DNA of 32,000 bases from Trichodesmium erythraeum IMS101 (GCF_000014265.1 NC_008312.1:90001-122000); one strand, 5' to 3'. Counted from the first letter of the stretch, positions 1-32,000 are shown. Notes: generated from the sequence alone by a model not told the origin. Numbers and translations: made by a program.

Positions 1-120
1 TGCCAAGGCCTATTAATGATGGGGATAAAATTATCGGCAAAACCTATATGACCATTGTAGTTGGAGAAAATACTAGACTTCGGCAATATCTTGCCAGATG
101 ACATCGAAAGACTCTTTGCT
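1..120 (+). pseudogene. 3' part of an unidentified ORF, frameshifted and split by the IS-like insertion at 121
   Basis: Frame 3 reads PRPINDGDKIIGKTYMTIVVGENTRLRQYLAR*, and frame 1 continues LPDDIERLFA. Removing 121-1730 (element plus one duplication copy) joins this in frame to TQNNSEKFKHLIRLLIQ*, with the stop at 1782-1784. Product not recognised. Confidence 0.3.
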
Positions 121-264
121 CTCACGGGGTGACAAGTAAGCTTAATGATAGATATAGTAATTATTTGAGAGAATAAATTGAATAATTAATTCAATTAAAA
201 AAGAAAGCTTATTGAGTTTGAGAGGTAGCGATCGCCAATTCACTCTTATCTACCATCTGAGTTG
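121..264. repeat. Left terminal inverted repeat of the IS-like element
   Basis: Aligns by eye over ~140 bp to the reverse complement of 1581-1721 with scattered mismatches. Both arms contain a HIP1 site (228-235 and 1608-1615). Confidence 0.8.
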
Positions 265-561
265 AATAATTATCCAAGCTGTATGAGAATATAATATTAT
301 TAAAAAACTCACATGAATTAATTTATTGTTAATCAAAAATTACAGTCTAATTAACCACTGTATTCATCGCTTTGAGTCCCCTTTGATAATATAGTAATTT
401 ATGAGGATTAAGGCTCATTAAATTTTCTACTAATCCCCAGATAAAATCATAATTTATTGCCCAATAAATCATAGATAATTCTACAAGAAAAATACTGTTT
501 CTTCTTTTTTTATTCTCACTTTTTCATTAGTTATTGATATATATTTTTAACCACTTTATTT

Positions 562-864
562 TTAATTTTTTTGGACTTGAAATGAACTAATTGTGTATAA
601 AATAGCTATTAATAAAATTAAATTACTTAATCTCGTTTCATTAGCCTTAGCTGATTTTAGATTGTAACCACAAGTTTTATATTCTTTAAAAATTGCTTCA
701 TTTCCCATTCTCTGACTATATATTTTTTTAATCTTTTCAGGAGATGATAAATTGGAGAGAATATACCATTTATCTAGAACATATTTTTGACAATATTTCT
801 GTTTTTTATACACGAGTAAATTATATGTTTTTGCCTTCAAAATTTTGGGTAATACATGCTTCAA
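562..864 (-). pseudogene. IS4-family transposase C-terminal fragment
   Basis: The 100-aa ORF contains YSQRMGNEAIFKEYKTCGYNLKSAKANETRLSNLILLIAI. This resembles the RWxIExxFKxxKxxGYNLE C-terminal signature of cyanobacterial IS4-type transposases. The N-terminal two thirds of the gene is absent or decayed. Confidence 0.5.
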
Positions 865-1580
865 TAATAGTTTAGTCTCACCGAAATTTACTTTTAATTC
901 TGAGGTTTTACAATATTTTTTACTTCGTTTAATTATCGTCGATTTTGTTTTTAGAAAACAAAATATACATCTTGCTTCTGATATTTTTTCAACCAGTGAG
1001 ATAGAAAAATACTATGGAACTATCTATCTGCTGTCATCATGATTTTCTGGCTTTTTAATAATCTTATAACTGGATAAATTACTGCTTTTTGTTCGGTTAA
1101 ATTACTAGCTCCTTATGAGTTAAAATTTTCCAATATAATGGTATTTTCCTCTTTTTTAAAGCTAAACTAATCATTAATATATTAGTATTTTGCCACTGAG
1201 TTATATCTAAAATTAATACTAATTCTGAGGAAATACTAAATAAATTTTCTATGATTTTTTTTAACTAAAGGAAACTAAAATAAAGGTAGGCTTAACTATT
1301 TTAAAGTTAAAAACCTTTCGCATAAGTTTTCGCTTACTTTCTAATTTTATTGGTAGGGAAAAATAATTACTTAATTTTGATATCTGTACAGTTTTATGTA
1401 CAGATACTTACGTATAATAATATTTGTAATGTTATTACTTGAGATGGACTCAATTTTTGCTTAATATGGCTTTTATAAAAGCCTAATATATTCACTTTTA
1501 TTTATTTTTTTTGTAATTACTAACCCTTTTTTATCATATTTTTAACTATTTTCAAAACTTTTTAAATGAATAAATAATAA

Positions 1581-1721
1581 ACTCAGATGGTGGATAAGAG
1601 TGAATTGGCGATCGCTACCTCCCAACCTCAATAAACTTTATTTTTAAATTGAATTATTATTTAACTTATTATCTCAAATAATTACTATACCTACTATTAA
1701 GCTGACTTGTCACCCCGTGAG
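1581..1721. repeat. Right terminal inverted repeat of the IS-like element
   Basis: Reverse complement of 121-264, from ...CAGATGGTGGATAAGAGTGAATTGGCGATCGCTACCTC... to ...ACTTGTCACCCCGTGAG. Confidence 0.8.
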
Positions 1722-2370
1722 CTCTTTGCTACTCAAAATAATTCCGAGAAGTTCAAGCATTTAATTCGCTTACTGATTCAGTAAACATCAATTTTGGGAT
1801 GTTCCAGTTCCTTATAGATATTCATAGCGATCGCTATAAACTCAAATCATACCTTAATTCACCAACGCCCATAAGCATTACTATAGTTATAGTCCCAGTT
1901 AAACTTTTGGTTTCTACTTCTATATTAGCTTGATACACTCTATCACTCTTGTGTTGAGAGTAGTGATCAATTATTACCTACCCCATCATATTGAGTAAAT
2001 ACGAATTTTCCTTGTTGGTTTAGTACTTTGCCCTCCAATGGTTATCCGAGGGAACAGATAGTTTGACTCACACTTGCTAAATAGACAAAAGTATGTAATG
2101 GCTACTTTTGACTAAATTCTTAAATGCTCGATCACCATTTACAAGACCGTCGAAAATTGAGCCTTTTGTCATATGAAACCAAGTGTTTTATAGACTTCTG
2201 CAAAAATAGTCAAATCAATACTATAACTATCTTAATTGGAGCGATCGCTATTTCAAGAAGATAGTTAATTTTTACAGTCTCATAGGTATTAGAGATAGTT
2301 AGTATTAATATATAGCCCTAATTATAGTATTTTCACTCAAGAATTTTTTCAGAAATTATTGGCAAATTTA

Positions 2371-2872
2371 TTAAGACAAAATAACCGTCCCTATTCCCAG
2401 TCTTACAAGTCCACAAATAGTCATTATTATTTGCGTATATTTATCAGAATTTAGCCTGAATCTTTCCTAGGCTACTCGAAATATTTTGAGTAATCTAATT
2501 ACATGTTCTACAAAAATTCTTTCAGATGCCAGCTCTTTATTTTGAGACTTTTCCTTACTGGTTAATTATTGAATAGGGGCTTTTTTTTTAGGCGTTTTTA
2601 TTGCTGGTTCTCCCACATAAGCTTTGTCCCTGGTAAATTTTTGCTCTTGATGGAATTTTTCTTGGGTTTCACGAAAAAAATTTATCTCACTTATTTGACC
2701 TAGTTTTCCAGCTTCGATATCAACAATATCTTTACCATTGAGTAACACAATCACCTGACTTTTTCTTGTATGACTTTTTTTCTTTCCTGAGTAATATTCT
2801 TTTTGTTTTTCAGATTTTTATAGCCTTTCTATACCCTGTTCATAGCTATCTATGATTAACTCAATATGCTGT
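2371..2872 (-). pseudogene. DDE_Tnp_4 (IS5/HARBI1-like) transposase relic, 5'-truncated and frameshifted
   Basis: The minus-strand translation reads LIIDSYEQGIERL*KSEKQKEYYSGKKKSHTRKSQVIVLLNGKDIVDIEAGKLGQISEINFFRE...FTRDKAYVGEPAIKTPKKK. After a frameshift it continues LTSKEKSQNKELASERIFVEHVIRLLKIFRVA*ERFRLNSDKYTQIIMTICGLVRL. The YYSGKKK, DKAY and VEH blocks are typical of this family. Confidence 0.6.
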
Positions 2873-2878
2873 TAAAAT

Positions 2879-3088
2879 TTACTTAATAATTTCTTTGTCA
2901 CTTGAGTTTTTTTTACCTATTCTAGGAAACTTGATGGTAACAATTACTTGTCCTGATATAATTTTTTTTTTACTATCAATTCCTAATTTTTGGTTAATTA
3001 TTTCTACTATTCCCATCTCATCAATTAGTCCTGCTAGTATTCCTAAGTGGTGGATATTTTTGACTTTTATTTCTTCGCTTAAAGACAT
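2879..3088 (-). pseudogene. N-terminal fragment of an IS1634-type (DUF4277-like) transposase
   Basis: MSLSEEIKVKNIHHLGILAGLIDEMGIVEIINQKLGIDSKKKIISGQVIV resembles the DHLGxVAGxxDExGI N-terminal domain of IS1634-family transposases. Only ~70 codons remain, and they abut the truncated element to the left. Confidence 0.45.
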
Positions 3089-3155
3089 TCTTTTTATATT
3101 AGAGTTGTTGGTAAATAAGTGAAAATAAGTTAAGTTAAGAAGAAATTGACGAAGA

Positions 3156-4030
3156 ATGCTAAATCTTAAACGGGCCTTAAAACAGGATAGGTTGCTCAGA
3201 GCATTAATACCGATTAAATCGTAAAGCATTTCAATCCTTACTCTTAACCTTTACTCAGGTATATGAGCAAACATTGAGGGATAAACCTCGTCAACGTTCT
3301 GTTGGATGAGGCCGTAAGGCTCGTTTACGGACTTTTGAGCACAAATAAATTTTTTATATTCTGTTCTATTTTAAATGCTACCCTACCTTTGATTTAGCTG
3401 GTATCTTGTTCGATATAGACCTTAGCCAGGCACATCATTGGGCTCATCGTTTACAGCCTATATTAGAAGCCGCCTTGGGAGAAAAAAAAGGCACTACCAG
3501 AACGCCAAATCAATAGTGCCCAAGCATTTATAGAGCGTTTCCCTGGAGTAGAACGAGTGGTAATGGATGGCACATAACGGCCAGTAAAACGGCCTACTGA
3601 CTCAGAAACACAAAAAATAAATTATTCGGGAAAAAAAAGGGTCTATCCCGTAAACATCTAGCAGCAGTAAACCAAAATAAACAAGTGCTGGTATTAAGCC
3701 AAGATAGAGTTGGACAGTTACATGACAAGAAATTCCTAGACGAAGAAAAGTTGATAGGAAATATACATGGGGAAATACCAATTGAAGTAGATACTAGCTT
3801 TCAAGGTATTCAACAACAGTATGAAAGTATCCGCATACCCCATAAAAAACCAGAGGGAGGAGAATTAACTCAACAGCAAAAGATCGAAAATAGGACATTG
3901 AGTCAATAAGCGGGTGATATGTGAAAATGACTTCGCGGGTGTCAAGCACTATAGGGCTGTCAATCAGATTTACCGTAATTATATTGATGGATTGGACTTT
4001 CAGCTTTGCTTTATACTCTGGACAGTTTGA
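3156..4030 (+). pseudogene. DDE_Tnp_4 (IS5-like) transposase pseudogene with several stops and frameshifts
   Basis: It starts MLNLKRALKQDRLLRAL. Later blocks across frames are FYFKCYPTFDLAGILFDIDLSQAHHWAHRLQPILEAALGEKK, INYSGKKK, QDRVGQLHDKKFLDEE, IPHKKPEGGELTQQQKIENRTLSQ and RVICENDFAGVKHYRAVNQIYRN, ending at TGA 4028-4030. Stops interrupt it at 3222 and elsewhere. Confidence 0.7.
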
Positions 4031-4235
4031 TATACTATAGAAGGGAAGATCCATGGCAAGTTCTGAGAAAGTTTTAGTAGTGAAAATGTGGTTGATAAAT
4101 CTGAAAAGCTCCGTAAGTAAAGAATAGGGCAGAAAAGGAAAAAATAGAACTATAATAATATTTGTATTTAGTGGGTGTCAATTTTTAAATTTTTGTTTCA
4201 AAATATTAAGTAAAGATGAGTTGAGAGTATTGTCT

Positions 4236-4430
4236 ATGTTTCCATTCTTCGTTAAGTCCTGCTGTGGTGGGGACTTTTTTCAACCAGAAACTCGTAAGGC
4301 CCACCAGGAGAATAAACTTAAATTCCTTAAGTGGATGCGAGATGACTTAGAAACCAGATTGGCCGGACTTAATGCGGCTATTCAAACTATAGAACGGCAA
4401 ATAAATCAAGATCAAGATCAAGCTTCCTAA
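4236..4430 (+). CDS. Small hypothetical protein (64 aa from the ATG)
   Basis: The ORF from ATG 4236 reads MFPFFVKSCCGGDFFQPETRKAHQENKLKFLKWMRDDLETRLAGLNAAIQTIERQINQDQDQAS. A GC-rich hairpin with a T tract follows it. The function is not recognised. Confidence 0.5.
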   Translation: MFPFFVKSCCGGDFFQPETRKAHQENKLKFLKWMRDDLETRLAGLNAAIQTIERQINQDQDQAS

Positions 4431-4489
4431 GCTATCTAGAGTAGCTCCAGCTTTATTTCTTAAACTTTAACTACAGTTATCTATTTGAT

Positions 4490-4520
4490 GGGGCGTAATA
4501 TTTTTCGCCCCTTACTTTTA
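4490..4520 (+). terminator. Rho-independent terminator candidate
   Basis: GGGGCG (4490-4495), a 10-nt loop, then CGCCCC (4506-4511), followed by TTACTTTTAT. Confidence 0.55.
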
Positions 4521-4682
4521 TCTCCTAAGATTGATTTTGTTACTTGAAAGTAGGTATCTCTGAGGTAAAGTAATGACTTGCAATGCCTCAAGCCATTCTA
4601 CTGTAGATGAAAGGCGCAAAGCAAATATATTAGCAAGACAGATTAAGATAATCTACTTATAAACACTTAAGAAAAAATCAAC

Positions 4683-6173
4683 ATGGAAATTAAAGTAGGT
4701 AACATACCTCAGTTGAAATGGGCCGGAGATGCTCTAGCTATTGGTTTATTTGAAGATGCTATAAAATTAACTGAAGATGCTATAGAATTAACTGAGGAAA
4801 TGGCCGAATTGGACGAAATGCTATCTGGTACTTTATCTGAATTAATTAAAGAAACAGAATTTAAAGGTAAAGCGAATAGCAGTGTCTCAACTCGTGTCGG
4901 TATAAAAACCTCTATTCGGAAAATTATTGTAGTTGGCCTAGGTAAATTAGAGAAGTTCAAATTAGATTCTCTGCGCCAAGCTGCAGCTACCTGTGGACGC
5001 TTGGCAAAAAAGGAGAGATGTAAAACTTTAGGGATTAGCCTGCCAATGTGTCAGGATGCTGATTCTACAGCTATAGCTATTACAGAGGGTATTGAGTTAG
5101 CCCTCCATCAAGATAATCGTTTTAAATCTGAACCAGAAAATCTAGGGCCAGATCTAGAAAAAGTGGAGTTAATTGGTTTGGCTGCTTCTGATGAAGCGAT
5201 CGCCCATGCTCGAAAAATCTGTTCAGGAGTCATCTTTGCCAGAGAACTTGTAGCAGCTCCTGCTAATTCCTGTACCCCAATAACTATGGCTGAAACTGCT
5301 CAGACCTTAGCTAAAGAGTTTGGTCTAACTCTAGAAATTTTAGAAAAAGAAGATTGTGAAAAACTAGGAATGGGAGCTTTTCTTGGAGTTGCTCAAGGTT
5401 CTGACTTGCCACCAAAATTCATTCATGTAACTTATAAACCAGAAGTTACTCCTCGTCGCAAGCTAGCAATAGTAGGAAAAGGTTTAACTTTTGACTCTGG
5501 TGGGTTAAACTTAAAAGTCTCTGGTAGTGGCATTGAAATGATGAAAATTGATATGGGTGGTGCAGGTACAACTTTTGGTACTATTAAGGCGATCGCTCAG
5601 TTAAAACCAGATGTAGAAGTTCATTTTATCAGTGCTGTAACTGAAAATATGGTTAGTGGTCACGCCATACATCCCGGTGACTTTCTGACTGCTTCCAATG
5701 GTAAAATTATTGAAGTTAATAATACAGATGCAGAGGGACGTTTGACTTTGGCAGATGCATTAGTCTTTGCTGAAAAGTTGGGAGTAGATGCAATTATAGA
5801 TTTAGCGACTCTCACAGGTGCTTGTGTTGTGGCATTAGGTAATGATATTGCTGGTCTGTGGAGCCCTAATGATAATTTAGCTGCAGAAATAACAGCAGCA
5901 GCAGAAAAAGCTGGAGAGAAAATGTGGCGGATGCCTTTGGAGGAGAAATATTTCGAGGGTTTGAAAGCTATGCATGCTGATATGAAGAATACCGGTCCTC
6001 GCCCTGGTGGTGCTATTACTGCAGCTTTATTTTTGAAGCAATTTGTTAAAAATACGCCTTGGGCACATTTAGATATTGCCGGTCCGGTTTGGGTAGATAC
6101 AGAAAATGGTTACAATAATCAAGGTGCAACTGGTTATGGTGTTCGGACTCTAGTGAATTGGATTTTGAGTTAG
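4683..6173 (+). CDS. pepA: Leucyl aminopeptidase (M17 family)
   Basis: The 496-aa ORF carries the M17 signature [14 protein letters not shown], and also [11 protein letters not shown] and DIAGP. Confidence 0.95.
4752..4793 (+). repeat. In-frame 2 x 21-bp tandem duplication inside pepA
   Basis: GAAGATGCTATAAAATTAACT followed by GAAGATGCTATAGAATTAACT, encoding EDAIKLT and EDAIELT. Confidence 0.85.
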
Positions 6174-6401
6174 TGGGAATTAGACAAAACAGTAGCAGAA
6201 AATATACTCAAGTATAGACAAGTAAAAGTTTTGACGTCAAAAACATATAAATCCTTAATAAGTATGGGTTTTAGCCATTTTTAGGGCATTGACGCAATTC
6301 CCTTGTATAAATTGACTTTTCCAAATGCTGCACAAACAAATAGTTTTTTCCAAGAAGTACCACTAAATTAATATTCAAAATTTTGGGGTTTCCTTCACCT
6401 A

Positions 6402-6550
6402 ATATCATGTCCGTTGGTATAGTCTAGTGTCAAAGCTAAGGAAATATCTAATTTAAGGTTTTTCCTTTTCTTGAACCTTCTCTCCTAGATAACTAGAACC
6501 TTATTTCTCCTTCCTTATTTTCCCTAATAATGATTCTACCGGACATGATA
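6402..6550. repeat. 149-bp segment bounded by perfect 12-bp inverted repeats (MITE-like or long hairpin)
   Basis: ATATCATGTCCG at 6402-6413 and CGGACATGATAT at 6539-6550. Confidence 0.35.
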
Positions 6551-6849
6551 TAACTGAAAAAAATACCAAAAAATTAATCAATGTAACTATTGCCCACTCC
6601 TTTCCCTGGCCAACAAATTTTGATCATATATTTATTTTCAAAAGAGAGATATTTTTGTTTACTTTCCTTAGCCAAGCAATAACTAAATTTAGAGCTGGCA
6701 AAGAAAGAGGTCAAAATTTATCCTTCTTTGAAGATAATTCAATATTTGCTGGTTCTACTATTATTGACGACTCTAAATTTGATTAGCTTCTAAAAACAAT
6801 GAATAATTTATATCACGATCAAACTGCAAGGCTGTTTGTCAAACAAATC

Positions 6850-7627
6850 TTAAAAACGGCATGAGTTTTTAGTACCAAGCTTTCGTAACATCAATCTAAT
6901 TATTGCAGTCTAAATCAGATATTCACTTATCTCAGGTAGTTATTTATACTCCACAGCTAAACGTCACTTCTGAACTAGCCATCTTCTAGGTAAAACTTCA
7001 AATTGTTGAGTATTACCCTTGACTATTTCCACTCCTGCTGAAATCAGGTCTGCGATCACCATAGCCAATTTCGATCCTCTATAACCAGACTCAGCCCAAA
7101 CTAATTCGTCCTTCTGAAATATTTTCATTCTGTTCCATGACCAGGACTTTAGTCCATCAGGGTTCTCCCATATTTGCCTCACTTACCACTACTCCTAGTA
7201 GTCTTCCTTGATTAGAAAATAAGATACGACCCTTCATAATTTTTACTTTTTTACCTACTATCTAAGCCATACACCTCCCTCTTTTTGCTGTTGTTTTTAC
7301 CCTATAAAAGTCAACAACTGCTGTAGTAGTTTTTGGAGTCGTACTTCTTAGACTCTTGTCTCTAACCGTAGAGTATAATTAATTTATTCCCAAACACTAT
7401 ATCCGTAGTATTTACGAAATTTTATTGATAAAGTTTGCAAAATTGGTAGCTTCTGGGGAAAAGAACGCTAATGAAAACCAGAGTAAAGGATATATAATAT
7501 ACCATTTACTACTTCTGTGAGATTAGCATTTAGTTTGGGCACTGCTTGAGAGAGGTTTCGGTAGCAGAGGTTCGAGTAGTTCCCACTCGCGAGGGCTTAG
7601 ATCCCTGGCTAAAGATTTTCGCGACAT
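6850..7627 (-). pseudogene. IS5-family transposase pseudogene
   Basis: The minus strand reads MSRKSLARDLSPREWELLEPLLPKP from ATG 7627. Later blocks are VGKKVKIMKGRILFSNQGRLLGVVV, ESGYRGSKLAMVIADLISAGVEIVKGNTQQFEVLPRRWLV and AIIRLMLRKLG, ending at stop 6850-6852. Multiple stops and frameshifts interrupt it. Confidence 0.7.
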
Positions 7628-8279
7628 TTATTTGGCAGTGATCATTATTTTTTTATTTTCCTACCTTCAATATTTCTTCATAGCCATCTTTTTTTTACAA
7701 CCAGTCTCTGAGAAACTCTAACCAAATAATTACCTTCTGACAAGAAATTAAGAACTATTCTTTCATCAAAATTACCAATATTTTTCGACTCTTCAAAAAC
7801 CTCTAAAATTTATATATACAATTCCATTACTATTGATATATTTAATGCTGCAACTAGTAGTCTATCTTACTAAAATTCGCCATAATTACAAACTTAACTA
7901 GAGAAATATAAAACACAAAAAACGCATATATTTTTTTTACAAAAAAGTATATTTTATTCATAAAAAATCTGCTATTTACGCTACTTTTGCACTCCAAAAA
8001 CCTACAAAAATAATTAAATTTCTTCTTTCCTCCTTCCTTTTTCCTTAACTTAAATAAGACTGACATATCCACTCCAAAAGAATTCCCTTGAGATTACTAT
8101 CTTGACCGACTGCGACCCGAAGACTGTCCCTCGTAATGAAAAAAATATATTGCGCGTGGGTAAGTCCTATTAAATCCTAAAAAAAATCTTATGTATATTT
8201 CAAAATATGTCATTATACATTGATAATCTGGACACAAAAGCATATATTTTACTCCAAACTATCAAGAAACTATCAAGGT

Positions 8280-9698
8280 ATGTACGAAAAAATAACCCCC
8301 CCAACCACAGGGTCTAAAGTCACTTTCAGTAACGGCCAACCCATCGTTCCCGACGACCCTATTATCCCATTTATTAGGGGCGATGGTACTGGATTAGATT
8401 TGTGGCCAGCATCTCAAAAAGTCTTTGACGCAGCGATCGCTACTGCCTATGGAGACAAACGCAAAATTAATTGGTTTAAAATCTACGCTGGTGATGAAGC
8501 GTGTGACAAATATGGCACTTTCCAATATTTGCCGGAAGATACTCTAAATGCCATAAAAGAATATGGTATTGCCATTAAAGGTCCTTTAACAACACCCATA
8601 GGTGGAGGTATTCGTTCCCTAAATGTCGCATTGCGTCAAATTAATGATTTATATGCTTGTGTTCGTCCTTGTAGATATTACACGGGTACACCTTCTCCTC
8701 ACAAAACACCGGAAAAATTAGATGTCATCATTTACCGGGAAAATACAGAAGATATTTATCTGGGAATAGAATGGCGCGAGGGAACTGATATTGCTAGCAA
8801 ATTGATTGACATTTTAAATAAAGACTTAATTCCTGCTACTCTCGAACACGGCAAAAAGCAAATTCGCTTCGACTCTGGTATTGGTATTAAACCTGTAAGT
8901 AAAACTGGTTCCCAACGTTTGGTTAAACGTGCTATTCAAAATGCTTTGCGTTTACCTAAGTCCAAACAAATGGTAACTTTGGTACATAAAGGTAATATTA
9001 TGAAGTACACCGAAGGCGCATTTCGTGACTGGGGTTATGAGTTAGCAACTACAGAATTTCGTCAAGAATGTGTCACTGAAAGAGAATCTTGGATTCTTTC
9101 TAATAAAGAGGAAAACCTTAATATTAGTAGTGAGGAAAATTCTCGAAAAATTGACCCTGGTTATGATGCTTTAACACCAGAAAAACAAGCAGAAATTTGC
9201 CAAGAAGTTGAGGATGTATTGGCAGCTATTTGGGATAGTCATGGGCATGGAAAATGGAAAGAGAAAATCATGGTAAATGACCGAATTGCTGATAGTATTT
9301 TCCAACAAATTCAAACTCGACCAGAGGAGTATTCTATTCTGGCAACTATGAATTTGAATGGGGATTATTTATCCGACGCAGCAGCAGCTATTGTTGGTGG
9401 TTTAGGTATGGGTCCAGGTGCTAATATTGGTGATAAATGTGCTATTTTTGAAGCCACTCATGGTACTGCTCCAAAACACGCAGGTTTAGATAGAGTAAAC
9501 CCTGGTTCTTTAATTCTTTCTGGTGTAATGATGTTAGAATATATAGGCTGGCAAGAAGCTGCAGATTTGATTAAAAAAGGTATTGAGATTTCTATTTCTA
9601 ATGGTGAGGTAACTTATGATTTAGCAAGATTAATGGAACCATCTGTGCCGGCTTTGAAATGTTCTGAGTTTGCTGATGCAATTATCAAGCATTTTTAA
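8280..9698 (+). CDS. icd: NADP-dependent isocitrate dehydrogenase
   Basis: From ATG 8280 it reads [44 protein letters not shown], and later [27 protein letters not shown]. This is the typical cyanobacterial Icd N-terminus and the IDH/IMDH signature. The 20-codon TTG extension in the ORF track was not used. Confidence 0.95.
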
Positions 9699-10517
9699 AG
9701 ATTAAAATCAAGAAAAATTGTGAAAGTTTAGAGGTTGAGAAAATAGGTATTGTCTGAGGATTAATATCATGTCTTAAAAACTTTTATATATTTTGAATAG
9801 CAGGGGAGTGGGATACAAGTAAACATAATAAAAATCAACATTAAGTTAGCTAAAATTATGTAAGAATTTGTTTTCCTAGTGTTAATTACTGAAATTTATG
9901 AACTGTTCCCTAAGCATAGTATCAATGGGAATTGGTGGAAGTCAAAATTTAAAATTAATTTCTGAATAAGTTTTTCCGGCTTTAATGCTCCGCAAAAAAG
10001 GATTGACAAATGTCCGCGCTCTAAATGAATAGTTCTATAAAATAGAGTTTAGTGGTTTGTAAGTTATAATTTATTTGACCTAAAAATTAACTGCATACTT
10101 CAGAGGTTAATCTATGCCCTAAGCTGTCTTACAGAAATAATGAAAATAGCCATAATATTTTCTCATATTCAATCTGATTTAGGCGGAAAGACCATTTCTC
10201 AAAAACTTTTTTACATTTTCTTGACTGACAGTAGGGATGTTGCATACAAAGTCCGAGAGCAAAGTAGGAAATTTGCATGTTAATGTCCCGACAAAATATG
10301 GATAATTAATTTAACTGGCTAGTAACTATAAAAAATCTATGTATTAATGTTAATTACTTAATAATTCAAGTGTCACCTAAGTTGAGCATCAATACACTGT
10401 AATTAGTAGAATTTTTAGTCTGGTTTGTATACCTAATAAATTAATTATACTAAAGTTAAAGCTGGTCAAATTAAATTTTAGGTAAAATTTTCCTTATTCC
10501 CTATTTCCTATTTTTAT

Positions 10518-11846
10518 ATGTCAAATCTTCTTGAACAGGCAAAAATTGCTGCCCAAAAACAAAACTGGTCTTTAGTCAATTATTATCTACAGCAATTTAT
10601 CTTAGAGAGTAAGTCAAATAAAACTCCTTTAATATTCCCAGACAACAATGTTGTTATAGATGAGGTAATTGACTTAGCAATAGAAGTTATGGAAAATGGA
10701 GATTTTCAAGAAAAATGGGATATTAATAAACTGTTTAAGCAAATTGGAAAACCAGCTATCGCTCCCTTAATTGAAATTCTTAACGCCCAAGAAGTAGATC
10801 TAGAAGAACGTTGGTTTATAACTAGGATATTGGCAGAGTTTAACACTGAAGAATTCCTAGAAGTTATGGGGAATATAGTTATTAGATCAAAGCCAAAAGA
10901 TATACAGGAAATAGCAGCAGAAATAAGAGCAAATTGTGGTAATTCGGGAGTTGATTTATTAACAAATTTATTAGCAAAGCCAGAGTTAAAATTATTGGTC
11001 ATTAAAGCTTTAGCTAAAATTAACTGTATTAGTATGATTCCAGCATTGTTAACTTTCGTTAAAGATGAAAATTATGAAGTGAGAATCATGGGAATTTCTG
11101 CTTTGAATAATTATTGTGACTCACGCATTCCTATTGTATTAATTTCGGCTTTAAAAGATAGAGTGGCAAAAGTTAGAAAAACAGCAGTGATTAGTTTAGC
11201 TAGTTATGCTAATTTACACCAAGAATTAGGTTTGGTGAAGTTACTACAACCCTTACTATGGGATATGGATGTTGAAGTTTCTCAACAAGCAGCGATCGCT
11301 CTGGGAAAAATTGGTACCAATTTAGCAGCAACAGCTTTATATGAACTATTAAAAACTGCCACAGTGCCAATATTTTTAAAGATAGATGCAGTGCGTGCTT
11401 TAGGTAGAATTGAAACTCAAGTATCCTTAGAATATTTGCAAAATTTACTAGAGTATAATTTCTTAGTTGAAGATTATGATATGGCACAAATTGTTAATGA
11501 AATTATCACGGCATTGGGTAAGTTAGAAAAACCTGAATTAAAACTTCAAGCAACAGATATTTTAATTGAATTTATTACCAGTCATAACTCTAATCTAGAA
11601 AATATTTGTGTGAAAAAATCTTTGGCTTTAGCTCTGGGATACTTAGGAAATATTCATGCTTTAGAATCTCTAATTCAATTATTAGAAGATGAAGATAATA
11701 GTGTTAGACTTCATTCTGTAGCAGCGATGAAACAATTAGATTCAGAAAAAGCATATCAAAGACTTATTTTTTTATCTGCACAAGCAAGCCTTAACTCACA
11801 GTTAAAAACAGGAATAGCAATAGCTCTTGCAGAATTGAATAATTAA
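10518..11846 (+). CDS. HEAT-repeat protein (PBS-lyase HEAT-like repeats)
   Basis: The 442-aa ORF has reiterated ~31-aa units of the form D.d..VR..A..ALg.ig: DENYEVRIMGISALN, DRVAKVRKTAVISLA, DMDVEVSQQAAIALGKIG, KIDAVRALGRI and DEDNSVRLHSVAAMKQL. Confidence 0.8.
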   Translation: MSNLLEQAKIAAQKQNWSLVNYYLQQFILESKSNKTPLIFPDNNVVIDEVIDLAIEVMENGDFQEKWDINKLFKQIGKPAIAPLIEILNAQEVDLEERWFITRILAEFNTEEFLEVMGNIVIRSKPKDIQEIAAEIRANCGNSGVDLLTNLLAKPELKLLVIKALAKINCISMIPALLTFVKDENYEVRIMGISALNNYCDSRIPIVLISALKDRVAKVRKTAVISLASYANLHQELGLVKLLQPLLWDMDVEVSQQAAIALGKIGTNLAATALYELLKTATVPIFLKIDAVRALGRIETQVSLEYLQNLLEYNFLVEDYDMAQIVNEIITALGKLEKPELKLQATDILIEFITSHNSNLENICVKKSLALALGYLGNIHALESLIQLLEDEDNSVRLHSVAAMKQLDSEKAYQRLIFLSAQASLNSQLKTGIAIALAELNN

Positions 11847-12723
11847 CTAAATCTGAATTATGATTAATATCATGCTCGGTTTAATAGTTATAAATAACCA
11901 AGAGAGGAGTTAGGAGTTATATCAAATCTGAGAAAATAATTAAACATTACCAGAGCATCGTGTTCTGGGTATGTTCAGTAGGGGAAACCTGTAACTCTGA
12001 GGATTTATTTAGGAATAGAAAGCTTCGAGAAATATCGGTCGAACACTTACAAGATAAAATTAACACAGTTGAAGAGGGCACATAAGGTCTTGGCTAGAAT
12101 CTGGTATTATCTGTGATCAAAGGAAAAAGCCAGGTAGGAAATTATCTCCTAAATAAAAGTAATAATCATTTATCGAACAAATGAAAATTTCACAAAATCA
12201 TCCAAATTTGTCAACATTTTTAAAGGCTTACTAAATTATGTGTCATAAGCAAAGCGCCAAATCTCTCTATTTTAAATTTCATTGAAAAAGCTGAATTTTT
12301 GTAAATTTTGAAATCCCTGAAATCGGGATTATTAAAATCTACAGTACACAGTCCACAGAATTCAGGCCTTGTTAGGTAAAACTTAACCCACCCCTAATAC
12401 TCCTCTCCAGGGAAGTAATAAAGGTGGGTAATATTTTATTTTCTGCTTCAAACCGGGGAGTTGGCTCCAAACAGTTTACAAGCATAAATTCGGCGGGTGC
12501 AGCCCACCCTAGTTCTAACATTGACGAATCCATATTGGGATAACATAATTGTCACATTTAAGTCCTAGTCTATAATTATTCTACTGTCGGAGGACAGTTG
12601 AAAGTACAGTCCTTTGACTTTAATTCTTCATGAATATGACAGCAATTATGGTAAGTTTTGGATGATAGAAACTATTAGTTTCCCTACCCAAACCTTCTAA
12701 GTCAAGCCATGTAGATTTCATAC

Positions 12724-13311
12724 TTAGTCATCCACAATTTGAGCCCAATCTGGGAAAGAAGGAGGAAAAAAATTAATATCGTACTCAGACTCTTCCCACT
12801 CATCAACCCATAATGGCACTACCCCTACCCCTTGTATAGGAGTTCTTGAGAATACCCTTTCCCTTGATTCAATAGTGTGAAATATCTGTTTAAGGGTATC
12901 TCCTAAATTAAGATTGAAACTTAAGAGTTCGTCCAATTCAGGGTCAAGTCGTTTGACTCTTTGTTTATCATCCTCAACCCACAAAAGTTTTAAAGACTTG
13001 AGGGATCTTGGACTAAGCTGAGAGCGATAATAAACACGCTTAAGTTGAGCTACAGGCTCCAAGCTTCTTTCTACTCTCCTAATTTGCTGTAACCGAAGAA
13101 AGTGCCACTCTGCCAAATGTTTTCGCTCTTCAGGAGGTATTTTCCCTTTGCTAGTAGCGTGTTGAAAGGCATATCTGGCACAACTACATCCAAGATTAGC
13201 TAACAAATGGATTAACTGTTTCTCTTTCGGAGTTGCTTGTCTTCTTTCTGCAGTTCTCGTAATAAGCCTTTTTCTGCGTGTAGTAGTTGTTGTATCCATT
13301 ATTTTGGTCAA
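12724..13311 (-). CDS. Hypothetical protein (195 aa) with a basic N-terminus and an acidic C-terminus
   Basis: This is a clean ORF that looks less AT-rich than its surroundings. It has an N-terminal TTTTRRKRLITRTAERRQ and a C-terminal WVDEWEESEYD...DWAQIVDD. No family was recognised. Confidence 0.6.
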   Translation of the reverse strand: MTKIMDTTTTTRRKRLITRTAERRQATPKEKQLIHLLANLGCSCARYAFQHATSKGKIPPEERKHLAEWHFLRLQQIRRVERSLEPVAQLKRVYYRSQLSPRSLKSLKLLWVEDDKQRVKRLDPELDELLSFNLNLGDTLKQIFHTIESRERVFSRTPIQGVGVVPLWVDEWEESEYDINFFPPSFPDWAQIVDD

Positions 13312-13347
13312 TAATACTAATCAGAACATATTACTAGAATAATCGAA

Positions 13348-13381
13348 GGTAGAACTCTAATCGGTCAGAGAGAGTTCTACC
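13348..13381 (-). terminator. Hairpin between the 66-aa ORF and the 195-aa ORF
   Basis: GGTAGAACTCT (13348-13358), a 12-nt loop, then AGAGTTCTACC (13371-13381). The stem is a perfect 11 bp. The T tract on the minus strand (TTCGATTATTCT) is only moderate. Confidence 0.35.
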
Positions 13382-13449
13382 AAATTCTAAATCTAGTTTA
13401 ATCTGTATGAACGATTCTCCCGGAATTTATTTATACTTTCGGTGTATAT

Positions 13450-13650
13450 TTATGGATTTGTCTCTATGACCTCTGCGTTTCCATCTTCATCATTTCCTTC
13501 GTAAGGTGGTTTATCACTAATTAATATTTGACTCTCTTCAATCGTTGTCCCATAAGATAGCCCTAAGTTCCAGGTAGTAGCCTTTGGCATTTGGCCAAAT
13601 GTTAAGCCTGCGGAGGCTATTAATCCGAAAGCGATAATATTCTGTTTCAT
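13450..13650 (-). CDS. Small ORF (66 aa) with a signal-peptide-like N-terminus; coding status uncertain
   Basis: MKQNIIAFGLIASAGLTFGQ... followed by an acidic tail. Its start codon lies in sequence resembling the 5' end of the queE relics (GTTTCATGGTAG), so it may be a fortuitous ORF. Confidence 0.3.
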   Translation of the reverse strand: MKQNIIAFGLIASAGLTFGQMPKATTWNLGLSYGTTIEESQILISDKPPYEGNDEDGNAEVIETNP

Positions 13651-13772
13651 GGTAGTAGATGAACCCTGTCTAGTGCTTGGAATTAACCACTAATGCTTTT
13701 GCCACCTGTAAAAAATGGGTTTTTGCAAAAGCCCTCTTGTATTCCAAAGAATCAGTCTGTAATTATATAAGA

Positions 13773-14022
13773 AACATAGGCACAACCTGATGGATTACAA
13801 AAAACTGGAATTGAGGTATTAGTAGTCTTATCACTATATTCTCCTAAATCCTAATATTTGGGATGTGGATTATAAACCATTAGGGAGTTAAGCCATCAGG
13901 TAACTAGTCCATCTAGGAGTTGTCCATCAGGGGCATCTACTTTTCATCTAACTATCAGGGCGTATCTTTCATCTGCAGTTCTAAAATCGCTGTCTATTCT
14001 TTCAATAGGCAGTATTTTTTTT
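13773..14022 (+). ncRNA. Candidate spacer RNA, unit A
   Basis: Promoter-like TTGTAT-17-TAATTA at 13737-13765. It also has the ACCTGATGG/CCATCAGGT pairing arms, three CCATC..GG motifs, the hairpin 13989-14012 and an 8-T run. The boundaries are guesses. Confidence 0.3.
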
Positions 14023-14063
14023 ATGATACCAATTCCTGAACTTAATACTCAGATTGATTGTAA

Positions 14064-14591
14064 TTATGTCATACCCAAATATTTATGTAATTGTATAAAT
14101 AGTCGGCAATGAGGATATTCCTGAAGTAATTGTTGGACTAATGGTAAAGTTAGATCATAATTATACTACTCTGCTTATAGGAAAACAGGAGTCTTATTCT
14201 TTACTAATAAAATCTTACTATAAAATTCTAATTCTTTACCTGTTTCTATAACCAATTTGATTTTTGAAGCTCTTGTCCACATTGACGGGACAATTGGATA
14301 TTTATGACTAATGTGTTCTTTAGGGCTAAGAGTTACCCAAGGGTTAGGGGAAATATTTTGCCAGTAGCAACAGTTGGTTTCAATTATTACTTGTCTATCG
14401 GTCTATAAGGTTTGAAAGTTTGAGGTTGACCTCTTCTACTCATAGCTCTATCAACATACGCTAGTATCATGGGTCAGAGCACCTACGACTAGGCCACCTG
14501 CAAGAGGAATAAAATCTGCTGCTGTACTTGCCTAATAACCTATAGTTTTTGGGTATGTTTCATGGTGGAGACCGATTAAATTTCCTGTAAT
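14064..14591 (-). pseudogene. queE relic, unit A (most diverged 3' part)
   Basis: Homologous to queE along its length but ends HKYLGMT*. It has additional disruptions in the 3' third, and its 5' part is near-identical to the other relics. Confidence 0.8.
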
Positions 14592-14735
14592 TTCTCAGGT
14601 TTTCAGAAGTAGGGCTCAAGAGTGGCCCGAAGAAATCTCCCCCAAAATCAATACTAACTTTTCATCATCAGTAAAAACTGGGTTTTTGCAAAAGACCTCT
14701 TGTATTCTAAAGAATGAGTCTGTAATTATATAATA

Positions 14736-14995
14736 AGCATAGGCACAACCTGATGGATTACAAAAACCACAAAGTGAGGTGTTAGTAGTCGTATCATTTA
14801 TCTTCTTCTAAAGTCCTACTATTTGGGCTCTTAATTATTAACAATTAAAACAATTAGGGAGTTAAGCCATCAGGTAACTAGTCCATCTAGGAGTTGTCCA
14901 TCAAGGGCATCTAATTTTCATTTAACTATTCAGGGCGTATCTTTCATCTGCAGTTCTAAAATCGCTGTCTATTGTCCCAATAGACAGCATTTTCT
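14736..14995 (+). ncRNA. Candidate spacer RNA, unit B
   Basis: Same module as unit F, shifted. The terminator hairpin is at 14964-14988. Confidence 0.3.
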
Positions 14996-15036
14996 AATTA
15001 TACCATTTTTTCAGTCTCATGCTCATGATTATTTAA

Positions 15037-15433
15037 TTATTTTATGCCTAAATATTTATGTAATTGTATAGATAGTCGGCAATGAGAATATTCCCGAAGT
15101 AATTTTTGGACTAATGGTAGAGTGAAATCACGGTTATACGACTCTGGTTGTAGGAAAACAGGAGTCTGATTCTTTACTAATAAAATCTTACTATAAAATT
15201 CTAATTCTTTACCTGTTTCTATAACCAATTTGATTTCTGAAGCTCTTGTCCACATTGACGGGACAAGTTGACCTCTTCTACTCATAGCTCTATCAACATA
15301 CGCTAGTATCATGGGTCAGAGCACCTACGACTAGGCCACCTGCAAGAGGAATAAAATCTGCTGCTGTACTTGCCTAATAACCTATAGTTTTTGGGCATGT
15401 TTCATGGTAGAGACCGATTAAATTTCCTGTAAT
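15037..15433 (-). pseudogene. queE relic, unit B (extra 131-bp deletion)
   Basis: Same as units C-F except that GGGACAA is joined directly to GTTGACC. The join creates a fortuitous 91-aa ORF. Confidence 0.85.
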
Positions 15434-15577
15434 TTCTCAGGTTTTCAGAAGTAGGTATCAAGAGTGGCCCGAAGAAATCTCCCCCAAAATCAATACTAAC
15501 TTTTCATCATCAGTAAAAACTGGGTTTTTGCAAAAGACCTCTTGTATTCTAAAGAATGAGTCTGTAATTATATAAGA

Positions 15578-15837
15578 AGCATAGGCACAACCTGATGGAT
15601 TACAAAAACCACAAAGTGAGGTGTTAGTAGTCGTATCATTTATCTTCTTCTAAAGTCCTACTATTTGGGCTCTTAATTATTAACAATTAAAACAATTAGG
15701 GAGTTAAGCCATCAGGTAACTAGTCCATCTAGGAGTTGTCCATCAAGGGCATCTAATTTTCATTTAACTATTCAGGGCGTATCTTTCATCTGCAGTTCTA
15801 AAATCGCTGTCTATTGTCCCAATAGACAGCATTTTCT
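15578..15837 (+). ncRNA. Candidate spacer RNA, unit C
   Basis: Same module. The hairpin is at 15806-15830. Confidence 0.3.
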
Positions 15838-15878
15838 AATTATACCATTTTTTCAGTCTCATGCTCATGATTATTTAA

Positions 15879-16406
15879 TTATTTTATGCCTAAATATTTA
15901 TGTAATTGTATAGATAGTCGGCAATGAGAATATTCCTGAAGTAATTTTTGGACTAATGGTAGAGTGAAATCACGGTTATACGACTCTGGTTGTAGGAAAA
16001 CAGGAGTCTTATTCTTTACTAATAAAATCTTACTATAAAATTCTAATTCTTTACCTGTTTCTATAACCAATTTGATTTTTGAAGCTCTTGTCCACATTGA
16101 CGGGACAATTGGATATTTATGACTAATGTGTTCTTTAGGGCTAAGAGTTACCCAAGGGTTAGGGGAAATATTTTGCCAGTAGCAACAGTTGGTTTCAATT
16201 ATTACTTGTCTATTGGTCTATAAGGTTTGAAAGTTTGAGGTTGACCTCTTCTACTCATAGCTCTATCAACATACGCTAGTATCATGGGTCAGAGCACCTA
16301 CTACTAGGCCACCTGCAAGAGGAATAAAATCTGCTGCTGTACTTGCCTAATAACCTATAGTTTTTGGGTATGTTTCATGGTAGAGACCGATTAAATTTCC
16401 TGTAAT
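15879..16406 (-). pseudogene. queE relic, unit C
   Basis: 528 bp versus 624 bp for the intact gene between equivalent landmarks. The radical-SAM cysteine codons are lost, and only the 72-codon C-terminal frame is open. Confidence 0.9.
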
Positions 16407-16550
16407 TTCTCAGGTTTTCAGAAGTAAGGATAAAGAGTGGCCCGAAGAAATATTCCCCAAAATCAATACTAACTTTTCATCATCAGTAAAAACTGGGTTT
16501 TTGCAAAAGACCTCTTGTATTCTAAAGAATGAGTCTGTAATTATATAAGA

Positions 16551-16810
16551 AGCATAGGCACAACCTGATGGATTACAAAAACCACAAAGTGAGGTGTTAG
16601 TAGTCGTATCATTTATCTTCTTCTAAAGTCCTACTATTTGGGCTCTTAATTATTAACAATTAAAACAATTAGGGAGTTAAGCCATCAGGTAACTAGTCCA
16701 TCTAGGAGTTGTCCATCAAGGGCATCTAATTTTCATTTAACTATTCAGGGCGTATCTTTCATCTGCAGTTCTAAAATCGCTGTCTATTGTCCCAATAGAC
16801 AGCATTTTCT
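16551..16810 (+). ncRNA. Candidate spacer RNA, unit D
   Basis: Same module. The hairpin is at 16779-16803. Confidence 0.3.
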
Positions 16811-16851
16811 AATTATACCATTTTTTCAGTCTCATGCTCATGATTATTTAA

Positions 16852-17379
16852 TTATTTTATGCCTAAATATTTATGTAATTGTATAGATAGTCGGCAATGA
16901 GAATATTCCCGAAGTAATTTTTGGACTAATGGTAGAGTGAAATCACGGTTATACGACTCTGGTTGTAGGAAAACAGGAGTCTTATTCTTTACTAATAAAA
17001 TCTTACTATAAAATTCTAATTCTTTACCTGTTTCTATAACCAATTTGATTTTTGAAGCTCTTGTCCACACTGATGAGACAATTGGATATTTATGACTAAT
17101 GTGTTCTTTAGGGCTAAGAGTTACCCAAGGGTTAGGGGAAATATTTTGCTAGTAGCAACAGTTGGTTTCAATTATTACTTGTCTATCGGTCTATAAGGTT
17201 TGAAAGTTTGAGGTTGACCTCTTCTACTCATAGCTCTATCAACATACGCTAGTATCATGGGTCAGACTACCTACTACTAGGCCACCTGCAAGAGGAATAA
17301 AATCTGCTGCTGTACCTGCCTAATAACCTATAGTTTTTGGGTATGTTTCATGGTAGAGACCGATTAAATTTCCTGTAAT
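16852..17379 (-). pseudogene. queE relic, unit D
   Basis: Same lesions as unit C. It carries CACACTGATGAGACA instead of CACATTGACGGGACA. Confidence 0.9.
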
Positions 17380-17523
17380 TTCTCAGGTTTTCAGAAGTAG
17401 GTATCAAGAGTGGCCCGAAGAAATCTCCCCCAAAATCAATACTAACTTTTCATCATCAGTAAAAACTGGGTTTTTGCAAAAGACCTCTTGTATTCTAAAG
17501 AATGAGTCTGTAATTATATAAGA

Positions 17524-17783
17524 AGCATAGGCACAACCTGATGGATTACAAAAACCACAAAGTGAGGTGTTAGTAGTCGTATCATTTATCTTCTTCTAAA
17601 GTCCTACTATTTGGGCTCTTAATTATTAACAATTAAAACAATTAGGGAGTTAAGCCATCAGGTAACTAGTCCATCTAGGAGTTGTCCATCAAGGGCATCT
17701 AATTTTCATTTAACTATTCAGGGCGTATCTTTCATCTGCAGTTCTAAAATCGCTGTCTATTGTCCCAATAGACAGCATTTTCT
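17524..17783 (+). ncRNA. Candidate spacer RNA, unit E
   Basis: Same module. The hairpin is at 17752-17776. Confidence 0.3.
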
Positions 17784-17824
17784 AATTATACCATTTTTTC
17801 AGTCTCATGCTCATGATTATTTAA

Positions 17825-18352
17825 TTATTTTATGCCTAAATATTTATGTAATTGTATAGATAGTCGGCAATGAGAATATTCCCGAAGTAATTTTTGGACT
17901 AATGGTAGAGTGAAATCACGGTTATACGACTCTGGTTGTAGGAAAACAGGAGTCTTATTCTTTACTAATAAAATCTTACTATAAAATTCTAATTCTTTAC
18001 CTGTTTCTATAACCAATTTGATTTTTGAAGCTCTTGTCCACACTGATGAGACAATTGGATATTTATGACTAATGTGTTCTTTAGGGCTAAGAGTTACCCA
18101 AGGGTTAGGGGAAATATTTTGCCAGTAGCAACAGTTGGTTTCAATTATTACTTGTCTATCGGTCTATAAGGTTTGAAAGTTTGAGGTTGACCTCTTCTAC
18201 TCATAGCTCTATCAACATACGCTAGTATCATGGGTCAGAGCACCTACGACTAGGCCACCTGCAAGAGGAATAAAATCTGCTGCTGTACCTGCCTAATAAC
18301 CTATAGTTTTTGGGTATGTTTCATGGTGGAGACCGATTAAATTTCCTGTAAT
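17825..18352 (-). pseudogene. queE relic, unit E
   Basis: Same as unit D. Confidence 0.9.
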
Positions 18353-18460
18353 TTCTCAGGTTTTCAGAAGTAGGTATCAAGAGTGGCCCGAAGAAATCTC
18401 CCCCAAAATCAATACTAACTTTTCATCATCAGTAAAAACTGGGTTTTTGCAAAAGACCTC

Positions 18461-18489
18461 TTGTATTCTAAAGAATGAGTCTGTAATTA
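18461..18489 (+). promoter_or_regulatory. Sigma70-like promoter candidate for the spacer RNA (reference copy; present in all seven units)
   Basis: TTGTAT (18461-18466), a 17-bp spacer, then TAATTA (18484-18489). The same string is conserved even in the diverged unit A (13737-13765). Confidence 0.3.
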
Positions 18490-18496
18490 TATAAGA

Positions 18497-18756
18497 AGCA
18501 TAGGCACAACCTGATGGATTACAAAAACCACAAAGTGAGGTGTTAGTAGTCGTATCATTTATCTTCTTCTAAAGTCCTACTATTTGGGCTCTTAATTATT
18601 AACAATTAAAACAATTAGGGAGTTAAGCCATCAGGTAACTAGTCCATCTAGGAGTTGTCCATCAAGGGCATCTAATTTTCATTTAACTATTCAGGGCGTA
18701 TCTTTCATCTGCAGTTCTAAAATCGCTGTCTATTGTCCCAATAGACAGCATTTTCT
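18497..18756 (+). ncRNA. Candidate spacer RNA, unit F (reference copy)
   Basis: ACCTGATGG (18509-18517) is complementary to CCATCAGGT (18628-18636). CCATCAGG, CCATCTAGG and CCATCAAGG lie at 18628, 18644 and 18659. The hairpin is GCTGTCTATT-GTCCC-AATAGACAGC (18725-18749), followed by ATTTTCT. Confidence 0.3.
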
Positions 18757-18797
18757 AATTATACCATTTTTTCAGTCTCATGCTCATGATTATTTAA

Positions 18798-19325
18798 TTA
18801 TTTTATGCCTAAATATTTATGTAATTGTATAGATAGTCGGCAATGAGAATATTCCCGAAGTAATTTTTGGACTAATGGTAGAGTGAAATCACGGTTATAC
18901 GACTCTGGTTGTAGGAAAACAGGAGTCTTATTCTTTACTAATAAAATCTTACTATAAAATTCTAATTCTTTACCTGTTTCTATAACCAATTTGATTTTTG
19001 AAGCTCTTGTCCACACTGATGAGACAATTGGATATTTATGACTAATGTGTTCTTTAGGGCTAAGAGTTACCCAAGGGTTAGGGGAAATATTTTGCCAGTA
19101 GCAACAGTTGGTTTCAATTATTACTTGTCTATCGGTCTATAAGGTTTGAAAGTTTGAGGTTGACCTCTTCTACTCATAGCTCTATCAACATACGCTAGTA
19201 TCATGGGTCAGAGCACCTACGACTAGGCCACCTGCAAGAGGAATAAAATCTGCTGCTGTACCTGCCTAATAACCTATAGTTTTTGGGTATGTTTCATGGT
19301 GGAGACCGATTAAATTTCCTGTAAT
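18798..19325 (-). pseudogene. queE relic, unit F
   Basis: Same as unit D. Confidence 0.9.
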
Positions 19326-19469
19326 TTCTCAGGTTTTCAGAAGTAGGTATCAAGAGTGGCCCGAAGAAATCTCCCCCAAAATCAATACTAACTTTTCATC
19401 ATCAGTAAAAACTGGGTTTTTGCAAAAGACCTCTTGTATTCTAAAGAATGAGTCTGTAATTATATAAGA

Positions 19470-19729
19470 AGCATAGGCACAACCTGATGGATTACAAAAA
19501 CCACAAAGTGAGGTGTTAGTAGTCGTATCATTTATCTTCTTCTAAAGTCCTACTATTTGGGCTCTTAATTATTAACAATTAAAACAATTAGGGAGTTAAG
19601 CCATCAGGTAACTAGTCCATCTAGGAGTTGTCCATCAAGGGCATCTAATTTTCATTTAACTATTCAGGGCGTATCTTTCATCTACAGTTCTAAAATCGCT
19701 GTCTATTGTCCCAATAGGCAGCATTTTCT
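19470..19729 (+). ncRNA. Candidate spacer RNA, unit G (convergent with the intact queE)
   Basis: Same module. The hairpin at 19698-19722 has one A-to-G change that gives a U-G pair on the plus strand. Confidence 0.3.
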
Positions 19730-19770
19730 AATTATACCATTTTTTCAGTCTCATGCTCATGATTATTTAA

Positions 19771-20394
19771 TTATTTTATGCCTAAATATTTGTGTAATTG
19801 TATAGATAGTCGGCAATGAGGATATTCCTGAAGTAATTTTTGGACTAATGGTAGAGTGAAATCACGGTTATACCACTCTGGTTGTAAGAAAACAGGAGTC
19901 TGATTCTTTAATAATAAAATCTTACTATAAAATTCTAATTCTTTACCTGTTTCTATAACCAATTTGATTTCTGAAGCTCTTGTCCACATTGACGGGACAA
20001 TTGGATATTTATGACTAATGTGTTCTTTAGGGCTAAGAGTTACCCAAGCGTTAGGGGAAATATTTTGCCAGTAGCAACCGGAGGTTTCAATAGAAACTTG
20101 TCTACCTGTCGCTTCTATTCTGTTTATTAAAGCTGGTAGTTGTTTATGAATAAAAGGTTCGCCACCAGAAATAACAACTCTAGGAGAAAATAACTCATTA
20201 ATTAACTTATCCAAAGTTTGAATTTGACGAGGTAAACTAATGCCTCCATCTGCATAACCAGTATCACAATAATGACAACCTACTGGGCAACCTGCAAGAC
20301 GAATAAAATCTACTGGTGTACCTGCCCAATAACCTTCTCCTTGAATAGTTTTTTGGAATGTTTCATGGATAGGAATAATTAAATTTTCTGTCAT
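19771..20394 (-). CDS. queE: 7-carboxy-7-deazaguanine synthase (radical SAM; queuosine/preQ0 pathway)
   Basis: From ATG 20394 it reads [45 protein letters not shown], which includes the CxxxCxxC cluster and the QGEG motif. The protein is 207 aa. The upstream MLVLCC... extension in the ORF track was not used. Confidence 0.9.
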
Positions 20395-20606
20395 TTTTAA
20401 GATTTTAAGAACTAGGGAGTAGGAATTAGAGAGTAGGGAAGATAGGCAGCAGAGAACAAGCAAAAAAATAAATATAAGTTGTCATTAACCTTGGCGCGCA
20501 ACTACACAAAATTATTGAAAAAGTACGATGTTTATACATAGATTAGATTTCAGTTTCTTGATAAGTATCATTTATTTTGTTTACCCATTTATATTAATTC
20601 CTGATT

Positions 20607-21539
20607 TTAATCAATTACAGGTTTAAGTTTTTCCTTTTCAATTGTTAATTTCTTCGGCACTATAACTGCTAAAGCTAAAGGAACTATTTGAAAATAAGCC
20701 GGAGTATAAGTGACAATTTCTCCATCAGTATTAATAGGACGAGGTTTCCGAGTATAAACATTAATAAAAGAAGCAGATAAAGAACGAAAACCAAAGCTTT
20801 CTTGATATTTTCCTTGCCATATAGAAGGTAAAATACCAACAAATTGCCAACAATATTTCACTTCTAAGCTATATAAATCTAGCCTTTGGTTGTCAATTGT
20901 AGCATCATGAGCGATAGTCATTCCACCTCCATAATGTCTGCCATTTCCTACGGCAACTTGTAAAGTCTTAACTATTCTTGATTCACCATTACAACTAATT
21001 TCTGCTGTAAAAGGGTGACTTTGTAAAATCATTTTAATGGCAGCAATAGCATAAGCTAGTACACCCCACCGAAGCTTTGCTTCTTTCGTTAAATGATTAG
21101 TAATATCTACACTTAATCCAATACTAGCAACATTGAAAAAATATTTACCATTGACTAAGCCTAAGTCTATATAACGTTTTTTACCAGTAGCGATCACTCG
21201 ACAAGCTTCAAATAAAGAAATAGGAATTCCTAAAGTTCTGGCTAAATCATTAGCTGTTCCTAATGGTAAAATTCCCAAAGGTAAACCTGTTTTAACCAGA
21301 GCATCTATGGCTAAATTTAATGTGCCATCCCCACCACCGATAATTATCAGATTTACCTGATTTTTATAGCTTTGAATAAAATAGTTAAAATCTTGGGGAA
21401 ATTCAACTTTTTTGTAGATAATTTCTAGCCCAAAATTTTGTAAGTAAGTTAAGGCTAAATGTAGATTTTTTTTAGCTTTTCTGGCATGAAAATTTACTAA
21501 TAAAAGAGCTTTTTTTGATTCTATTTTATTTAGATTCAT
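20607..21539 (-). CDS. Diacylglycerol-kinase-family lipid kinase (YegS/BmrU-like)
   Basis: 310-aa ORF with the GGGDGT nucleotide-binding motif (IIIGGGDGTLNLAI) and GILPLGTANDLAR. Confidence 0.85.
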   Translation of the reverse strand: MNLNKIESKKALLLVNFHARKAKKNLHLALTYLQNFGLEIIYKKVEFPQDFNYFIQSYKNQVNLIIIGGGDGTLNLAIDALVKTGLPLGILPLGTANDLARTLGIPISLFEACRVIATGKKRYIDLGLVNGKYFFNVASIGLSVDITNHLTKEAKLRWGVLAYAIAAIKMILQSHPFTAEISCNGESRIVKTLQVAVGNGRHYGGGMTIAHDATIDNQRLDLYSLEVKYCWQFVGILPSIWQGKYQESFGFRSLSASFINVYTRKPRPINTDGEIVTYTPAYFQIVPLALAVIVPKKLTIEKEKLKPVID

Positions 21540-21789
21540 AATTAAGTTTTGCTTAAAATGCAGAATATAAAATTATAAAGATTGATGATTATTTTGGCAA
21601 TTTTAATTTTAATTAAAAACCGTAATTTTATATTTTAATAAAGATATATTGCTAGTTGCTTTGTATCTAAAAATGCCAGAAATTATATATTTTTTGGAGA
21701 TATCTATTATATTTACTAAGATATTTTTGTCAAATTTTGTGATTATCCCTAAAAAACAATTTTTAATATGTTTAGACAAATAGTTGATT

Positions 21790-23261
21790 CAACCTGAGCA
21801 AAGTTTCACTATTGGAGCAATTCTTCTCTCGGCAGTAACTATTGATTTTTGAGAAGAACAAAAAAGGTGAGGCGCAAGTAACTTTGGTGCCGTCATAACT
21901 ATGATAGTAACATTTTTTCTGTCTAATTTAAGAATTAGACTGATTGATGTTCCTGCTGATAATATAGTTTGCTCTTTTATGGTTTTCTTTCTATTTCTAT
22001 TTCTCTACTTTAATTTCCATGTGAATCTGGGCAAGTTTTAATTTATTATTTTTATATTATTTGAAATTTTTTTTCTAGTAAACTACCATGTTTTTTGACT
22101 AATAGAAGTGAGTTATATAGGAAATTAGTTGGAACTTTATTGACTACTTATATAGGTGGATATATAGTTTTTTTATACTGCTCCAATTATTGAATTAAAT
22201 TTAGATTGTGCGATATTTTTTAGGTACAGTAACAACAGTAGATAATTTGACTATAACCTAGTTTTTTATATTGTTATTTACTTGACTTTATCGGAAACGG
22301 GTAAAACAAATTTTTGTTGGTAATAATTTGCTTTAAGATACAAGCTTTATAAAATAAAATGAAAGGAATTGTTATGAGTTACTAACACAATAATTATCGG
22401 TTATAGAAGTGAAGTTGCATTATTATTTATATAAGCTAATTAGGACTTAATGAATAGGTTTATAGGTGAGGGGGAGAATGCAAGGAGACACGATCTAATT
22501 GGAGCTGCACGGATAAATGGGAATTACAGAGTATGTAGTCGGAAGTATTTTGTTTCAATTGTTGTCCCTCTAATACTTTAATATCTTCTATTTTGAGCAA
22601 ATTATTGCAATATTATTGCACATTTTTTCCACAACAAAAGCTCTTAGTAATATTTAAGTAAATGGGTTGAGTTTTTTTCAGCGAACTGTAATTAGTTGAA
22701 CTCATAAGAATACTAATAATTTAGTTTTTATAGGTGTTTAATGAATTTGGCACGATTACTTAGATAAGTTAAGAATTAGCTATTAGTGGGATTTAGGTAT
22801 AATATTATGTTAGTTTTGCTAGTTTATTAGGCATTTGTAAGGTAACAATTTAATTCATCTATCTTTTTTAGTTTCTCTAGCCACAAAGTTTTCAAAATAT
22901 TTCTAAAAATCAAGAGTAGCAGATTAAATTAGTGCTTTGTTAATGCAGATATTTTTTTGCTGTAATTGGAGCTAGTGCTAATATCTGGAAAGTTATAGAA
23001 TTTGCACTAGTTGTATTTATTTTTCCTGGGGTAATTTTGACTGTTCATTTGCTTTTTATGTTACTAGCTAGTAAATTATTAAACTTATAATTAGCTGAGT
23101 TAGTTGTAGCAAGGAAATTTAGGATGCCCTACTACTGCTGCTATAGAATGGCAAAAGCAAAAAATTTTTATAAATTAGTTACTTTTGCCATTCTTTATCG
23201 TGTTTTTAGTTGTGCTTTAGCTAGTTTTGTTAAAGTTAATTTAGCTGATTTTTGGAATTAA
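21790..23261 (+). pseudogene. DUF819-type integral membrane protein pseudogene (heavily decayed)
   Basis: Broken frames read SLLEQFFSRQ*LLIFEKNKKGEAQVTLVPS near the 5' end. The 3' end reads GNLGCPTTAAIEWQKQKIFINLVTFAILYRVFSCALASFVKVNLADFWN*. The latter matches my recollection of the DUF819 C-terminal block N.GGPxTAAAMA..K.W..Lv.PgiL.Gv.GYa. There are many stops. Confidence 0.45.
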
Positions 23262-23288
23262 AAAATGTCTGACAAACTGAATTTATAT

Positions 23289-25082
23289 TTATTTTTGAAG
23301 CTGAAATTCATCAAATTTTACGACGTCAGAATTAGGTTTTCTAGTGTCAAAATAGTAACTACTAACTTTTCCTGTCTCTGTGTCAAAAATACTAAAAGCT
23401 GTAATATCATTACTAGCAATAAAAGCCTGATTTCTACCATTTTCATCTAGTAAAGGAGCAATAGTTGGAATTATTGCTTCTAAACCATTAGGATTACCAA
23501 CTTCAGGATATTTTTCCTGATAATTTAGAGGAATATTGCGCTTTGTATTTCCTAAATAAGCTCCATAACTATTACCCACATTTGATGTTTCTAGAAAATG
23601 CATTCCACCAGGACTAATAAAACGATTCCAAAGATGAGAATGCCCGTAAAATACTAACTGTACACCAGCAGTTTCTAATAATGGTAAAACATCTCGAATA
23701 ATATAGTCGTTTTGTTGGGGATATTCATAACGAATCATGGTAATTTTACCATTTTTATCTCTGTCAATATATTGGATAGGATTAGTATAAGCAGGAATAA
23801 TATTTTCGCCAAGAGAATGAGGCGGATGATGAAACATAACTATTTTATATTTTGCTTGTTTAAATTCCTGACTTGCTAGTTCTTTTTCTAGCCAATTATA
23901 TTGTTCGCTACCTTTAATAATAGGTTCAAAAATATGCTGACCGTAACCCCATTCAGCGGGATTATTAAAATCCTGTTTTCTTTCCCGATATTTGCCTCTA
24001 GCATTATCCTTTAAATGGGGCACTCGCCACATATTTGTGATATATAAAGCTACTAAATATATATCACCAAAAGTCAGGGCATAATAATTTTTTTTCTCTG
24101 AACTATTTTGAGGCAGACTAAAAATTTCTTGGTAAGTTTCTGTATTAAAAGAATTATTTTTTAGCCAGGTATCAGGGCTAATATTTTGAAATTTTTGTGG
24201 GTTTTGTTTATATAAATCTTTGGCAGCTTGCCTGGGATATGACTGACTAAATTGATAGTTCAAAGAAGTTTCCATGGAAAATATTCCCATAACTTCATGG
24301 TTTCCAATTGCTGGAAATAGAGGCATATTTTGGATTAATTTACCACCTTTATAAATAGTTTTTTTGCCATTTTTTTCTAATTCATAATTTGCCCTACCTT
24401 GGAGATTTGGAAAAAAAGCATTTCCTCGATTATCGTCAAACCATTCTGAGGCACGGTCGGGAATATTAACTAAATCTCCAGCAAAAAAAATAGCGTCTAA
24501 TTTATCAAAAGTTTCTGTTACTTTTTGGAGATTTGCTGAACTCATTGGTTTTAATTGATGATCGGAAGTTAGGAGAATTTTTAAAGGTGTACCTGGGGTT
24601 GGTTTAGGAGCAAGATGAAAAATTTTACTTTTTATATTTTCCCCATTTTCTCTTTCACTAATAACTCGGTATGGCACATAATTATTAGGAGTTAAACCAA
24701 TAACTTTGGCTTCATGTCGCCAGATATTTCGTACAATAGGTTGTTGATAAATTAAGCCTTTTTCTGTTTGTTTTCCGACAAAAGAATCTTGGTCTTCACG
24801 AGTACGACTAAGTTTAGTAGTATTTGCTTCAACAACTTGATTCAAGTTTTCACCATAAACAACAAGATTACGTTTGCCAGGAAATTCAGTAAACCAAACA
24901 ACTTGTATGGAATTTTTTGTGGGAACTTGGAGAAATGGGTCTGTTAAAAATTTGGATTGATATTCTAGAGAATACATAATTATAAATAGGAAAACAACAA
25001 CAATAATTAAGATACCAAAAATCCAGGGATTAAGATAATAATTTCTGGGATTTTCAAACAATTCTGGATCAGGATGGAACAT
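23289..25082 (-). CDS. Membrane-anchored metallophosphoesterase (calcineurin-like, purple-acid-phosphatase-type N-terminal domain)
   Basis: 597-aa ORF with an N-terminal TM helix (WIFGILIIVVVFLFIIMY). The phosphoesterase motifs are present in order: SDHQ, GDLVN, GNHE, HHPP and GHSHLW. Confidence 0.8.
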   Translation of the reverse strand: MFHPDPELFENPRNYYLNPWIFGILIIVVVFLFIIMYSLEYQSKFLTDPFLQVPTKNSIQVVWFTEFPGKRNLVVYGENLNQVVEANTTKLSRTREDQDSFVGKQTEKGLIYQQPIVRNIWRHEAKVIGLTPNNYVPYRVISERENGENIKSKIFHLAPKPTPGTPLKILLTSDHQLKPMSSANLQKVTETFDKLDAIFFAGDLVNIPDRASEWFDDNRGNAFFPNLQGRANYELEKNGKKTIYKGGKLIQNMPLFPAIGNHEVMGIFSMETSLNYQFSQSYPRQAAKDLYKQNPQKFQNISPDTWLKNNSFNTETYQEIFSLPQNSSEKKNYYALTFGDIYLVALYITNMWRVPHLKDNARGKYRERKQDFNNPAEWGYGQHIFEPIIKGSEQYNWLEKELASQEFKQAKYKIVMFHHPPHSLGENIIPAYTNPIQYIDRDKNGKITMIRYEYPQQNDYIIRDVLPLLETAGVQLVFYGHSHLWNRFISPGGMHFLETSNVGNSYGAYLGNTKRNIPLNYQEKYPEVGNPNGLEAIIPTIAPLLDENGRNQAFIASNDITAFSIFDTETGKVSSYYFDTRKPNSDVVKFDEFQLQK

Positions 25083-25131
25083 AGAAATAATAAATAATTA
25101 TAATGATGATTTTCTCTATATTTTCAATATT

Positions 25132-25994
25132 TTAATTAGATTGAATATAATTTTCAAAATTATCTTGAATTACTCTTTCATATTCAAAGGAAGGAATCTC
25201 AAATAGCCTATCTTGTACTTGCTCAGTTTTTACAGGATAATTTATCAATTTCTCTAATTTAAACGGATATCTAATCGGGCGATCGCTCAAGGCATATCTT
25301 ATTTATTGAATACTAGAAAGTTGACTGGCTCCATATACTTGAAGTTTCCCTTTTTCATAGCAAACACTAGCTTCAATTGTATACTAAAAAAGTCTAGCTA
25401 TTTCATGTTGTATATCTTGGTCATTAACATTTTTTCTAATTATATATTGATTGCCTAAATATTTTAAAAAGTTAGAATAAATTAGGAAAAAAAGTAAGGG
25501 AAGATGACCAAAAATATCATGCCAAAGATTGAGAAGTCGAGAAAAATTAATATCAGTATCCGATCTGATAAAAGTTGCTATGGCAAAATAACGATGAGAA
25601 AGCAGATAAAAAAATGTGTCTGCTTCTAATAATCCTATAACTGGCCATAATTGCTATCCAATTTGTTCTTGTAAAAAGTCTGAAAGATGATTAATATTAG
25701 GAATATCTTGAATCAAATTTTTGATTTTTGCTAAACCTGCAATAAATTTTTCATTGCTCGACTTTCAATAGTTTCTAATTGTGTATTTAAAGGTTGTTTC
25801 CAATTACGATGGGCTTGGGTTTTATACTGATAAAAGTTCTTTTCCAGCAATAAATTTTTCATTGCTCGACTTTCAATAGTTTCTAATTGTGTATTTAAAA
25901 GTTGTTTCCAATTACGATGGGCTTGGGTTTTATACTCATAAAAGTTCTTTTCCAGCCTTTCATAAAGTAATTTTTCCAAAGTTATGGATTGCAT
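25132..25994 (-). pseudogene. phhA: Phenylalanine-4-hydroxylase pseudogene
   Basis: The minus strand reads ...HRNWKQLLNTQLETIESRAMKNLL..GLAKIKNLIQDIPNINHLSDFLQEQIG*QLWPVIGLLEADTFFYLLSHRYFAIATFIRSDTDINF..LWHDIFGHLPLL, and later LQVYGASQLSS. This is the aromatic amino-acid hydroxylase catalytic core, including HDxFGH. It has in-frame stops, frameshifts and a 108-bp internal duplication. Confidence 0.75.
25739..25954. repeat. 2 x 108-bp tandem duplication inside the phhA pseudogene
   Basis: GCAATAAATTTTTCATTGCTCGACTTTCAATAG... begins at 25739 and again at 25847. It encodes the duplicated EKNFY[E/Q]YKTQAHRNWKQ[L/P]LNTQLETIESRAMKNLL. Confidence 0.9.
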
Positions 25995-26113
25995 ATTTAC
26001 TTCTATTAAGTTATTCTGACTTGAACTACAATTATAAATTTATAGTCAAAATATGATCAAAAAAATGCTTTGTAAACTACTAGTAAATTTGTTATAAACA
26101 GGAGCTTGCTTTG

Positions 26114-26977
26114 ATGAAAAAAAGTATAAAACCAAGCTATAAACTACACAAAAATTTTCGCTTACCAATGGGATTTACTCCAGAAAATTTTGACTCTGGA
26201 ATTACATATCAAGCTCAAGAAAAAGATACTTTTATTGTTACTTATCCTAAATGCGGAACAACTTGGACTCAACATATTATTTGGATGTTATCCCACGATG
26301 GAAAACCATTACCTTTAGATAAAAATATTAATTTAGAAGTTCCTCATTTGGAAGAAGTCGGAGGTGATTTTGTTAAATATTTATCGAAACCTCGTTTTAT
26401 AAAAACTCATTTAACTTATAATTTAACTCCCTATAATCCTGATACAAAATACATTTATGTAGCTCGTAATCCTTTTGACTGTGCTGTTTCTTTTTATTAT
26501 CATACTCAAGGATTTATCAAACATTATGATTTTGCTGAAGGTACATTTGATGATTTTTTTGAATGTTTTATTACTGGAGAAGTAGACTGGGGAGATTACT
26601 TCGATCATTTGCTTTCTTGGGTTCAACATAAAAATGATCAAAATGTTCTGTTTCTAACTTATGAATCTATGAAAAATGACCCGAAAATGAATATTATTGC
26701 TATGGCAAAATTTTTAGGTGATAATTATCTAGAAAAAATCGAAAATCTACAAATTCTAGAAAGCATTCTTCATCATACAAGTTTTACTAGTATGAGCCAA
26801 AATCAAAGTCGTTGGTCTAGTCAACGTCCTGTTAATATGACTCCATTTATTCGTCAAGGAAAGGTGGGAGATTGGAGGTCACATTTTTCAGTTTCTCAAA
26901 CTCAGAGATTAAGTCAAAAATTGAGGATGAAAACTGCTGGTACTGAAGCTGAAAATTTATGGCAAATTCCTGAATAG
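26114..26977 (+). CDS. PAPS-dependent sulfotransferase (Sulfotransfer_1-type)
   Basis: 287 aa from ATG 26114, with AGGAG 9 nt upstream. It has the 5'-PSB motif YPKCGTTW, the 3'-PB motif ARNPFD, and a C-terminal RQGKVGDWRSHF (RKGxxGDWKxxF type). Confidence 0.85.
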   Translation: MKKSIKPSYKLHKNFRLPMGFTPENFDSGITYQAQEKDTFIVTYPKCGTTWTQHIIWMLSHDGKPLPLDKNINLEVPHLEEVGGDFVKYLSKPRFIKTHLTYNLTPYNPDTKYIYVARNPFDCAVSFYYHTQGFIKHYDFAEGTFDDFFECFITGEVDWGDYFDHLLSWVQHKNDQNVLFLTYESMKNDPKMNIIAMAKFLGDNYLEKIENLQILESILHHTSFTSMSQNQSRWSSQRPVNMTPFIRQGKVGDWRSHFSVSQTQRLSQKLRMKTAGTEAENLWQIPE

Positions 26978-27020
26978 TTATGATTTTTATTCATAGAAAA
27001 GTAAGGTAATAATAAATTGT

Positions 27021-27106
27021 ATTTTTCAGTTTATTAAACTCAGAGATTAAATCAAAGGTTGAGGATTATAAATGCTGGTGCTAAGGCTAAAAATTTATGG
27101 TAAATT
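27021..27106 (+). repeat. Decayed duplicate of the last ~87 bp of the sulfotransferase gene
   Basis: ATTTTTCAGTTTATTAAACTCAGAGATTAAATCAAAGGTTGAGGATTATAAATGCTGGTGCTAAGGCTAAAAATTTATGGTAAATTT aligns to 26882-26968, an offset of 139 bp. Confidence 0.8.
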
Positions 27107-27210
27107 TATAAACAATTCGTAAAAAATGCTCATAAATAATAAAAATAATTTCTCAAAATTAACTAATATAATTTTTTTTAAAAAAATGGTTTTTTTTGAT
27201 ATGATTAAAT

Positions 27211-27774
27211 CTAAAAATTTGGGTAATAAATTTAATTAAAAAAATGGTTAATCAATATAAAATAATTACTAATTATTAGTATTGATTGATGATTTATGGT
27301 TACTATAACTATGATGATAGAGCTAAACTAATATACTTAATTGTAGGTAATAATTGTCATATTTTGAACTAGGAGTAGGAACGGGATTACTTGCAGAAAA
27401 GTACATGAAACTTGACAATACTTGTGAGTTTACGGGGGTTGATATTACACTATGGTTTCTGTAAATTACTAAAAAATGTTTGGGAAATAAAGCTAAAAAT
27501 TTGGGTAATAAATTTAATTAAAAAAATGGTTAATCAATATAAAATAATTACTAATTATTAGTATTGATTGATGATTTATGGTTACTATAACTATGATGAT
27601 AGAGCTAAACTAAGATACTTAATTGTAGGTAATAATTGTCATATTTTGAACTAGGAGTAGGAACGGGATTACTTGCAGAAAAGTACATGAAACTTGACAA
27701 TACTTGTGAGTTTACGGGGGTTGATATTACACTATCGTTTATGTAAATTACTAAAAAATGTTTGGGAAATAAAG
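27211..27774. repeat. 2 x 282-bp tandem duplication
   Basis: CTAAAAATTTGGGTAATAAATTTAATTAAAAAAATGGTTAATC... starts at 27211 and again at 27493. The two copies differ at a few positions. Confidence 0.9.
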
Positions 27775-28167
27775 CTAAGTTAATTGTAGCTGATGCTCTA
27801 ACAATGGAACTAAATACAACTTTTGATGTTGCTATATCAAATTGAGGAGTTTGGCTATTTGTTAGTTGTGGCGATCGCTTAGAGTTAGTCAGTCATATTC
27901 CTGATGTTGAAACTAACTATTAATAACTCAAAAATTTAGTTGGTCATTTACGAAAAGGAGGTTCATTTTTTGAAATATACAAAAGTTTGGAATTGATATC
28001 GTAAAAAAAAGCTATTGCCTTAAGAAAAGGCTGAATTTTTAGCTCAAGAAAAAGTAACTATTATCTTGTTTAAGTTGGATACTTATCAGAAATCATTCAA
28101 TGAAGTAGGGTTTGATTTTCAAGGTATTAATAATGATAAAAGCTTGGTAATCTACAACAATAAATAG
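27211..28167 (+). pseudogene. Class I SAM-dependent methyltransferase pseudogene (5' part tandemly duplicated)
   Basis: Reads ILELGVGTGLLAEKYMKLDNTCEFTGVDITLSFM*ITKKCLGNKAKLIVADALTMELNTTFDVAISN*GVWLF...LVGHLRKGGSFF. This is the motif I E/DxGxGxG with the post-I and motif II/III layout. It has stops and frameshifts and ends at 28165-28167. Confidence 0.65.
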
Positions 28168-28258
28168 ATCTACTAGACAGTAGATATCTTACCTAAAGCA
28201 CGAAAAGATTATCAAATCCTTATCCTACCATTTAAAACTTAGTATTTTTTGGAAATGT

Positions 28259-29129
28259 TTAATTTAGTCGGTAAAAGTGTAATGCATTTTCTCGAAACAG
28301 TTTACGCTTTTGTTCTGGAGTACATTCATGAATAGCTAATTCTAATACTTCTACCTAACGAGGATACTCGGTAGCAAGTTGAAACACGGGCCAATCACTA
28401 CCACAGAGAACTCGATCCCAGCCGAAACAAGTGATTGTCCAATCTATATAAGGTTTTAACTGTTTTTCAGTCCAGTTTTGATGATCTGCTTCAGTTACTA
28501 GTCCCGATATCTTACAATAAATATTGGGAAATGCTGCTAGTTCCTGAATTTGTAATTTCCAGGGTTCAAACAACTGGTCTTTAATATTTGGTTTACCAAT
28601 ATGGTTAAGCATAAAGAATACTTTGGGACATTTCTACACCATTTTGATGATATTCTCCAGGTGCTTGTGGTAAATGCAAATATTAAAACTCAAATCAAAT
28701 TCAGGCAATAACTGGAGTCCCTGAATAAAATTGGGATTTAAATAAAATTCTAAATCTTCTTCTTGAATAAGTCGTCGAACCCCCTTAGCCTTTGGAATGG
28801 CAGATAATTTTTCGAGTGGTAGATCTAATCTGTTGACCTTTTTCCAAACCACAGAAAACTACAATTCTTTGAATAATAGAATTTTCGGATGCTAATGAAG
28901 CTACCCAATTTGTTTTATCTATCCTTTGGGAAAGATTAATTTCACATTCAACAAAAACCATTGTATCGACTATAACTGGATTACAGGCGTTTTGAAAATC
29001 AGGCACAAGAAAAGGATGCTGGAGTGGTGGACAATTCTTCAACCACAAATAGTCAAATTGTTGAAGGTTCCACAAATGGACATGAGCATCGACAATAGGA
29101 AAATTGAGAATAGTTACTTTAGGGAAAAT
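28259..29129 (-). pseudogene. Amidohydrolase_2 (COG3618-like metal-dependent hydrolase) pseudogene
   Basis: Three overlapping minus-strand fragments read PIVDAHVHLWNLQQFDYLWL, then VRRLIQEEDLEFYLNPNFIQGLQLL, then MLNHIGKPNIKD...CKISGLVTEADHQNW...WDRVLCGSDWPV...EYPR*VEVLELAIHECTPEQKRKLFRENALHFYRLN*. It has frameshifts and an in-frame TAG, and no start codon. Confidence 0.7.
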
Positions 29130-29375
29130 CTATTTCAAGTTAGCTATTCTGAGTAATAATATCACTAAAATGGCCAGCGATCGCTTAGTGGTATTTGCCT
29201 GAATAAATTAGGTAAACAAGTCATCAAAAAATCTAGTAGTAGGATTGGAAGGTAATACCCAATTTGTAGATTTATAGCTAACTTTAGCTCCATAGTTAAT
29301 CGAGTTAAAAAATTTGAACACAAGAATTTAAAATTAATACAATTTATCTGTTAAAAATCTAATTCTTAAATCAAT

Positions 29376-31190
29376 ATGCTAATAGTCCAAAAATACGGTG
29401 GCACATCAGTAGGGTCTGTGGAAAGGATTAAAGCCGTGGCCCAACGTATTGCTAAAACAGCTAGCGATCGCTCAGTAGTAGTAGTCGTATCAGCGATGGG
29501 AAAAACCACAGATACCCTAGTCAAACTAGCAAACGACATCTCCCCCAACCCCTGTCGCCGAGAAATGGATATGTTACTATCTACAGGAGAACAAGTTACT
29601 ATCGCTCTAGTGAGTATGGCCTTACAAGAGTTGGGAGTACCAGCTATTTCCCTCACTGGAGCCCAGGTAGGAATAGTCACAGAAGCTCAACATTCCCGGG
29701 CTCGTATTTTACATATTCAAACCGAACGGATAGAAGAACATCTGCAACTGGGAGAGGTTGTAGTTGTTGCAGGTTTCCAAGGTATTAGTCAGACTCGCCA
29801 TCAGGAAATCACAACATTAGGTAGAGGTGGTTCAGATACTTCCGCAGTTGCTTTAGCTGCAGCACTCCAAGCACAAAGGTGTGAAATATATACAGACGTA
29901 CCCGGAATTTTAACAACTGATCCCCGCATAGTACCTGAAGCACAGTTAATGTCAGAAATTACCTGTGATGAAATGTTGGAGTTGGCAAGCTTAGGAGCAA
30001 AAGTGCTACATCCTAGGGCTGTTGAAATTGCTCGAAATTATGGAATGCCATTAGTAGTCTTATCAAGTTGGAGCGATGCACCAGGTACCCGTGTAGTTTC
30101 AGCAATACCCAAACGTCCTGCCTTGCAAGATTTAGAATTAACTAAACCTGTAGACGCCGTAGAATATGATACTAACCAAGCTGGAATTTCTATGCTGCGC
30201 CTTCCGGATCGCCCTGGTGTGGCAGCCCAATTATTTTCTGGTATTGCTCTACAAAATATAGATGTAGATTTGATTATTCAATCTATTCACGAAAGCAATA
30301 CTAATGATATTGCGTTTACCGTCAGTAAAGATGTATTGAAACAAGCAGCAGCAGTTGCAGATGCTATGCTGCCGGCTTTAGGAAAAAATGCTCACCCCAG
30401 TTTGGGGGAACCAGAAGTTAAAACAGAAGAGCGACCTATTGCCAAAGTTAGTCTTGTGGGTGCGGGAATGATCGGGCGACCAGAAGTAGCAGCCAAAATG
30501 TTTGAAGCTCTGGCAGCAGCAGGAGTCAATATAATAATGATTTCCACTTCGGAGGTTAAGGTCAGTTGTGTAGTAGATGCAGAAGACTGTAAAAAAACAG
30601 TTAATTCTTTGTGTCAAGCATTTGATGTGGATGTTGCAGATATTTCCAGTAGCTCTACTGCTGGTGAGTCGGAAGAAGTGCCCCCACCAGTGCGAGGGGT
30701 GGCTTTGGATATAAAGCAAGCAAGACTGGCAGTGCGTCAAGTTCCGGATCATCCAGGAATGGCAGCCAAGATATTTGGTTTGTTGGCGCAGCAGAATATT
30801 AGTGTAGATATGATTATTCAATCTCAACGCTGCCACAGTGTGGATGGAGTTTTGACTCGTGATATTGCTTTTACTGTATCTCAACCAGAGGGAGAAACTG
30901 CATATCAAATTTTGGCAAATACAGCGGCTGACTTTGGTTGGGGAGAAGTGGTATTGGAGAGTAGTATCGCGAAAGTGAGTGTAGTTGGCTCCGGAATGAT
31001 TTCTCATCCAGGGGTAGCAGCACAGATGTTTGAGGCGTTGGCAGCAAGTCAAATCAATATTTTGATGATTACCACTTCGGAAATTAAAATTAGTTGTGTG
31101 GTAGAAGAGGAGGATGGTGTGAAGGCATTGCAAGCTATTCATAAAGCTTTTTGTTTGTCTGCTAATGAGGTAGTTAAAGTTCCAGCTTAA
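29376..31190 (+). CDS. lysC: Aspartate kinase with a duplicated C-terminal ACT-domain pair (cyanobacterial long form)
   Basis: 604-aa ORF reading MLIVQKYGGTSVG, VVVVSAMGKTTD and GRGGSDTSAVALAAAL. Two ACT-pair modules follow, each ending ...MISTSEVKVSCVV / ...MITTSEIKISCVV. Confidence 0.95.
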   Translation: MLIVQKYGGTSVGSVERIKAVAQRIAKTASDRSVVVVVSAMGKTTDTLVKLANDISPNPCRREMDMLLSTGEQVTIALVSMALQELGVPAISLTGAQVGIVTEAQHSRARILHIQTERIEEHLQLGEVVVVAGFQGISQTRHQEITTLGRGGSDTSAVALAAALQAQRCEIYTDVPGILTTDPRIVPEAQLMSEITCDEMLELASLGAKVLHPRAVEIARNYGMPLVVLSSWSDAPGTRVVSAIPKRPALQDLELTKPVDAVEYDTNQAGISMLRLPDRPGVAAQLFSGIALQNIDVDLIIQSIHESNTNDIAFTVSKDVLKQAAAVADAMLPALGKNAHPSLGEPEVKTEERPIAKVSLVGAGMIGRPEVAAKMFEALAAAGVNIIMISTSEVKVSCVVDAEDCKKTVNSLCQAFDVDVADISSSSTAGESEEVPPPVRGVALDIKQARLAVRQVPDHPGMAAKIFGLLAQQNISVDMIIQSQRCHSVDGVLTRDIAFTVSQPEGETAYQILANTAADFGWGEVVLESSIAKVSVVGSGMISHPGVAAQMFEALAASQINILMITTSEIKISCVVEEEDGVKALQAIHKAFCLSANEVVKVPA

Positions 31191-32000
31191 GGGTTCTATA
31201 AGGTACAAAAATCATAGTCTAACCTCTGTGGTGCGGCCATCTTACCCGCCACATAGGGACTTTATTTGAGCAGGGTATTTGTCTAATCTTTTAATCAAAA
31301 ACCAGGCTTTTTTGAGTCTCGAAATATATCCAACATTGAAGATCTCAATGGATAAATTAAGGAATTAACAGGCCAGAAAATTTTGTTAATGTTGTCATAG
31401 AAAAAATCTCCAAAAATTATATTGGTTGTGGGATAGAGCGTGTGGATTTTTTTCAAAATATTTGCTGTAAAAATAGGAAAAAGTTTTTATAAAGAACAGC
31501 CACGAATTGTGATCAGAATATTTGCAGAACTTAAATTGAAACATCATTCAATTAAAATGAAGCCAATTTTAACTTGAAGAACTGCAGTTTTTTTTGAATA
31601 AATAGTTAAGCGATCGCGGAGGGTAGCGGAGTGCTGTATCTTCTAAAATAGAGGGTAAAGATTGATCTTATTTTCATACACTATATATAGTGTTTTGGGG
31701 TAAGTCCTGACTAATAAAAATTACAATCCATCAATTTGATAATATTTTTTTATTTTATATATAAAAATATTATACTAAGCTGTTAAGCATTTCAACGAAT
31801 TATCATAAATTTTAGCAAAATAGCCAATTTTTTACTGTACAAAGTTTTTGCTTGAATTGGTTGTTATTAGAATAAGCAATCTAAATAGTTAACAGCTTAT
31901 GCCCATGAAATTACTTAAAATATAACTAAGCAATTAAACAATCATTGTAATCCTAGTATAGTTTTATGTAATATCTACGTATAAGATGTTCAGCTTAACA

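Follow-up and report, generated by a model that had tools for sequence, protein, structure and literature searches.

In Nostocales, the sRNA NsiR1 is encoded by a tandem array upstream of hetF in which every repeat is equipped with a promoter and a terminator of its own. It is ~60 nt long, comes in units of roughly 100–200 bp, and is NtcA/HetR-dependent and heterocyst-specific. In Trichodesmium, which supplies a large share of the tropical ocean's new nitrogen and for which there is no genetic system, the species T. erythraeum also carries a tandem ncRNA array. Pfreundt et al (2014; Sci Rep 4:6187; Fig. 3 and Table 1) described in T. erythraeum IMS101 an array of >6 kb with seven repeats, each holding a partial Tery_0080 on the reverse strand and a ~260-nt ncRNA transcribed from the forward strand and verified by northern blot. 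In their dRNA-seq data this ncRNA made up 44.7% of primary reads and was by far the most abundant Trichodesmium transcript; their table names it ncf103766, ncf104733 and ncf105575–ncf109467. The remainder of the repeat had no GenBank similarity at the time and was suggested to be 'alien', acquired via mobile elements. The locus is also summarised by Kopf & Hess (2015).

We analyzed a 32-kb window, the whole stretch of DNA under study, corresponding to genome positions 90,000–121,999 (published coordinates minus 89,999 give window coordinates). The array lies at ~103.7–110.4 kb of the genome of T. erythraeum IMS101, which belongs to the Microcoleaceae/Oscillatoriales and not to the Nostocales. 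Coordinates, spacing, T/G polymorphism at the transcription start site (TSS), Tery_0080 duplications and the ~260-nt length all match the published description, and it is virtually certain that the two loci are the same. The published TSSs map to window positions 13767, 14734, 15576, 16549, 17522, 18495 and 19468, a spacing of 967, 842 and 4 × 973 nt as against 963, 842 and 4 × 973 bp for the repeats; the 4-nt difference is a TSS shift at repeat 0, where the published TSS is 13767 and the counterpart of the other TSSs in the alignment 13771. As published, repeat 1 has T at the TSS and repeats 2–6 have G, and ~216 identical bases follow. The initial annotation, which took a locus of this form to be undescribed, was mistaken on this point and adds nothing to the 2014 description of the array itself. 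Going beyond that description, Tery_0080 is identified here as queE, the relics are found to retain a decayed 5′ part, and the remainder of the repeat proves to be a conserved gene with orthologues. New here are the cross-genus conservation, the lack of an Rfam entry, the low ncRNA variation within the array, and a 973-bp cycle in Tara contigs.

Layout of the array

A landmark sequence occurs exactly seven times (13708, 14671, 15513, 16486, 17459, 18432 and 19405), with none expected by chance, and the repeat search returned unit spacings of 963 bp (first copy), 842 bp and 4 × 973 bp, in good agreement with the tandem array first proposed. The array was missed by TRF solely because the longest TRF period was 500. 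MAFFT alignment of the units and translation gave seven landmark copies, six queE relics, all of them dead, and an intact 624-bp queE in the last unit, again as annotated. The features are as follows.

13450–13650, minus strand: orf66, small hypothetical protein, divergent from ncRNA copy 0; in all relatives, the conserved neighbor to the left of the ncRNA gene
13767–14021, plus strand: ncRNA copy 0 ('repeat 0'), diverged edge copy; TSS 103766f; terminator hairpin 13989–14013 with T-run; nhmmer 13771–14020
14064–14591, minus strand: queE relic A (edge), 3′ part diverged further than that of the others (alignment, translation with stops, identities)
14734–14996, plus strand: ncRNA copy 1, TSS base T; TSS 104733f; terminator 14964–14988
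15037–15433, minus strand: queE relic B, additional 131-bp internal deletion giving an 842-bp unit (repeat search, alignment, translation)
15576–15838, plus strand: ncRNA copy 2; TSS 105575f; terminator 15806–15830; nhmmer match
15879–16406, minus strand: queE relic C (alignment, translation, identities)
16549–16811, plus strand: ncRNA copy 3; TSS 106548f; terminator 16779–16803
16852–17379, minus strand: queE relic D (alignment, translation, identities)
17522–17784, plus strand: ncRNA copy 4; TSS 107521f; terminator 17752–17776
17825–18352, minus strand: queE relic E (alignment, translation, identities)
18495–18757, plus strand: ncRNA copy 5; TSS 108494f; terminator 18725–18749
18798–19325, minus strand: queE relic F (alignment, translation, identities)
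19468–19730, plus strand: ncRNA copy 6, convergent with intact queE; TSS 109467f; terminator 19698–19722
19771–20394, minus strand: intact queE (Tery_0080; 7-carboxy-7-deazaguanine synthase, 207 aa), 624 bp; exactly ABG49588.1 / WP_011609987.1

The ORF scan found no plus-strand ORF of ≥60 aa within the array, as first noted, and orf66 had no match in NCBIfam. Units C–F were mutually 98–100% identical. The left edge was more diverged, with 86% identity of the repeat-0 ncRNA to the other copies and 92–95% for the 3′ part of relic A. Both observations bear out the initial annotation, and a homogeneous center with diverged edges fits its proposal of recent amplification or concerted evolution by unequal crossing-over. 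Elsewhere in the window two further young tandem duplications were seen (108 bp ×2 and 282 bp ×2).

The ncRNA gene and its orthologues

In all seven units an intrinsic terminator, a plus-strand hairpin followed by a T-run, lies 250–263 nt past the TSS, a distance that agrees with the published ~260-nt northern band; measured from the TSS to where the terminator tail ends, it is 251–263 nt in every unit. Upstream of copy 2, an extended −10-like element TGTAATTAT (15563–15571) and a −35-like TTGTAT (15542–15547) were recognized by eye. Copies 1–6 differ only at RNA positions 1 (T/G), 217 and 251, and copy 6 differs from copies 2–5 at positions 217 and 251 only. Across the array units, variable columns numbered 3 of 381 in the ncRNA and promoter and 34 of 461 in the remainder (Fisher p = 8e-7); without the edge units, the same test of ncRNA and promoter against the rest of the unit gave p = 0.002–0.014. 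This pattern of substitutions indicates that the ncRNA part of the array is under selection.

Using an nhmmer profile, we found the ncRNA gene as one copy in the queE–orf66 interval of Trichodesmium MAG R03 and R04, Okeania, Dapis, Microcoleaceae genomes and 10 metagenome contigs. The ncRNA gene is single-copy in nearly all relatives, but has been duplicated elsewhere as well: L030 carries two tandem ncRNA copies and L014 decayed fragments. The gene order in relatives is orf195 and orf66 (both leftward), the ncRNA gene (rightward, ~250 nt) and queE (leftward), and in most orthologues the ncRNA gene is ~81–88% identical, with long invariant blocks across genera. These comparisons indicate an old, strongly conserved and normally single-copy gene of the Trichodesmium/Okeania/Dapis clade, of which copy 0 is the positional orthologue in IMS101. 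From the alignment of >30 orthologues one can derive a family model, the invariant motifs and candidate sites of interaction. A mobile or satellite element was rejected: all of the >30 homologues lie between queE and orf66, and no further copy was found elsewhere in the IMS101 genome (Pfreundt et al, 2014). Since a conserved ncRNA gene is present in relatives, the 2014 suggestion of an 'alien' element derived from mobile elements is overturned. The view that the spacer rather than queE is what is maintained held up, the spacer being a published ncRNA gene that is conserved across genera and less polymorphic than the relics.

Rfam gave no match at gathering over the whole window and none on the ncRNA strand at E ≤ 10, with a scope that included NsiR1, Yfr, 6S, CsrB/Rsm and riboswitches; the alignment and this search together point to an ncRNA family conserved across genera and absent from Rfam. 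That the transcript is instead a small mRNA is barely credible. A 19-aa GTG ORF (VLVVLLLxSPQSxYLGCGD) does occur at +45 in the Okeania and Dapis orthologues, but none of the seven T. erythraeum copies contains it, nor do the orthologues OkeSIO3I5 and MAG08tar. No conserved ORF was found in the ncRNA, copy 0 lacks any ORF of ≥15 codons, and variable ncRNA columns showed no 3-periodicity (45/42/42). The blastX and RNAcode screen of nTSS transcripts by Pfreundt et al (2014) likewise retained the transcript as ncRNA.

Decayed queE copies and the intact gene

Intact queE had QueE models as its top NCBIfam matches, all under curated cut-offs, and its recorded Pfam domain is Radical_SAM. It keeps the CxxxCxxC radical-SAM cluster motif as CPVGCHYC. 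In the relics the cysteines are replaced, as the initial annotation had stated, and the motif region reads AGGLVVGALTHDT (...VVGSLTHDT in unit D). The ATG is gone from all relics (now ITGNL...) and in-frame stops are present in all, so that with no start codon, several stops and replaced cysteines the relics were rejected as functional QueE. The annotated composition of spacer plus a 528-bp relic per unit applied to five of the six relics; relic B measures 397 bp because of its extra 131-bp deletion. Lesions are shared by the relics, although they are not simply the 9-bp and ~87-bp deletions originally listed: they comprise a 9-bp gap, further gaps adding up to ~91 bp and insertions of 4 bp, a net change of −96. 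Relative to intact queE, the 5′ ~200 bp of the relics is only ~75% identical and the 3′ ~330 bp 94–97%; the relics are therefore mosaics. Environmental relic ORFs also mix intact-type and relic-type residues, and both observations, like the homogeneous center and diverged edges of the array, are evidence of concerted evolution. Inactivation of the unit before its amplification, as first proposed, is one possibility, but spread of the lesion by gene conversion gives an identical pattern.

With the queE copies dead, QueE dosage does not explain the array, in line with the original reasoning. The unit could still be kept for queE-related reasons, if relics or their antisense relation to the ncRNA regulated queE or queuosine synthesis, or if the ncRNA acted in cis on queE or orf66. 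The queE–ncRNA–orf66 synteny is strict across all relatives, and the ncRNA terminator, separated by ~40 nt from the stop codon of queE, could by eye serve both directions. We nevertheless consider such a role very improbable: the ncRNA overlaps neither queE nor orf66, the relics lack the start codon and the radical-SAM cysteines, substitutions accrue faster in them than in the ncRNA, the ncRNA is duplicated without queE in L030, and the Rfam search gave no riboswitch, of the preQ1 type or otherwise. The relic queE copies are passengers of the amplification of the ncRNA gene.

Wild populations, origin and known systems

The copy number of seven is drawn from the genome, finished by Sanger sequencing, and from the ratio of RNA reads. 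The IMS101 chromosome is finished at 7,750,108 bp, and the published T-start and G-start reads (6.58 M : 30.55 M, or 1:4.65; Pfreundt et al, 2014) fit 1 + 5 copies. Short-read Tara contigs L001–L005 have 1386 bp from queE to orf66, equal to one relic, and L006, L007 and L009 end ~200 bp past queE, as would be seen if the seven units were an assembly expansion or the true locus were intact queE with one relic. Collapse to a single unit is, however, the usual behavior of de Bruijn assemblers on such repeats, and L001–L005 are most simply explained in this way, with real variation possible. In two MEGAHIT k127 contigs of 1100 nt, which come from different Tara samples, the first and last 127 nt are the same, so that they close on themselves in a 973-nt cycle; other environmental contigs of 1155–1358 nt span relic, ncRNA and relic; and the relic 3′ end in L008 is identical to units C–F, unlike A. 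Together with the SNP-tagged distinct units (T-type TSS, unit B deletion, unit F SNPs), these data make an assembly artefact extremely unlikely and place the array in wild populations.

The ancestral locus, still present in relatives, is a single ncRNA gene, with its own promoter and intrinsic terminator, between orf66 and queE. Tandem duplication of a ~1.07 kb segment may then have copied the whole ncRNA gene with the convergent queE, after which the redundant queE copy would have decayed and the unit been amplified and homogenised by unequal crossing-over and gene conversion. The outcome would be an alternation of six near-identical ncRNA genes with six dead queE copies, bordered on one side by the diverged original ncRNA copy and on the other by the single functional queE. 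We hold with good confidence the joint reading that the locus is the published one and that it arose by amplification, the RNA gene being the selected cargo.

The array would multiply the gene dosage of an ncRNA that is transcribed independently, and amplification probably serves this dosage. It could instead be neutral because relatives manage with one copy, i.e., a strain-level repeat expansion whose huge RNA output simply follows from a strong promoter having been copied. Repeats, IS elements and non-coding DNA abound in Trichodesmium genomes, dead queE was dragged along with the ncRNA, the window holds two more young tandem duplications, and some Tara contigs have a single relic. We regard this as unlikely given the conservation of the ncRNA in most orthologues, the significantly lower variation of ncRNA and promoter than of the relics within the array, and the recovery of the 973-nt cycle from several independent ocean samples; a useless RNA that took up 45% of primary transcription would also be costly for an oligotroph.

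As to what the ncRNA might do, the alignment showed five degenerate ~16-nt internal repeats (YCCAUCAGGGAGUUA) with Shine-Dalgarno-like AGGAG/GGGAG. Because of its extreme abundance, near-invariant primary sequence and these five repeats, the ncRNA could conceivably act by abundant binding or sequestration, like RNAs of the CsrB/6S type, and not by the base pairing of a classical sRNA, a tentative suggestion by analogy. Such a sponge is a low-confidence idea based on abundance and motif repetition. The consensus fold had 47 pairs with 98% of cells paired, and both-sided changes at 4 of the 47 pairs were matched by 48 of 500 shuffles in these highly conserved sequences; the structure gives no support for any particular mechanism. 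It is similarly doubtful that the full proposition holds, namely a founding member of an uncurated ncRNA family that sequesters via its five SD-like repeats and whose dose was raised six-fold in T. erythraeum as an adaptation.

NsiR1 was an apt choice of analogue in the initial annotation: in both cases tandem, independently transcribed sRNA genes occur in a filamentous cyanobacterium. The NsiR1 RNA and units are shorter, however, they carry no co-amplified pseudogene, and by Rfam they lack sequence similarity to the Trichodesmium ncRNA. RNAs of the CsrB/RsmZ and 6S types are likewise very abundant, and those of the CsrB/RsmZ type have several repeated short, Shine-Dalgarno-like motifs with GGA; the analogy is functional only, in that the Trichodesmium ncRNA has no homology to them (no Rfam match) and several of its motifs are predicted inside helices, not loops. 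rDNA arrays and the LDR repeats of E. coli also consist of head-to-tail units with a homogenised center, diverged edges and internal deletion variants. In the Trichodesmium array, by comparison, the selected cargo would be the gene of a small ncRNA, with a pseudogene of the neighboring enzyme gene carried along in each unit.

Array structure and the queE relics

A search of the window for the 24-nt landmark returned exactly seven occurrences, with none expected by chance, and a repeat search recovered seven in-register copies at spacings of 973, 842 and 4 x 973 bp, the outermost copy lying at 963 bp. The count, the positions and the spacings (963, 842, 4 x 973) are those of the initial annotation. 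Tandem Repeats Finder, which had been proposed as a check, did not report the array because its longest period is limited to 500; the separate repeat search found it. The units were aligned as minus strand with MAFFT, and their translations were also inspected, which bore out six dead relics (decayed queE copies, units A-F) and a single intact gene:

19771-20394, minus strand: intact queE (Tery_0080), 624 bp, from MAFFT alignment and translation

Five of the six relics measured 528 bp. The relic of unit B was 397 bp long owing to a further 131-bp deletion, which accounts for the 842-bp spacing, so that the 528-bp relic ascribed to every unit holds for the other five. None of the six has a start codon and all carry in-frame stops. 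The radical-SAM cysteine motif of intact QueE reads AGGLVVGALTHDT in every translated relic, and an ORF scan found no plus-strand ORF of at least 60 aa within the array, both as previously claimed. The net loss of 96 bp consists of a 9-bp gap, as described, and of ~91 bp of gaps with 4 bp of insertions in place of the ~87-bp deletion proposed. Relative to intact queE, the 5' ~200 bp of the relics are only ~75% identical and the 3' ~330 bp are 94-97% identical; the relics are mosaics. A tRNA/tmRNA scan of the window returned none.

The ncRNA gene carried by each unit

Intact QueE matched ABG49588.1 / WP_011609987.1 of Trichodesmium erythraeum IMS101 residue for residue, and the nearest QueE genes belong to Trichodesmium, Okeania and Dapis, which contradicts the earlier assignment to Nostocales. 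A Richelia/Nostocales endosymbiont, suggested at first by low GC and sparse coding, is rejected on both grounds. The locus has been described as an array of >6 kb in which all 7 repeats carry part of Tery_0080 as a reverse-strand duplicate and give rise, from the forward strand, to a ~260-nt ncRNA that was verified by northern blot and yields 44.7% of all primary reads (Pfreundt et al. 2014, Sci Rep 4:6187). The published transcription start sites (TSSs) are 103766, 104733, 105575, 106548, 107521, 108494 and 109467; transcripts start with T at repeat 1 and with G at repeats 2-6, and the next 216 bases are identical (Pfreundt et al. 2014, Sci Rep 4:6187). The TSS spacing is that of the repeats in the window, and the sole differences among ncRNA copies 1-6 are at RNA positions 217 and 251 and at position 1, which is T in copy 1 and G in copies 2-6. 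The match in spacing and in T/G pattern therefore places the window at genome 90,000-121,999 in forward orientation.

13767, 14734, 15576, 16549, 17522, 18495, 19468, plus strand: TSSs of ncRNA copies 0-6
13717-13734, and the same place in each unit (e.g. 15522-15539): near-palindrome GGGTTTTTGCAAAAGCCC, ~-54 to -37 of the ncRNA TSS

Each "spacer" is a complete plus-strand gene. Upstream of the TSS, TTGTAT resembles a -35 element and TGTAATTAT an extended -10 element; the promoter was assigned from the published TSS and by eye, as a sigma-70 consensus scan did not call it because the -35 matches at only 3/6 positions. In 7/7 units an 11-bp GC-containing hairpin and then a T-run follow 250-263 nt downstream of the TSS, a distance that agrees with the published northern band. 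The ncRNA gene and queE are convergent, with ~40 nt between the end of this terminator and the stop codon of queE. Copy 0, the diverged edge copy, and the adjoining small ORF orf66 (13450-13650, minus strand) are transcribed divergently. The near-palindrome, which all orthologues keep, is a candidate regulator binding site; read on the minus strand, it may act as a terminator shielding orf66 from antisense read-through. An ncRNA-like motif in the orf66 leader was tried with CAGGGNNCATCTAC and set aside, the sole match being the leader and the resemblance requiring an indel.

Rfam held nothing relevant for the ncRNA, either at gathering or at E <= 10. The transcript might instead be a small mRNA; analysis showed neither a conserved ORF nor codon periodicity, which ruled out the small-ORF hypothesis, and we reject this reading in favor of an ncRNA. 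Many Okeania and Dapis orthologues (e.g. contigs L016 and L021) have a 19-aa GTG-start ORF at ncRNA +45 (VLVVLLLxSPQSxYLGCGD), which is probably fortuitous since none of the seven T. erythraeum copies has it, nor do the orthologues OkeSIO3I5 and MAG08tar.

Copy number, origin and upkeep of the array

That the tandem units might be an assembly artefact is a reading to which short-read Tara contigs lend some support: five of them have just one relic between queE and orf66, and another three end ~200 bp past queE. De Bruijn assemblers give such contigs from near-identical tandem units. Against an artefact, two 1100-nt MEGAHIT k127 contigs, each from a different sample, begin and end with the same 127 nt and so form a closed 973-nt cycle; environmental contigs of 1155-1358 nt run relic-ncRNA-relic; and the relic 3' end in contig L008 is identical to that of units C-F and differs from that of unit A. 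These are positive evidence that tandem units are present in wild populations. In culture, T-start and G-start reads were published at 1:4.65 (Pfreundt et al. 2014, Sci Rep 4:6187), consistent with one copy of the first type and five of the second. The artefact explanation is therefore rejected, apart from the exact copy number.

The ancestral order is orf195 and orf66 on the minus strand, the ncRNA gene on the plus strand and queE on the minus strand. On one side the unit is bounded ~70-140 nt before the ncRNA TSS, and on the other ~110 nt before the ATG of queE; therefore the first duplication took both the ncRNA gene and queE. One queE would then have kept its function and the other decayed. 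The identities are those of an array that unequal crossing-over and gene conversion have homogenised, with edge units that diverged. ncRNA copies 1-6 share 99-100% identity with one another and 86% with copy 0; the 3' part of relic A shares 92-95% with the other relics. Homogeneous units with diverged edges, including the more diverged unit A, fit the concerted evolution by unequal crossing-over that the initial annotation had put forward. The 5' part of queE (75%) would have stayed unlike the relics, as conversion there would kill the gene. The lesions may have preceded amplification, as first proposed, or have been spread later by conversion, and the data fit either.

Ocean metagenomes contain 72-aa ORFs from relic 3' ends (P0010, P0012-P0015; contigs L065-L074), in which intact-type (E, Q, W, P) and relic-type (K, K, S, S) residues are mixed. 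Because these environmental relic ORFs are mosaics, they suggest ongoing gene conversion between queE and relics in natural populations.

Among units A-F, 3/381 columns were variable in the ncRNA and promoter vs 34/461 in the junction and relic (Fisher p = 8e-7), and the contrast held with the edge units removed (p = 0.002-0.014). Such a contrast would be expected with the RNA gene as the selected cargo and the relic as a passenger. Neutral expansion of the array is weakened both by this contrast and by the conservation of the ncRNA.

Two further tandem repeats were seen in the window. A 108-bp x2 repeat (98%; 25739-25956) lies inside an 87-aa ORF (25731-25994, minus strand) and is present once in Tara contigs L003 and L006 and twice in L001, L004 and L005, which reflects either copy-number polymorphism or assembly collapse. 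A 282-bp x2 repeat (98%; 27206-27778) lies in an AT-rich non-coding stretch and is apparently single-copy in L001 and L006. Counting the array, the 32-kb window thus has three young tandem duplications. Very little of window positions 1-4600 is coding, the ORFs there being short and broken, and the product of ORF 562-864 (minus strand), with YSQRMGNEAIFKEYK, resembles a transposase fragment by eye. Both are consistent with the "transposases upstream" of repeat 0 and the IS-rich, ~60% coding IMS101 genome noted previously (Pfreundt et al. 2014, Sci Rep 4:6187).

Orthologues, function and the published locus

The queE-downstream spacer, which the initial annotation had proposed to look for elsewhere as a single copy, does exist as such. 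The ~370 bp of promoter and ncRNA are about 81-88% identical in most orthologues, which always lie between queE and orf66; carriers are Trichodesmium MAGs R02, R03 and R04, many Okeania and Dapis genomes and other Microcoleaceae MAGs, together with 10 JGI metagenome contigs. Three more distant MAGs match the region at only 66-71%. With an nhmmer profile, almost all orthologue contigs gave exactly one full copy, and none was found downstream of queE in Lyngbya, Limnoraphis or Pseudanabaena. The orthologue alignment showed long invariant blocks, notably CCATCAGG....TAGTCCATCTAGGAGTT, and five degenerate internal repeats of ~16 nt (YCCAUCAGGGAGUUA) with AGGAG/GGGAG cores. In the structure predicted by RNAalifold, 98% of cells are paired and only four pairs show compensatory change; the fold is compatible with the alignment but unproven, the covariation being too weak. 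Next to the ncRNA locus, orf195 (12724-13311, minus strand), which matched no NCBIfam model, is a conserved clade-specific protein with 82-94% identity across Trichodesmium, Okeania and metagenome contigs.

The ncRNA gene has duplicated more than once. Contig L030, an uncultured Microcoleaceae-like MAG, has two tandem ncRNA genes directly downstream of queE (10658-11335; period 352 nt; RNA part 94%, promoter part 82% identical) without a queE relic; here the RNA gene was independently duplicated on its own. In Trichodesmium MAG_R02 (L014, 4442-6000), three decayed ncRNA fragments lie between queE and the full copy, ~2 kb apart, and no queE relic was detected in this stretch; they may be what is left of an earlier duplication in a different Trichodesmium species. 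Another rival explanation, a queE-linked cis role for the ncRNA, is countered by the L030 pair, by the lack of overlap between queE and the ncRNA and by the failure to find a riboswitch.

The array multiplies an autonomous, strongly transcribed and conserved ncRNA gene, and we infer that its amplification serves ncRNA dosage. With low confidence, the RNA may have a binding or sequestering role; this is favored by its abundance, by constraint on primary sequence and not on pairing, and by the repeated SD-like motifs.

The initial observation was correct, also in that the spacer and not the relic matters, which published work had demonstrated experimentally; its taxon and its claim of an undescribed locus were wrong. 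The array was summarised again in Kopf & Hess 2015, after which we found no later work on it. No GenBank similarity was reported for the non-queE part of the repeat, and alien sequence acquired via mobile elements was suggested (Pfreundt et al. 2014, Sci Rep 4:6187); with present genomes, the statement of no similarity is no longer true. The array itself was already known, and the modest new value over the published locus lies in the orthologue family and the population evidence.
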